Assembly (NCBI GenBank): GCA_037305845.1
Contig: CP147778.1
Location: forward strand, 2,784,001 to 2,848,000
Origin: Candidatus Freyarchaeum deiterrae
Lineage (GTDB): Archaea; Asgardarchaeota; Jordiarchaeia; Jordiarchaeales; Jordiarchaeaceae
Length of the DNA stretch: 64,000 nt
Reading direction: 5' to 3'
Position numbers and translations under genes: made by a program
In this document: positions 1 through 64,000 of the stretch, piece after piece
Numbering within the stretch: position 1 is the stretch's first letter
Layout of the letters: each line of letters opens with the position of its first letter
The notes under the pieces: model-generated
The model's input: the letters and a program-made list of their open reading frames with translations, nothing else
Database searches by the model: none
What the model was told of the DNA's origin: nothing

Positions 1-1479
1 TTCGGCACCTTTGTTCTTAAGATTATACTTGTACTCGTTTATCTGATAGTAATACGTTTCAATGACCGATCCTCTTACAATGACTTCGTGCACCGACTCG
101 TACAGACTTTTAACTTCTTTATTGACTGCAACGTCCTGATCTACTGCGTAGGCTAAGAGACGCTTCTCTCCATCGACCATGAATGGCAGCATGCACTCCC
201 CGACATAGGAGTTCTCCTCATAAACCGTAACCGGTCCTTCCTCTAAGGTTAAACCACTGGTATTCTTCACTTCTATGCAGGATACCGGATTTCCCACACG
301 AGCACTCTCATTATAAACAAGTATCTTTTTACCCTCAATCTCAGTGTAAATAAAGGGCACCAGAGCAGAGTGGTTCCTCCTGATGGTTACAGGAGTTGAA
401 ATACTGTAGAAGAAGAACTCACCCGCCTTAGCTGCTTCAGCCGAAACCGAAGCCGCTGCCGTAGTGGCCGCAGCGAAAGAAGCGTGCTCCCCGTACATTC
501 CAGGGGCTGCTTCAGCAACGGGCTTGGGTGAGGGAGGCATTGCCATTGGGCGAGCGGCTCGTTTATGTTCAGCTTTCTCTTTCTTGGCGTATTCGTTTTT
601 ATCATAATCATCGAAGGCTTCTTTTTGTTTGAGGTCTAGTTCCATTCCCTCTTCTAGGCTGACTGGCGTCACTCCTGCGGTTTCCTTCACACTAATCTCG
701 GGTCTCCACATGTATCTTGCAGAATATAGATTGTGTCTGAACGATATTGGTAATCCTGCCATTAGAGTAAGGTTGATATCCACCCAATCTTCATCAGACA
801 TATTGTCAACAAGCGCCCAACCCTGTATCCATAGGTTCTCAGCGGAATAGTTGAGTCGGTAGCTGGTTTTCCAAACCGAAACTTCCACGGTGTAACTTAT
901 TGCTACTTCTCTTTCTCCTTCTCCCCTAAATTGTAGGTTTAGGGTTTTCTTATTTTTTCTTCTTGAGTCATAAACTGTGTCGATGAAGTAGTTTATGTCT
1001 TTTTTAACGTCTTCGTCTAGGGTTTGAAGCTTCTTAATGTCTGTGAGGTTAACGCTTTTAATTATAGCGTCTTCCTGTAATAGAACTAGGAACTTTTTTT
1101 CTCTTTCCACGTCGTTCTCTTTTTCTATTACATGTTCGACCCCAAGGATTCTTCCTGTTAGTTGCTCTGTTCCTGCGACCAGGCCTATTTTGACGCCCAT
1201 CATCTGTTTAAGCAGGCTGGTTAAAGAATCTTCCACGGGGATTTGGATTCCCACTTTTTCGAGCAGTCTGCTTGTTTCCTGCGCTGCTTCATAGTCTACC
1301 GCGGAAATTTTTCCACCGCCGTAATCTATTGCTGAGAGGCTCTTCAGTACATCGTTGATTTCTTTTTCATCAAAAGAAATCTTGAACTCGTCGTCGCCGT
1401 TCACTTTCCCTATACGTTCAAAGTATCCTAAGCCATGCTTGAAAAGCACTACCCTTTTTAAAGGAATAGAAGTTGTCAT
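1..1479 (-). CDS. DUF4139/DUF4140-like (MuiA-like) protein, 3' end truncated by window edge; missed by ORF track
   Basis: ATG at 1479 reads MTTSIPLKRVVLFKHGLGYFERIGKV...EINDVLKSLSAID; the same frame is open at position 1 (...YQINEYKYNLKNKGAE). The N-terminal V.LFK.G.GYF motif is typical of this family. Confidence 0.75.
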   Translation of the reverse strand, partial: MTTSIPLKRVVLFKHGLGYFERIGKVNGDDEFKISFDEKEINDVLKSLSAIDYGGGKISAVDYEAAQETSRLLEKVGIQIPVEDSLTSLLKQMMGVKIGLVAGTEQLTGRILGVEHVIEKENDVEREKKFLVLLQEDAIIKSVNLTDIKKLQTLDEDVKKDINYFIDTVYDSRRKNKKTLNLQFRGEGEREVAISYTVEVSVWKTSYRLNYSAENLWIQGWALVDNMSDEDWVDINLTLMAGLPISFRHNLYSARYMWRPEISVKETAGVTPVSLEEGMELDLKQKEAFDDYDKNEYAKKEKAEHKRAARPMAMPPSPKPVAEAAPGMYGEHASFAAATTAAASVSAEAAKAGEFFFYSISTPVTIRRNHSALVPFIYTEIEGKKILVYNESARVGNPVSCIEVKNTSGLTLEEGPVTVYEENSYVGECMLPFMVDGEKRLLAYAVDQDVAVNKEVKSLYESVHEVIVRGSVIETYYYQINEYKYNLKNKGAE

Positions 1480-1511
1480 AAGTAGAAACTTGTTCGCTAA
1501 AAATATTAATC

Positions 1512-1527
1512 TACCCCTATAGAGGTA
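1512..1527. promoter_or_regulatory. near-perfect palindrome TACCCCTATAGAGGTA, candidate operator next to the AT-rich TATA-like box of the minus-strand gene at 1479
   Basis: 16-nt dyad with one mismatched pair, adjacent to AT-rich 1501-1510. Confidence 0.35.
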
Positions 1528-1648
1528 CACAGATGGTTGTTCATCCCTTCCCTCCTCTCCTAAAAATTGGAGATTCTCCCTGACCCCACTAAAGAAGTGG
1601 AACCAGAAAAACCAGAAAACTAGGCAAAACCCTATGATAAAAATACTT

Positions 1649-2371
1649 CTACTGATAAAATGAAGCAGAATAGAGGTCATTGGAAAATTCTAAGGGCAAT
1701 CCCACTCTTTTTATTGCCAGAGCGGTTTCGTCTATGTTATAGGGAACCCTTTTGAAAGTTACTTTAAGGTCATTTTCTACTTCCAGTAGCGCGTAGCATG
1801 CCCGGCGATCACCATCCTTCGGTTTACCCACGCTACCAGTGTTCACTATGTGAATTCCATCTACTATCCTATGATATGGTACATGAGTGTGACCGCATAT
1901 TAGTAAGTCTATATCTAGTGGTTTAAGCATTCGTATTAAATTTTTTTCTGGTCTGTCCTCGTAGAGGTATTCATTTATTCTTCGTGGGCTTCCGTGGACG
2001 TGCAGTACTCTGAACCTCTCCCAGGTGTAATTAGTATTTCCTAGAAGATTTTTTAGGAAAGACTTGTTTTCTTCACTAACATTTTCTATAGTCCATTCTA
2101 GTGAAATTTTTCCCAAGTCGACTTCCTTTTGGCTGCGGTAAGCACAGCCGCAATCATCTCTGTTAAATCCCACCCCGTCGTCATAGTTGCCCATGATTGT
2201 AGGTATTTTCCTATCCCTTAGAATCTTAATAACTTGGTTTGGAAAAGGACCATAGCCAACCAAATCCCCTCCACACAGTACCAAATCCACGTTCTCATTG
2301 GATATGCTTTTTAAGACTTCTTCGAGGGCGGATAGATTTGAATGAATATCTGAAAAAATCGCAACACGCAT
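1649..2371 (-). CDS. metallophosphoesterase (YfcE/MJ0936-like calcineurin-like family)
   Basis: SDIHSN, GDLVGYG, GNYD, HGSP, GHTH and NTGSVG motifs. Start moved to ATG 2371 behind a GAGGTG SD. Confidence 0.9.
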   Translation of the reverse strand: MRVAIFSDIHSNLSALEEVLKSISNENVDLVLCGGDLVGYGPFPNQVIKILRDRKIPTIMGNYDDGVGFNRDDCGCAYRSQKEVDLGKISLEWTIENVSEENKSFLKNLLGNTNYTWERFRVLHVHGSPRRINEYLYEDRPEKNLIRMLKPLDIDLLICGHTHVPYHRIVDGIHIVNTGSVGKPKDGDRRACYALLEVENDLKVTFKRVPYNIDETALAIKRVGLPLEFSNDLYSASFYQ

Positions 2372-2681
2372 AAGAAACACCTCTAGTAAGAAATAAAAGT
2401 TAAACATATATTAATTTTAAGAACCAATTCGGTACATTTCTTCTTAGCTGTTTATTTCTTCTGGGGGATCACTCGAATTGTTTTCTATCCTTTTTGGTAA
2501 TTTTTCAGAATAACAACCATTTTACTCTTTTGAATTTAATTATTCTCAAATTCGTTCTATAAATTCATTTTATTAAGGAGTTTAAGATATCCCCAATTAA
2601 CACATATTCGAAATAGTTATAAAAATAAGCGTACAAAATTGATTCGATAAATAACACAGTTAGGATTATGGGGACAATACA

Positions 2682-5477
2682 ATGTCAGAGTGGATTTCTA
2701 AAGATGTAGATACTACTGAGGAGACGCTAAAGACTAGTCTTGAAAGGGGATTGTCCTCCAAAGAGGCTGAGAAGCGGCTGGAAAAGTATGGACCAAATAT
2801 ACTGGTAAAAGAGTTTAAAGTCCGCTTTTGGGCAATCTTTAAGGAAGAGGTCACAGAACCCCTTATACTTCTACTTATAGGCGTTGGCATTCTCTATAGC
2901 TTCTGGGGAGAACTGAGAGACGCTATAACCATTATTGTAATCGTATCAGTCTTGGTTATTGTTGAAGTGTGGAATGAGTATCGAGCCAAGCTTTCAATAA
3001 ATTCACTGCAAAGACTAGCGTCGCCCACAGTACTGGTGCTGAGAGACGGAAAATTAACTGAAATCCGAACAACCGAAGTAGTTCCCGGTGATGTCCTACC
3101 AATCGTGGCGGGGCAGCGTATTCCAGCAGACCTCAGACTGGTTGAAGCTTATGGAGTATCCGCAGACGAATCATCACTCACCGGAGAATCGGTTCCCGTC
3201 TACAAAGACTCAAGCCAAGTACTACCCAAAGAAACAGAACTAGCGGAAAGAACTAACATGGTTTACGCTGGAACAATCATTACCAGTGGTGAGGGTAAAG
3301 GCGTTGTTGTCGCCACAAGTGTGAACACTGAAATAGGTAAAATCGCTGGAATCTTGGCGTCGGTGAAACCGCCTAAGACACCCCTCCAGCTTGCCATGAA
3401 GAGCCTTAGTAAATGGTTGATTTGGATCGCTATATTCTTTAGCGCGTTAATACCCCTTCTACTATATCTGAGGGGTCAACCATTACAAAACATCTTAATC
3501 AACTTTATACTATTTGGGGCTTTTCAGGGATGGGTTCCCTACTGGTTTGTACAATTTTTGTACTCTCCGTTAGGATATATTGACCTAACCACGATTCAAA
3601 CATCGATTAGTTCATTTTTCGGCTTTAATCCTATACAACGAATAGAACAGCTTATTTTGACTGGCTTATCGTTGGCTTTCGTCACTGTGCCAGAGGAGCT
3701 ACCCATAATAATTACCATGGTTTTGGGTTTAGGGGCCTACGCTCTTTCCCGAAAAAATACTATTGTGAAGAGACTGAAGGCAGCTGAAACTTTGGGAAGC
3801 GTTACTGTGATTTGTACAGACAAAACCGGCACAATTACACAAAACAGAATGACTCTGAAGAGTATCTATTCTGATAGTCATCTGACAGAGGAACTTTCCA
3901 AGAAAAATTCTCACCAACAAATCTTGGAAGCAGGGTTACTGTCAAGCGAGGCGTTCAGCGCAGTAAAAAGCACAAAAGCAATGTACCGAAACCCAATGAG
4001 CATAGCGATTCTTGAAGTCGCCAAGAAAAATAAAATAAACACAGATAAATTACAGAAAAAATACATGATAAAAGAGAAGTTCGTTTTTGACAGAGACCGT
4101 AAGATGGAATCCTTCATCTATCAAAACCAGCAAGACAAAGAACTGTACGTTTTCTCAGCCGGAGCACCGGAATCAATCATCGACAGATCCTCAAAGAAAG
4201 TAGAAAATGGAAAAGAAACTGATTTCATAACCGCAGATAGAATGAATCTCAAAGAAGTCGCCTCCGAGATGGCAGGCAATGGAGAGAGATTAATCGCAGT
4301 TGCCTACAGGAAACTCCCCCGCCAAGAAAAGCTGAGTATGGAACAAGTGGAGAGGAACCTAGTATTCGTAGGCATAATAGGCTTCTACGATCCACCAAGA
4401 CCAGAGGTCAAGGATGCCATACTCCTATGCCAAAGAGCGGGCATAAGAATCATAATGATAACTGGTGACCACCCTCAGACGGCGAAGGCAATAGCCTCAA
4501 GTGTTGGAATTAACACCGATGCAGGTGTCCTCTCTGGGGCTGAGATTAACGCAATGAGCGATAAAGAACTAGGAAAGGCGGTAAAGATGATTTCTGTTTT
4601 TGCGAGAGCCACTCCCGAACACAAACTAAGAATCGTAAAGCTTCTAAGAAAACAGGGTGAGGTCGTCGCAGTAACAGGAGACGGAATCAACGACGCTCCC
4701 GCTCTAAAAGAGGCGGAAATCGGAATCGCCATGGGCGTCAGAGGCACCGATGTGGCTAAGGAAACAGCAGACATGGTTCTCGCGGATGATAACTTCGCAA
4801 CAGTTGAGACCGCGGTCAGAGAAGGGCGAAAAATGTACGACAACCTCAGAAAAGGCGTACGCTACTACCTAGGTGTAAAAATTGCATTATTGGCAATATT
4901 CGTATTACCTATTCTCCTAGGTATACCTCAACCATTCGCCCCCATTCAAATCATAGTACTCGAACTGTTCATGGATCTCGCGGCATCAGCCACATTTGTA
5001 GCAGAACCCGCAGAATCCGATATAATGACACGACCCCCACGTGACCCCAAAGAGCGATTCATAAAAAGAAGCCTACAGTTTAGTATTTTCTTAAACGCCG
5101 CATCACTATTCGCAGCGGTTTCTATATGCTATCTCTTCATCTACTATAGAACATTAAATATAACCGTAGCTCAGACGGTAGCATTCGCGGCCTGGATGGT
5201 TGGGCACATTTTCCTAGCGTTTAATTCGCGTTCCGAGAGAGAATCGCTACGCAGCCTAGGATTCTTCTCCAACAAGGTTATGGTAGCCTGGGCGGTTCTG
5301 GCAATAGGAACACTGATCGCGGCAACAATGGTGCCACTAGTACAGGGCCTTCTAAAGGTAACCTACTTAGATCCAATGAACTGGGCCATTGTATTCATTG
5401 TAACTTTTGTCTGCACGTTCTGGCTAGAAGTCAAAAAATACATACAATCCAGAAGGCGGAAGAGGAAAAGCAAATAA
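2682..5477 (+). CDS. cation-transporting P-type ATPase (P2-like)
   Basis: TGES, DKTGT, TGD and [10 protein letters not shown] motifs; about 10 TM; PEELP in TM4. Confidence 0.93.
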   Translation: MSEWISKDVDTTEETLKTSLERGLSSKEAEKRLEKYGPNILVKEFKVRFWAIFKEEVTEPLILLLIGVGILYSFWGELRDAITIIVIVSVLVIVEVWNEYRAKLSINSLQRLASPTVLVLRDGKLTEIRTTEVVPGDVLPIVAGQRIPADLRLVEAYGVSADESSLTGESVPVYKDSSQVLPKETELAERTNMVYAGTIITSGEGKGVVVATSVNTEIGKIAGILASVKPPKTPLQLAMKSLSKWLIWIAIFFSALIPLLLYLRGQPLQNILINFILFGAFQGWVPYWFVQFLYSPLGYIDLTTIQTSISSFFGFNPIQRIEQLILTGLSLAFVTVPEELPIIITMVLGLGAYALSRKNTIVKRLKAAETLGSVTVICTDKTGTITQNRMTLKSIYSDSHLTEELSKKNSHQQILEAGLLSSEAFSAVKSTKAMYRNPMSIAILEVAKKNKINTDKLQKKYMIKEKFVFDRDRKMESFIYQNQQDKELYVFSAGAPESIIDRSSKKVENGKETDFITADRMNLKEVASEMAGNGERLIAVAYRKLPRQEKLSMEQVERNLVFVGIIGFYDPPRPEVKDAILLCQRAGIRIIMITGDHPQTAKAIASSVGINTDAGVLSGAEINAMSDKELGKAVKMISVFARATPEHKLRIVKLLRKQGEVVAVTGDGINDAPALKEAEIGIAMGVRGTDVAKETADMVLADDNFATVETAVREGRKMYDNLRKGVRYYLGVKIALLAIFVLPILLGIPQPFAPIQIIVLELFMDLAASATFVAEPAESDIMTRPPRDPKERFIKRSLQFSIFLNAASLFAAVSICYLFIYYRTLNITVAQTVAFAAWMVGHIFLAFNSRSERESLRSLGFFSNKVMVAWAVLAIGTLIAATMVPLVQGLLKVTYLDPMNWAIVFIVTFVCTFWLEVKKYIQSRRRKRKSK

Positions 5478-5575
5478 AACAAAAAAGGGCATCAATCTAT
5501 AACCCTCTTTTCTTTTTAAATTGATTCTCGGATAAACTAAAACGGGTCATAAAATAGTACTCCTTGGTGTTCGCA

Positions 5576-6427
5576 ATGAATCTTAACGAAGAACAGCTCA
5601 TAAATACCCCTGTAAAAATTAGTGAATTGAGCGAGGAAGACATCCGAAAGCTTATCTCCGATGCGCAAACAGTTCTGGATAAGGATACCCCCCTAGTTCG
5701 TTTCTATGGGAGTAAATTTTTGTTTGTTGGAGATACCCATGGAGACCTAGAATCAACAATCTCGATTGTACGTCTATTCCTCAGAGAAAAATACGATGGC
5801 ATAATTTTTCTGGGGGATTACGTTGACCGAGGGTTAATGCAGATTGAAAACATTAATTACTTACTGACACTCAAGCTACTGCACCCCGAAAAAGTGATAC
5901 TTCTCAGAGGAAACCACGAGACTCCCCTGGCTAACAGTTACTTTGGTTTCATGGATGAAGTTTCAAGAACCTTTTCAAATGAATTTTATAGTCTTTACGC
6001 AGAACTATTCTCCCATCTTCCAAACTCTACCCTAGTCAATGGAGAAATTCTCTGCCTGCACGGCGGCCTTGCTAAAGGTCTCGACACAATTAAACAGATG
6101 GAAGACTTACCAAAAGAGATCAATGTTTCAAACCCGATCCTTTTTCAAATACTGTGGAATGATCCCCAGGATGATATAGATGGCTTCATTCCTAGTGATA
6201 GAGGCCCGGGTACATTTTATTTCGGGAAAGATGTTTTCGAAAACTTCGCAGAAAATAATAATTTAACCCATTTAATAAGAGCTCACGAAGTTTTCATAAA
6301 CGGCTACCACTGGTATTTCGGCGGCAGCGTACTAAGCCTATTCTCCTCAAGCAACTACGGTATACCACTAGACGCAAAAATAGCCGAACTAAACCCCGAG
6401 GGAGAATTAACCGTAATCCGTTTCTAA
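5576..6427 (+). CDS. PPP-family Ser/Thr protein phosphatase
   Basis: GDTHG, GDYVDRG, RGNHE, HGG, LWNDP, RAHE and SSSNY motifs. Confidence 0.92.
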   Translation: MNLNEEQLINTPVKISELSEEDIRKLISDAQTVLDKDTPLVRFYGSKFLFVGDTHGDLESTISIVRLFLREKYDGIIFLGDYVDRGLMQIENINYLLTLKLLHPEKVILLRGNHETPLANSYFGFMDEVSRTFSNEFYSLYAELFSHLPNSTLVNGEILCLHGGLAKGLDTIKQMEDLPKEINVSNPILFQILWNDPQDDIDGFIPSDRGPGTFYFGKDVFENFAENNNLTHLIRAHEVFINGYHWYFGGSVLSLFSSSNYGIPLDAKIAELNPEGELTVIRF

Positions 6428-6518
6428 GAATGTATATTTTTCCAAAATTTTGGAAAATGATTAGGAGAATAAAAAGAAGAATTGTTTTGTGCTTTTTAGA
6501 AAGCCTTTCGATTTTCTT

Positions 6519-8507
6519 TTATTCGCTTTTGGAAGAAACTTTGGTCGATGACTCTTCCTCTTTCTTCTCGTCCATTGTTCGCAGACCTATTCGCTGTTCA
6601 GCCGTTTGCAGAATTGCTTCCAGCATTTGGGCGTACGACATCCCCGCATACCTCGACATCTTTGCTAGGTGTCCGTCCCAGCACCATCCCGGGTTCGGGT
6701 TTATCTCAAGGAGTTTCGGTTGCCCCTCACCGTTAAGCCTCCAGTCGAATCGCCCGTAATCTCGAACCTCTAAACGTTCAAAAAGCATTAAACACGCCTT
6801 TATTACGAAGTTCTTTGTATTTTCCGGGAGTTCAGCTGGTACGGATTTAATGTTCCAGTAAGGGGATTCAGAAAGCCACTTAGCCTCGTATCCACAGATT
6901 TTGGGAAGATCTGTTGGTAGTGCCGAATAATCCTCCTCCGTTATAGGCAGCACCGTGTAAGACTCTGGTGGATTTCCAATTATACCGACACTGAGATCCT
7001 TCCCCGTGAGATACTCCTCTATAAGGATGGGCTTGTTATAGCCGAACGTCTCGCGTACATATGCTATCGCGTTTAGAGCCTCTTCAGAATTATGTACCAC
7101 ACATTTTTGCGTGATTCCAAAGCTGGAATCGCCAAAATTCGGTTTAACAATTCCAGGAAATCTGAAGGGTAGCTCAAAGGCTTTGTCTTCAGGTTTTATG
7201 AAGATGGCGTCGGGAACGGGGATTCCCATCTCTTTCGCAACACCACGCACCAAGGATTTGTCGTAGCAGTGGGCGAGAGCCTGAGGTCCGGAGCCTGTGT
7301 AGTTTATGTTGAGCTCCTCTAGTAGGGCTGCGATGTGCAGCTCCTTTTCCGGATCGTTTTGGTAACCCTCGTCGCACAGGTTAAAGACGTAGTCTATTTT
7401 GCCCCTCAGCTTCATTAAGTCTTGAATGAGAGTGTCGTGGCTGTTCAGGTATGAAAACTGATAGCCTTTAAGCTCCCTTAAGGCGTCCTTCAACTGGTCA
7501 ATAGTGTAAAGGTCATCTTCGTCAAACATCTTGCCCGGCTTCAGAGCGTCTGCTTTGGTAGGATCGCCCATAACCACTACTACGTGTTTCAATTCTTCTT
7601 TCGGCTTCTTTCTGACAGGAGTCCACTCCTTTTTGATCACGGATGTTACTATAATTCGTCTTTCCATCATACCCAGATCCTGATGGCGCTGAGAATCTGT
7701 AGCAATGCCACCATGGAAGGCGACGTCGCTTAAGCCCGCCTGCTGCAAAAGATTGGTTAGACTTTCTTTCGTATAAAGTCTCTCCGCGTAGAACTGATCA
7801 GCAATTGATCCCTTCTCTATGTTCGTGATTATTTCCCTAGATATGAGGCGCTGCTCATCAGCGGAGAGAGAGCGTTCCCTGACAACAAAGTGTTTTTTGT
7901 CTATCCATTCCCACGATCGAGGCTGGAAATTTTTTTTCAAGTACTCACCGTCAGCAACATCTATAAGCACTTTGCCCCATGGTTTGAGAACTCTAGACAT
8001 TTCTTTTAGCACTCTCAAGTCGTCGTGGATGGTTTCAAAGTAGCCGAAACTGTTTCCCAGAATCATGACCACATCAAAGGTATCTGGTGGGTAGGGGAGT
8101 TTTCGAGCGTCACCCTCTCTAAACCGAATGCTTAGTCCTTCTTTTTTGGCCTGCGTTTTAGCCTTCTGAATCAAATAGTTAGAGCGGTCGAGTCCCTCGA
8201 TGTACTTGAATCCTCTTCTGGACAGTTCCAGAGAGTGTCGTCCCTGTCCACAGCAGAGATCCAGAATTCTGTCGTCCTGCGAGAGTTTCAGGATCGATGA
8301 GAAGAGGTCTACTTCGTAGCGTGTTATGTTTTGGTCGTCTACCACATCTCCATCAGTCTTAAGATATAGATAATTGAAAATCCGCCTCCACCAATCGGGG
8401 GGAACATGCTCCTCAAGATCTTTAACGGGTCCCAATAGTTTTACTTGCTGCTTTTCGCTTTTACTCGGTTGTGGTGATTTAGGTGTAGATGGTTCTTTCT
8501 CATTCAT
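6519..8507 (-). CDS. class I SAM methyltransferase fused to a D-Ala-D-Ala-ligase-like ATP-grasp domain
   Basis: N-half has LDLCCGQGRH and GDAR. C-half has FNLCDEG, YTGS, DKSL, VKP..GDSS.GI, EEYL.G and RFD..LEINPNPG. Confidence 0.88.
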   Translation of the reverse strand: MNEKEPSTPKSPQPSKSEKQQVKLLGPVKDLEEHVPPDWWRRIFNYLYLKTDGDVVDDQNITRYEVDLFSSILKLSQDDRILDLCCGQGRHSLELSRRGFKYIEGLDRSNYLIQKAKTQAKKEGLSIRFREGDARKLPYPPDTFDVVMILGNSFGYFETIHDDLRVLKEMSRVLKPWGKVLIDVADGEYLKKNFQPRSWEWIDKKHFVVRERSLSADEQRLISREIITNIEKGSIADQFYAERLYTKESLTNLLQQAGLSDVAFHGGIATDSQRHQDLGMMERRIIVTSVIKKEWTPVRKKPKEELKHVVVVMGDPTKADALKPGKMFDEDDLYTIDQLKDALRELKGYQFSYLNSHDTLIQDLMKLRGKIDYVFNLCDEGYQNDPEKELHIAALLEELNINYTGSGPQALAHCYDKSLVRGVAKEMGIPVPDAIFIKPEDKAFELPFRFPGIVKPNFGDSSFGITQKCVVHNSEEALNAIAYVRETFGYNKPILIEEYLTGKDLSVGIIGNPPESYTVLPITEEDYSALPTDLPKICGYEAKWLSESPYWNIKSVPAELPENTKNFVIKACLMLFERLEVRDYGRFDWRLNGEGQPKLLEINPNPGWCWDGHLAKMSRYAGMSYAQMLEAILQTAEQRIGLRTMDEKKEEESSTKVSSKSE

Positions 8508-8952
8508 CGTTTTTCATCCTCTATTCCATCAAAACCTGCCTAAAATTAATACTCCTATGTAAAGTTTCAATAAAAAAGTAATTCAAAAAAGCAGAGATAC
8601 TGGAGAAAGATACTATCGTATTATCCAACCCGATGGGCAAGCAAAAGGAGAGAACACCGAACTGATAGAAGTGATTCATGCACTCGTATTCTTCACTTTT
8701 TTCCAGTAGCTGGACAGCTATGATGTGCGCAAAACTAGCTTTTTTCCCCGTTTTCGGATATGTACATTTCGTGTTATACCCTGCGTCTTTTTTCGTATAT
8801 ACTACAACCCTTTTCAGCCGTTCTGCTCAAATCAAATCAGGTGGATCTTCACTCTTTCTCAGTTCCCTATTTCAACACAAAAAAGAAATTAATTTCTATG
8901 GTTTTAAATCTTGCCCCTCACTATTTCCTCCGTGTTTTTCTTTGCTTCTTCT

Positions 8953-11385
8953 CTAGCTTGATTCTTCCCCAAAAATTAATTCAATATGTTCATGTTTTCC
9001 TCCGTCTGGAATTCTAACCGATACTACTTGCTCATCTTTGAGATAAATCCATCCACTGGTTTTGTCCCTTAATTCACTCTCTGAGGAGACCGCTCTCATA
9101 GTTTCGCTTTTCCATAAAACTCTGCTCGGCTTTTTTACACCATTGAACTGCATTTCGCACGACCTAGGCTCAGGTTTGTAGTTTCCTTCCTCTTTGCTTA
9201 TTTCGAATTTTATGCTCTTATCGGTTTTGGAGCAGGTGTAATTAACTAAGAGGAAATCACCCCTAGTATAGTCAAAGCTCACACCATCGTCTTCATAGTA
9301 TTGAGCTTTGGATGTTCCTGATGGATAAATGTTGAGAATTAGGGGGTCGATGGGTTTCTCATCGGAATACTGAACTACATCCCGCATTGGAATTATGGCA
9401 CCACCCCGGACAAATATTGGGCAGACATCTAATGGCACATCAACTATTATGGGAAACGCTCCATCATGCTTCTCATTTGTCCAGAAGTTAAACCATTCTC
9501 CTTTGGGTAGATAGACTGTTCGGGTCTTAGCATTCTCATAAACCACGGGCGCGATAAGCAACCAGTCCCCAAACATAAACTGCCGCTCAGCCACATTCCC
9601 CTCAACAGAGCCGCTCAACACAAATTGATCATCTGGGAACTCAATGAACATCGCCCGCATAACTGGAACCCCGGTTCGTGATGCTTGATAGAAGCAGTTG
9701 TAGATGTAGAGAAGCAGACAGTATCGCAGTTCAATGTACTTGCGGCTGATATTCTCCACCTCTTCTCCATAAGACCAGGGCTCCTGGTCGGCTGTGCCAA
9801 TCATGGTGTGGGTTCTGCAGAAAGGGTAGAACACGCCCAGTTGGATCCAGCGAGCGTAAAGCTCTGGTGAAGGTTCTCTTTTGAATCCCCCGATGTCTGC
9901 GCCTACGAAGGGTTCCCCGGAAACACCTAAGTTTAGGCACATTGGTATGCTTAGACGGAGGTGCTCCCAGCTACTCTCGTTGTCACCTGTCCATACTGCG
10001 GCGTATCGCTGAATTCCCGAAAAGGCGGACCTAGTTAAAACAAACGGACGGGTATTTGGTCTCAGGCGGCGTAATCCCTCATGAGCCGCTCGAGCCATCT
10101 CCAAGCCATAAACATTATGAATCTCACGGTGATCAGTCCCCCTGCCATCAACGTCGTGAACCGCATCCAGCGCCATAGTGTTCGTGGCGGTTATTACCGA
10201 GGGCTCATTCATATCCACCCAAAAACCTGCAACCCCCACGTCCAAGAGTTCTTTGTAAAGGGTCCCCCACCATTCTCGGGTTTTGAAGTTGGCGAAATCT
10301 GGAAAGTGGCAATCTCCAGGCCAGACCGCACCAATAAACAATTTTTCGTTTGGTAGCTGAACAAAGTGGTTCCCTGATATGCCCTGCTTATAAACAGGGT
10401 ATTCCCTGTCGACTTTGATTCCGGGGTCGGTAATCACCGTGAGTTTGAATCCTTGCTTCCTGAGGTCAGAAATCATCTTCTTGGGGTTGGGAAACCGGTT
10501 CTTATCCCAGGTGAAGCAGCGGTAACCGTCCATGTAGTCTATGTCCAACCAGAGCACATCACAGGGTATTCTCCGTTTTCTGAACTCATCGGCTATTTGC
10601 CGGACCTTGCTTTCCGGGTAGTAACTCCAGCGGCACTGATGATAAGCTATAGACCACAGGGGCGGAAGGGGCATCCTACCCGTCAACTCAGTGTAACTTG
10701 AAATGACCTGCTTCGGTTCAGGTCCGTAAATAAAATAGTAGTCCAGAGGTTCACTAGAGGCTCCAAAGGAGTAGTAATCCACAGACTCTTTACCCATGTC
10801 AAACGAGGAGCGATAGGTGTTGTCAAAAAAGATGCCGTAACTTCTTCCCTCTCTAAAACCCAGAAAAAAGGGAAAGGATTCATAGAGTGGATCTGTTGGT
10901 GTGTAGTGACTAACGTTATCGGTGTTCCACATGGTGAGTGCCTGGTCACGCTTGTCGAGGGGACCAGCTTTTTCCCCGAAGCCAAAGTAATGCTCTCCCT
11001 CAGGCATCTCCTTCCAGCAGCGCACCTGCTTACCATCCCAACCCATACCCTTAGCGGCATCATCACGGTTGATCAGCCATCCATCAGATGAGCGGAACTC
11101 CAATCTGCAGGAATTCTTTCCAATCCGTAAAATCAAATCACTTGTAGAAATCTCTAGGAATTCCGACTGCTCAATAAATTCGAACTTGGGGATAGGATAT
11201 TCTTGCCCAACAATGGCCCAAGACTTTCTGGCAATCTGATCAGGTGTTATGAGGTGTACGCGGATAATATTTGGGCTTAGAACCTTGATTTCAACTCCCA
11301 GCTCCTCACACTCAATCTCTAAAACATTCTCTTTCAGATTATAATTCTTCATTGATCCAACTGAAATCCATTGTTTTCTCACCAT
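8953..11385 (-). CDS. GH31 alpha-glucosidase-family glycoside hydrolase
   Basis: WLDIDYM, WVDMNEP (nucleophile), WTGDN (acid/base), GADIGGF and YEDDG motifs; GGAGGTG SD. Confidence 0.95.
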   Translation of the reverse strand: MVRKQWISVGSMKNYNLKENVLEIECEELGVEIKVLSPNIIRVHLITPDQIARKSWAIVGQEYPIPKFEFIEQSEFLEISTSDLILRIGKNSCRLEFRSSDGWLINRDDAAKGMGWDGKQVRCWKEMPEGEHYFGFGEKAGPLDKRDQALTMWNTDNVSHYTPTDPLYESFPFFLGFREGRSYGIFFDNTYRSSFDMGKESVDYYSFGASSEPLDYYFIYGPEPKQVISSYTELTGRMPLPPLWSIAYHQCRWSYYPESKVRQIADEFRKRRIPCDVLWLDIDYMDGYRCFTWDKNRFPNPKKMISDLRKQGFKLTVITDPGIKVDREYPVYKQGISGNHFVQLPNEKLFIGAVWPGDCHFPDFANFKTREWWGTLYKELLDVGVAGFWVDMNEPSVITATNTMALDAVHDVDGRGTDHREIHNVYGLEMARAAHEGLRRLRPNTRPFVLTRSAFSGIQRYAAVWTGDNESSWEHLRLSIPMCLNLGVSGEPFVGADIGGFKREPSPELYARWIQLGVFYPFCRTHTMIGTADQEPWSYGEEVENISRKYIELRYCLLLYIYNCFYQASRTGVPVMRAMFIEFPDDQFVLSGSVEGNVAERQFMFGDWLLIAPVVYENAKTRTVYLPKGEWFNFWTNEKHDGAFPIIVDVPLDVCPIFVRGGAIIPMRDVVQYSDEKPIDPLILNIYPSGTSKAQYYEDDGVSFDYTRGDFLLVNYTCSKTDKSIKFEISKEEGNYKPEPRSCEMQFNGVKKPSRVLWKSETMRAVSSESELRDKTSGWIYLKDEQVVSVRIPDGGKHEHIELIFGEESS

Positions 11386-11594
11386 ATTTCCACACCTCCA
11401 GCAAAAAAACCTGAAGTGACCTTTGAATAAAGTGCTTCCTCAGAACTTAGGTTTAAAATATACAGTTGCGCTACTAAAAAATATTCTATTCGGTATAAAA
11501 AATATCAATTACTAAATAAATAAATTTTGGAAAAGATTATAGCGCTAAAAATTTTAGGAAAAAATGAAAAAAATAATTGGAGGCGAGTGGAAGA

Positions 11595-13295
11595 TTACAT
11601 CGCTTGTTGAAAGAGTCGCATTTCTTCAACTAGTTTTTGTCTGTGAGGCAATTGCTCAAGATTGAATTGTTCTCCGACTAGTCCTGACTTCTTTTGTCCT
11701 AGAACGTAGGGTAGGTATATGAGATCTTCTGTTTTTGGAACTATTGCTTTAACCTTGCCTGGGTCGAATCCTTTACTTCCATAGGAGCTTGGTAATCTGA
11801 GTCTTGCCCCAGTTTCTTTTACTAGGAGTTCTCTCTCCTCTCTGAATCTGAAGGCTTGTAGGTAAAGGTTTTGAGCGTCGCTGGGAGTAACTGTGGGGGG
11901 CAGTACTACTACAGATTTTTTAGCGGCTGATGCTCCGATGCTCGTTAGTTCCTCCATTTGACTCCCTAGATTTGTGCCTATTACTTTGCTGAAACCAGGG
12001 GTTAGGACTGAGGGGTAGTCCGCTTCCAAGAATAGTTGATCGCTGATGTTATAAGCTGCATCGCAGAGACCGTAGAAGGCGTTTTCCTCACCCTTCTTCC
12101 AGAGGAGCATTCCCCTCTTTAGTATTGTCGCCACTTTTACTAGGTAGAAGGGATAGAGGTAGAGTTCGTAGGATCCCTTAACATTTTTTTCAGCCCAATT
12201 TTCAGCTTCTGAAATACCATAGGTCTTAAAGCTTCGCTTCGTGAGTACTGTCTTGAGATTCTCCATGAACCAGCTCACCTTATCCAGCTCTAGGGTTCCT
12301 GTGAACCAACTCATATCAATGACATCGGGCACCATGTCTAGTACTTTCTGGCTGGGTCTTATGACAGTGCTTTCAACAATTCTCTTGAAGGCCTGCATGA
12401 AGTTGTTGAAGGGCTTCTTTGAAAGAGTATAAAGGGATAGAATCGAGGAGAATGTGGTGTAAGACTCCCCATCTCTTTTAAGTCCTTCCTCAACCAATAT
12501 TCTGTCAACTCTGGGCGCTTCCTTAAGCTCCCTTAGGCGGTTAGTTAGGCTGCCTATAGTTTCATACGATTTCTGGAGGAAGTCTTCTGTGATATTGTCT
12601 TTCTCAGCGATTTTGTTGGCAAGCTCACTTATATATTGGGAGCTTAGCCTGAATCTTTCAGCTAGAATATCGTAGTAAGCTTTCTTGTCTCCCTCAACAA
12701 AGTTCATGCTTTCCTGAATTTTTTCCACGATTCTATCGCAGCTTTTTGTTGCCATCATATAGTTTTCGACGATGTCACTCTCTGCAAGACCCATTATGTT
12801 CAGTAGAAGAGGAATAGTCCAAGATCGTAACTCAAGTGACATGAGTTTCTCCTTTGCTTCGGGTGTTGTGGCGAAGCCTGTAACGTTTGGTAGTGAGAGC
12901 TTATAGGCCAGTTCTTGTAGGGGTTTTCCCATACTGGTTCTCCACTCAAAGTCTAGTCGCAAGTTGGGTAGAGTGTCGTAGAATGAGGCGTAGAGAATTG
13001 GGAATTCAAGAGGCTCAACGAAGTCGCCCACAACGTTTGTGAACTCAACTGCAAGGCTTGGAAATATCCGGTCAGCAAAATATCTTGCTCTCATCGCCGC
13101 GTCAGTTCCTTCGCCTCCGACAGCTCCCACACTGCTCAGCCATTTCGCTATATCATTCATGAACTTACTCATTTCATCCTCAATATTTGAGATCTGATTA
13201 ACGCCACCGCAGTAAATGCAATTTAATATTTCATCCTTCTTGGTAACACTAAGCGGAGCACCACAATTCTTACACATATAATACTTTATTGACAT
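11595..13295 (-). CDS. hypothetical protein with N-terminal Zn ribbon
   Basis: CKNCGAPL...CIYCG followed by a long helical region; AGGAGGAG SD immediately after the upstream stop. Confidence 0.8.
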   Translation of the reverse strand: MSIKYYMCKNCGAPLSVTKKDEILNCIYCGGVNQISNIEDEMSKFMNDIAKWLSSVGAVGGEGTDAAMRARYFADRIFPSLAVEFTNVVGDFVEPLEFPILYASFYDTLPNLRLDFEWRTSMGKPLQELAYKLSLPNVTGFATTPEAKEKLMSLELRSWTIPLLLNIMGLAESDIVENYMMATKSCDRIVEKIQESMNFVEGDKKAYYDILAERFRLSSQYISELANKIAEKDNITEDFLQKSYETIGSLTNRLRELKEAPRVDRILVEEGLKRDGESYTTFSSILSLYTLSKKPFNNFMQAFKRIVESTVIRPSQKVLDMVPDVIDMSWFTGTLELDKVSWFMENLKTVLTKRSFKTYGISEAENWAEKNVKGSYELYLYPFYLVKVATILKRGMLLWKKGEENAFYGLCDAAYNISDQLFLEADYPSVLTPGFSKVIGTNLGSQMEELTSIGASAAKKSVVVLPPTVTPSDAQNLYLQAFRFREERELLVKETGARLRLPSSYGSKGFDPGKVKAIVPKTEDLIYLPYVLGQKKSGLVGEQFNLEQLPHRQKLVEEMRLFQQAM

Positions 13296-13308
13296 TTTCA
13301 CTCCTCCT

Positions 13309-14268
13309 TTAAATTCTATTCACTGCTGCTTCAAGTTGTCTAACTCTCGCCTCAAGCGCTGCTATGGCTTGCATCGCAAGACTATGGTATCCTCTAGCAA
13401 TCCTGTCAGCCTCGTAGAATACTGCGGTGTAACAGGGACTGCAAAGAGCTATTCCAGAAGTTCCATTTATAACTCTCATGTCTTCGTTTCTTTCCCTTAG
13501 GAGGTTCTCAAAGTAGGCTCCGACATCAGCCTTCACGATTTTGAAGTGGTCTGCGCTTTGAATTTCTCTGCCGCACATCCAGCACTTTCTCGTCGCCCTT
13601 AGTTCCTGAATCCGAGCTCTAACACTCTTTCCGACATCATATAGCCTAGCTGCTCTATAGGCTTTAGCAGCTATAATAAGGTACTCGGTGGCCTTCGGTG
13701 GTGCAATTTCTATGTATTGCCTTCCCTTAATAAATTCAATATGGCCCTCACATTCTAGGGCGGCATTGTTTCCCGTGGTTCTCCTCTTAAGGCAGGAAAC
13801 ATACCTTGAGAATATGAGAGGAGAATCGCCTATTTCTAAAAAGAGGTCATAAGCCCTTTCCAGAAGCTTCACAGCATCTACAACATTTGGAGCTTGTAGA
13901 CCAAGGCTCATATAGGATGTCCCCTTGGCCTCCGTGAGAAGCTTCGCAGTGTCAAACTCGCCGTAAAGTCCACCAGGCATATACGCCGTGACCTTTATAG
14001 ATGGAAGCTTGCTAGCGTTCTCCAGAAATTTTCTAAGAGAACCTGTTTCAAGCAAATCCTTTTTGTCCTTCACGTCTTGATTGCAGGGGTAAAGGTAGGA
14101 TAATAACAAAGCCTGCTCAGCCTCTTGATCCCACCCGAGACTCCTACACGCGTCTACCGAATCAGAATACTTTTTAGCAGCCTTACCAAAATCACCTATA
14201 CGCGCCGTGTTTTCAGCATCCTCAAGCTTACTCTCACAACGCTCTGTATCCTTGTCTTTGGAACTCAT
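13309..14268 (-). CDS. hypothetical protein: helical-repeat N-term, C-terminal Zn finger and coiled coil
   Basis: CWMC...CSPC motif; AIAALEARVRQLE coiled coil; AGGTGA SD before ATG 14268. Confidence 0.8.
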   Translation of the reverse strand: MSSKDKDTERCESKLEDAENTARIGDFGKAAKKYSDSVDACRSLGWDQEAEQALLLSYLYPCNQDVKDKKDLLETGSLRKFLENASKLPSIKVTAYMPGGLYGEFDTAKLLTEAKGTSYMSLGLQAPNVVDAVKLLERAYDLFLEIGDSPLIFSRYVSCLKRRTTGNNAALECEGHIEFIKGRQYIEIAPPKATEYLIIAAKAYRAARLYDVGKSVRARIQELRATRKCWMCGREIQSADHFKIVKADVGAYFENLLRERNEDMRVINGTSGIALCSPCYTAVFYEADRIARGYHSLAMQAIAALEARVRQLEAAVNRI

Positions 14269-14742
14269 TTTGTTCACCTTTTAACCCTTTATCAAAATAA
14301 TAGTCTGAATACCACGACATATTAAATCAAAGAGAACATGTTTGTAACTGTTGCTTTTCCCTCACTATTATATCTACAACGTGGTTTACTTCTTTTTTCT
14401 TCCTTATAACTTTTACTTAAACGCAAGCTTATAGTTCCCACAACATGTTTGGACGCTCTACGGCATTAGTCTCCGTCCATGGTTCCTCTTGGAACCAGTA
14501 CTCGATTTCATACCTTCCACCACGCAGAAAATACACCGCTCAGCAAATAAACAAAAACATACTTATTTCATTGTACCAATCAAAATGGCATAGTTGACCT
14601 GTTGTTTCCTTTCGTGAGTTAAGTCAAAAAACGCCATAGGAAACGAAGTTAACTGTTGTCATTAAAATTACCAAAACTTTTATATAAATCCCAAAGGCTT
14701 CATGCAACATATACAACAACCAATGCATCTGGAGAAATTCAA

Positions 14743-15180
14743 ATGCTAAAAAGTAAAATGCTACTATACCTCTCGCTATTCGCACTATTACTCCCCCCCT
14801 TAGTTCTATCATTATCTAGTTTAACTAGTGCCTACGTCCCATTGCAGACTTCAAACGATATATTTAGTTACATCGTTTCCGCCTTAGACGAACAAGCTTC
14901 CAATACTCTGATATTTCAAATAGTCGCTATCGTCACCATTGTCATCGTCGCTTGTGTGTTCGTAGGAGTGTATGTCCAAAAGCGAAGACAAAGTTACGCT
15001 TCAACTACCAGTGTTCCTGTAAGTAGAGCTCGTGTTAAAGCTCGTCCAGGACCTCAAGCTCAAGTTTCCACGGCTCCAGCATCAGCAGCTCCGGCTCAAG
15101 GTGGTGTTCTGTGTCCTTATTGTGGATTCGACAATGTACGCGGTGCAAAGCTTTGCGTAAAATGCGGTAAAACACTATAG
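14743..15180 (+). CDS. membrane protein with C-terminal zinc ribbon
   Basis: Signal-like N-terminus, a TM followed by KRR, an Ala/Pro linker, then CPYCG...CVKCG. Confidence 0.8.
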   Translation: MLKSKMLLYLSLFALLLPPLVLSLSSLTSAYVPLQTSNDIFSYIVSALDEQASNTLIFQIVAIVTIVIVACVFVGVYVQKRRQSYASTTSVPVSRARVKARPGPQAQVSTAPASAAPAQGGVLCPYCGFDNVRGAKLCVKCGKTL

Positions 15181-15240
15181 GCAACACTCAGAAAAACTCT
15201 TAGCAGAATCAAAACTCGACCCAAAATCAGTTGAAGCCTA

Positions 15241-15260
15241 CTCTTTTTTTCTTTCTTTAT
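15241..15260 (+). terminator. T-rich archaeal terminator-like tract
   Basis: CTCTTTTTTTCTTTCTTTAT about 60 nt after the stop at 15180. Confidence 0.35.
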
Positions 15261-15374
15261 AGTAATTAGCTCCATTTTTCTTTTAATTTTCTAGGATCCA
15301 AAGACTATTTTCTCACTTTATATTGTTTGATACTAAAGTTATAAATTTGAAGAGTAAGGGGAGTTTAACGTTTG

Positions 15375-17135
15375 TTACTCGTGTCTCACTAGTTTAAATA
15401 TTCCTATTCGAATTGAGAGGTACGCTGCCACAACGCCTATTATGATGGCCACTATAATCCCTAATTCATTTGGTATAATGGGATATAGAGAATAGATTGC
15501 TGTAATCAGGTTTGAAATGTACGGGAATACTTGGAGTAGACCCCCCAGAATGGGGTAGGAGAGAATTACGTTCAACACCCATGGAAACACGGCGAATAAT
15601 ATCATTAAACCCCCCACCACCGCAACTATGATAGCTATCGCGGTGGAGTTCACTAGGTGTCCGCCGCTCTCCTCCTGCAGAACGGGTCGCGCGCTATAAA
15701 CCCCTAACGCTATAGCACAACTAATTATAACCATAAACAGCATAACTGGGATTAGTATTTGTATGCCCGGGCTCTGATTGCCTAAAACTATCTGAAAGAC
15801 TATTCCCGAAACCAGTCCTAGCGGCAGTCCGACTATGAGCATTTCTGTAAACTTTGAGTGAACCAGTATTTCAATCCCGTGAGGAGCTTTTTTGTAAGTC
15901 ATGAGGACGAGTTTCCCCTTGACGGTCATCTGCGTAGCCTCGATCTGACCAATCATGGTACTAATCATAATGATAAAAAGAAAAGCTATAGCTGGGGAGA
16001 TTAGAAGACTTAGAGGATTTGTGTTTGAGTAGAAGCTGTTTACAAGTTTTGTTACTGCGAAGAAATACAGTATTATGGGGAAGAGAAAAACTGTTACAAC
16101 TCTCGCCAGGCTTTCGGGGTCTCTGAAAAACTCCTTCAACTGAATAACCGTCAATTTGCCCAGTTTTGTGGGAATAATTCTACGTAGAAAACGGTATGAT
16201 CTCTCCTCCTTTTTTAGAGTCACTAAGCCTTCACCAATAAGGTCTAGCTGTCTGATTCTACGAATAAGAAATACACCCAACAAAAAGATCACGCAGAAAA
16301 ACGTTACTAGTAGAACTAGACTGATCAAGGGATCAGGTTCAAGAAGAACAGGATAAGAAAACAATCCTGGATACTTAATAAGAGTAATATTCGTCCCCGC
16401 TAGTGCGTAGTAGATGATGTTTGAGGTCCAGGTTGTGGGTGAATACCAAATGTTGAGGGAGGAGGTTTGAGAGCTGGAAAGAATAAAGAAAGTCAATCCG
16501 ATTATAACCGCAACAACAATAATCACTACCTTTGCTAAATCTTTGTATTTCGGAGAACTCATGCCTTTCAACTTCAAATAAGCCGATAAGAGTGCTCCTA
16601 TCCAGAGCCCCGTGACGTAGAGCAAAACTACTGCTAAAGCCACAAAAATCGGAAACAAGGGGCCGGAATATCCATACTGCATTATGGGGGGCATTAGAGC
16701 CACACTGAAAAGTGAGAGTAAGAAAGGCAGGGGAAACAGATTAACTACCAGTCCTCCGAAAAATATATGCCTAGGTTGAACAGGGCTGGAATAAAGAATG
16801 TCCATGTTCTCCGACCCTACTTCCCTCAGAGTATTAGCTAAACCCGCTATAATGGGAAAGAATAAGCTAAGAAGCGAAACAAACTGACCAACAACCAGCG
16901 TAACGTCGACCTGCGGATACAATGAGGGAGCAACAATAATAGGAACTCCCAAAAAATTCCTAATTAGTTGCATGGAACTATTATTTATGAAAATATTATT
17001 CGAAACAGTTATCACAATGAAGAACACAGCCACTGGAATGACAAATAAAAGCGGGAGGATGACCTTTCGGAATCTACGCACTCCAGAAGTAATAAGCCGA
17101 TACTCGTTTTTCGCGATGGTATACCAAGAAGGCAT
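15375..17135 (-). CDS. polytopic membrane protein, putative ABC-2-type exporter permease
   Basis: Two similar halves, each starting with a basic amphipathic helix (IAKNEYR / QLKEFFRD), with a DILYSSPV loop; more than 10 TM. Confidence 0.7.
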   Translation of the reverse strand: MPSWYTIAKNEYRLITSGVRRFRKVILPLLFVIPVAVFFIVITVSNNIFINNSSMQLIRNFLGVPIIVAPSLYPQVDVTLVVGQFVSLLSLFFPIIAGLANTLREVGSENMDILYSSPVQPRHIFFGGLVVNLFPLPFLLSLFSVALMPPIMQYGYSGPLFPIFVALAVVLLYVTGLWIGALLSAYLKLKGMSSPKYKDLAKVVIIVVAVIIGLTFFILSSSQTSSLNIWYSPTTWTSNIIYYALAGTNITLIKYPGLFSYPVLLEPDPLISLVLLVTFFCVIFLLGVFLIRRIRQLDLIGEGLVTLKKEERSYRFLRRIIPTKLGKLTVIQLKEFFRDPESLARVVTVFLFPIILYFFAVTKLVNSFYSNTNPLSLLISPAIAFLFIIMISTMIGQIEATQMTVKGKLVLMTYKKAPHGIEILVHSKFTEMLIVGLPLGLVSGIVFQIVLGNQSPGIQILIPVMLFMVIISCAIALGVYSARPVLQEESGGHLVNSTAIAIIVAVVGGLMILFAVFPWVLNVILSYPILGGLLQVFPYISNLITAIYSLYPIIPNELGIIVAIIIGVVAAYLSIRIGIFKLVRHE

Positions 17136-17497
17136 GTTACCTTTGAAGCGCTACTAGTTTTTAAATCTTCTCAATTAATCAATTAAAAAAATCAAACACT
17201 AACGAAGCCCCAGCAAAACTATATCTCTACTAGAGAACTTTGTAAAATTAAGTATCGGATATATTCTTTATCTATTTCATTTATTCTTGTTGATACTTTT
17301 TTATGAATTTTAGAGAGTGCGTTTTATACACTTTAGAAATTGGTTAAAAAAACCATATATAGACGGACACCTAGGCGGATTCATAGTATCGTCGACAAAC
17401 ATTCAACACACAATAAAACTAGAAAACTTGCGGTAGGTAATTAAAACCGACAAAAAGTGCCTAACTTCTCCCCCAAAACGAAGAGGATGAAATAAAC

Positions 17498-18136
17498 ATG
17501 GCAGACCAGTTTGAATTAATCAAAAATAGCATAATCAGATTCGAAACCGAGAAAATAGAGAACTACATCAAAAAAGCACTAAAATCAGGAGCCACCCCCA
17601 CAGAAATCATAGAAAGGGGAATAAGACCTGGAGCCGAACTTACCGGAAAAAAGTTTGACAAATGTGAATTCTACCTCCCAGAACTTATAATGGCGGGTGA
17701 AGTAATCAAGAAGGGAATCTCAGCTCTTGAACCCCTACTGATAAAAGAAAAAAGCGCATACAAAGGCACCGTGATCGCAGCAACCGTACAGGGCGACCTC
17801 CACGAGATTGGAAAAGACTTGGTTTCAGTAATGCTCAAAGGAAACGGATTCAAAGTAATCGACCTAGGTGTCGACGTACCCCCAGAAAAAGTGGTCAAAG
17901 CAGTAAAAGAAAACGAAGCAAGAATTATCTGCTTATCCCTCCTTCTAACCCCAGCGTATGATGGGTTATCCGCAACCATAAAAGCCCTGGAAGAAAACAG
18001 TCTAAGAAAAAGGGTAAAAATAGTCTTAGGAGGAGCAGCGGTCTCCCAAGAAACGGTAAAAAGATATGGAGCAGACTACTACGGACGCGACGCCAACGAA
18101 GCGGTAGAAATCTGCAAACGAATACTGAGCATTTAG
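17498..18136 (+). CDS. corrinoid (B12-binding) protein, MtbC/MttC-like
   Basis: EFYLPELIMAG cap domain, GDLHEIGK (DxHxxG), SLL and LGGA motifs. Confidence 0.92.
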   Translation: MADQFELIKNSIIRFETEKIENYIKKALKSGATPTEIIERGIRPGAELTGKKFDKCEFYLPELIMAGEVIKKGISALEPLLIKEKSAYKGTVIAATVQGDLHEIGKDLVSVMLKGNGFKVIDLGVDVPPEKVVKAVKENEARIICLSLLLTPAYDGLSATIKALEENSLRKRVKIVLGGAAVSQETVKRYGADYYGRDANEAVEICKRILSI

Positions 18137-18225
18137 AGCAAATAAAAGGAAACCAAAAAAGTAAAATTTAAACGCAGACCATTTTTTTAAAATTTCATAG
18201 CCTAAAAGAGAAACCATTGAACACA

Positions 18226-18915
18226 TCAAGTTTTCCGGATTTTTGTTACGTTCCTTTCACGTAGCATCTGTATGCCCACCACGTAGACCCAGATAACGAA
18301 CAGGGTTGTTGTACTCCACTCTGCCGCTGGAATCCCTAGAATTGCGAGAATTATGTCCACTACAATCACGATGACTCCGAACCATGAGATCGCCTTTGGG
18401 AAAATCTCACTTGAGTACATAGCGTAGCTTGCAAGAATTATAGCCAAACCTATAAGTGCAAAGAAGGCAAATGAGAAAAGTCCATGTTCCGGTTCAAGTG
18501 CCGGAAAGACACCCACATACATCGGAAAGATACCTACACCGATAAGAGCGATAGAACCAGCAACACCAACTACCGTGGCTCCAATTGCGACTCGTTTTCT
18601 CTCCAGAAGTCGACGTAGTATCGGAAATACTGGAATGGATAATATACCGGTGATCATCAAACCGTAGTTATAAATAGGTCCAGAGGTGGGGCCAGCTCCC
18701 AGCTCACTGAGATACCGATCCAATATGCTGAAACCAAAGTTGGGACTAGGAAATACAAAAATCGAGAAAAACCAGGGTCTCAGAGGAGATGTCGCATTAA
18801 ATAGCACTGCGGTCGATATGAAAATAACGGTAAAGGTCATAGCCACAATAGCGAGTACGCCTCCAAGCAATGTCACTCTCGGATTTAACTCCATTACTAT
18901 CTTCTTCGCCGTCAA
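18226..18915 (-). CDS. DUF998-like membrane protein, paralog 1
   Basis: YLSELG, YNYGLMITG, GVGIFP, H..FS and AEW motifs; GAGGTGA SD then TTG. Confidence 0.75.
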   Translation of the reverse strand: MTAKKIVMELNPRVTLLGGVLAIVAMTFTVIFISTAVLFNATSPLRPWFFSIFVFPSPNFGFSILDRYLSELGAGPTSGPIYNYGLMITGILSIPVFPILRRLLERKRVAIGATVVGVAGSIALIGVGIFPMYVGVFPALEPEHGLFSFAFFALIGLAIILASYAMYSSEIFPKAISWFGVIVIVVDIILAILGIPAAEWSTTTLFVIWVYVVGIQMLRERNVTKIRKT

Positions 18916-19115
18916 AATCACCTCTTATTCAATTATGAAAAATTGGTTCCACTTCCTATTAACAATTATTGTTATAGAAGGAAGCATTATGAAAAAAAAA
19001 TAATTCAAAAAATGAGAGAAAGAAAATCGCTACCGTATGAAGAATAAAAAAGGATAATTGATAATTTGATTTAGGGATTTCTAATTGAAGGATTGCTACT
19101 ATCTTTTCTCAGTAT

Positions 19116-19781
19116 CTAAACTTCTGTCGCGTTGCGTCTTATGAGCATGTGTATTCCCACTGCTAAGATCCACACCACTACGGCAAAGAAAACTGCCCAC
19201 TCTTCAACTGATTTTTGAAGAATTAGGAAGCTTAGGTCAATTGCAGCAAAGATAATTCCCAGTGCCACATTTACTTTAGAGAAAAACTTACCTCGAAACA
19301 TCGCGTAACTCAGAAGAACAATTGAAATACCTACAGCTATGAAGAAAGTAAAAGCAAAGATGAGATGCTCCGCGGTGTGAATATACAAAGGGAAAACACT
19401 ACTCATGCTCATGCCTATTGAAGCAACTACTCCTGCTACGATTCCAATCTTAGCTATAATAGTACTTCTCAAGAGTCTCAACATAGCGGGATATGCGGGA
19501 ATCACTAGAATACCAGAAATAATTATGCCCACATTGTACAAGAACGCGGAAGGTCCAGCACTCATTTCACTCACGAACTGATACCAAAAATCGTACCCTA
19601 CGTTAAGCACTGGTATGGGATAAAGAAGCCCCATAACACTCAGGGGTCTAAAAGGAAACACGGTGTAAGTAACCACAGCACCAAGTACAGAAACAGTACC
19701 TACAACTGCGGAAATAACAGCAAACAATCCACCAATAATAGCAGCCCTCGGACTCACCGCCGACTTCTTAGACTTCGCCAC
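19116..19781 (-). CDS. DUF998-like membrane protein, paralog 2
   Basis: VSEMS, YNVGIIISG, VFP, H..FA and EEW motifs; GAGGT SD then GTG. Confidence 0.75.
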   Translation of the reverse strand: MAKSKKSAVSPRAAIIGGLFAVISAVVGTVSVLGAVVTYTVFPFRPLSVMGLLYPIPVLNVGYDFWYQFVSEMSAGPSAFLYNVGIIISGILVIPAYPAMLRLLRSTIIAKIGIVAGVVASIGMSMSSVFPLYIHTAEHLIFAFTFFIAVGISIVLLSYAMFRGKFFSKVNVALGIIFAAIDLSFLILQKSVEEWAVFFAVVVWILAVGIHMLIRRNATEV

Positions 19782-19983
19782 TACATTACCTCTCATTAAA
19801 TCATACACCAAAATTGTATCCACTATCAGACCACTCAATAATTAAACTTTACTCAAATTTGTGAAAATTCAGTACTAATAATATGAAATAAAGAATTAAA
19901 ACAATCCCTATTGTTAGAAAAGAAAAAAATGAGTTGGATAATTCGGTTAGTGACGCTTTTAAGCTTCCATGTTTTTGGGTTTT

Positions 19984-20661
19984 TTAAACCTCTATTGCGT
20001 TACGTTTTACAAGCACCCATATTCCCGCTGCTAAAATCCAAGTAGATATTAAGAAGTAGACTGCCCACTCTGCTATTACAGATAACAAAAGTATGAAGAT
20101 TACGTCAACCACCACAAAGATGAACCCGTATATCGCAAGCGCTTTAGGGACAGTTGTGCTCCGGAATATCTTTATGCTTAGTAGAACAATTGCAACCCCT
20201 GAGCATATGAAGAACGTAAAAGCAAAGAGACCGTGATACGGGGTCAAAATCATGGGGAAGAGCCCAACACCGATCGCACCTACAGCACCAATCGCACCAA
20301 ATACTGCTGCAATTTTTGCAATGATAGAGCCTCTAAAGAGTCCTTGCAAACCAGGGAACACGGGAATCCCAAGAATACCTGCAATAATCAAACCCACATT
20401 AAACATGAAAGCACTAGGGCCGATCCCAAGCTCACTTATAGCCTGACTCGTCATAGAATATCCAGTGTTAAAAGTCCAATAGGGATAAGGAAGTCCACTG
20501 AGAATCCCACTAAAAGGTATAGGCCTAAGAGGGAATATAGTATAAGTGAACACTGCACCAAGCACAAAAACAAGGCTAACAACCATTGAAGCAACCGCGA
20601 ATATTCCGCCAATCAGAACAATTCTCGGAGCTCCATCTTTCTTTTCAGTACGCTTAGCCAC
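19984..20661 (-). CDS. DUF998-like membrane protein, paralog 3
   Basis: ISELG, FNVGLIIAG, GVGLFP, HGLFA and AEW motifs; GAGG SD then GTG. Confidence 0.75.
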   Translation of the reverse strand: MAKRTEKKDGAPRIVLIGGIFAVASMVVSLVFVLGAVFTYTIFPLRPIPFSGILSGLPYPYWTFNTGYSMTSQAISELGIGPSAFMFNVGLIIAGILGIPVFPGLQGLFRGSIIAKIAAVFGAIGAVGAIGVGLFPMILTPYHGLFAFTFFICSGVAIVLLSIKIFRSTTVPKALAIYGFIFVVVDVIFILLLSVIAEWAVYFLISTWILAAGIWVLVKRNAIEV

Positions 20662-21012
20662 TATTTGTCGCCTCTGACTGCTACAGATTAAGTTATTTAC
20701 TATGTAATATGTTAAAGAAAACACATATTTAAATCATGGGGTTAGTCGGCAGAAGTGAACAAAATGAAGTAAACAAATCTAATTAAGCTATATATATAAT
20801 ACAATCAAAGTTTTCAAGTCCGGAATAACTTTATTTATGTCTCATCCATTAGCTAGCAATCGCACATCTATCTCTCATAATAGTCCACTTTCCCCGTTAC
20901 AGAACCCAAGGCGCCTCCCCTACTATTTATATAGCAAGATAAAGCTCCTACCAATCGTCTACTAAGCAGAAGCGAGTATATTCCGATTCGAGTCAAATGG
21001 AGGGCATTTTTA

Positions 21013-21030
21013 CCGAAAGATATATATAAT
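21013..21030 (+). promoter_or_regulatory. BRE-TATA promoter (CCGAAAG ATATATATAA)
   Basis: Canonical archaeal BRE directly followed by a TATA box; predicted TSS about 21052. Confidence 0.55.
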
Positions 21031-21052
21031 AAATACTATAACACTATTATCC

Positions 21053-21134
21053 GTGGGTGACGTGGGAAATTGATTTTTTATCCTCTTTTCATCCTAATCC
21101 CCCCTCCCCCTCGCATGGCATCCACGCCACCCAC
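21053..21134. ncRNA. candidate small RNA closed by a 13-bp GC-rich terminal stem
   Basis: GTGGGTGACGTGG (21053-21065) is complementary to CCACGCCACCCAC (21122-21134); a GC-rich island in an AT-rich intergenic region with no useful ORF. Confidence 0.45.
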
Positions 21135-21377
21135 ACTTATTATAACCAAATAATTCTCAACAACGAGTGAATATATTCTCTCGATAATTGAAACTTGTTT
21201 TTCTTTAAGAAGAGTAACTATAATGTATAAACCGCGTCTAGAATCACTTATTTCTTATGTCAAAAATATAATAATTCTTGATTTTAATGTATTATTCTTG
21301 GAATTTTGGGTTTGCTGAATTTGGAAGTATGCCTTTTCGACAACAGTTTTATCTATAATTTTTCACTATTTACTAAT

Positions 21378-21923
21378 ATGCCACCAAAAGCAGTTAGAAC
21401 TGTAAAAGATTTAATTTACTGGCAGTATGCAAAGCTTATTGCCGAGTCGGCGGGGTATGGAAAAACCAAGAACTACGGCTTTATTATGGACAGATTCAAG
21501 CAGCTTAAAAATGGAGAGATTCAATGGTCAGGGTCGATAAGAGAGTACATAAAAGAGCGGGAAAGACTGAATGAGTGTATTTATTGTGGGAGTAAAGAGT
21601 CTTTAAGTACCGATCACCTTATACCTAAAAGCCGGGGAGGACCCGATACTGGGGACAATGCAGTTACCGCATGCAAAAAATGTAACTCCTCTAAGGGAGA
21701 TAAAGGTGTATACGAATGGTATGGACTCGAAGGAAGGAATGAACTTCCCAGAATAGTGGAAGGAAAATATTTGAAGTTGCTTTACACACTCCACGAAAAA
21801 GAAGGAACACTGGACTTGGATGTCGAAAATCTAGGTAAACTATGCAAGATATGCGGTATAGGGAATCTATGCGAAGAAACCGCACTCACCGTGTATTGCT
21901 TGGAAAGCATTTTACCAAAGTAG
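21378..21923 (+). CDS. Zn-binding HNH endonuclease
   Basis: CIYCG...TDHLIPKSRGG..N...CKKCNSSKG plus an extra C-terminal Cys cluster. Confidence 0.9.
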   Translation: MPPKAVRTVKDLIYWQYAKLIAESAGYGKTKNYGFIMDRFKQLKNGEIQWSGSIREYIKERERLNECIYCGSKESLSTDHLIPKSRGGPDTGDNAVTACKKCNSSKGDKGVYEWYGLEGRNELPRIVEGKYLKLLYTLHEKEGTLDLDVENLGKLCKICGIGNLCEETALTVYCLESILPK

Positions 21924-22200
21924 ATTCACGGATTCAAATTCCAAAAGAATAGGTTCATAGTTCCGTAAACATGTACTTTTTAAGGGCATATATTAGGCAG
22001 CTACAGGTTTTAGCTATGCTGTTAATTTTTGGTAGAGCTAACCGGTGATTTTAACAATACCGCGTCTTTCTATGAGGTTCGATTTGATTTCCGTAATCCT
22101 TATTTATTATATCTTTATTGTTTTTTGTAATCTCATCGTGAATTACTCACATTGTTAATAATTTGTTAGAGTATATTTGTTGCGTGGGAGTGATTTTGAT

Positions 22201-23046
22201 ATGTGTGATTTTTGTGCCAAGCACAGTACTGGAAAGTACTGGTATAAGTGGGCCAGCCGCTACGCTCGTCAGATGTACCACAGGAATAGAGTTGGTCAAC
22301 AACCTGAGGGAGCAGGAACAAATCTTGAAGCGCAGTTCGGCATCCTCGCATTGCAGGCAATGCAAGCAAAGAATCTGGAACCGGAGAAATTTCCAGAACT
22401 CGTCGCCACTGTTAACAGGATGGCTAGAGACATTCACTGCGGTCAGGTAATAACCCTAGAAGACGCGCAAAACATGATTGACCTTGCGAGTCCCATTGCG
22501 TTCATAGCCTGTGACTGTCGCAGGCAGATCCACGGTTACATTGAACGCGACCGCTCAAGAATGACCTGCCTCGGACTGGGAGTGGGAATGTTTAGATGGG
22601 AAAGAATCCCTTCAAGGTACGCTGCGGGAGCTGATTTTGTAAGCGACAAGGAAGCCAAAGAATGGTTAAAGACCTGGAATAAGAAGGGTATGGTTCATAC
22701 TTTGATGACATTCGGGTTGAGAGATGGAGCTCCCTACATTGGCGGACTGTGCAATTGCTCTTACGGTGATTGTCTCAGTATCCGTTGGAGACTGGACTAT
22801 GGAATAGAACAACTGTTAAAGGGAGAGAGGGTTGCGGTTCTCAACCATCCCGAGGAGTGCACCGGCTGTTTTCAATGTGTCACCCGTTGCCAGTTTGGTG
22901 CTATAACAGCCAACATACGGGATGAGAAGCCCTACATAGACTTAACCAAGTGTTTCGGCTGCGGATTATGCCAAACCGGATGCAAAAAGGGCGCAATTGG
23001 TCTAGTAGACCGACGCAACTTCGAGGTACTCAAAAACTCTTGGTGA
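22201..23046 (+). CDS. 4Fe-4S dicluster domain protein
   Basis: MCDFC..H N-terminus, CDCR, LCNC and two CxxCxxCxxxC motifs. Confidence 0.88.
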   Translation: MCDFCAKHSTGKYWYKWASRYARQMYHRNRVGQQPEGAGTNLEAQFGILALQAMQAKNLEPEKFPELVATVNRMARDIHCGQVITLEDAQNMIDLASPIAFIACDCRRQIHGYIERDRSRMTCLGLGVGMFRWERIPSRYAAGADFVSDKEAKEWLKTWNKKGMVHTLMTFGLRDGAPYIGGLCNCSYGDCLSIRWRLDYGIEQLLKGERVAVLNHPEECTGCFQCVTRCQFGAITANIRDEKPYIDLTKCFGCGLCQTGCKKGAIGLVDRRNFEVLKNSW

Positions 23047-23051
23047 TATGT

Positions 23052-23342
23052 ATGGGTTCAAAAGTAAGAATAACAGTGGATTACCAGAAATGTAATAAAC
23101 CCTTCACCTGCAAGAAATGTATGGACATCTGCCCCGGACAAGTATTCCTGCTCGCCGTCAATCCCATGATGGTCAGAAAGTACCAACCCGTAGACGAAAA
23201 TCAACCGGGATCCTACATACTTCTGACACCAATGATTCTCAAGTGTGTAGGATGCATGGAGTGCGTAAAGTCATGCCCCAATGACGCCCTGAGAGTGAAT
23301 ATCGAACAAACGAAACCAGAAATCCAAGCTCCACAAAGCTGA
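23052..23342 (+). CDS. 2[4Fe-4S] ferredoxin
   Basis: CNKPFTCKKCMDICP and CVGCMECVKSCP; GGTGA SD overlapping the upstream stop. Confidence 0.88.
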   Translation: MGSKVRITVDYQKCNKPFTCKKCMDICPGQVFLLAVNPMMVRKYQPVDENQPGSYILLTPMILKCVGCMECVKSCPNDALRVNIEQTKPEIQAPQS

Positions 23343-23360
23343 AAAGTGAGGATGAACTAA

Positions 23361-23900
23361 ATGGGTGAAAAATATCAATACTACATCACCGATGAATTAT
23401 TCAATACCATAGAAAAGGAATTCGACGCCGAAGCCATAGCGAAAAAATACGCTAAAACCAAGTCCATAAAAGACTTTGAGGAGTACGGAAAACAACTCAT
23501 GAAGAGAACCATGGAACTAAGCAACCAGGAAAAGTACCGCGACCACACATACGAAATCCTTATCGAAGCCGCCAAAAAAACAGGCGAACTCGTCTTCCCC
23601 CACGTAGCCCAGAGATACATCGAAATAGCATACCTATCAGTCCAGCTCATGCCCCTTCTCCAGGTGGAGGCAAACAACTCTCAGGAATTCAGCTTCAGGG
23701 TATTTGAGAACGATTGCAAAATCTATCAATCCCTCAAAAACCTAATAAGCGAAAAGGAGCTAAAAGAACTCCCCTGCCAAGCAGCGTGCCTCTCCTGCCT
23801 GAAAACAGTGTTCGACGAAATGGAATTTAAAGTCGAATTAACCATGCCTGAAAAGATGCCCGAGAGCGGAGACTGTTATTTCCAAGCAGTAAAAAAATAG
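23361..23900 (+). CDS. hypothetical protein, V4R-like Cys pattern
   Basis: CKIY..LPCQAAC..GDCYF; GAGGATG SD; co-oriented with the ferredoxins. Confidence 0.7.
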   Translation: MGEKYQYYITDELFNTIEKEFDAEAIAKKYAKTKSIKDFEEYGKQLMKRTMELSNQEKYRDHTYEILIEAAKKTGELVFPHVAQRYIEIAYLSVQLMPLLQVEANNSQEFSFRVFENDCKIYQSLKNLISEKELKELPCQAACLSCLKTVFDEMEFKVELTMPEKMPESGDCYFQAVKK

Positions 23901-24080
23901 GATAAAAACTCAAACCTCCTTCTTTTTTCATATACTCTTTTTAATCCAAGAAGATTGGCAAAAGGTTACCAATCAGATACCTTTTTTGAAGCTCATTAGA
24001 CCTAACAGAGCATTCCTTATTCTAGGATTATCGGAAAATTTTAATTAAAATACAGTTCTTATCTTCAAACAAGAACAAAG

Positions 24081-24095
24081 CGAAAACTTTTAAAC
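24081..24095 (+). promoter_or_regulatory. BRE-TATA promoter (CGAAAAC TTTTAAAC)
   Basis: Consensus-like element about 55 nt upstream of the GGTGA SD at 24141. Confidence 0.5.
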
Positions 24096-24149
24096 TCACC
24101 ACTCATTCCAACAAAACAGCTAAACACAAAACAAAAAGCTGGTGAAAAA

Positions 24150-24371
24150 ACGCAAGAAACCCCAAAAGAGAAAAATAAAGAAAACACAAGCCAGACAAAT
24201 CCACTAGATTTCAAAATAGACACCAGCGGCATAGGATCAGATATGCTCTACCCCTGCTGCATCGGCGGAAACTGCGCGCTGTACTTCTACTATGAAGACC
24301 TATGGAGAGAGGAGCAAGAAAAGGAAAACAAAACAGCAAAACAGCAAGGCAAAACCGAGGGAGAGAAATGA
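24150..24371 (+). CDS. unannotated small protein, tandem paralog A (ACG at expected start; internal ATG 24243)
   Basis: TQETPKEKNKE...MLYPCCIGGNCALYFYYEDLWREE...EGEK*; shares a core motif with the next unit. Confidence 0.5.
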   Translation, partial: TQETPKEKNKENTSQTNPLDFKIDTSGIGSDMLYPCCIGGNCALYFYYEDLWREEQEKENKTAKQQGKTEGEK

Positions 24372-24587
24372 AGACACCCCCCGCAGAAAAAAAATAAACA
24401 AAAACCAAAAACACAAATACAAACAGAAACCGAAAAAGAAAAAGCGGAAGGACTCGAAAACCTCTACACTTTCCGAGCGGGCGCAAGCTGCGGACTCTAC
24501 TCCATGGAAGAAGAATTCTGGGAAAACCTAGGAGAAAAAATAAACCTCACACCCAAAAAAGAAAAAGAAAAGAAACAAAACCCATAA
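24368..24587 (+). pseudogene. unannotated small protein, tandem paralog B, +1 frameshift in A8 run (24387-24394)
   Basis: ATG overlaps the upstream TGA. With A7 it reads MKTPPAEKNKQ...NLYTFRAGASCGLYSMEEEFWEN...QNP*. Confidence 0.5.
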
Positions 24588-24801
24588 ACCAACCACAAAA
24601 AACAAAAACAAAAATAATAACAAAAACCTACAAAAGGTCAAGTTAAGACCATTAGAACCAACTACTTTTTATAAAGTTTCTTTTAGGGGTCAAATGCAAT
24701 CGCAAATCTCTAACCATTAGAAGACGGCAACGACAATATTATTTATAAATGTTGCTTGCGAAATTATTTTGTGTTAATCGAAATTTTAATGCGAAGGGTG
24801 C

Positions 24802-25494
24802 TTGAAATTGGAAGGCGTCACTTCGAATGTTGAGGAATTTGTCGCTTACTATAAAGGTAAACCTGTGATTAAGAACATGTTTATTAATGAACTTCTCAAA
24901 ATTCCTAAAAAAGTTATAATACTTGACATTGGCTGTGGTATTGGGAATTTAATTTCCTATCTGAGATTAGAGGGATACGAAAAAGTACTGGGCTTTGATA
25001 TTGATGAGCGAATAATAAAAGTTGCGAAAGCTGAGGGTGTAAAAGATGTTTTCATCGGTGATGCGCACAATATTCCAATCAGACCCAACATGATTAACTA
25101 TGCCCTCTGTTATAGTTTGATTGAGCATACAAATAATCCCAGAGCTGTGGTAAGGGAGATCCTAAGACTTTTGAAGGATGAGGGATTTTTGTACATTTCG
25201 GTACCTAATGGATATTCAATCAATGATATTCTACTCAGATTGGGTGGAAAAATTCTTAGAGGAAGAACCCCACACTTACAGAAATTTAAGAAAAGGGACA
25301 TAATGAAACTATTAGAAACTACTGGTTTTGAGATAATTGAAATTAAAGATCGCAAAGGATTCATCTTGTTTAATCTACCTGTGTGGTCTTCTTTATTGCC
25401 TTCAAAAATACACAGTATATTTAAAAAAATTGGTAATATATTAGGGCAGTCTATAAAACTCGGGTGGGAGCTTAAAGCGAAAAAACATGATTAA
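24802..25494 (+). CDS. class I SAM-dependent methyltransferase
   Basis: LDIGCGIG, GDA, IEH..P and LK..G...ISVPN motifs. Confidence 0.88.
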   Translation: MKLEGVTSNVEEFVAYYKGKPVIKNMFINELLKIPKKVIILDIGCGIGNLISYLRLEGYEKVLGFDIDERIIKVAKAEGVKDVFIGDAHNIPIRPNMINYALCYSLIEHTNNPRAVVREILRLLKDEGFLYISVPNGYSINDILLRLGGKILRGRTPHLQKFKKRDIMKLLETTGFEIIEIKDRKGFILFNLPVWSSLLPSKIHSIFKKIGNILGQSIKLGWELKAKKHD

Positions 25495-25590
25495 AACTTT
25501 TATAGCTCAGATTGTTTCATGATTGTAAGGAGAAAGAAGTTATTTTTGTTCAAGCTGTAAGGAGAAGTAATGATTGCTATTAGATGTCCA

Positions 25591-26544
25591 TTAGCGTGCA
25601 GTTTTATTCCTAACAGAAATCCACCATTTCTTGTTTTCACTTAGACGAATTTTGACTGCATATGGTAGCATGTCCACGTTCCTACCAAATATAATTCCTG
25701 CTAACTTGAAAGATTCATATATGAGAGTATATGGTATCCACATAAAATGCCCACTTTTCACTAGGTATTTAAACTCATTAATTAAGTATACAATAATTGT
25801 TCTTGGTCCGTATTTTCCCTTATCTCCCTTGCATATTAGTTGCATTGCGGCGCCGTCGTCAAAACGTCTTTTAAAAGCAGATATTAACGAATAATTATGT
25901 GAATGATAAACACAAGAGTCGGGCATATATAATATATTATATCCTGCTTTTAGAACATCTAGAGCCCATTTTTTGTCTAGTGAAAAGATTATTGACTCAT
26001 CAAACTTGATTTTCGTCCAGATGCTTTTCTTCATGGCTGCATTTACATTAGAGATAAACGCGTTAGATACGTAAAAATCTTCTAAATTCTGCTCAATACT
26101 TTTACTAGTAATAGTTTTTGGTACTTTGGGATAAAAAAAATGGTAAAAGAATTTTTCCATAAGGTTCGCGTTTTTATGAGCCGTTTGACGCCCATACACT
26201 GCAGCAATTTTGCTATCTTTCAAGGGCGTTACCAATTTTTCAAGCCACTGCCCATCTATAGGTATAGCGTCTTGCGATATATAGACAAGAATATTGTTTT
26301 TAGCAAGATTCCCACCCAGATTTCTTGTTCTGCTAAACTGAAACTCTTCAGGTTTTATAGTGTATATTCTTACCGGATAATTTTTAGCAATGGTTAGCGT
26401 ATTGTCACTAGACCCAGAGTCTATGATAAGTACTTCGAATTCTCCACTAAATTTTTGTTTGAAAACTTTATTTAATAAGGCAGCAAAAGCATCTCCAGCA
26501 TTTTTAGTTAATATTATCAAACTTACCGAATGTGTATTTTTCAT
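25591..26544 (-). CDS. GT2 glycosyltransferase, rhamnosyltransferase-like
   Basis: IDSGSSD, FSRTRN, SQDA, YGRQ, SNVNAA and HSHNY motifs. Confidence 0.88.
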   Translation of the reverse strand: MKNTHSVSLIILTKNAGDAFAALLNKVFKQKFSGEFEVLIIDSGSSDNTLTIAKNYPVRIYTIKPEEFQFSRTRNLGGNLAKNNILVYISQDAIPIDGQWLEKLVTPLKDSKIAAVYGRQTAHKNANLMEKFFYHFFYPKVPKTITSKSIEQNLEDFYVSNAFISNVNAAMKKSIWTKIKFDESIIFSLDKKWALDVLKAGYNILYMPDSCVYHSHNYSLISAFKRRFDDGAAMQLICKGDKGKYGPRTIIVYLINEFKYLVKSGHFMWIPYTLIYESFKLAGIIFGRNVDMLPYAVKIRLSENKKWWISVRNKTAR

Positions 26545-26635
26545 CAAACCACCTCGAGGAGCCCCCGTCTGAAAAGGGTGGGAAGGAATTTAGCTGCCTT
26601 TAAATATTCTTTGGATAAATTTTTATTTCGAAACC

Positions 26636-27148
26636 TCATTTATGCGGCGGCTTATTCCAATCGAAGGGCTTGCCTGTTTTCGGGTCTATTATGGTTGGGT
26701 CGTTCCAAGGTCTGCGGCCCTCATCTGGATTCTTATAATCATACAACCTATTGGAAAGGTAAACTGTTAAAGACGGCTCGTTGCTAACCGTTTTGGTACC
26801 ATGCCAGCAGAAGCCGGGAATTCTAACCACTTGTAATTTCTTTTCACTGGATACTATCTCCACGAGCTTACCCTTGCTTGGAGAACCATCCCTATCATCA
26901 TAAGCACAAATTTTCTGTGCTCCCTTCAAAACCAAGTAATAATCTATCTGACCCCTTAAATGGCGATGCCACGCTCTAATTATTCCGGGATAGCTAGAAC
27001 TAATATTTACTTGTATTATCTCATCCTCATCCAGAAGCTCTTTCCAGTCTCTCCTCAACACCTCTGAAAAGAAGCCTCTCTCATCGGGAAGTATCCCCAA
27101 GTTGTAAGTTTTCACACCAGGAAGATCATACTCTTTAACTTCAACCAT
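26636..27148 (-). CDS. rfbC: dTDP-4-dehydrorhamnose 3,5-epimerase family
   Basis: DERGFFSE, IRAWHRH, D.R..SP and IPG..WHG motifs. Confidence 0.85.
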   Translation of the reverse strand: MVEVKEYDLPGVKTYNLGILPDERGFFSEVLRRDWKELLDEDEIIQVNISSSYPGIIRAWHRHLRGQIDYYLVLKGAQKICAYDDRDGSPSKGKLVEIVSSEKKLQVVRIPGFCWHGTKTVSNEPSLTVYLSNRLYDYKNPDEGRRPWNDPTIIDPKTGKPFDWNKPPHK

Positions 27149-27440
27149 CTATTCACCACCTTTACGTCCAGAGTTATTCTTGACCAGCTTAACATAGGAG
27201 TTTCATGACTGTTTATATTTTCTCCGCTCTTACCTTTAAAAGGTAAAAACACATTCCTATTTCCACTATTAATTCTTTTCGCAAACATTAGCATATTAAA
27301 ACCCCGAAAAATATTCATCTTTTCATTGAGAACACCCTACCAAGTTTCACCAAACAAATTCTAACAAGTTACTGTCCAACAAAAACCATTAAAAACAGCT
27401 CTCGATTATTTTAATTGATATGAATGGGCGTGGGAAAAAC

Positions 27441-28190
27441 ATGAAGCGCGAAGTCTCCGAATCTCAATGTTACGTGGCCCTAGGAGACAGCATGCTAATT
27501 GACTACTACGCCGGCGGACTAGGATGGGGTACAGCGTCGCTGCTTTACAAGAATCTGGACGACGTTTATTCCGACTGGAAGGGGAAAGATTTGGCTACCC
27601 TCTATCCGGGAATAAGGCATTACGACCTAACGTCTGATGGAGCCACCACCGACACGGTGCTTAACTGGCAGCTTCCCAAAGTCCCCACCGGAGAAAACCA
27701 ACCTACAATAATCGTCATGACGGTCGGAGGAAATGACCTCCTACATCACTACGGAGTGCAAGAAGAAAAAGGATTAAAACTAAGCCAAGAAATGCAGAAA
27801 AACCTTCGAAAAATCATAACCCTCCTGCAAGACCCAGCAAAATTTCCCAAGCCTGCCCGAATATACATAGGAAACATTTACGACCCCTCAGACGGAATCG
27901 GCGAAGGCTTAGAAAAAGAAGGGTACTCACCCTGGCCAGACGGATTAAAGGTCCTAGACCACTGGAACAAAAGAATCCAAGAAGTAGCCCAAGAAAAAAA
28001 CCTAACACTGGTAGACATTCATGAACACTTTCTAGGCCACGGGGTAAACCACGACGAACCAAAAGGCAAATACTACAATCAAAAAGACAACACTACATGG
28101 TTGAGACTCGTCATTGAACCCAATTCACTAGGCGCACACGAAATAAGAAAACTGTTCTGGGAAAAAATCTACAAGGATTCCGTGGAATAA
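27441..28190 (+). CDS. SGNH/GDSL hydrolase family protein
   Basis: ALGDSM, GA.T and GGND; block V reads IEPN. Confidence 0.85.
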   Translation: MKREVSESQCYVALGDSMLIDYYAGGLGWGTASLLYKNLDDVYSDWKGKDLATLYPGIRHYDLTSDGATTDTVLNWQLPKVPTGENQPTIIVMTVGGNDLLHHYGVQEEKGLKLSQEMQKNLRKIITLLQDPAKFPKPARIYIGNIYDPSDGIGEGLEKEGYSPWPDGLKVLDHWNKRIQEVAQEKNLTLVDIHEHFLGHGVNHDEPKGKYYNQKDNTTWLRLVIEPNSLGAHEIRKLFWEKIYKDSVE

Positions 28191-28631
28191 GCCTCTTCTA
28201 AAACAGAGTACTTTTACTTTTATATCTAGGAGAGCTAAACCTTTCCCTATTAAAAGGAAAACTTTTTGAGCTTACAGTATTGCTGCAAAAAATTTCTGAA
28301 TGTATAAAAATGATTTACAATTATTAAACCATTATTAGTGATTTATTTTCAAATTACAAAACAGTAAATTTAAATATTAAAACGATTAGATGTAATTTGG
28401 CGCCAAATGCGCTTCTATACTCTAAAATATAGGTTTTCGGTTCTTGTTTGAGGGATTAGCGTAGCATATTACAGTATTTTTGCTAATTTTTTGGTCTGTG
28501 AATATCTGCCGTAAAGTTAAGACGTTTTCCCGAAAAATTTAAATAGAAAGCCAAAGCAATTTCTTGAATCATAAGGAGGTCATATTATAAAAAATTGGGA
28601 GATAAAATATCTGGTTTTCGGAGGAGATTAG

Positions 28632-31600
28632 TTGAAGCACAAAAAGATATTACTAAGCCTCATAATAATCGCCTCACTACTAACAGGAATACTAGTAACA
28701 ACACTTCTACAACCACAGCAAACCTCACCACTCATACCACCAACAGGAACAACACCAATACAGATGGCGAAAACACCAACTATATCTAGCCTCACACAAG
28801 AAAATTTAACATTATATCCTTCAGCCCTACATAACTCGACTAACGCAATAGCAATAGATTCTTTTAGCCAACAATTCTTCAGCCTGTCCACTCCAAGTAA
28901 CTCATACATCGCCGCGACAGCTGCTTTAATACAATCACACGTTGCTCAACAGGCTCCAAACACCCAAACAAACATATCCGACACAACGATTTCCACAATA
29001 CTAAAAGTTCCATTTTCCCAAATGTGGAACCAAACCATAGGCGGTACAATTGTTCTCATAGCGATTAACGATCCGAGGGCACAAATTGATGCTATCAACT
29101 ATGCAACCCAGCTTTTCAACTCATTCCAATCAGCACTAAAGACTTTTGGAATAAGTGTCCAAGCAAATGGCAGCGCCTACATAATCTACCCCCCAGATTC
29201 GCCCACAGACACCATAGGGGGCGTTGTGAAGTTTACCACACTTAACAGTTCAACCACAGTTTATAATATTTTGAACGGAATCATCCCAGCTGGCACCTTC
29301 GCAAAGACCCTAGCCAATGAGAGCTCACCAAGCCACCTCATTCAAATCATAGACGGAAAAAGCCCCCCAGTGAAAATCACTTCAGCTGTTTTAAGTGTTG
29401 GAGCTACTATTGAAGGCAAAATAGGACAGAGCGGAAGCAACTACACCTTTAGCACAAGAAACCTGCTCAACATATCACAAGGCAAAAACATAACATTACA
29501 AGCATCTCCTTGTGGGATCAATATCACGCTTCCAACCGGCAGCAACATCACAAACAAATACCCCTCAACAGCAAATATTACAACAACGCCACCCTCCATA
29601 TCTTACGGTATAAGTACGGGGACTCTTAATATCACGGATCTTAACGTTACATACAAAGTTCTTACACAAGAAAGTTTAACAGAATGGCCTTCAGCCCTAC
29701 CGACTGACGCAGTAGCGATGGACAATTTTAACGAAACCTTCTTCAACCTGCCCACCCTAAGTGGCCAATACATCACCAAGACATTTGCTTTTATACAACC
29801 ACACTTTGCTCAACAGACTCAAAATAACCAAACAAACATATTCAACACAATGATTCCCCTAAAACAACTAAATGTTTCAATTTCCCAAATGTGGAACCAA
29901 ACCATAGGCGGCGCAATTGTTTTTATAAATAGTTCCGATCCTAACGCAAGTATTGATGCCATCAGCAATGCAACCCAGCTTTTCAACGAATTCCAAGCAG
30001 AACTAAGCACTTTTGGAATAATTGCCCAAGCAAATGGCAACGCCTACTCAGCAAATAGCTCGCTCTTCCCAGGCACCATACTGGGCATTCAGTGGTTTGC
30101 CACACTTAACAGCTCAGCCACGGTTTATAGTATTTTGAACGGAATCATCCCAGCTAACACCTTCGCAAAGACCATAGCCGGCGAGAGTTCACCAAGCCAC
30201 CTCATTCAAATCGCAGATGAAATGAATAACATGACGGGAAACGTTTCACAAAATTCTTGGTTAAGTGTTGGAGCTACTATTGCTGGCCAAATAGGACAGA
30301 GCGGAATCAACTCCACCTTCAGCACAAGAACCCTGCTCAACATATCACCAGGCAGCAACATAACATCACAAGCACCTTCTAGTTACATCAATATCACGCT
30401 TCCAACCGGCAGCAACATCACAAACAAATACCCCCCAACAGCAAGTAATACAACAACGCCACCCTCCATATCTTACGGTAGTAGTACGGGGACTCTTAAT
30501 ATCACGGATGTTAACGTTACATACACCCTGCCCCCCCCACCTTCTGTTACTATTACTTATCCTAATACAACTATTGTTAATGCCGGTACTTTCAATGTCA
30601 CCTGGTCCAGCAGCTCGCCGAACTTAGCCTACTACCTGTTTTCCATCGACGGCGTAACTCCAGTCAACGTGGGTCTAGCCACCAGCTACCCCGTTAGTGG
30701 TCTGTCTGACAGTTCTCACAGTGTGAACGTTACCGTGGTTAACCTAGCTGGTCTCTCCGGCTACAGCGTTTACTCGTTCAACGTGACGTATCCTTCTGTT
30801 ACTATTACTTACCCTAGCGATGGTTCTTGGCTTCCTTCCGGTACTTTCAACGTCACCTGGTCCAGCAGCTCGCAGGACTTAGCCTACTACCTGATTTCTG
30901 TCGACGGCAAAACTCCATTCAACGTGGGTTTAGCCACCAGCTACTCTGTTAGTGGTCTGTCTGACGGTCCTCACAATGTAAGCGTTACCGTGGTTAACCA
31001 GCATGGTCTCAACGGTTCCAGCGTTAACTCATTCCATGTGTTCTCCACTGCGCCTTCTGTTACCATTACTTACCCTAGCAGTGGTTCTTGGCTTTCTTAC
31101 GGTACTTTCACCGTCACTTGGTCCAGCAGCTCGCCGTACTTAACCTACTACCTGGTTTCTGTCGACACCAATGCTCCAGTCAACGTGAGTTCAACCACCA
31201 CCAGCCTCCTCGTTAATGGTCTGCTTGACGGTTCTCACAGTGTGAACGTTACCGCGGTTAACCTGGCCGGTCTCTCCGGCTCCAGCGTTAAATCGTTCAA
31301 CGTGTTCTCCATTACGCCTTCTGTTACTATTACTTATCCTAGCGATGGTTCTTGGCTTTCTTACGGTACTTTCACCGTCACCTGGTCCAGCAGCTCTGCG
31401 AACTTAGCCTACTACAATGTCTCTGTCGACGGCGCAGCTCCATTCAACGTGGGTTTAGCCACCAGCTACTCTGTTAGTGGTCTGTCTGACGGTCCTCACA
31501 ATGTAAGCGTTACCGCGGTTAACCTGGCTGGTCTCTCCGACTCCAGCGTTAACTACTTAGGTGTGGACACTGCTCCACCCACGGTGAGTATCACCTCGCC

Positions 31601-32054
31601 CGGCAGTGGTGTGTTTCTTAAGGATACCAGCAGTGTTACTGTGAACTGGACCGGAAGCGACGCCACCTCAGACATAGCCTACTTTGAGGTCAGTATTAAT
31701 AGCGGTGCTTGGATCAATGTGTCTGAAGATAATTTCACCTATACTTTCACCAATATCACAAACGGCAATAATACCGTGAACGTAACGGCCTTCGACCTTG
31801 CGGGTAACAGCGCCACCGCCTCAGTAACCTTCTCAGTGAGCTTACCCCAAACAGCCCTAGCATCTTCACTGATTTTAATGAGTTTGACGCCGAAGCAGAA
31901 TGTTCCACTGACTTATCTTGCTGGTGTCGCAGTGGCTATTATGGTCGCCTCTGCGGTTCTGGTGTTGAGGAGAAAATATACCGTTGTTCCCAGAGATAGA
32001 CTTACTGATCCTAGCGATAGACTTTCTGACCCTAGCGATAGACCTACTGATTGA
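28632..32054 (+). CDS. large membrane-anchored surface glycoprotein with two ~290-aa repeats and five Ig-like repeats
   Basis: N-terminal signal/TM; very S/T/N-rich with many NxS/T sequons; PSVTITYP...W..S..Y...DG...H.V.V repeats; C-terminal TM followed by RRK. Confidence 0.88.
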   Translation: MKHKKILLSLIIIASLLTGILVTTLLQPQQTSPLIPPTGTTPIQMAKTPTISSLTQENLTLYPSALHNSTNAIAIDSFSQQFFSLSTPSNSYIAATAALIQSHVAQQAPNTQTNISDTTISTILKVPFSQMWNQTIGGTIVLIAINDPRAQIDAINYATQLFNSFQSALKTFGISVQANGSAYIIYPPDSPTDTIGGVVKFTTLNSSTTVYNILNGIIPAGTFAKTLANESSPSHLIQIIDGKSPPVKITSAVLSVGATIEGKIGQSGSNYTFSTRNLLNISQGKNITLQASPCGINITLPTGSNITNKYPSTANITTTPPSISYGISTGTLNITDLNVTYKVLTQESLTEWPSALPTDAVAMDNFNETFFNLPTLSGQYITKTFAFIQPHFAQQTQNNQTNIFNTMIPLKQLNVSISQMWNQTIGGAIVFINSSDPNASIDAISNATQLFNEFQAELSTFGIIAQANGNAYSANSSLFPGTILGIQWFATLNSSATVYSILNGIIPANTFAKTIAGESSPSHLIQIADEMNNMTGNVSQNSWLSVGATIAGQIGQSGINSTFSTRTLLNISPGSNITSQAPSSYINITLPTGSNITNKYPPTASNTTTPPSISYGSSTGTLNITDVNVTYTLPPPPSVTITYPNTTIVNAGTFNVTWSSSSPNLAYYLFSIDGVTPVNVGLATSYPVSGLSDSSHSVNVTVVNLAGLSGYSVYSFNVTYPSVTITYPSDGSWLPSGTFNVTWSSSSQDLAYYLISVDGKTPFNVGLATSYSVSGLSDGPHNVSVTVVNQHGLNGSSVNSFHVFSTAPSVTITYPSSGSWLSYGTFTVTWSSSSPYLTYYLVSVDTNAPVNVSSTTTSLLVNGLLDGSHSVNVTAVNLAGLSGSSVKSFNVFSITPSVTITYPSDGSWLSYGTFTVTWSSSSANLAYYNVSVDGAAPFNVGLATSYSVSGLSDGPHNVSVTAVNLAGLSDSSVNYLGVDTAPPTVSITSPGSGVFLKDTSSVTVNWTGSDATSDIAYFEVSINSGAWINVSEDNFTYTFTNITNGNNTVNVTAFDLAGNSATASVTFSVSLPQTALASSLILMSLTPKQNVPLTYLAGVAVAIMVASAVLVLRRKYTVVPRDRLTDPSDRLSDPSDRPTD
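28791..30525 (+). repeat. two tandem ~870-bp intragenic repeats
   Basis: Units start ctcacacaagaaaatttaac (28791) and cttacacaagaaagtttaac (29661); both contain SQMWNQTIGG, ESSPSHLIQI and LPTGSNITNKYP. Confidence 0.9.
30540..31575 (+). repeat. four ~260-bp Ig-like domain repeats (a fifth divergent unit follows)
   Basis: ccttctgttac(t/c)attactta recurs near 30540, 30792, 31053 and 31317. Confidence 0.9.
31995..32051 (+). repeat. 21-bp x ~3 tandem repeat encoding the cytoplasmic tail DRLTDPS-DRLSDPS-DRPTD
   Basis: gatagacttactgatcctagc / gatagactttctgaccctagc / gatagacctactgat. Confidence 0.9.
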
Positions 32055-32106
32055 AACCAATTTTCCCCTTCTTCTTTATTTATATTCCACTTGGAAGCAA
32101 AGCGTT

Positions 32107-32799
32107 TCAAACAATGGTTTTGATGATTTTTCCGTACGGTAGAGTCATGTCGTATTCCACGTACACATTAGCCGCTAGCTTCTTAGGCTCAAGAAGGTGA
32201 ACCGGATCCTCTTTTGATTTTTTAAAATTTATTTTACCTTCCCCCGCCATCATTTTCGTGATTTCTAAAGGATTCATGGTTAAAAGAACTTTCTTCACAT
32301 CTAAACCCGAGCCGTCACCCTTAAGCATCTGCTTGAAAGTCATAATCGAAGCGTCAAAGGGCATCTCCAAGGGACTAGTGGGCTCCACGACAGCTTCTAT
32401 GAACTTGACACCCTTTCGCTCAACAGTGCCCGTAACCCTTTCCTCCTCCTGAACCACTTTGATATCCGCCATTTTCTTCGGAAAGCCCCAAATCTCCCTG
32501 CCAGCCGTTAAAGCCTCCTCCGTGGTCACCCACATGAAGGGATCGAACCATGCGGAAATATCGTCACACTTAGCCTGCACCATGAGATAAGCCTCGTTAT
32601 AGGGTCCGAGAGGTTCACACTTCGGATACTCCATAATCCCCAGCAAAGCCAGAGGCATATCGCCAATCTCGAGAACATCCGGCAAAACCTTCCTAATATT
32701 ATTAGGCTCTGTCTCGTAGATGAACAAAACGCCACGAGCACCAGGATACTTGTACGGTGGTTCGGGATACAAGGGGGCATGAATAGGAATACTCTTCAA
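32107..32799 (-). CDS. acetoacetate decarboxylase family protein
   Basis: PPY, GPYNE and GREIWGFPKK (Schiff-base Lys) motifs. Confidence 0.9.
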   Translation of the reverse strand: MKSIPIHAPLYPEPPYKYPGARGVLFIYETEPNNIRKVLPDVLEIGDMPLALLGIMEYPKCEPLGPYNEAYLMVQAKCDDISAWFDPFMWVTTEEALTAGREIWGFPKKMADIKVVQEEERVTGTVERKGVKFIEAVVEPTSPLEMPFDASIMTFKQMLKGDGSGLDVKKVLLTMNPLEITKMMAGEGKINFKKSKEDPVHLLEPKKLAANVYVEYDMTLPYGKIIKTIV

Positions 32800-32948
32800 A
32801 ACAAACCAACCTCCTCAACAAATACATCCCTTTTAATTATGGAATTGAGAATTACACATAATTAAGTTTTCGAAAGACAAACAAAAAAGGATAGGGAATT
32901 GAGTTTTAACTCTTTAAATTGCACCTTAATCCTTTATTTTTAGGATTC

Positions 32949-34118
32949 CTACTTTCTTCCAAGAATTGATACGGAGGCAACTGAACCCGGACCGCCCAAA
33001 TTGTGAGCTAGGCCCAAGACGGGATCCTTCGCCTGTCTTCCGTCCGCCCTACCCTGCAACTGTTTGGTAATTTCGACTAACATCCGGCATCCCGAAGCTC
33101 CAATGGGGTGACCGAAGCATTTGAGTCCTCCGCTGGGGTTCACCGGTAGTTCTCCGTCTATGGCGGTGACTCCGTCCCGGATTAATTCTGCGCCCTCACC
33201 TTTCTTGCAGAATCCCAAGTCTTCATAGTCAAATAGTTCCGTGCTTGTGAAGCAGTCATGCACCTCAGCTACGCTGATTTCTTTTCGAGGATCTTTTATT
33301 CCCGCCTGTGTGTAGGCTTCTTGTGCTGCCTTTTGTGTTGCGGGGAATCCCAAGTAGTCGTAGCTAGGTTTGTAATAGGGCATCACGGTTTCTACTGCGA
33401 GACCGTTTCCCTTCACCAGCACGTAGTCATCCGAGTGGTTGTACTCTTTTGCTATTTCTGGACTGCCTATTATAAGTGCTGCAGCTCCATCGCTCACCGC
33501 GCAGCAGTCCAATCTGCCAAAAGGATACGCTATCATGGGGGCGTTCAAAACTTCTTCCATCGTTACTTCTTTTCTGAAGTGAGCCTTGGGATGCTTCACA
33601 CCATTGAAATGATTCTTGACAGCTACGCGTGCCAAATCTTCTTTCGTCCATTCATATTTATGGAATGCTCTCGTGGCTGCGAGGGCGAACATTGCTGGGG
33701 CGCTCGCGTTCCCGTATACTGGGTGTCCGACGTCACTCAGTCCGGGTAGTCCTCGGGATCCGGCGTCCAAGATTTTTTCCACTCCGCATGCGAGTGCGAT
33801 ATCGTAGACACCACTAGCTACTGCGAAGCAGGCGTTCCTGAAGGCATCCATTCCTGTGGCGCAGAAGTTTTCGACCCGGGTTGCGGGTTTGCCGAACAGC
33901 TTCAGGGGTTCAACGGCTGTGCAGCCAGATATTCCGGTGAAGTAGTAGAAAACTCCTACCCATATTCCTTGGATATCTTTGGGTTCTATGCCCGCGTCGT
34001 TGTAAGCTTCGTATGCTGCGTCCACCATGAGGTCTTCCTGACTTTTGTCCCATAACTCTCCAAATTTGGTGTAGCCAACTCCCATTACAGCTACTTTGTC
34101 TTTTATGGTTCCTGGCAT
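32949..34118 (-). CDS. thiolase (archaeal/SCP2-type acetyl-CoA acetyltransferase)
   Basis: VENFCATG, SDGAAA, EVHDCF, NPSGG, GHPIGASG and HNLGG motifs. Confidence 0.93.
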   Translation of the reverse strand: MPGTIKDKVAVMGVGYTKFGELWDKSQEDLMVDAAYEAYNDAGIEPKDIQGIWVGVFYYFTGISGCTAVEPLKLFGKPATRVENFCATGMDAFRNACFAVASGVYDIALACGVEKILDAGSRGLPGLSDVGHPVYGNASAPAMFALAATRAFHKYEWTKEDLARVAVKNHFNGVKHPKAHFRKEVTMEEVLNAPMIAYPFGRLDCCAVSDGAAALIIGSPEIAKEYNHSDDYVLVKGNGLAVETVMPYYKPSYDYLGFPATQKAAQEAYTQAGIKDPRKEISVAEVHDCFTSTELFDYEDLGFCKKGEGAELIRDGVTAIDGELPVNPSGGLKCFGHPIGASGCRMLVEITKQLQGRADGRQAKDPVLGLAHNLGGPGSVASVSILGRK

Positions 34119-34177
34119 TTTTCAATTCTCCTTATCCACAATAATTATTTTCACTTTTTTATTTTATTTTGATTTGT

Positions 34178-35593
34178 TTAATTTCCTCCTCTTATCGGTC
34201 GGCATTTCCAGTAGTAGTGCTTAAAGTATGCGGATTCGTGCAGCCATCGGAACGTTAGTTCTACAGGCATGTCGATTTTTACCTCTTTGGGGTCGCAGTC
34301 GGTCATCTCAAGGAAAATTTTTCCTCCGCCGTCCAGATTTATGACTATTCGGGGTACGGGTGTTACCAGATATTCTCCACCCCCCAGATGATCCAGGGTG
34401 TATGTGAACACCTTTCCGGTTTTGGGCATTCTTACTTCTTCCCAGTTGTCTTTCGCTCCGCATTCTACGCAGACCCTCTGGATGGGGTACTGAATAGTTC
34501 CGCAGTTTTTACACTTCATTCCGTGTAGGTTTAGAATTTTGTTTTTATCTCGATAGTAGATAACGGTGCTGGTTCTTCTGGAGAATCTCTCCCTCTCCAA
34601 GAGCTGCTTGTTTCTCAAGTACTCGTTATAGTTTTTGACGGGTTTCATTGAGAATACATGTCCGGTTATTCCTCTTTTGCCCTTTGTTTGCGCAACCTTG
34701 TCCGTAGTTGTTAGTAATAGAGCGTCGGCTCCGTCTCCTACTCCAACCACAACCATTTTTTGATTGGGTTGAGCTTGTTCAAGAGCTGCTGCTAGCATCA
34801 TTAGGGCTAGTGGAGTTCCGGTGTTTCCTATCGCGAAGAACATTGAGTCTTGGACTTTCGCCGCTTCCACTCCCATTCTCTTAGCTATTTCCGCGGGTGC
34901 TCGGGGATCCGGGGAATACATGACGAGCTTCGCTATGGCTTTGGGGTCTACTTTGTACTTTTGGGCTAGCGCCATCAGGACTGCACCGACCTGGTTCGCG
35001 TAGCCGTATAGTGCGTCGTGTTTAACCTCAAATTCTCTGGTGTAGGTGTCTTTTTCTCTCCTCCACGGTCCAGTGAACTCATCCGAGACCGAGTTGAATC
35101 CGTCTATTGTGGCACCCACATCGTCTTTCGCTAATAGTACTGCTGCGGCTCCGTCTCCGTACTGGAACTCAAACATACTTTCTGGTTCCGCTATTCTGCA
35201 GTCAGCAGCTACGACGAGTATGCTCTTGGCGGCTCCGCTCTGGATAGCGTTGCAGGCCGCTATCAGGGCTGTGGTTCCCGCCCTTAGGGAGTCTGTAAAG
35301 TCTATGGTTTGAATGTCCTTTCTCATGTCCAGCGCGGCTGCTATAAGGGCCGAGCCCTGCTTCTCAGCGTAGGGTGCTGTAGTGGTAGCGAAGTATAGTC
35401 CATCAACTGTTTTCGGCTCTATTTTGTTAAGGCAGTCCCCGCCGGCTTCAACCGCCATGGTTATGCTGTCCTCATCATTATTTGCGAGGGCTTTGGACCC
35501 GGGTACTGAGGGGAAGTCCCAAGCTTTGGCGACTAAATCTCGACCTAAACTATAGAGAGGAATGTAGGCTCCACACGCCTTAATTCCAACCAT
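34178..35593 (-). CDS. HMG-CoA-synthase-like domain fused to DUF35 (Zn ribbon + OB fold)
   Basis: GAYIP, EDSITMAVEA, GDGAAA and GNTG motifs; C-terminal CKNCG..P...C..CG plus OB fold. Confidence 0.9.
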   Translation of the reverse strand: MVGIKACGAYIPLYSLGRDLVAKAWDFPSVPGSKALANNDEDSITMAVEAGGDCLNKIEPKTVDGLYFATTTAPYAEKQGSALIAAALDMRKDIQTIDFTDSLRAGTTALIAACNAIQSGAAKSILVVAADCRIAEPESMFEFQYGDGAAAVLLAKDDVGATIDGFNSVSDEFTGPWRREKDTYTREFEVKHDALYGYANQVGAVLMALAQKYKVDPKAIAKLVMYSPDPRAPAEIAKRMGVEAAKVQDSMFFAIGNTGTPLALMMLAAALEQAQPNQKMVVVGVGDGADALLLTTTDKVAQTKGKRGITGHVFSMKPVKNYNEYLRNKQLLERERFSRRTSTVIYYRDKNKILNLHGMKCKNCGTIQYPIQRVCVECGAKDNWEEVRMPKTGKVFTYTLDHLGGGEYLVTPVPRIVINLDGGGKIFLEMTDCDPKEVKIDMPVELTFRWLHESAYFKHYYWKCRPIRGGN

Positions 35594-35897
35594 ATCTCAT
35601 TTCGCCTCTCAAAATTTCAGTTCGCGAAATTAAAAACCTATGCCCTTTATTCTCTTATAGACTATAAACTATATTTTGTCTTTTTTATGCTAAAATTAGT
35701 TGCTCATATTGAAGTTTTTATAAATTTAAATTTTGTGTCACCATTAATTAAAACCTTGCACTGAATACGCCGCTTTTCTTCTACTACACTTTGGTATCAC
35801 TAAGCGCATGTTCCTTCGCAGGACAAGGTTGTTAAATAATGCGGAAAAAAAGTAGTAGGGAAAGTCTTCCCTCCAAGCGTCTTTTAGTTGACTAATT

Positions 35898-36800
35898 TTA
35901 GAGTTTTAGAGATATCGCGTATCCTGTTATGAGTTGGTTTATTAACATTTTTCGAACTAGTTCCATATATTTTTTAATGGGCTCATCGACACCGTACTTT
36001 TCTAGTAACACATTGTATACTTTATCTACGCTCTTGGTTTTTCCGTAAACGTCGACTATTATTTTCTTCCACTCTTTAGCTGTTTCTGCGGCTTTCTTCA
36101 CAACCTTTTTTGCCTTTGGTTGCTTTAGGGTACCGAAGTGTCCCATGCAAAGATACTTGAAGTCATAACCGAGTATTTTCTCCAGCGACTCGAGATACGC
36201 CTCATAGTCGAAAAGTGGAGGGAAGGAAGGCGGCAAACAAAAATCGAGTTGCTCATTATAGTTGCACACCGCGTCTCCAGCAAAAAGGGTCTTGGTTTTC
36301 GACTCGAATAACCCTATGCCCCCCGGCGTGTGTCCCGGAAGCGCCACCACCTCTAGGCTGATTTCTTCCCCGAGGTCTATCATGTCTCCCTCCTCTACTA
36401 CCTGCACGGTTTTTACTGGGGGAAACGGGCTCACGAGTCCCGCTGCCTCACCATAATATTCCTTTGATGCTTCTAGGACTTTTTCGGGGTCTCTCAGTAT
36501 TTCAGCTGTTATCTCCGAGGCTAGAACTATGGTTGTGGGCATCTTCTTTAGGAGTTCCGCGGCTCCGGCTCCGTGGTCGTAGTGTTCATGGGTTATAACA
36601 ATGGCGTTTATAATTTTTGGACTAATTTTGAATTCTTGTAGCGTATTTAGAATCTTCTCCGTGGTTTGGCTGGTTCCCGAGTCGATGAGAAATATCTTCT
36701 CACCCTTAGCCACGTAGCATGTTCCTACTCGCGGTAAACCCCATTGCTGGGTATCTATCTGGTAACAATTATCATTTATTTGAGAATCGGAATCCAACAT
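35898..36800 (-). CDS. MBL-fold metallo-hydrolase
   Basis: THEHYDH, PGHT, AGDA and GHFG motifs. Confidence 0.92.
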   Translation of the reverse strand: MLDSDSQINDNCYQIDTQQWGLPRVGTCYVAKGEKIFLIDSGTSQTTEKILNTLQEFKISPKIINAIVITHEHYDHGAGAAELLKKMPTTIVLASEITAEILRDPEKVLEASKEYYGEAAGLVSPFPPVKTVQVVEEGDMIDLGEEISLEVVALPGHTPGGIGLFESKTKTLFAGDAVCNYNEQLDFCLPPSFPPLFDYEAYLESLEKILGYDFKYLCMGHFGTLKQPKAKKVVKKAAETAKEWKKIIVDVYGKTKSVDKVYNVLLEKYGVDEPIKKYMELVRKMLINQLITGYAISLKL

Positions 36801-37002
36801 GACACAATATCTCCCACAAATTATACTCGTCTATTCTCTTCATTCTCACACCAAATTAAGATTTCTATCCGCCTATGAACTGATAACCTAAACTCTTCCT
36901 AATGTTTCAAAGGCAAATTCCCCGATCAATCGTAGAAAAAATTTGAATCAGCCTTTTATATACGTAAGACGGAGAGTGCACCATAACTCGGGTGGTGTTT
37001 TG

Positions 37003-38181
37003 TTGGCGTCGTACAATTTTTTTGATAGGGCGTCCTGTGATTTGTGTGGTCTGTGTTTAAACCAATGTCCTATAATGGAGATGCCTATAGATCAGGCGAG
37101 GGCGGAATTCAAAAAATTGGTTGACGGAGAGGAAACCGAGGTTTTAAAAAAATGCACGAGTTGCATGTCCTGCAACAACTTCTGCCCCCATTACAGCCGC
37201 CCCTACGAACTAATACTATACCGCTGGTATGAACGCTACAAGGAGAAGGGTTTACCAAAGGCAGCCAAGTTCTTTCTGCCTTACCAGTTCCCAAACTTCG
37301 GCTCAGCGCTCATGGAGCACCTTCCCGAGGATGAAAAGAAAACCGTTGAATCCTGGGCCAGGCTCAAAAAATGCGAAGAGATATTTTATCCAGGATGCAA
37401 CATGATTTTTCTCTCCTATCTCAGTTTTTCCAAAATTTTTGAAAACGTGACTTTTATGGGTTCGCAGGAACTTTGCTGCGGGGAGCCGTGGTACCGTATA
37501 GGCTTGCTGGAGACCTCCGAGCAGATCGCGAAGAAGCTGGAGAAGCAGTTACGAAATCTGGGAGTGAAGAGGATGATTATTCCCTGCTTAGCCTGCTGCA
37601 ACATGTTCAGTAATGTGTATCCCCGATTTGGTGTGAATTTTGATTTCGAAATAATTCCTCTTCTGGACTGGCTGTGGGAAAAAATAGACCAGGGAAAGCT
37701 GAAACTGAAAAGCAAATTGAATAGGACGGTAACACTTCACGATAATTGCCAAGCGAAGCCCTTCGGAAACAAATACTACGACCTATCGAGAAAAATACTC
37801 GAATCTCTAGGAGTCAAAGTCATAGAAATGGAGCACAACAAAGACAAGGCCCTCTGCTGCGGAATGGCAGCCTTCGCCGGAAGCCACAGCGTAGACGACA
37901 TACTAAACGCGGCCATGAGACGATATAAGGAGGCTGAGAACACCGGCGCCAGCGCCCTAGCATTATACTGCGGAGGATGCCAATGGGTACTCTCAATAGC
38001 GAAAACGCTAAGCCAAGGAAAAACACCAATCTTCCACATACTAGAACTAGTACAAATGGCGACGGGTGAAAACCTGGCACATAGAAACATTGAAAGAGCC
38101 CAAAAAATCTTAGAGCTGGCAATGGTTGAAGCAGCCCGAGCAGACCCCAAAGAGAGATTCTGGGCTGAAAAAATAGAATAA
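37003..38181 (+). CDS. Fe-S oxidoreductase with CCG domains (HdrD/GlpC-like)
   Basis: Two N-terminal CxxCxxCxxxCP motifs, YPGC, two CCG and HDNC; start approximate (TTG after GGTGGTG). Confidence 0.88.
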   Translation: MASYNFFDRASCDLCGLCLNQCPIMEMPIDQARAEFKKLVDGEETEVLKKCTSCMSCNNFCPHYSRPYELILYRWYERYKEKGLPKAAKFFLPYQFPNFGSALMEHLPEDEKKTVESWARLKKCEEIFYPGCNMIFLSYLSFSKIFENVTFMGSQELCCGEPWYRIGLLETSEQIAKKLEKQLRNLGVKRMIIPCLACCNMFSNVYPRFGVNFDFEIIPLLDWLWEKIDQGKLKLKSKLNRTVTLHDNCQAKPFGNKYYDLSRKILESLGVKVIEMEHNKDKALCCGMAAFAGSHSVDDILNAAMRRYKEAENTGASALALYCGGCQWVLSIAKTLSQGKTPIFHILELVQMATGENLAHRNIERAQKILELAMVEAARADPKERFWAEKIE

Positions 38182-38223
38182 AGCAAAAATGAGAAATAAG
38201 AAAGAAAGAGGAAAAAACCGGGA

Positions 38224-40743
38224 TCAGATTTGAAGGTGGTTAGTCAAGTATAAAAATGAAGACAGTTCGTTAGCTAGACCGTATCCATATTGAGGATCCC
38301 AACCCGGAGGACCGAGATCATGCTCCTGCGCTCCCGCTATAATCGCCCACCGGATTGACGCGGCTCGGAGAGCAGGAGGCAAACCCATCTCATTGTATTC
38401 TTGTGTTAAGAGAAGTGCAATTCCTGTAACCGTTGGAACAGATCCACTGGTGTATGGACCGGGACCCGTTACCTCTGGTTTTGGAAGCCACCAGTGGGGG
38501 GAGGGTCCAAGTGGACTTACTGGAGACCAAGACGAGTCCTTAATACTCATAGTAGCTCCAACAGTTATTGCCCAGTCCGCTATTCCTGGCACCAACAATC
38601 CGCCGACATGGTTCTTACTGAAGTCCAAATAGCCGCCGCCAGCAACAACTACCACTATGCCGTCTAGAAAGGCGCGATCCACCGCCTCCGTTAAGAATCC
38701 ATAGACTTGGTTTTCGTTACCCAGAGCGAGTTCCGCCGCAGAGATGTTGAAGAGGTCTTTGTTCGCCACGCACCAGTCCAGAGCCTCCGCCATATGAACA
38801 CAGGTCATATAGAAAGCCTCTCCGCTATCCGTTTTGATTTTGAGATCTATGATATCAGCATCGGGAGCTATTCCGTACACACCAGCGGTATCCAATGCAA
38901 TTCCCGTTCCATGACTTGAGGGATCCAGTGTGGTCGGTTCGCCCAGTATTCTGGGGTCTCCCGCCTGTCCTGTGAGAAAGTTTACTTGGTAAATCACTCT
39001 ACCGTTTGTCTTCCCTGAGATCACTGGCACGTACCAATCTATCCCGGAATCAATTACCGCGACAGTGGTTCCTTTCCCAGTAATATTAAATGATTGAAGT
39101 ATATCCGCTCCAACAAAATAGTACCGAGCGTCATGAGCGTAAATATCTGGAGGTGTTGACGGATTCTGATTAAACAATATGTAACTCAGATGAAAGTCAT
39201 TAACCAGCTGAACCAGTTTTATCCCAAGATCTGAGCTGTCGTTAGCACTAACATTACCATAGATGGCATAGTAAGCATTATCCTGATAGACAGCATCAGT
39301 CCCACTATAATTCTCAAAAGTGAAGAAAGCAGAATAGGTCGTATTTTTTAGGCCATCTATGTAACTCTGGGGAATGGGATCCATAAATCTCAATATAACA
39401 GAAACATTTTGTGGAAAGCTACTGTTGCTAATGTTAAGTAAACGGGGATCGATTTTATCCACTGCACTCAAGCCTTGGGATGTCACTGGGGCCTGTGTTG
39501 AGGGTATCGAAGTTACTCTGGCATTCATGAATAAAATTGGTATGAGAATCGCCAATATCACCAGCAACGCTGCTACATTCCTAGCGGAGGGTTTCAACAC
39601 TCTACGTACAATGTTTATAACGCCCCAACCCTGTTCCTGTGGAATTGTTGGAACCGATATCACTGCGGCGACTATTGCTAAGCCGAGGTAAATCAGTATA
39701 GGGACATCAGGAGTTGGGGTTGGCATGTAATAAGTCAGGAGCACAACTCTGTAAAATCCCGGGTAAAAGTATACATAGATTATAAACCCGATCAAAATCA
39801 CAGTTTTAATCTTAGAGTTTTGAGTGTAAACACAAATTCCAATTGTAAACAGAATTAAGGAGATATAAGTGTAAAGATTAAAATTCAGGGGAAAGATGCC
39901 GTGGAGAGCGTCGATATCGAGGGATGCGAGAAGAGATGAGTAGAAAATGTATCTCTCTATAAAAAGCTGGACCGAAACAAAGACTAATGGAAAGGCTACC
40001 ATTGTGAGAATAGATCCAGCAATCAGTTGATATCTCTTGATAAGGGGAGGATTTCTCTGAAAACTGATGATCACACACCCCAGTATCAGGAAGTAAACGC
40101 CAATCAGATCAAAAGAACCAACCGCATAAAGCATAACTTGCTGAGTGTAATAGAAGCTAAGCCCAGTGAGCGGGTAGTAAGAATAACTCGGGATCGTAAA
40201 CATCGACAGAAGAATCATAACCACTCCAAAAAGCACTGTTACTACCCCTGAGAATCGATAAAACTTTTCACTCGGCTTCTCAACCATCCCGCCTCTCAAC
40301 AGAAAATCAGCAGTCAACACCATGGACAAACTAATAATAACGGAGGCCAAAACAACGCTCTGAACTAGACCAGTATACTGGTTATCCAAATAAAACGAAC
40401 CACTAAACAGAATAGAGCTAAAAGTGGTGTAACCACTACTCCTCTGCACAAGAGTCACACACGCAACCAGAAACAACGCGGTTTTACCCATGTACGCCGT
40501 CCAAGACTCCGTAATCTTCCTTTTTTTAATAAGAAGCATCAACGAGGAAAAGAAGCAAATCTCACCCGCCGCAAAAATTAGAAACCCAGTTAAAGTCCAA
40601 ACAATCTGCCCAGAAATAGAAACAAACGTAGGAGGCCCCGCGAAAAAGGTGTAAGACCAAAACTGCCACTCACTTAAGGATAAACCGGCTAACGCCAGGA
40701 AGATTCCTAGAAAACAGAGAAGTAAGTACTTCTCCCCCAACAA
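38224..40743 (-). CDS. polytopic membrane protein with C-terminal S8 (subtilase) domain
   Basis: About 11 hydrophobic segments, then G.G.TVAVIDSG, SHGT, TVGA, KPEV, TSGSVP and DLG..GWD..YGYG. Confidence 0.85.
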   Translation of the reverse strand: MLGEKYLLLCFLGIFLALAGLSLSEWQFWSYTFFAGPPTFVSISGQIVWTLTGFLIFAAGEICFFSSLMLLIKKRKITESWTAYMGKTALFLVACVTLVQRSSGYTTFSSILFSGSFYLDNQYTGLVQSVVLASVIISLSMVLTADFLLRGGMVEKPSEKFYRFSGVVTVLFGVVMILLSMFTIPSYSYYPLTGLSFYYTQQVMLYAVGSFDLIGVYFLILGCVIISFQRNPPLIKRYQLIAGSILTMVAFPLVFVSVQLFIERYIFYSSLLASLDIDALHGIFPLNFNLYTYISLILFTIGICVYTQNSKIKTVILIGFIIYVYFYPGFYRVVLLTYYMPTPTPDVPILIYLGLAIVAAVISVPTIPQEQGWGVINIVRRVLKPSARNVAALLVILAILIPILFMNARVTSIPSTQAPVTSQGLSAVDKIDPRLLNISNSSFPQNVSVILRFMDPIPQSYIDGLKNTTYSAFFTFENYSGTDAVYQDNAYYAIYGNVSANDSSDLGIKLVQLVNDFHLSYILFNQNPSTPPDIYAHDARYYFVGADILQSFNITGKGTTVAVIDSGIDWYVPVISGKTNGRVIYQVNFLTGQAGDPRILGEPTTLDPSSHGTGIALDTAGVYGIAPDADIIDLKIKTDSGEAFYMTCVHMAEALDWCVANKDLFNISAAELALGNENQVYGFLTEAVDRAFLDGIVVVVAGGGYLDFSKNHVGGLLVPGIADWAITVGATMSIKDSSWSPVSPLGPSPHWWLPKPEVTGPGPYTSGSVPTVTGIALLLTQEYNEMGLPPALRAASIRWAIIAGAQEHDLGPPGWDPQYGYGLANELSSFLYLTNHLQI

Positions 40744-40819
40744 AGTTCCTATTTTCTTATACGCCTAAATCACCCACCAATACTATACTGATTTGAAGTA
40801 CTCTTAAAAAAGGCTTTCT

Positions 40820-41019
40820 TTTGAGGAAAAAGGCTTTAGTGTTACAAGAACTAAGGGTTCACACATAAGAATGAGAGCGGAAGACGAAGAGCAACCACCA
40901 TTCCCGTTCATGGGAACAAGGAAATACCCAAAGGGCTTATGCATAAAATAATCAGAGAAGACTTGGAATTAAGCCTAGATGAATTTTTAGAAACGTGCTC
41001 AAGACACAAAGAAAAATAA
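40820..41019 (+). pseudogene. hicA: HicA-family toxin remnant (no start; frameshift near 40886)
   Basis: EEKGFSVTRTKGSHIRMRAED in one frame continues as RATTIPVHGNKEIPKGLMHKIIREDLELSLDEF...* in another. Confidence 0.8.
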
Positions 41020-41085
41020 AGAAATAACAACCCCTCATCCAGCCCAACATACCACTAAAAAATTAGGGCTTATCTATTTTTGAAA

Positions 41086-41970
41086 TCACTTTCCTTTCTT
41101 CTTTTTGCTGCCTTTTGTATCTTGCTTAGATTGTTCAGACTCTACTTTTTTAACTTGTTTTTTCTGCTCAACCAGAATGTTTGTAAAGAACTGAGCCGAG
41201 GAGTACGCACTCTCCACCTCACCCAAGGAAAGATTCTTCATTTCACTTTTCATCGCTGGAGCTGCCGCGACTCCTTTCTCCGCCGCGTAAGCCTCTGCAC
41301 TCATCTTTTGTCTTTCTGTTCTAGTTTCGCTTCTCTGCAGATAGTAGTGGCTAATCATGTGAATTACTCTGCCACCGCCTACTGTGAAGGTAATTGCTAC
41401 TGGTGATTCGCCGTACTTTTCTTTCAGCTCGTCGCTCTTGATTAAGACTCTAACCTTTTCCTTATCCAAGATTCGGATAGGGTACGAACTTCCCTCAAGC
41501 CACCAGACAGGCTCATCTTTCTTTTCCACTACACCCTTTACTAGAGGATTTTCAGCATCTAAAACCTCGATTTTTACAACTTCATCGCCAGTGGAATTAT
41601 TATTGTACTCCACATATCCCGGGAAAGCCTTTTGCAGCACGTTTAGGAGAGACCAATCCGTGGTAAAAAGAAAGCCGCCATCCCTGACAAACCCCTGAAC
41701 CTTCTCAATCCCCTTATCATTCAGATACCCTGGACAGTCAATCAGTAACAACTGTTTAGAGCTAAGAGGAATATCGTCAACCTGCTCGGGGCTAATAACC
41801 ATGTGGGGGACGCCTAATGCTTGGAAAACATTTTCAATGTGATCGTAAGCTCCACTCACAACAATTATGTCCGATTCCTTAGTCTCGTCCACTAGCGCTA
41901 GGTCTTCTTCTCTTTCCTTCTTCATCTTTTCACGCAACAAATTCCAAGATGCCCGATACGCTTTCTCCAT
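41086..41970 (-). CDS. conserved hypothetical protein, class I glutamine-amidotransferase-like fold
   Basis: IVVSGAYD, LLIDCPG, FVRDGGFLFTTDW and G.G.VIHMISH motifs; GGTGG SD before ATG 41970. Confidence 0.65.
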   Translation of the reverse strand: MEKAYRASWNLLREKMKKEREEDLALVDETKESDIIVVSGAYDHIENVFQALGVPHMVISPEQVDDIPLSSKQLLLIDCPGYLNDKGIEKVQGFVRDGGFLFTTDWSLLNVLQKAFPGYVEYNNNSTGDEVVKIEVLDAENPLVKGVVEKKDEPVWWLEGSSYPIRILDKEKVRVLIKSDELKEKYGESPVAITFTVGGGRVIHMISHYYLQRSETRTERQKMSAEAYAAEKGVAAAPAMKSEMKNLSLGEVESAYSSAQFFTNILVEQKKQVKKVESEQSKQDTKGSKKKKGK

Positions 41971-42227
41971 AGAATGATTCCACCTAACAAAATAATGAAT
42001 ACGAAAAGCGCAACGTTTTATGACCATTATATGCACAGAATAATCTATTAACTATTTCTTAGTTTTGCGTAACTACACTAACTCCTCATTACCGATAAGT
42101 TAATCCAAGTAAAACCCTAAAAGAATGCTTCTTCATTTATTTTGGAAGCATATAATACAGCATGTGGAAGCAAACCATTATCATAAAAATAGAATCTTAA
42201 AATAAAAAAAAGTTGAGGATGGGTGGT

Positions 42228-42983
42228 TTAACTCATTTGACGTGATCCGTAGAATACTAAAGCGGACATTATCAAGCCTACGAATAGGATGATGAATGCT
42301 AACCATGGTGCTAGTACTCCCATGAATAGGAAGATTCCCGCGATTATGGATAGTACTCCTGTCGCTACGCTTAGTCCCGGGCTGTCTAGTCCTTCTCTCA
42401 GATTGACGAATGTGGCTCCGAAAATGATTAGTGTGCTTCCGACTGCTATGAGACCGAGCCATAAGAACACACCGTTAACGGCGGGTACGCCGCCCATAAC
42501 GACTAGGAACGCAAGCGTCCAAATAGGGGTTAGACCGATGATGTCGCTAAAATGTGTGATTAAGTATATTGAGGTAAGGTTATGCGTAGTGCCGCCAGTC
42601 GCCGCCCCAGCAAGCAATAGTATTAGGGCTAGTATGGCTCCTATTACTCCGAATACTAGGCTGACGGTGCCCATAGATTTTCCTTCTATTTTTCCCAGTC
42701 CGTAGAGTCCTACACCCATAAGAATTAGAGTAAGAACCAACAGTAACGCTAGAATAAAGGTTACAAACATGAAGCTGCTTAATGCACTACTTAAAGCCAA
42801 GTTCTGGAAGAGGCCTACAACTATGGTGTAATCATAGAGAATGAAAAAGAGATTTTGTATGGCCATCGCTTGTTGGTACATTGAACTGAAAGTGTAGTAT
42901 TGTATAATCCAAAATATTCCTATTACGGTCGCTACTATGCCGAGCACTGAGCCGATAATTCCCGCTGTAACTGATTTACTCAT
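42228..42983 (-). CDS. uncharacterised ~6-TM membrane protein, paralog 1
   Basis: Hydrophobic; shares GVGLYGLGK.EGKSMGTVSLVFGVIGAILA with the next gene. Confidence 0.8.
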   Translation of the reverse strand: MSKSVTAGIIGSVLGIVATVIGIFWIIQYYTFSSMYQQAMAIQNLFFILYDYTIVVGLFQNLALSSALSSFMFVTFILALLLVLTLILMGVGLYGLGKIEGKSMGTVSLVFGVIGAILALILLLAGAATGGTTHNLTSIYLITHFSDIIGLTPIWTLAFLVVMGGVPAVNGVFLWLGLIAVGSTLIIFGATFVNLREGLDSPGLSVATGVLSIIAGIFLFMGVLAPWLAFIILFVGLIMSALVFYGSRQMS

Positions 42984-43034
42984 ATATCCTCACTCATTCG
43001 TTGTTTCTATAATGAGATATTTTCTCAAATAAGC

Positions 43035-43051
43035 ATATAGACTTTACGGTA
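43035..43051 (-). promoter_or_regulatory. BRE-TATA promoter shared by the paralog pair (copy 1)
   Basis: TACCGTAAAGTCTATAT on the minus strand, 52 nt before ATG; nearly identical copy at 44040-44056. Confidence 0.6.
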
Positions 43052-43237
43052 TTAAAGGGGATTAAACGTACTTTTGTAAGAGTGCTTCGAGCAATTTAAT
43101 ACTTTAAAAGCATCATTAGTAGCGCAGATGTCTCTTTTCTTGCACCCCTCATCTTTTTAATTCTTTTTTACAAGAAAATCAGAGAAGATGCATTATTGTT
43201 GAATCAGAATCTAAAATAAAAAAAATATGAGAATAGT

Positions 43238-43990
43238 TTAATCCATTTCACGTGATCCGTAGAATACTAGGGCTGCCATTATGAAGGCAACGAACAGGAT
43301 GAATGCAGCTAGCCATGGAAGCAATATTATCCCAAACAAGAAGATTCCCGAGATTATAAATAGTACTCCTGTAGCCGTGCTTAGTCCCGGGCTTTCCAAT
43401 CCTTCTCTCACACTGATGAACGTTGCACCGAATATAATGATAGTAACACCGACTACTATGAAACCTAACCATAACCAGATTGAACTGACGTTAGCCACTC
43501 CACCTAAGAGGACAAGTATGTAAATAGGATACGTTGTAATCAACGGGAGATCGTAAATGAATGTCAGCAGTGAGATAAGTGTTGGCGTGTTGGGACCAGT
43601 TGCCCCCATCAGCAAAAGTAGTATAGCTAGGATGGCTCCTATTACACCGAATACTAGGCTGACGGTGCCCATAGATTTTCCTTCGACTTTACCGAGTCCG
43701 TAGAGTCCTACGCCAGTCAAAATTAAAGTTAAAACTAGAAGAACACCAAGGATAAATGTTAAACCAGCTAAATTACTTTGCAAGTCACTCACATGGATGT
43801 TCATGAAGAAACTTATCTGAACTACACGATCAAGTAAGCTTGGTTGAATGATTGGAAGATTTTGAATACCAACCGCGGCGTCATGATTTGCAACGAAGTC
43901 CACGTACCTTATACCCCACAGAATTCCAACAATAGCTGCCACTATGCCTGAAACAGCGCCGAAAATACCGGTAACAATAGATTTACTCAT
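43238..43990 (-). CDS. uncharacterised ~6-TM membrane protein, paralog 2
   Basis: MSKS start, REGL.SPGLS.ATGVL and ALVFYGSR shared with paralog 1. Confidence 0.8.
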   Translation of the reverse strand: MSKSIVTGIFGAVSGIVAAIVGILWGIRYVDFVANHDAAVGIQNLPIIQPSLLDRVVQISFFMNIHVSDLQSNLAGLTFILGVLLVLTLILTGVGLYGLGKVEGKSMGTVSLVFGVIGAILAILLLLMGATGPNTPTLISLLTFIYDLPLITTYPIYILVLLGGVANVSSIWLWLGFIVVGVTIIIFGATFISVREGLESPGLSTATGVLFIISGIFLFGIILLPWLAAFILFVAFIMAALVFYGSREMD

Positions 43991-44039
43991 AAATCCTCAC
44001 TTTTAATAGCTGTTGTTATAAGTTAGTTTTAAAAAAAAT

Positions 44040-44056
44040 ATATAGATTTTACGGTA
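44040..44056 (-). promoter_or_regulatory. BRE-TATA promoter shared by the paralog pair (copy 2)
   Basis: TACCGTAAAATCTATAT on the minus strand, 50 nt before ATG. Confidence 0.6.
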
Positions 44057-44249
44057 TAAGCAAAATGTATGGTAATCAATACAAAGATTCTTTGAGGATT
44101 GTGGGTTGCACAGCATCTATCTTTTCATGGAGGCTCTCATCCTATACTATGAAAAGTTCTAAAATTTCCGCTCATAAAAAAGTAGAAAGAAGAGCGTATC
44201 GATTTTTTTAAAAAAATGTTTGAAAATATGTACCCTTCACTTCACATTT

Positions 44250-44606
44250 TCATTTTGAGTGATTATGATTCTTCGATGGGTAAAGTACATGTCTTGTGTA
44301 CGCGACTCCTAGGGGCGTTAAGTCTACGTCGCTTCCTTGCACTGTAATATAAAAAGAGTCTTGCAGTAGTTGGAGATGAAACTTTATAGTTTTTTCGTCC
44401 ATACTCATTTTTTTGGATATATCTTTTATTTTTAGAGGTCTGTCTTTGAGAAGCGTCATAATCTCTCGCCTGGTTGGGTTTTGCATGGTGTGAAGTTCTC
44501 TTCTGTGTTCCTCAGTCTGATTTCCCAACAGTTCCTTGTTTACTTCCTTTTCTCTCCAAGCGTCGATTTCCTCATCACTCATTCTTCTATAATCTATCTT
44601 AGGCAA
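44250..44606 (-). CDS. ArsR-family winged-helix regulator, paralog 1
   Basis: NPTRREIMTLL...TIKFHLQLL...LTPLG; AGGTGA SD. Confidence 0.82.
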   Translation of the reverse strand: MPKIDYRRMSDEEIDAWREKEVNKELLGNQTEEHRRELHTMQNPTRREIMTLLKDRPLKIKDISKKMSMDEKTIKFHLQLLQDSFYITVQGSDVDLTPLGVAYTRHVLYPSKNHNHSK

Positions 44607-44885
44607 CACTCTCACCTTTCAACTCTACTCTTTACAAAAATGACACGTACCAATTATTAAAATGCATTCAACAGTGTTATTGTATCATATTGAAATGCTT
44701 TCAAAATAAAGTTTGCGTGTCGTTCTTTAAACTGAAATTCCAACATCACACATTCACATAATGCCTTTACTAGATTTAGCGGCACAAGGTGGCTCTAATG
44801 TTATATGCGGAAAAAGAGCATATTAAAGTCAAAGTATTGGAAGAGTTGGTTGTCCGAACACAACTTTCTTTACATTTTCATATTT

Positions 44886-45212
44886 TTATTTTAACACATT
44901 TCTTGTGTACGCTACTCCCGGAGGTGTCAAGTCTACCTCATTTCCTTCTATTTTAATAAAGAAGGATCGTTCTAGGACTTGTAGATGGAACCTTAATGTT
45001 TTTTCTTCTAGTTTCAATTCACCTGCTATCTCTTCTATTGTTAGAGCCTTATCTTTGAGAAGTGTCATAATCTCTCGTCTGACTGGGCTTTGCATGACGT
45101 GTAGCGACCTTCTGGCTTCAGTTGGGTTTCCTACCAGCCCTGCATCTGCTACTTTTTTCCTCCAGGCTTCAAGTTCTTCGTTACTCATTTCTCTACAATT
45201 TTTCTTCTTCAA
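44886..45212 (-). CDS. ArsR-family winged-helix regulator, paralog 2
   Basis: SPVRREIMTLL...TLRFHLQVL...LTPPG; AGGTGA SD. Confidence 0.82.
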   Translation of the reverse strand: MKKKNCREMSNEELEAWRKKVADAGLVGNPTEARRSLHVMQSPVRREIMTLLKDKALTIEEIAGELKLEEKTLRFHLQVLERSFFIKIEGNEVDLTPPGVAYTRNVLK

Positions 45213-45581
45213 ACCTCTCACCTTTTCTTCAGCTATCCGAGATGGATGTACCATGGATTTAAGTAAGATAAAACAGTAATCTGTATGCTTCCAAGTTATA
45301 TATCTAACAAATTTTTCATCATGTTTTTTCTCAGATTAAAATTCAGCACCAACCGTTTCCATGCTGCCCCTAAAGGTATTCATTAGCATCATGGTTCATG
45401 CTAAGAGTTGTATGCAGAAAAAAACTTGAGGACTGCTACACAATTTTACCTTGGGAGCCATGCTTAGGCTTTGGATTGGAATTTGGGGCAATCGAAAATA
45501 TAGAGTTAACTGAACCTCTTCTTTTTTAGTTCATCTATAATCGTAAAACGAGGCCTTTTCTTAGGAGAGCTTGAAAAAAAA

Positions 45582-45848
45582 TTATTCTTCGAAAACCCTT
45601 GTTTTTATTCTATTAAATTCTTTTACCGTGATTGCTCCAGCTTCTAAGGCTTCTAAGGCTACCGTGATTTCTTCCAATACTATGCGTGCTTTTTGGCAAA
45701 CCTCACTGGGGGTGTCTTGATCCCTTTCTATTTTTTCGTATTCTTCCCAGCACTGTTCTAGGCACTTGTGTATATCGTTGGATTTGCCGCTCTCCTCTTC
45801 TAAGAGGGAGGCCAACTCCCTTAAGTTATTCATAGCCGCTTTTGACAA
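45582..45848 (-). CDS. small helical protein with SHOCT-like C-terminus
   Basis: ALEALEAGAITVKEFNRIKTRVF; GAGGGTGG SD. Confidence 0.65.
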   Translation of the reverse strand: MSKAAMNNLRELASLLEEESGKSNDIHKCLEQCWEEYEKIERDQDTPSEVCQKARIVLEEITVALEALEAGAITVKEFNRIKTRVFEE

Positions 45849-46298
45849 TATCTTCCACCCTCACGGAAGTTTATTCATTACCTTAAAATGTAATCCACGC
45901 ACTTATATCCCTTATGCATCTAATTTATTTAGCTCTCCTTATATTTTTTTAGATTTTTATCAATAGTTTCTAGGTTTTCCTAACATTTCAATCTTTATAG
46001 AACACATATTACTATTAAGTATGTAGAATATCATGATATTAGCGCCATATATATCTAAACAGATATAACAGTGTTACTTAATACAAAAAGCTATTTCTAC
46101 CACCCACATTGTTTCAAAATAACTAGTTCACCCTAAAAAGATTATACACCTGTAAAATATATGTGCCAAATTTAGTACTGGTTTCACAGTCCAGAACCCA
46201 AAAAGAAAAAGACAGAATGGATTAAATCAAATAGGTAACGCAAAGTATTTCTCTGATTAGTTATCGAAATAGAAAAAGGGAAATATCCCTTAACCTCC

Positions 46299-47843
46299 CT
46301 ATTTGAAGAGTTCCTTCCTCGCTCTTCTCGACTGTTTAGCGTTTCCCACAGTAGCTTCATCTTCTGAAGTCCCCTTTCTTGACCTTAATTCATTGAGTTC
46401 ACCTGCTAAAGCCTTATTGACACTTGCTGCTTTCGGCGCTGCCATGGGGGCTCCTGCAATTTGTTGTTGATATCCTGAGATTATTTCTTCGGCTTTGTCT
46501 TGTTTGCCTTGATAGGCTGCTCTTCCTGCTTGCTGTACTCTCATTGCTCCCGAGATTTCTGGTTCATATGTTTTTACGTACTCCTTTTCGTCTTTAGCCC
46601 TTTGGACTTTTTTTGAAACTACTCGTAGGTGCTTCTTTCCTTCGGCGTCTGTGTACTGGATTTGTGCCTGGATTGAAACTTCTTCATCTTTTATTTCCTT
46701 GGCTGATTCCATTTCGAAGTAAATCTCTCTGTCAGATGTTACTCCTCCCAGTCGAATAGGTTCTTCTGGTTTCAAGGTTTCGGACGCTGTTCCTGTCGCA
46801 TCCACAAGTTTTAAGGCAGGTGGAGTAAACATTTGCACTTCTACGTTTCGAGCTATGTATCCCTTACCTCGAATGTCGGCGAATGTTTTCTCAATTTCCT
46901 CCATAGTTACGTAGTAGATGTCTCCTCCGGTTTCCAGAGCGAGGTTTCCCAGAGTCTTTAAAGCTAATTGACTCTCTGTTGACTGCTCACGTACACCGAC
47001 CACATCAACTATTATGTTACTGAGATTGCAGCTTCCCGCAGCTTCTTTGTAGAAGTTTTTACCCGTGGCACTCGCGCCTTCGAGGGTTCCGAACCCTGTG
47101 TTGGCCAGTCCGTCGGTGAGCAGGAGTAAGCGTCCTCCGCTTCTCATCTTGAGAAGAGTGTATCCTCCGAGGAGTCCCGGTCCTAGGGATGTCATATCCA
47201 TGGGCTGAAGTTTAGATACGGTTTCTATCCATTTTTTCGCAGTTTTTTCAACAGGCTCAAAATCGTACTTCGCTTGGCTGAACTTTTCTGCGGCTTTTTC
47301 CTGAGAATAAAGATCATCACCGGTCACTGTTAGAGCGTTTGTACCTCTATAGTCGATTAGATAAACGCTGGATTCAAAGGCGATTAAACCGAACTTGCTC
47401 TGAGGCGCATTGACCTTAAGGTCCTTTATGGTTTCAGCCAAGCTATGCTTGACCGCCTCAAGTTTTCCTCCGGACATTGAGCCTGAAACATCTATTACTG
47501 CAACAATGTTGTCCCCTGTCAATGCTGGCTTTGTTGTCTTAATCTCCATGGCTTCTTCTATTATGAAGTCGACGTCATCGATTAGGTGAGCTGGTAAATC
47601 CTTGGGATCAACCACGTTTATTGCGCCGCAAAAAGCGCATTTAAAATGCGTTCCTATTTTGGGGTCTTTTTTAACACTGCTGGGGTCCGTTAAGACTCCG
47701 CCGCACTTTTGGCATTGGATAGGCTTTCCCACAATAACCTCTTTAGGCTTTTCCAAGTCTTCAAAAGACAGGGAGGCTACGTAAGGTAAATCTTCTTTGG
47801 TAGCTTTTCTCTCCAAAATCTTGTTAAAAGATGTTTTAAACAT
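46299..47843 (-). CDS. Sec23/24-type zinc finger + vWA domain protein
   Basis: PIQCQKCGGVL...FKCAFCGAINVV; IDVSGSM (MIDAS), TSLGPGL, LLTDGLAN, then a beta-rich region and helical tail. Confidence 0.8.
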   Translation of the reverse strand: MFKTSFNKILERKATKEDLPYVASLSFEDLEKPKEVIVGKPIQCQKCGGVLTDPSSVKKDPKIGTHFKCAFCGAINVVDPKDLPAHLIDDVDFIIEEAMEIKTTKPALTGDNIVAVIDVSGSMSGGKLEAVKHSLAETIKDLKVNAPQSKFGLIAFESSVYLIDYRGTNALTVTGDDLYSQEKAAEKFSQAKYDFEPVEKTAKKWIETVSKLQPMDMTSLGPGLLGGYTLLKMRSGGRLLLLTDGLANTGFGTLEGASATGKNFYKEAAGSCNLSNIIVDVVGVREQSTESQLALKTLGNLALETGGDIYYVTMEEIEKTFADIRGKGYIARNVEVQMFTPPALKLVDATGTASETLKPEEPIRLGGVTSDREIYFEMESAKEIKDEEVSIQAQIQYTDAEGKKHLRVVSKKVQRAKDEKEYVKTYEPEISGAMRVQQAGRAAYQGKQDKAEEIISGYQQQIAGAPMAAPKAASVNKALAGELNELRSRKGTSEDEATVGNAKQSRRARKELFK

Positions 47844-48040
47844 TCCACAATTCTCCAGCTATTCCGATTAAACATTTAACATAGTGTTAGAAATATAAAA
47901 AATTGAAACTAGGTAGTTAACTAATCAACTTACGAATAAAAATGTGTTATGGAATCGAAGGAATATTTTTATGCGATAGAATAATAAACCATTCCATTTT
48001 TATATTGTGTAAGAATTTTGAAACTAAGGAGGTTAAAATA

Positions 48041-48559
48041 TTGCCAATTATCGAATACTTGGGTAAGGCTCCAAAGATTCACTCGACAGCTTATGTCAGC
48101 CCTAATGCCTTTGTTTCGGGTGCCGTTGAAGTAGGTGAGCGGGGTTCAATTTTTGATTACGCAGTGGTTAGAGGCGACTTCTCAGCTATTAAAATTGGCA
48201 AGAACTCTAATGTTCAGGACTGCTGCTCGGTTCACGCGGCTACAACTGAGTGCGTCATAGGCGACAATGTGACAGTGGGACATGGAGCTGTTATTCATGG
48301 TGCAAAAATTGGTAATATGATAATAGTGGGAATAAACTCAACAGTACTTGATGGGGCTGAGATAGGCGATAACTGCATCATTGGCGCAGGAGCCGTTGTC
48401 ACCCCGAGTACCAAAATTCCCCCAAACAGTTTAGTTGTTGGCAACCCGGGAAAGGTCGCAAGAGAAATCAGCGAAACCCACCTCGCCACAATAAAATTCA
48501 GTGCTGAGAGTTACTCACAACTGGCGCAAAACTACAAAAAGATTTTTAAAAAACCCTAA
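48041..48559 (+). CDS. gamma carbonic anhydrase family protein
   Basis: VRGD, NVQD...H and VGHGAVIHG motifs; hexapeptide repeats; GGAGG SD then TTG. Confidence 0.92.
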   Translation: MPIIEYLGKAPKIHSTAYVSPNAFVSGAVEVGERGSIFDYAVVRGDFSAIKIGKNSNVQDCCSVHAATTECVIGDNVTVGHGAVIHGAKIGNMIIVGINSTVLDGAEIGDNCIIGAGAVVTPSTKIPPNSLVVGNPGKVAREISETHLATIKFSAESYSQLAQNYKKIFKKP

Positions 48560-48577
48560 TCCTAACTCCTTTTATTT

Positions 48578-49180
48578 TTAGGGTCTTTTTACAACATCGA
48601 ATAGTTTGTCCAAATCTTTGGTTATCTTTTCTTTTTTCTCGTTTAACGTCTTCGTTATCATCTGGTATTCATTTTCAGTGATTCTCTTTTCTTCCCTAGC
48701 AACCTCAACTTCTGCCATTCTGCTGAAGAGTCTTTCGAGTTCTCGCTCCAGATCGTGCAGTGAAACTTTAGGTCTTTGACCCATTAGGTCCCAATAACTT
48801 GCGCGAGAGATTTTCCCTTCTTCCTTTAACTCAGGCTTTTTAACTGGTTCAGGTTCTTTCTCCAACATGTATTCCCGTTCTTCCGCTTCCGGCTTAACGC
48901 TGGCTTGCTCTTCTTTCACCATAAGGGTCTCACCAGCGGAGACGAAAATCAGTTCCTGAATCAGGTTGACCGCGGTTTCTAAAAGGGTTTCAACATTTCG
49001 AACCCGCTCGTCTAATCTGTCTATTTTCTGTACTAGGGAATCGAAGCCGTTGTCTATTTTTTTCTTCTCAGTGATCTTATCAAGCATTCTATCAAGGAGT
49101 GATTTCATTCTCTCTATCTCTTCCCTTCCAACCAAAGCCGCTCCCTCCACAATGTCGTATGGGCTCTCAACTTGTTTCAT
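48578..49180 (-). CDS. coiled-coil protein with C-terminal helical hairpin
   Basis: IDRLDERVRNVETLL coiled coil, an E/P/K linker, then VEVAREEKRITENEY. Confidence 0.7.
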   Translation of the reverse strand: MKQVESPYDIVEGAALVGREEIERMKSLLDRMLDKITEKKKIDNGFDSLVQKIDRLDERVRNVETLLETAVNLIQELIFVSAGETLMVKEEQASVKPEAEEREYMLEKEPEPVKKPELKEEGKISRASYWDLMGQRPKVSLHDLERELERLFSRMAEVEVAREEKRITENEYQMITKTLNEKKEKITKDLDKLFDVVKRP

Positions 49181-49476
49181 TTTTAAAGGCTCCCTTCTTA
49201 CCAATTAATCGTATTATTTTATAAACATATTACTTATTTCAAACTACCACAAATCTATTTGTAATACCCATGTAATACCTTATCTTAAGTATTCTCCGCT
49301 ATTTCGCCCAAGAAATGTTGTAATGTATTTTTTAAATAAGTATTTAAATTTTATTATTTACTCGCTTTGTTAAGAGATTCGAGAACTAGTAACCCTTCAG
49401 TTAAAGGAAAAAAATATGAAGTTAAAAAGAAAGAAACTTCTTTTCCCATAGTAAAAAGAAAAAAATTGATATGAGA

Positions 49477-49908
49477 TTATAAGTAGAATACGCCACCAAG
49501 TTGGAAATAATAGAACAATATGGCTCCAATTGCGGCAACTATGATAAAAATGGCCAGTGTTGTTATCATCACAAGTCGGGCTCTTCGTATAAGCTGTAGG
49601 GGTGCTTTTGGTCTAAGCAAGAATATCGTTATAAGAGTGACACCTAGGCCTACCGTTACGAGCCCAACTATGGCATGTACTATTATGAATAAGTTCTCAT
49701 TGGGGTAGGAAAAAGAACTAAGATATGTAAGGGCGCTAGGAGCCATCCAAAGGATTATGATGGCTACTTGTGTAGCGATCACCGAATAAACTATTCCGTG
49801 GTGCAGCCTTAGGTTTAGTCTTCTTGCTCCGAAACGCCAACCAATAATAAGTGCCGCTACTAAAGCTATTTCAACTGGTAGCACGATTATAGCTTGTAAA
49901 GCAGGCAT
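49477..49908 (-). CDS. 4-TM membrane protein, DUF420-like
   Basis: GWR..R..N..LH and IIVHAIVG, with His in TM2 and TM3. Confidence 0.65.
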   Translation of the reverse strand: MPALQAIIVLPVEIALVAALIIGWRFGARRLNLRLHHGIVYSVIATQVAIIILWMAPSALTYLSSFSYPNENLFIIVHAIVGLVTVGLGVTLITIFLLRPKAPLQLIRRARLVMITTLAIFIIVAAIGAILFYYFQLGGVFYL

Positions 49909-49915
49909 GTTCTTT

Positions 49916-50680
49916 TCACTTCCTCTTCTTTTTCTTCTCTACTTTGGCACTAATATCGCTGATGCTTCCCCTAGTAGTGAACATACAGGAATCAATTGAA
50001 GTTTCCCTATTCTCATGACTAGTCAGAATTGCTGATCCTATCATTCCCCAGGGGCAAAACCTGGTATTGGCTTTTAGGTAAGCATCTGAATCATGAATCT
50101 TTGCGAAGGCGCAACCATTTGCAACAACTTTGACCTTGTTATCTTCAGTCACTGTAGCTCGGGCGTATTTTACAAATTTCTTTTCCTGAATGTATTTGGT
50201 GTACGCGTCGAGTTTATCTTTCAGTGGAACTTTTTCTCCTATAAATGCCGCCGGGAGGTAAGCCGAGAGGATGTCAGCTAATCGTTTGAACACATAATTC
50301 TTAATTGCAGTGTCACCCAGGATGTTTATGAAAACACTTTCGTAGCCAAAAATTGCAGCTCTAAGTTCCCAAATTTCCTCCATTGTGAAAGCCTGTGCCG
50401 CCCGTTCTTCACTAGTTCGTTCTACCTTTTTTTTGAGTCGCGACATGAAAGATTTAAGCTCGGAAATCAATTTATCAGAGTCCCCTTTCTCGGAGAAGAT
50501 TTCTGGAAGAAACTCTCGGACATAATAAACCATTCTCGGTAATACGTGCTCCTCCAGAACGTTTGGGCCAATCAGTTCAATTCCAACCGCTTCATAGGCT
50601 TCTAAAATACCGTTGTAAAGGAACACCGCTTCCAATTCTTCTTTATTAGTCTTGGATTCATCCATTTCGTTCCCTTGCAT
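49916..50680 (-). CDS. hypothetical protein with internal duplication and V4R-like C-terminus
   Basis: 84-aa-period repeat; GCAF...FCPWG...DSC. Confidence 0.7.
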   Translation of the reverse strand: MQGNEMDESKTNKEELEAVFLYNGILEAYEAVGIELIGPNVLEEHVLPRMVYYVREFLPEIFSEKGDSDKLISELKSFMSRLKKKVERTSEERAAQAFTMEEIWELRAAIFGYESVFINILGDTAIKNYVFKRLADILSAYLPAAFIGEKVPLKDKLDAYTKYIQEKKFVKYARATVTEDNKVKVVANGCAFAKIHDSDAYLKANTRFCPWGMIGSAILTSHENRETSIDSCMFTTRGSISDISAKVEKKKKRK

Positions 50681-50761
50681 AATATACACTTCCCTTCCTT
50701 TTGTGGCAGTTACTAATCATTAAAAAATATAACATAAAAATATTTCTACTTAACTAGATAG

Positions 50762-51802
50762 TTAAGAGTACCGAAATAGCGAAACTGCAAAGTCCTCGCT
50801 TGAATTCTTCCGGTGAAGTGAGAGCCGTTTCGTACCACCATCGATAATGAATACGTTCAACTCATCGAACGCCCGGTGATTAATCAGCTTGGAGAAACCA
50901 TTGATATTATTTATCAAAGTTGAGAGAATGATTCCACTGAGCTGAGGAAGCGGCTCACCTTCCTCATGGATGATGCTCCCATTTTTTGGGAGAGTTGATC
51001 TGTTCAGGGTGAATGTATTTTTGTGGGATAAGCTAACTAAAGAGTCTAAGGAAGCGTAGTAACACATGTTAATTGCAGCATCTAGAACCTCCTGTTCAGG
51101 AGTCTGCGGTGCACCAGTTGCCAAACTGAGGATTTTTCCACTCCAAACAGAAGCGACCGCATATTCTTGTGAACGGATGGTGAAATAAGAATACGAATCT
51201 GAGAGTCCTAGTTTCGAGAGAGCTTGTTGCAGCGTCGTGAATAAGAGTAAAAATTCCTTAATCTGCTCTTCTCTGAACAAAGGTTTTGGACGGGCAAAAT
51301 GGGTGATTTCCTTTCTCTCCTCTGAATCTACTAGAAAGGCAAGCGGTATGTTTGTTCTCTTCTGAAGCATTTCCTTGATGTAAGATGCCTGTCCTTCTAC
51401 ACTAAAAAGTTGAGATACTAGCACCGAAATCTCCTTTTTTAACTTCTCCTTCTCCGGAGTGTTTAATACCGGAAACTCTTCTTTGGAAACCAGAGTTTGC
51501 TCAACAAGGTCGTGAATCTTCTTTAGAGCATCTCTAGCAAGGCGCTCTGGCACTTTTCTATCGAAGATACTCACAACCACTTTGTCCTCGTCGCAACACT
51601 TCATAAAAAGAAAGTACTCCCTTTCCGTCGAGAAGGAATCAATAACATCCGAACGAGTAGTCTCACTGAAATCCTTGATTGCACTTAGAAGACCTGAAGA
51701 AAGAATAATAGATGAATCACTATCCTTCATCTTTTTATCACTAGAATAATAGAAGAAGGGAATACCATTGCCAATAACAAAAACCTCTTTGAGCATTTCC
51801 AT
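50762..51802 (-). CDS. longin/roadblock multi-domain protein
   Basis: EVFVI.NGIPFF...LSSGLLSAIKDFS longin signature; the second and third segments have a similar beta-beta-alpha-beta-beta-beta pattern. Confidence 0.75.
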   Translation of the reverse strand: MEMLKEVFVIGNGIPFFYYSSDKKMKDSDSSIILSSGLLSAIKDFSETTRSDVIDSFSTEREYFLFMKCCDEDKVVVSIFDRKVPERLARDALKKIHDLVEQTLVSKEEFPVLNTPEKEKLKKEISVLVSQLFSVEGQASYIKEMLQKRTNIPLAFLVDSEERKEITHFARPKPLFREEQIKEFLLLFTTLQQALSKLGLSDSYSYFTIRSQEYAVASVWSGKILSLATGAPQTPEQEVLDAAINMCYYASLDSLVSLSHKNTFTLNRSTLPKNGSIIHEEGEPLPQLSGIILSTLINNINGFSKLINHRAFDELNVFIIDGGTKRLSLHRKNSSEDFAVSLFRYS

Positions 51803-52385
51803 TGAACTCACTTCCCGCCTGACGAAATTGATTCGCACATGAGGTTGTGACAACTTGCTCTTAAGCGACTTTTTTCTCCTAAACCATTATAGAACATATT
51901 TCGAAGGATAGAATATATTCTTTCACATTGCTCATTCCTTACTATAAGATAATAAGAATGCTTAGTCACCAAGTGGATTAAACCAGGATTGGGATAAACA
52001 CATACCAGCATCCCGTTTCTTCCCCTTATAACTAGTTGCTCAGCGTTTAGTAAATAATTAGCTGAGAAAAATGATTTTTAATTTTGAGCTAGGCTTTTAT
52101 GAAATTATTTTACAAGCAAAATTTGCGAAAGAATTATTTTATTAATTTTATAAGTGAATATCCCTTATCAACTTTTCTTACCGTATTATTATTCTGCCAC
52201 AAGTTTTTGTACTAAAAAGCCAAAACTTATAAGTTCCAAGCCAACAAGAAAACATTTTTATTGACTCGCTTCCCCATCTGTAAAATTTCCCCATTTATGC
52301 ATTTGGAAGTTACAGAACAAGCTGCATTTACTAATTAATCAATAAAACAAAATAAGAAATTAAGATAAAAAGTTTAAAAAATATG

Positions 52386-53189
52386 TTACCTACCTAGCCT
52401 TTTAAGTTCATCAGGTTCCATTTTTGCTATTTTCCCGTTTTTGTCGATAACGCCGACTTGGCGTACAGGCACCCCTGCCCAAACTGTATTCGGCGGAATC
52501 TTTGTATCCTTTGGAATAAATGACATACCCGCGATGAATGAATTGTCTCCGATAGTAGTCCCTGGAAGAACCATCGTTTCGCCTCCAACTACTGCATTAT
52601 TTCCTATTCTTATCTTCGCCATGTAGAATCGGTTTCCTTCAATCATATGTGTTGCCAGAATAGAGCTGACTCCACAGATAGCATTGTCGCCCATTTCAAC
52701 CATGTACGGCTCACCCATTATAGCGACTACAGCGTTTTTACCCATTTTTGCACCAAGGAATCTGTGAATTCTGGTCTGTAGACCTGGTTGCCCCCAAGGG
52801 AAGGCACCTACAGTCGCAGAGGCGAAAGCGGTCATAGCGGCATTCGAGACCCATTTTCTAACAGTCTCATCACGCATATCGAAATCGTGGGACCCCTCCT
52901 CCAGAGGCTTTACTGTAAAGTGTGCAAAGAGTAGCAACGTTAGTTTGAATGTCCACTTTACCACAAAGTACAGAAACGGGGTGAGAGCAATCCAAACCCA
53001 AATCGGCATATCAATACGATACATACTATAAAGCAGTATCGAAAGCAGGTACACGCCGTAACAAATTGCACCAGACACTGCACCTGCAGCTATAAAACTT
53101 ATTAGCGTAGCACTACCCAAAAGAACGCCGGTCTTCGGCGGTCTCCGTGTTTTTAAATCCTCTACTTTTTCTTCCTTCTTTTTAGCCAA
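52386..53189 (-). CDS. membrane-anchored hexapeptide-repeat (LbH) acyltransferase-like protein
   Basis: 2 TM, LGAKMG, IRIGNNAVVG..VLPG and WAGVP motifs. Confidence 0.82.
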   Translation of the reverse strand: MAKKKEEKVEDLKTRRPPKTGVLLGSATLISFIAAGAVSGAICYGVYLLSILLYSMYRIDMPIWVWIALTPFLYFVVKWTFKLTLLLFAHFTVKPLEEGSHDFDMRDETVRKWVSNAAMTAFASATVGAFPWGQPGLQTRIHRFLGAKMGKNAVVAIMGEPYMVEMGDNAICGVSSILATHMIEGNRFYMAKIRIGNNAVVGGETMVLPGTTIGDNSFIAGMSFIPKDTKIPPNTVWAGVPVRQVGVIDKNGKIAKMEPDELKRLGR

Positions 53190-53397
53190 GTTACAACACC
53201 TCTCATAAAATATTTTAACTACATTAACTCCAAGAGAATAAAACATTTACGTATTATAAATCATTGTCCATTTGTGCAGAAAGAATTTTCTCATTATCCA
53301 ATAAATTTATTAAATTGGAATATAGTCAAGCCATTCATAAGTTAAACGATTTCCACTTGTCCGCTTCTCCATTTAGAATTTAAAGGATGTAACTTGT

Positions 53398-53925
53398 TTG
53401 AGTGATGATAATGTTGTTCCCGTGTTTGCTCACGCTTTCTTCAGCGTATCAAGCGTCGGGGAGTTCCATCAACTCCTAACATACGATTACTACGATCCCG
53501 ACGAATACTACCTGAATCTTGAGTCAAACCCCGAGGAGTACAACAAGGAAATAGAAAAACTCTGGTTGAACATGCAGGGCTTCCTCAAGGAAGAGAAAAA
53601 CAAAGTTAATGGTAAAGCCGTCTACCCCAAAGTTATCTACACAGATATACAGTTCCGCGGTAGCGAAGACATGCCCTTTATTTTCTGGGTAATTAGTTTC
53701 AAGGGAGAGTTTAAGGAGGGAGAAAATGTTTATGTAACGTTCACAGAGGAAGAGGTTCTGGAATATGATTGTGATGCAGTATGGACATTTCCTGAGGACT
53801 GCGAAATTTTATCCGTTACTACTCCCATGGACTATGAGATTATGAATAATATTCTGCTCTTCTGGGCTAGGAAAGGTGATAAAATAGGGGGACATGAGGA
53901 GATAAGGTTCAAAATCAAGGGTTAG
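53398..53925 (+). CDS. acidic hypothetical protein
   Basis: 175-aa ORF with protein-like composition and AAGGA SD; no motif recognised. Confidence 0.75.
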   Translation: MSDDNVVPVFAHAFFSVSSVGEFHQLLTYDYYDPDEYYLNLESNPEEYNKEIEKLWLNMQGFLKEEKNKVNGKAVYPKVIYTDIQFRGSEDMPFIFWVISFKGEFKEGENVYVTFTEEEVLEYDCDAVWTFPEDCEILSVTTPMDYEIMNNILLFWARKGDKIGGHEEIRFKIKG

Positions 53926-54121
53926 AATTTTAATTGGTTTTTATTGTTCACGGTTATGGGTGATTGTGTACCAACCGATAACTTTATAATTCGGCAACCA
54001 TTTCTAGTCGTTCGATGGAGTTATTGCTTTTTGAAAAAATAAAATAACTGATACCCTAGTAGGAAAGGAAAAATATATCTATACCTATAATAATTTAAAA
54101 TAAGAAAGGGGAAAATAATAG

Positions 54122-56683
54122 ATGAAGAAAGAAAAAATTCCGATTCAGGGAATGCATTGTGCGACCTGCGCCGGAACTATAGAGAAATCACTATACGAAC
54201 TACAGGGTATTTCAAAAGCTGATGTTAGTTACGGTTCCGAGAGCGCGATTGTCACTTATGATGAAAACAAGGTTAATTTAAGCTCCATACACAATCAGAT
54301 AACCAAGGCTGGTTACGACGTTAAAAAGGAGAAAGTAAGACTGAAAATCGTTGGAATGCATTGTGCGACCTGTGTACAGACCGTTGAAAAAGCTCTACTG
54401 AGTGTGGAGGGTGTACTATCCGCCGAAGTTAGCTTAGGTGCCGAGAGTGCAATTGTTACCTACACTTCCCCTGCAACAATTGCTGATATGAAAAAAGCGG
54501 TTAAAGAAGCGGGTTACAAGGTAATAGACGAGTATTCAGAAAAAGAGGCTGCAAAGGTTCTCACAAGGCAGAAACGGATTTTCGCTTTTACAGTACTCCT
54601 CACAATTCCCATAGTTATTGGAAGTTTTGCTAGCGTACTTCCATTCCCGGTTCCCGCTATCATGCAGAATCCAATATTCCTGTTTCTACTCGCAACACCT
54701 GTTCAATTTATTGGAGGTTACCAATACTATAGAGGCTCTTATTATTCTCTCAGGAATAAGGTAGCGAATATGGATGTCTTAATAGCCATGGGTACGTCCG
54801 TGGCTTATTTCTACAGCGTATTTGCCACTTTCATAATTCCCGGTCAATTATACTATGATACCGGAGCCATGATCCTGTCGTTCATTTCTTTGGGAAAGCT
54901 CCTAGAAGCAATCGCTAAAGGCAGAACGAGTGAAGCGGTTAAGAAGTTAGTGCAGCTACAGGCCAAAACCGCTGTTGTTATCAGAGATGGGGAAGAGGTG
55001 GAAATTCCCATAGACGAAGTTGCTGTGAAAGATATCCTTGTAGTAAAACCCGGTGAAAAAATTCCTGTAGATGGAACCGTGAAAGAAGGGCACTCGACCG
55101 TCGATGAATCTATGATAACCGGAGAACCAATACCTGCTGAGAAGAATGTAGGAGACCAAGTTATAGGTTCAACCATAAATAAAAACGGTTACCTGCACGT
55201 AGAGGCGCAGAAGGTTGGCAAAGACACTATGCTTTCACAAATAATTCGAATGGTGGAGGAGGCTCAAGGCTCAAAGGCACCCATACAAAGTTTAGCTGAT
55301 AAGGTAGCTTCAATTTTCGTACCCTCAGTTATTCTTCTAGCATTTGGAGCCTTCCTATACTGGTTAATTATTGGGCAAAAAGATCCTCTGTTCTCGATGC
55401 TTATTCTGGTCGCGGTTCTCGTTATTTCATGTCCCTGCGCTCTAGGGTTAGCTACCCCAACCGCCATAATGGTGGGTACGGGTAAGGGAGCGGAAGCCGG
55501 TATACTCATTAAAGGCGGAGAATCCCTAGAGAAAGCCTACAAAATTAACACCGTGGTTCTCGACAAGACCGGAACCATAACTAAGGGTGAGCCAGAAGTA
55601 ACCGATGTAGTGGGCGATGTGCTAGAAATTGCAGCGGCGGTGGAAAAAGATTCCGAGCATCCACTGGCCGAAGCAATAATAAGAAAAGCCAAGGAAGAAA
55701 AAATCAAAATTCCAAACGTGAAAGCCTTCTACGAATATCCCGGTAAGGGAGTGAAGGCGGAGCTTAACGGAATGGAAATACTCGTAGGAAACAGAAAACT
55801 GGTCAAAGAGGAAAAACTGAAAAATAGCTTTGAAAAGGAGTCACGAAAACTCGAGGAGATGGGAAAAACAGTACTATTCGTAGCAGAAGACCGAGAAGTA
55901 AGGGGACTAATCGCCATAGCCGACACTCTAATGGAACACTCCATGGAAGCAATCCAGGAACTGAAAAACATGAACCTGGACGTGGTTATGATAACTGGTG
56001 ATAATCAGAAAACCGCTCAGGCAATAGCCAGCCAGGTCGGCATAGACCGAGTATTATCCGAAGTTCTGCCCGAGGACAAGGCAAGCGAAGTGAAAAAAAT
56101 CCAAGAGGAAGGAAGAATCGTAGCCATGGTGGGCGATGGAATAAACGACGCACCAGCCCTCGCACAGGCAGACGTAGGGATAGCCATAGGCTCGGGAACC
56201 GATGTGGCAATCGAAACCGGCGACATAGTTCTCATAAAACACGACCTGAGAGACATCGCAACATCCATAAGGCTGAGCAAAAAATCAGTAAACAAGATAA
56301 AGCAGAACCTGTTCTGGGCATTCATATACAACATTATAGCCATCCCTATAGCGGCTGGAATACTCTACCCCATACTATTACCTCCCGCCCTAGCAGCGGC
56401 GGCGATGGCAATGAGCTCAGTAACCGTTGTATCCAACTCACTCTTACTCAAAAGATTCAACCCCCAAAAGAGAAAAATAAAAATAAAAAAAGAAAAAGGA
56501 GGAGAAAAAATGGCAAAAGCTAAAGCTACCAAAGCTACCAAAGCTACAGACCCAGTGTGCAAGATGGAAGTAGATCCAAAAACAGCCAAATTAAAGAGCG
56601 ATTACAAAGGAAAAACTTACTATTTCTGTGCTCCCGGCTGCAAGAAATCATTTGACGAGAATCCCCAAAAATTTGTAAAGTAA
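54122..56683 (+). CDS. copA: Cu(I)-exporting P1B-1 ATPase with 2 N-terminal HMA domains and a C-terminal YHS domain
   Basis: GMHCATC x2, CPC, DKTGT, SEHP, YN..., MAMSS and DPVC.M...YFCAPGC. Confidence 0.95.
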
Positions 56684-56721
56684 AGTAAGAAACAAAATAA
56701 AAATTCCAATTTCTACCTTTA

Positions 56722-56740
56722 CTTCTTTTTTTATTTTTTT
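56722..56740 (+). terminator. T-rich terminator-like tract after copA
   Basis: T-rich tract (T7 and T7 runs) about 40 nt after the stop. Confidence 0.4.
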
Positions 56741-56827
56741 GGATAAATACTTCTAGAATAATAATTATCTAAGTGCTGATTTGTTTTTCAAAACTTTATG
56801 TTGAGATGCAAGAAATAATTTCTAAAC

Positions 56828-56846
56828 AAGCTATATCAGATAGCTT
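56828..56846. promoter_or_regulatory. perfect 7-5-7 inverted repeat upstream of copB, candidate operator
   Basis: AAGCTAT-ATCAG-ATAGCTT. Confidence 0.4.
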
Positions 56847-56997
56847 AAAATTAAAACTTACTACATATCTATATTGTCCGTGATAAACATGGTGGGGATA
56901 CATGAACATTTTAAGTAAATTGCACCTCGCTTCCTCAAAAGATTTCCAAAATTCATAAAGGAGGGGTAAAACGAAACATAAACAACAAGACCACCAA

Positions 56998-59181
56998 ATG
57001 CATAATCAGATGCAACATAAAGAGCATCAAAATCACGCTCATCACATAGAAGAGTTCAGAAGGAGACTATGGGTTTCTCTCATACTAACAATACCCGTTT
57101 TACTTCTTTCAGCGACTATCCAGTCGTGGTTTGGTTTCAAAATAAACATCCCATACCAGAATGTGGTTTTGCTCCTTCTGTCTTCCGTTATTTACTTTTA
57201 CGGCGGATGGCCCTTCATAAAAGGCATGGTGCAGGAAATAGGAGACCGACATCCCGGAATGATGACCCTTATAAGTACAGCAATATCCGTGGCCTTTTTC
57301 TACTCCGCCGGGACGGTATTCTTCATAAGCGGAGAGGGCTTCTTCTGGGAACTTGCTACCCTAATTGATGTAATGCTTCTCGGACACTGGATAGAAGCAA
57401 AAAGTGTCCTCGGTGCTTCGAGAGCACTAGAAGAACTAGTTAGAATAATGCCCACAACAGCCCACCTAGTGAAAAACAGTAATATCGTAGATGTACCAGT
57501 CTCCCGGTTAAAGGCCGGTGATATCGTTCTGGTTCGTCCAGGCGAGAAAGTACCTTCTGATGGCTTGGTAGTTGATGGGGAATCCTTTCTCAACGAAGCC
57601 CTTCTGACAGGGGAATCCAAACCAGCCCATAAAAAAATAGAGGACAAAGTTATAGGCGGCTCCATAAACACGGAAGGCGGTCTGAGGGTTAGAATAGAGA
57701 GGACAGGGGAAGAAACCTATCTGTCACAGGTAATAAAACTTGTGAGAGAAGCTCAGGAAAGCAGGTCCAGAACTCAGGATCTGGCAAACAGAGCAGCGGC
57801 TCTTCTTTTTTACGTTGCAATAAGTGTTGGAGCAACAACCTTCCTAGTATGGTACCTCCTCGGAACTCCTGACTTCGCCCTTGAGAGATCCGTCACCGTT
57901 CTGGTCATAGCCTGTCCCCACGCCCTAGGCCTGGCTATACCTCTCGTTGTCGCTTTATCCACCTCAATAACTGCGAAGAGTGGAATCCTCATAAGAGATA
58001 GGAGAGCCTTTGAAGAGGCTAGGGATATAAATGCTGTTGTGTTTGACAAGACCGGCACACTAACGGAGGGCAAGTTTGGTGTAAGCGACATGGTTTCCTT
58101 CGTCTCAGAAGACGAACTCTTAAATCTGACCGCGAGTGTAGAACTCGACTCGGAGCATATAATAGCAAAGGCTATCGTGGAATACGCCAAGGAAAAAGGT
58201 ATACAAACTCCTCAGGTGCAGGAATTCAGAGCGATACCCGGTAAGGGTGCCTACGGAAGGGTTGAGGGCAGAGAAGTTTATGTGGGAAGCCCAAACCTCT
58301 TGGAAGAGATGAACATAGAGATAAAGGACAAGAAGATAAAAAAACTAATGGAGCAGGGAAAAACGGTCGTTTTTACAGTGGTTGATGGAAAACTCGCCGG
58401 TGCCTTCGCGCTCTCCGATAGGATAAGGAAAGAATCCTACGAAGCGGTTAAAAAACTAAAGGAATTAGGGGTAAAGGTTTACATGCTCACAGGTGATTCC
58501 GAAGAAGTCGCTCGATGGGTTGCAAAGGAACTCGGTATAGACGACTACTTTGCCCAGGTTCTACCTCATCAAAAGTCAGAAAAAGTCGAACTCTTGAAGA
58601 ATCAAGGCTATAGGGTTGCTATGGTTGGCGACGGTATAAACGACGCCCCAGCCCTAGTTACAGCCGATGTTGGAATCGCCATAGGTGCTGGAACAGATGT
58701 AGCTATTGAAAGCGCAGACATAATTCTTGTGAAAAATGACCCGAGGGATGTTACAAAAGTTGTTGATATTTCAAAGAAATCATACTCAAAGATGTACCAG
58801 AATCTGTGGTGGGCGGCGGGTTATAACATATTCGCCATACCCTTAGCAGCAGGCATCCTATACAATTACGGCATACTTATAATTCCTGCTCTCGGGGCTC
58901 TGTTCATGTCCGCAAGCACCATCATAGTCGCCTTAAACAGCCAAACTCTGAGGAAATATGAACCAAAAGGAGTAGAATTTTTAGAGAAGAAGCAAATAAC
59001 CACAGATCCAGTTTGCGGGATGAAGGTAGAACCAGAAGAGGCTGCGGGTAAGGCTGAGTATAAGGGGTACGTTTTCTACTTCTGTTCAGAAGAACATGAA
59101 AAGGAATTCAAGAAAAATCCTGAAAAATACTTCTCCAAGGCGAAGAAGAAACAGGAGGAACATAAGCCCCATCATCACTAA
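56998..59181 (+). CDS. copB: P1B-3 copper ATPase (His-rich N-term, CPH) with C-terminal YHS domain
   Basis: HQNHAHH, PGMMTL, LGHWIE, CPH, DKTGT, GYN, MSAST and DPVCGM..YFCS. Confidence 0.93.
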   Translation: MHNQMQHKEHQNHAHHIEEFRRRLWVSLILTIPVLLLSATIQSWFGFKINIPYQNVVLLLLSSVIYFYGGWPFIKGMVQEIGDRHPGMMTLISTAISVAFFYSAGTVFFISGEGFFWELATLIDVMLLGHWIEAKSVLGASRALEELVRIMPTTAHLVKNSNIVDVPVSRLKAGDIVLVRPGEKVPSDGLVVDGESFLNEALLTGESKPAHKKIEDKVIGGSINTEGGLRVRIERTGEETYLSQVIKLVREAQESRSRTQDLANRAAALLFYVAISVGATTFLVWYLLGTPDFALERSVTVLVIACPHALGLAIPLVVALSTSITAKSGILIRDRRAFEEARDINAVVFDKTGTLTEGKFGVSDMVSFVSEDELLNLTASVELDSEHIIAKAIVEYAKEKGIQTPQVQEFRAIPGKGAYGRVEGREVYVGSPNLLEEMNIEIKDKKIKKLMEQGKTVVFTVVDGKLAGAFALSDRIRKESYEAVKKLKELGVKVYMLTGDSEEVARWVAKELGIDDYFAQVLPHQKSEKVELLKNQGYRVAMVGDGINDAPALVTADVGIAIGAGTDVAIESADIILVKNDPRDVTKVVDISKKSYSKMYQNLWWAAGYNIFAIPLAAGILYNYGILIIPALGALFMSASTIIVALNSQTLRKYEPKGVEFLEKKQITTDPVCGMKVEPEEAAGKAEYKGYVFYFCSEEHEKEFKKNPEKYFSKAKKKQEEHKPHHH

Positions 59182-59321
59182 AAAAACATTTTTCAGTTTA
59201 TCCCGTGGCTTCGGGCTAAGCAACCCTTAACATCATATCTCACCTTTCGACCTGGTCACTTAACTGAAGGTACCACTTAAGGGCTTAGACTTGCTGATAG
59301 TCAGAGAATAGAAAACTTTCA

Positions 59322-60722
59322 TCACTCCACACAACAGCTCATTTTGGTTATATCCCTTCTGAAGGATTGAGCAGTAATTTTTATTGCTTCGGATAATGTT
59401 GGGAATATGTGCAATGTGTCTATTACATCATCAATAGTCATTCTATTTTTGACAATCATAACTCCCTCATGTATTAAATCGGCAGCCCCGGATGCTAAGA
59501 TGTGAATTCCTATTATCTCCTGTGTTTGTTTATCAATTACAATTTTTACCGCTCCCCTTGTATCCTTGATTGCCTGTCCTTTCGGCACCAGTTCCATAGG
59601 AACGGTGTTGCATGCACAACTTATTCCCTTTTCATTTGCCAGTGCGTCTGTTAAGCCTACCCCTGCAAGCTGAGGATCGGTGAATACTGCCTGGGGGACA
59701 ACCCGGTAATCCATTGTTTTCTTATTTTCAGAAAGAGCATTGTTTACTGCAATCATCCCCTCTTTCGCTGCAACAGTTTCAAGCATCGGTTCTCCGGTAA
59801 CATCTCCAGCAGCCCAAAAATTCTCCACTGCCCGCATTTCCTCATTAACAATAACTTCTCCTTCCCTACCCAACCTGATTCCGAGTTTTTCCAACCCCAT
59901 ATCGGAAGTATTTGGTCTTCTTCCAGTTGCAACTAGTAATTGCTCTCCTCTGTATGATTTTTCTTTTCCATCAACAACCGCTTTTACAATTTTTTCCTTT
60001 CCTTCCAGTCTAACTCTTTTGATTTCAGCCCCCGTGTGAATTTCTATTCCCTCATCTTGTAAGTATCCTTGCAGAAGGCTGGTAAGTTCTGGTTCCTCTT
60101 TTGGAATAATCCTATTCGCTCTTTGCAGAAGACAAATCTCAGTTCCAAATCTTGAAAACATCTGAGCAAATTCTATTCCTAACGGCCCTCCACCAAGAAC
60201 TATTAGGGAGTTAGGTAATTCTTTCAACTGTAACACCTCAATGTTGGTGAGATAATCAACTTCGTTAATTCCCTCAATGGGAGGTACAGATGTTGAAGAA
60301 CCGGTTGCAATAATGAACTTATTTGCTTTGTAAACTTCTCCGTTCACCTGAACTTCAGTTTTTGAAACAAATTTAGCGTTGCCTTCAACGTATTCAACAC
60401 TAGAGAATTCCCTTAACACGCTCTCGTACTTTTCTTTCCTAAATTTCTCAACGAGTTTATCCTTTTCCTCGATAATGGTTTTGAAGTCAAAAGAAGCTGA
60501 TGCACTCAACCCTTCAAGGTTATGTGCTTTCATTTTGTGAATAACTTCTCCCACGTACAATAAGTGTTTAGTTGGTAAACAACCAACATTTACACAGGTT
60601 CCACCCATTCCAACAGCACTATTGTTTACCATCAACGTCTCAGCTTCAAATTCGTTGGCCTTCATAGCCGCAGCAAACCCTGCCGCTCCACCACCCAAAA
60701 TAATCAGGTGAAATCGGTTCAA
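59322..60722 (-). CDS. merA: mercuric reductase (no NmerA domain)
   Basis: GGGAAG, GGTCVNVGCLP, VFTDP, FPTLSE and C-terminal MSCC. Confidence 0.92.
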   Translation of the reverse strand: MNRFHLIILGGGAAGFAAAMKANEFEAETLMVNNSAVGMGGTCVNVGCLPTKHLLYVGEVIHKMKAHNLEGLSASASFDFKTIIEEKDKLVEKFRKEKYESVLREFSSVEYVEGNAKFVSKTEVQVNGEVYKANKFIIATGSSTSVPPIEGINEVDYLTNIEVLQLKELPNSLIVLGGGPLGIEFAQMFSRFGTEICLLQRANRIIPKEEPELTSLLQGYLQDEGIEIHTGAEIKRVRLEGKEKIVKAVVDGKEKSYRGEQLLVATGRRPNTSDMGLEKLGIRLGREGEVIVNEEMRAVENFWAAGDVTGEPMLETVAAKEGMIAVNNALSENKKTMDYRVVPQAVFTDPQLAGVGLTDALANEKGISCACNTVPMELVPKGQAIKDTRGAVKIVIDKQTQEIIGIHILASGAADLIHEGVMIVKNRMTIDDVIDTLHIFPTLSEAIKITAQSFRRDITKMSCCVE

Positions 60723-60871
60723 GTTTATTCACCATCTTCTTTTTGCTTGGCAAAAATATACTCTGCTCAATAAGTACTAAATGAAACTTCTGTGTTTAAT
60801 CTATAAAATTATAAAAATTACAAGTTTTTTCGAGTTTAGTACGGTATGAGAATCCGTGTAAGTACAATATG

Positions 60872-61033
60872 TTAATACACGAAATACATCATCCACAACA
60901 TCCACCACATGCCGGACATGTGCCACCACATACCGCCTGTCCATATTAGTGCTCCAACTAGGATCACTAATACTACTAAAACAGCTAATATACTACCCAA
61001 TAATATTGTATTAGTAGATCTGTCTTCACTCAT
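60872..61033 (-). CDS. 53-aa membrane protein with Met/Trp/His-rich tail (below ORF-track cutoff)
   Basis: GGAGG SD; MSEDRSTNTILLGSILAVLVVLVILVGALIWTGGMWWHMSGMWWMLWMMYFVY*. Confidence 0.7.
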   Translation of the reverse strand: MSEDRSTNTILLGSILAVLVVLVILVGALIWTGGMWWHMSGMWWMLWMMYFVY

Positions 61034-61184
61034 TTTGAAACCTCCAAATGTATTATTCCCAACTTTACAATAGTTAAGTACAATTAAAAACCTCTACTTT
61101 GATATTATTAAATTTATTCTACTAAAGGCAGCAATATACCTGTATGAAACTCATTGCGCTATTTCCTAGAAAACTAGCCTATTC

Positions 61185-61755
61185 TCAAAAGAGCTTGTTA
61201 CGCCCCTCAGGATGCCGATTACGACGATCTGGAGGAACCATCACGTAGCAGTTGCTCGTGGAGTGTCTTATTATTTGCCACACATTTGCTCCAAGACCCC
61301 ACAAAAAGATTTTTTCATCAGGTTCAATTCGGATAAATATGGGGTCACCCAGCATCCTAGTGTGTTCCAGACTGCTTTTCAGAACTCTTGAACTCTGGAA
61401 CATCCTTAGAGCAACCGGATCATCGGCTGCGAGAATTTCTGCTGTCCCCTGAAACTGAACACACGACTGTGGTACGAATCGCAGAAAATAGTGGGGAAAG
61501 GGCACAACAAACGAAACATTATGATTCATCTTGATGTTCTTTGCTTTCCTTAGCGTTGGTCTTGTTATTAAATAGAGAGAAAATGGCAGCTCTGAAGACG
61601 GGATGCCGTAGACGACTCCAACCGAGTGGGGTCTTCCTTGAGGAGTTACAGTGCTTAGAATTCCAAAGTTTTTCTTGCGTAACTGCTTTTCAACATAGGC
61701 AAATGTAAAGGGAGCTAAAATTGTAGCCCCCCCTTTGACTTTTTGTTTCTGTCAT
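61185..61755 (-). pseudogene. pyridoxamine 5'-phosphate oxidase-like (FMN/F420 split barrel) gene with +1 frameshift in G7 run
   Basis: AAGGAG SD + ATG 61755. GILSTVTPQGRPHSVGVVY...RKAKNIKMNHNVSF lies in the 61185 frame, which has no canonical start before 61529; G6 would join them. Confidence 0.75.
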
Positions 61756-61783
61756 TTAAGTGATCTCCTTCCGTTCGATGCGT

Positions 61784-61981
61784 CTAGCAACAACAACCAT
61801 GATGTCCTGAATGCCCTGAGTGTCCTGATTGTCTACCAGTGCCCATGTATTCCATTGGGTTTTCGTCAAACGTTGTCTTGCATGCTTGGTTGCAGAAATA
61901 GTAGGTTTTGCCCATGTGCTCCGACTTGTACTTGGCTGTCTTTTCGTCCACGTTCATACCGCAAACTGGATCTTTAGCCAT
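61784..61981 (-). CDS. YHS/TRASH domain metallochaperone with His/Cys tail
   Basis: DPVCGM...YYFCNQAC...F..NP..Y plus GHSGHSGHHGCCC. Confidence 0.88.
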   Translation of the reverse strand: MAKDPVCGMNVDEKTAKYKSEHMGKTYYFCNQACKTTFDENPMEYMGTGRQSGHSGHSGHHGCCC

Positions 61982-62007
61982 ATTCATTCACACTCCTTTT
62001 CTAATTT

Positions 62008-64000
62008 TTATTCAATTATTACCTGTTTTTCATCAGTTTCTACACTACTCGCAAGTTTTTCTGGAATTGTTTTTTTAGCTTTGAGTTTCTTCTCGAATTT
62101 AAATTTGGAAAATTTTAGTGTCGCTGAGTTGGTGACCACGGTTAGCGAGCTAATCGCCATCGCTCCCGCAGCGAATATCGGATTTAGTAGTCCCAAAGCA
62201 GCTATAGGCACCATGACTGTATTATAGATGAATGCCCAGAACAGGTTAGAATTGATTTTTCTCATGGTTTTTTTGCTCAGCTCTATACTAAGAGCCACAT
62301 CTCTCAAATCGTCTTTAATCAGAACTATTCCGCCAGTCTCTTTTGCGATGTCTGTTCCACTTCCGATCGCTATGCCGATGTCGGATTGTGCAAGTGCTGG
62401 TGCATCGTTTATACCGTCTCCTACCATAGCTACGGTTTTGCCTTGGTCTTGCAGTTTTTTAATGGCGTCAACTTTTTCCCACGGCAACACGTTCGCTATT
62501 ACGTTGTCGATGCCCAATTGTTTGGCTATTGCGTCTGCGGTTCTTCCGTTGTCTCCTGTGAGCATCACTACTTCCAAGCCCATGTCTTTCAGTTCTTCTA
62601 TTGCTTCAACAGCGTCTTCTTTGGGTGTATCCATAGCAGCGACTATTCCCGCGGGTTTTCCACTTACCGCCAAAATCATTGCTGTTTTGCCTTGTCTCTC
62701 AAGTTTCCTAAGATCCTTTTCCAAGCCTTCAATGGAAATTTTTTCCTTTTTCATGAGTTTCCGGTTTCCAAGGAATATTCTCTTGTTCTTGTATTTGCAT
62801 TGCACCCCGTGCCCAGGCACTGCCTCAAAAGAGTCTGCATCAGGAATATTAAGACCAGATTCGTGTGCTGCATTCACTATTGCTTCTGCCAACGGATGTT
62901 CAGAACCCTTTTCAGCGATGGCTGCAAACTTCAGTACATCCTTCTCTGTGTAGTCGCTATAAGTTACGATGTCTGTGACTGACGGTTCACCTTTGGTCAA
63001 CGTTCCCGTTTTATCAAATATTACGGTACTAAGTTTTCTGGCTTTTTCTACGTATTCGCCGCTTCTAAGTAATACACCGTATTCTGCACCTTTGCCAACA
63101 CCAGCCAAAATCGCGGCAGGAGTGGCAATACCTAACGCACACGGACATGCAATCAAGATAACAGCGAGCAAAGCAAGAAAAGCAAAGGAGAACCCCCTAG
63201 CAAAATACCAGTACGTAAATGAAATCGCTGCAGTAGCGAAGATTATAGGAACAAATTTCGAAACAACACGGTCAGCAAACTTCTGAACGGGTGCGCTCGA
63301 AGCTTGGGCCTCCTCAACTAAACGCACAATTTGCGATAAAGCAGTATCCTCTCCGACTTTAGTGGCTCTTATTTTCAATAAGCCGTTTTTGTTCATTGTG
63401 GCACCTATAACTTCGCTTCCTACGTTCTTTTCGACAGGAATGCTTTCACCCGTGATTATCTTCTCGTCGACAGAAGAGTCTCCTGTAATTACTTCCCCGT
63501 CTGTCGGAATCTTCTCGCCAGGCTTGACGATAATAGTGTCGCCCAACTGAAGTTCATCTATTGGAATTTCAACTTCTTCTCCGTTCTTAAGCACTCTTGC
63601 TATAGTTGGTTGAAGCTCAAGTAACTTCCGAATCGATGCCGCTGATTTTCGTCTTATGGTTTCTTCAATGTATTTACCTAACAGGACAAAGGCTAGTATT
63701 GCGACTGATATTTCCAAGTATCCGAATCCGCTTCCGGCAGGCAAAATTTTGTTCGCAAGTTGCGGGAGAAATGGATTGAGAAAATTATACCACCAAGCGG
63801 CTAGCTGTTCCAAGAAGGTGCTACTGTTCATTTGCAGTGCAAATTGTGGGAAAAAGGCATTTACAGCACCATACCCCCAGCCCGCCAATACTCCAGCAGA
63901 GACCAGTACATCCATGTTTATAGCTCGATTTCTTAGCGAGTTGTATGCTCCTTTAATAATACTCCATCCAGCAATCCAGACGATAGGTGTTGCCAGCAGA
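62008..64000 (-). CDS. copA: second Cu(I)-type P1B-1 ATPase, 5' truncated by window edge
   Basis: Frame open to the edge ([17 protein letters not shown]); TGES, CPC, DKTGT, SEHP, YN and GDGINDAP motifs. Confidence 0.93.

Follow-up and report, generated by a model that had tools for sequence, protein, structure and literature searches.

A conserved three-gene cassette of longin/roadblock, V4R-fold and membrane proteins in Asgard archaea, beside an unlinked Sec23/24-like gene

Longin, roadblock, V4R and small-GTPase genes number in the dozens in Asgard genomes. In the eukaryotic TRAPP core (Bet3/Trs31/Trs33 with the longins Bet5/Trs23/Trs20; PDB 3CUE, 2J3T, 7B6D), V4R/Bet3-fold dimers flank a longin pair and make contact through the longins (PMC10152722). 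The tri-longin Rab GEFs (Mon1-Ccz1, Fuzzy-Inturned, HPS1-HPS4) are heterodimer pairs, for which the alphaX-betaX linker between LD1 and LD2 is defining (PMC8833172), and GAP longins of the FLCN/SMCR8/NPRL2 type carry a GP motif before strand 2 (PMC12290439). In the MglA-MglB system (Myxococcus, Thermus), MglB binds MglA via its alpha2/alpha2' two-helix side (PMC3199381). Within Asgard archaea, one Heimdall longin-TRAPPC3 fusion is described, GTPase genes of MK-D1 generally lie outside operons with TRAPPC3/V4R-type genes, and the partners of longin, roadblock, V4R and GTPase genes are hard to infer from gene order (PMC10933270). An Asgard Sec23/24-like family, all of whose members lack the gelsolin domain, has also been described (PMC11914678).

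Two unrelated elements adjoin each other in the stretch analyzed here: coiled-coil, gamma-carbonic-anhydrase (gamma-CA) and Sec23-like genes that form a genus-level run, and a three-gene cassette. The window is the whole 64,000-nucleotide stretch of DNA that was analyzed. All seven open reading frames lie at the positions and on the strands given by a sequence-only reading of this DNA, including the gamma-CA gene on the plus strand:

50762..51802, minus strand: cassette gene 1, longin, roadblock and truncated roadblock/lamtor-like domains, 346 aa
49916..50680, minus strand: cassette gene 2, V4R/Bet3/H-NOX fold with extra N-terminal dimerisation helices (single-chain pseudo-dimer), 254 aa
49477..49908, minus strand: cassette gene 3, DUF420-like four-helix membrane protein, 143 aa, 7 nt after gene 2
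48578..49180, minus strand: coiled-coil protein, Freyarchaeia/Jordarchaeaceae only, outside the cassette (296-nt gap)
47942..48559, plus strand: gamma-CA-like hexapeptide protein, genus-level neighbour of the Sec23-like gene
46299..47843, minus strand: Asgard Sec23/24-like Zn-finger-vWA-beta-sandwich protein, 514 aa, separate from the cassette
45582..45848, minus strand: 88-aa helical protein, belonging to neither the cassette nor the Sec23-like run

The block at 49477-51802 is a real unit, a widely conserved three-gene cassette. Across 41 loci, drawn from about 33 other Asgard genomes, the order longin, V4R, membrane protein stays fixed while the flanks change, and the membrane-protein gene is missing only at contig ends. 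The 7-nt spacing between genes 2 and 3 is as first read, and the gene order is identical in an independent assembly (L067). The block is absent between the same flanks in four relatives that cover both flanks, and no other lineage carries the cassette at this position. Around it we found no transposase and unremarkable codon use and GC3; only a 17-nt AT-rich inverted repeat flanks the block. The gene tree gave no well-supported donor for the cassette protein, and a promoter scan stayed at chance level. None of the three proteins is named directly by Pfam or NCBIfam, and our search of the openly accessible literature found no description of an Asgard tri-longin or of this operon.

The Sec23-like gene is a mere neighbour of the cassette and a false lead; it was never found beside the cassette in 31 other genomes that hold both. 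The sequence-only reading had proposed that six genes of this neighbourhood, the Sec23/24-like one included, could make up a single proto-coat/GEF module. The folds are real, five of the genes share a strand, and the Sec23-like gene adjoins roadblocks and small GTPases in other Asgard lineages, but the six-gene order is not conserved in relatives, so this reading fails on synteny and is very improbable. The part that stood is its TRAPP-like side, the conserved operon of longin/roadblock, V4R-fold and membrane proteins. Nor does co-location exceed chance: a longin-profile gene is found within 6 kb of 11% of this genome's genes, and a longin or V4R gene within 6 kb of 14%. The six genes are neighbours by chance, in a single Asgard archaeon.

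Gene 1 encodes a longin (residues 1-134), a roadblock (135-250, compared structurally as 128-250) and a truncated roadblock/lamtor-like domain (263-345), in that order. Its model (pLDDT 87.8) bears out the longin and roadblock folds first proposed (longin Z 11-12.3, roadblock Z 10.5-11.1): among VIA matches, domain 1 scores Z 12.3 with Trs23 and 11.8 with Fuzzy, and domain 2 scores Z 11.0 with MglB and 11.1 with LAMTOR of Ragulator. The third domain is called from secondary structure only, with its last helix absent and no structural match of its own. The domain order is that of the tri-longin Rab GEFs, and the top Foldseek matches are Mon1/Ccz1, Fuzzy/Inturned and HPS1/4 (E 1.7e-8 over about 400 columns), although the packing differs (whole-chain TM only about 0.25). 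The alphaX-betaX linker is absent from the model, in which the last helix of domain 1 (116-132) abuts the first helix of domain 2 (135-147). The GP motif of GAP longins is likewise lacking: the family reads G/S-V/I-L at positions 13-15, with Pro in 2 of 49 rows and never directly after Gly. Full-length gene 1 occurs once in this genome, its homologues are unnamed Asgard proteins only, and its profile matches the longin+roadblock family (94%, E 1.5e-7) but not the stand-alone roadblock family with which it was compared.

Gene 2 fits the V4R superfamily. In its model (pLDDT 87.9), a helical dimer layer is combined with a four-stranded sheet and a Cys-based metal site, and the top 16 VIA matches are all V4R, H-NOX, TRAPPC3 or BcsD proteins at middling scores (Z 5-6.8). 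Thor TRAPPC3 (PDB 7YH2) aligns over 138 residues at Z 6.6 and rmsd 3.8, but TRAPPC3, YslB and H-NOX tie at Z 6.4-6.8, scores that do not separate Bet3 from H-NOX or sensor V4R proteins. The V4R fold read from the sequence holds, whereas the duplication claimed with it holds in part: the repeat (E 2e-6, offset 84) doubles the N-terminal helices, and the beta-sheet is single. Where the TRAPP core has a heterodimer, gene 2 has one sheet with a duplicated helical half. C190, H196 and C209 are invariant in 119 homologues. Thor TRAPPC3 (PMC10933270) shares the fold, the sheet-to-helix metal site and the ligand-binding proposal, but has four Cys in place of Cys-His-Cys; gene 2 is, in addition, internally duplicated and has fixed operon partners. 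Its profile has no sequence match to Pfam TRAPP or to any PDB chain.

The two soluble cassette proteins are predicted to bind each other. Complex prediction, which the sequence-only reading had suggested as a check, gave genes 1 and 2 a score of 0.68 against 0.00 for the best control. Of 80 solved pairs 58 reached this mark, as did 2 of 110 mismatched ones, with run agreement of at least 0% and partner pLDDT of at least 72; one of the three runs scored 0.02, with zero contacts in common. The predicted interface places repeat-equivalent V4R residues 35-48 and 120-129 against gene 1 helices 178-193 and 288-299, so that V4R helices lie on the two roadblock central helices; the model has no confident longin contact, and residues not named here are uncertain. 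On the V4R side, interface residues show higher conservation than the remaining ones (0.87 vs 0.68), and single-copy relatives, too, keep the central Gly without exception. Conservation on the longin side of the interface is not significant (p 0.13).

Gene 3 encodes a protein with four hydrophobic segments and invariant H36 and H78. Pfam DUF420 (PF04238) is matched by 6 of 17 family members (best 2.5e-6), though not by this copy. PDB sequence searches with the membrane, V4R and Sec23-like proteins gave nothing useful. A membrane domain fused to Loki-type V4R proteins agrees with gene 3 in His/Pro/Trp spacing and reaches 93% in hhalign without composition correction. We do not claim homology, because default hhalign gives 0.1-0.4% and 2 of 60 locally shuffled controls score as high.

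Single-copy relatives in the V4R subfamily of gene 2 are also linked to longin/roadblock genes. Such a gene lies within 400 nt in 58 of 64 loci (2.6% expected), whereas none of the 12 other V4R genes of this genome has a longin-profile neighbour. A membrane part is found in most variants, either fused or as a separate protein. The smallest variant comprises only a roadblock, without fused longin, and a V4R gene, and follows a Ras-family/Rab-like GTPase in seven related Loki-type loci, an order (GTPase-roadblock-V4R) reminiscent of MglA-MglB. This variant is limited to two genera of one family and thus represents few independent events. A GTPase lies directly upstream of the partner gene in 8 loci; 50 of the 58 linked loci have no adjacent GTPase, and the three-gene form has none in any locus read. 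As the sequence-only reading stated, the window has no small GTPase: a scan found no P-loop GTPase motif, and the nearest small GTPases in this genome are about 54 kb away. The genome encodes roughly 20 small GTPases, of which the one at 2722681-2723214 shares 44% identity with the GTPase of the operonic variant.

On a narrow balance of probability, we regard the cassette as a membrane-linked, sensor-coupled regulator of a small GTPase rather than a vesicle coat. Nothing supports a coat function, and any GEF activity is putative. The cassette would encode one complex, in which the V4R-fold protein would supply its own second helix set and dock on the paired central helices of the roadblocks. 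Since this predicted docking face is the GTPase-binding face of MglB, the V4R protein most likely controls whether a small GTPase, whose gene lies elsewhere, can reach the roadblock/longin platform. The switch would be triggered by a metal or small hydrophobic ligand in the Cys-His-Cys/V4R pocket, and the membrane protein with its His residues would anchor the complex or pass it a membrane (heme/redox) signal. Unlike in MglA-MglB, a longin is fused to the roadblock pair, V4R is predicted to occupy the GTPase-binding face, and the operon has no GTPase. More tentatively, the cassette may be one form of an Asgard-wide V4R-roadblock/longin family of ligand-gated, membrane-anchored Rab-like GTPase regulators, a forerunner of longin-plus-Bet3 Rab regulators. 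If so, the coupling of a sensory V4R to a GTPase platform preceded TRAPP and the tri-longin GEFs.

The same proteins could instead act without a GTPase, as a ligand, heme or redox sensor or carrier with the longin/roadblock protein merely an adaptor to another output. The tie of H-NOX and sensor V4R proteins with TRAPPC3, the hydrophobic ligands that V4R domains are thought to bind (PMC2253512, PMC10933270), the link of DUF420 to heme-oxidase assembly (PMC8239418) and the scarcity of adjacent GTPases all point this way. However, characterised longin and roadblock domains are GTPase platforms and eight loci are GTPase-linked; such a sensor is rather unlikely. Rather unlikely, too, is a proto-TRAPP or tri-longin GEF, in which free longins would pair two copies as a catalytic platform, with V4R pseudo-dimers flanking as in the TRAPP rod. 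Both TRAPP folds are top structural matches of cassette proteins, Thor TRAPPC3 among the tied best for gene 2; the longin is free in the complex model, and the domain order is that of Mon1/Ccz1. Yet the predicted contact runs through the roadblocks rather than the longin, and the cassette differs from TRAPP in its separate integral membrane protein and in lacking a TRAPP sequence match. Gene 1 is a single gene partnered with a V4R protein rather than half of a heterodimer, its lack of the alphaX-betaX linker and its low TM set it apart from the tri-longin GEFs, and the roadblock of the GTPase-linked variant has no longin. With the cassette, archaeal relatives of the regulators of trafficking in eukaryotes acquire named partners that can be tested. 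Together with its variants, it supplies a named pair whose interface is predicted and a candidate for the membrane anchor, and one variant adds a candidate GTPase; the question of an archaeal TRAPP- or Mon1/Ccz1-like regulator thus becomes a small co-expression and kinetics experiment.

The 514-aa protein is an ordinary member of the Asgard Sec23/24-like family (PMC11914678), with Zn finger, vWA trunk and beta-sandwich. The Sec23/24-type fold first assigned is borne out by Pfam Sec23_trunk (2e-8) and Sec23_BS (4e-8), both over cut-off, with zf-Sec23_Sec24 weak (0.03). The MIDAS is intact, and DxSxS and two CxxC motifs are present in 21 of 21 homologues read. Only about 100 residues follow the beta-sandwich, with no Pfam match to the gelsolin domain that carries the Sar1 GAP residue. 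The family was matched in 149 of 400 Asgard genomes. In Thor- and Loki-type loci it has roadblock/GTPase neighbours, which are lost here.

The remaining neighbours lie outside the cassette. The gamma-CA-like protein (NF050158, E 7.8e-50, below cut-off) is 85% identical in congeners. The coiled-coil protein, earlier grouped with hairpin adaptors, gives generic coiled-coil matches only, which do not confirm that grouping; its 19 homologues include named ones from Freyarchaeota/Jordarchaeaceae, and the gene is kept in relatives without the cassette. The Sec23-SHOCT spacer shares a 33-nt match with congener DNA, which is purine-rich and was not accepted as a deletion scar. The SHOCT-like label of the 88-aa protein did not survive (matches below significance, E 0.13-0.88), and its four scattered paralogues lie in unrelated contexts. 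The 88-aa gene adjoins the Sec23-like gene only in L170 and lies about 5.4 kb from it in G007, G008, G010 and L171; in relatives, four metabolic genes usually separate the two.

The three-gene cassette, and not the six-gene stretch, is the real unit at this locus. The sequence-only reading had joined a Sec23/24-like gene to longin/roadblock, V4R and membrane-protein genes as a possible proto-coat/GEF module. Every ORF it named was found, with the same order in an independent assembly; the source genome forms one contig of 3,576,204 bases (GC 40.7%).

50762..51802, minus strand, gene 1, longin-roadblock-roadblock protein
49916..50680, minus strand, gene 2, V4R-fold protein
49477..49908, minus strand, gene 3, four-helix membrane (TM) protein
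48578..49180, minus strand, coiled-coil protein
47942..48559, plus strand, gamma-CA-like protein
46299..47843, minus strand, Sec23/24-like protein
45582..45848, minus strand, 88-aa protein

Minus-strand gaps are 81 nt from the longin to the V4R gene, 7 nt from V4R to TM, 296 nt from TM to coiled-coil, and 450 nt from the Sec23-like to the 88-aa gene, with the gamma-CA gene on the plus strand between minus-strand genes. The Sec23/24-like assignment is solid by domain match. The matches behind a SHOCT label for the 88-aa protein and a hairpin label for the coiled-coil protein lack significance; homologues of the latter are labeled Freyarchaeota/Jordarchaeaceae. As claimed, the window holds no small GTPase detectable by a P-loop motif scan. 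A 17-nt AT-rich inverted repeat (88%) flanks the cassette at 49320-49336 and 52373-52389, perhaps by chance. Elsewhere in the window are two tandem paralogue pairs (42228-43990 and 44250-45254; ~250-aa membrane proteins and ~120-aa ArsR-like HTH proteins) and a metal-resistance cluster (54122-60722), comprising two P-type ATPases for heavy metals, each with a YHS domain at its C-terminus, then a MerA-like reductase.

The cassette is not linked to the Sec23-like gene. All five congeneric genomes (87-99% complete) carry the Sec23-like gene, at 77% identity, and in none did cassette queries find the longin, V4R or TM proteins. In congeners G007 and G008 and two further contigs, the upstream hexapeptide gene runs straight into the coiled-coil gene (spacing 200-900 nt; 3.2 kb in the source genome). 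Four metabolic genes usually separate the 88-aa and Sec23-like genes in relatives. Loci L169 and L170 have other genes inserted at other points; genes are thus readily gained and lost at the locus. In a set of 400 Asgard genomes, the Sec23-like gene and cassette co-occur in 31 others and are adjacent in none, lying on different contigs in 27 and 74 kb to 1.18 Mb apart in four. No cassette V4R or TM gene occurs in 20 Sec23-like loci read ~5 kb to each side. Gene order of the proposed six-gene unit is thus not kept in relatives, and a coat module including the Sec23-like protein is very improbable. A longin gene is found within 6 kb of 11% of all genes in the source genome, so the neighborhood needs no functional explanation.

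The cassette is conserved as an operon. Orthologues of the V4R-like protein (~60% identical) occur in 38 other genomes, in three families, mostly Thorarchaeota- and Hodarchaeales-type. The longin gene lies upstream and the TM gene downstream of V4R at 41 loci (~33 genomes) with varying flanking genes, the sole exception being a locus at a contig edge. Some distant members keep the TM gene adjacent but in inverted orientation, and V4R is missing next to two distant longin-type homologues.

Structural models show the folds of the two soluble cassette proteins, and each part belongs to a known fold. Gene 1 (pLDDT 87.8) has three alpha/beta domains: by structural search a longin (1-134) and a roadblock (128-250), then a third domain modeled without both terminal helices. 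Mon1/Ccz1, Fuzzy/Inturned and HPS1/4 rank top in Foldseek (E 1.7e-8, but TM ~0.25). Gene 1 resembles tri-longin GEFs and GAP longins in its model without qualifying as either: it shares the domain order of tri-longin GEFs but lacks their defining alphaX-betaX linker (PMC8833172), and the GP motif that marks GAP longins (PMC12290439) is absent across its family.

Gene 2 (pLDDT 87.9) has one beta-sheet (172-245) and an internal repeat in which residues 15-65 match 99-149, so the duplication is limited to the dimerization helices. All of its top structural matches come from the V4R superfamily; among them Thor TRAPPC3, H-NOX and YslB are tied (Z 6.4-6.8). The invariant C190, H196 and C209 likely form a metal site, by analogy with PMC10933270. 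Outside the window, the source genome has two tandem V4R genes (3195114-3196004), one with a weak Pfam TRAPP match (E 2e-5) and nearer to Bet3 in sequence than the cassette protein. Gene 3 has four membrane helices, with H36 and H78 invariant in its family, and 6/17 members match Pfam DUF420, which has been linked to heme-oxidase assembly (PMC8239418); that the protein binds heme is a guess. A second, stand-alone 4-TM homologue (3429845-3430330, outside the window) has no recognized V4R or longin neighbor.

The V4R pseudo-dimer is predicted to bind the roadblock pair. The complex of genes 1 and 2 scored 0.68 (best control 0.00), passing a mark reached by 58/80 solved versus 2/110 mismatched pairs, counts only rough for the alignments used here. 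Runs gave 0.68, 0.76 and 0.02, with contact agreement of at least 0% and partner pLDDT of at least 72. In the model, V4R 35-48 and 120-129, equivalent positions in the two repeats, sit in a two-fold pattern on the central helices of gene 1 domains 2 and 3. In TRAPP, by contrast, longins contact Bet3-fold subunits (PMC10152722), which makes recall of TRAPP less likely as the cause of the passing score. In gene 2, conservation is higher at the interface than elsewhere in the protein; in gene 1 the difference is not significant.

MglB binds MglA through paired alpha2 helices (PMC3199381). V4R would occupy the roadblock face that MglB uses for MglA, and this occupancy, controlled by a ligand or membrane signal, would gate a trans-acting GTPase; we give this gating, drawn by analogy, about an even chance. 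A TRAPP/TLD-like GEF, which the domain order of gene 1 recalls and the missing linker and differing interface do not, is unlikely, and a GTPase-independent sensor equally so. No published description of the cassette or its variant series was found in the openly accessible literature searched; the refuted Sec23 link, controlled interface prediction and family-wide count are new.

Roadblock is the constant partner of V4R across variants, in agreement with the complex model. A V4R-domain profile matches strongly in ~130/400 Asgard genomes, and a longin or roadblock gene lies no more than 400 nt away in 58 of the 64 intact non-duplicated V4R loci read, compared with 2.6% of genes in general and 0/12 other V4R genes of the source genome. 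Profiles were seeded from nine of the counted loci, and kin among loci are not independent; Pfam independently gives Fuz_longin_1 or weak Longin/Robl_LC7 matches for the neighbors. Three congeners hold other variants at other genome places.

Table. Variants of the V4R module.
Longin-RB-RB with multi-TM-V4R fusion: 30 loci
Longin-RB with single-TM-V4R: 13 loci
Longin-RB with soluble V4R: 6 loci
7-TM-V4R: 2 loci
Rab-like GTPase, roadblock, V4R: 7 loci, two genera

The last is a tight operon (L076:3723-5188, L090, L093, L095-L097, L111) of Rab-like GTPase (185 aa), roadblock (105-112 aa) and V4R (157-171 aa), the minimal form of the module and the most open to testing. A Loki-type fusion joins a His-bearing multi-TM domain without a Pfam name to V4R (L070:4771-5808 and ~35 similar loci); the 7-TM version (L100, L101, L106) once lies behind a Rag/Arf-like GTPase.

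For a GTPase partner of the Sec23-like family, already described (PMC11914678), other loci are a better lead than this window. In 5/6 Thor-type loci (L161-L164, L168) the Sec23-like gene stands in one gene run with an MglA-type GTPase and multiple roadblock genes, and in one Loki-type family (L153, L154) it directly follows a Rab-like GTPase in 2/3. Nearly all Asgard Sec23-like proteins read, including that at 46299-47843, keep DxSxS (MIDAS-type) and TDG motifs intact, which suggests a metal-dependent vWA function.
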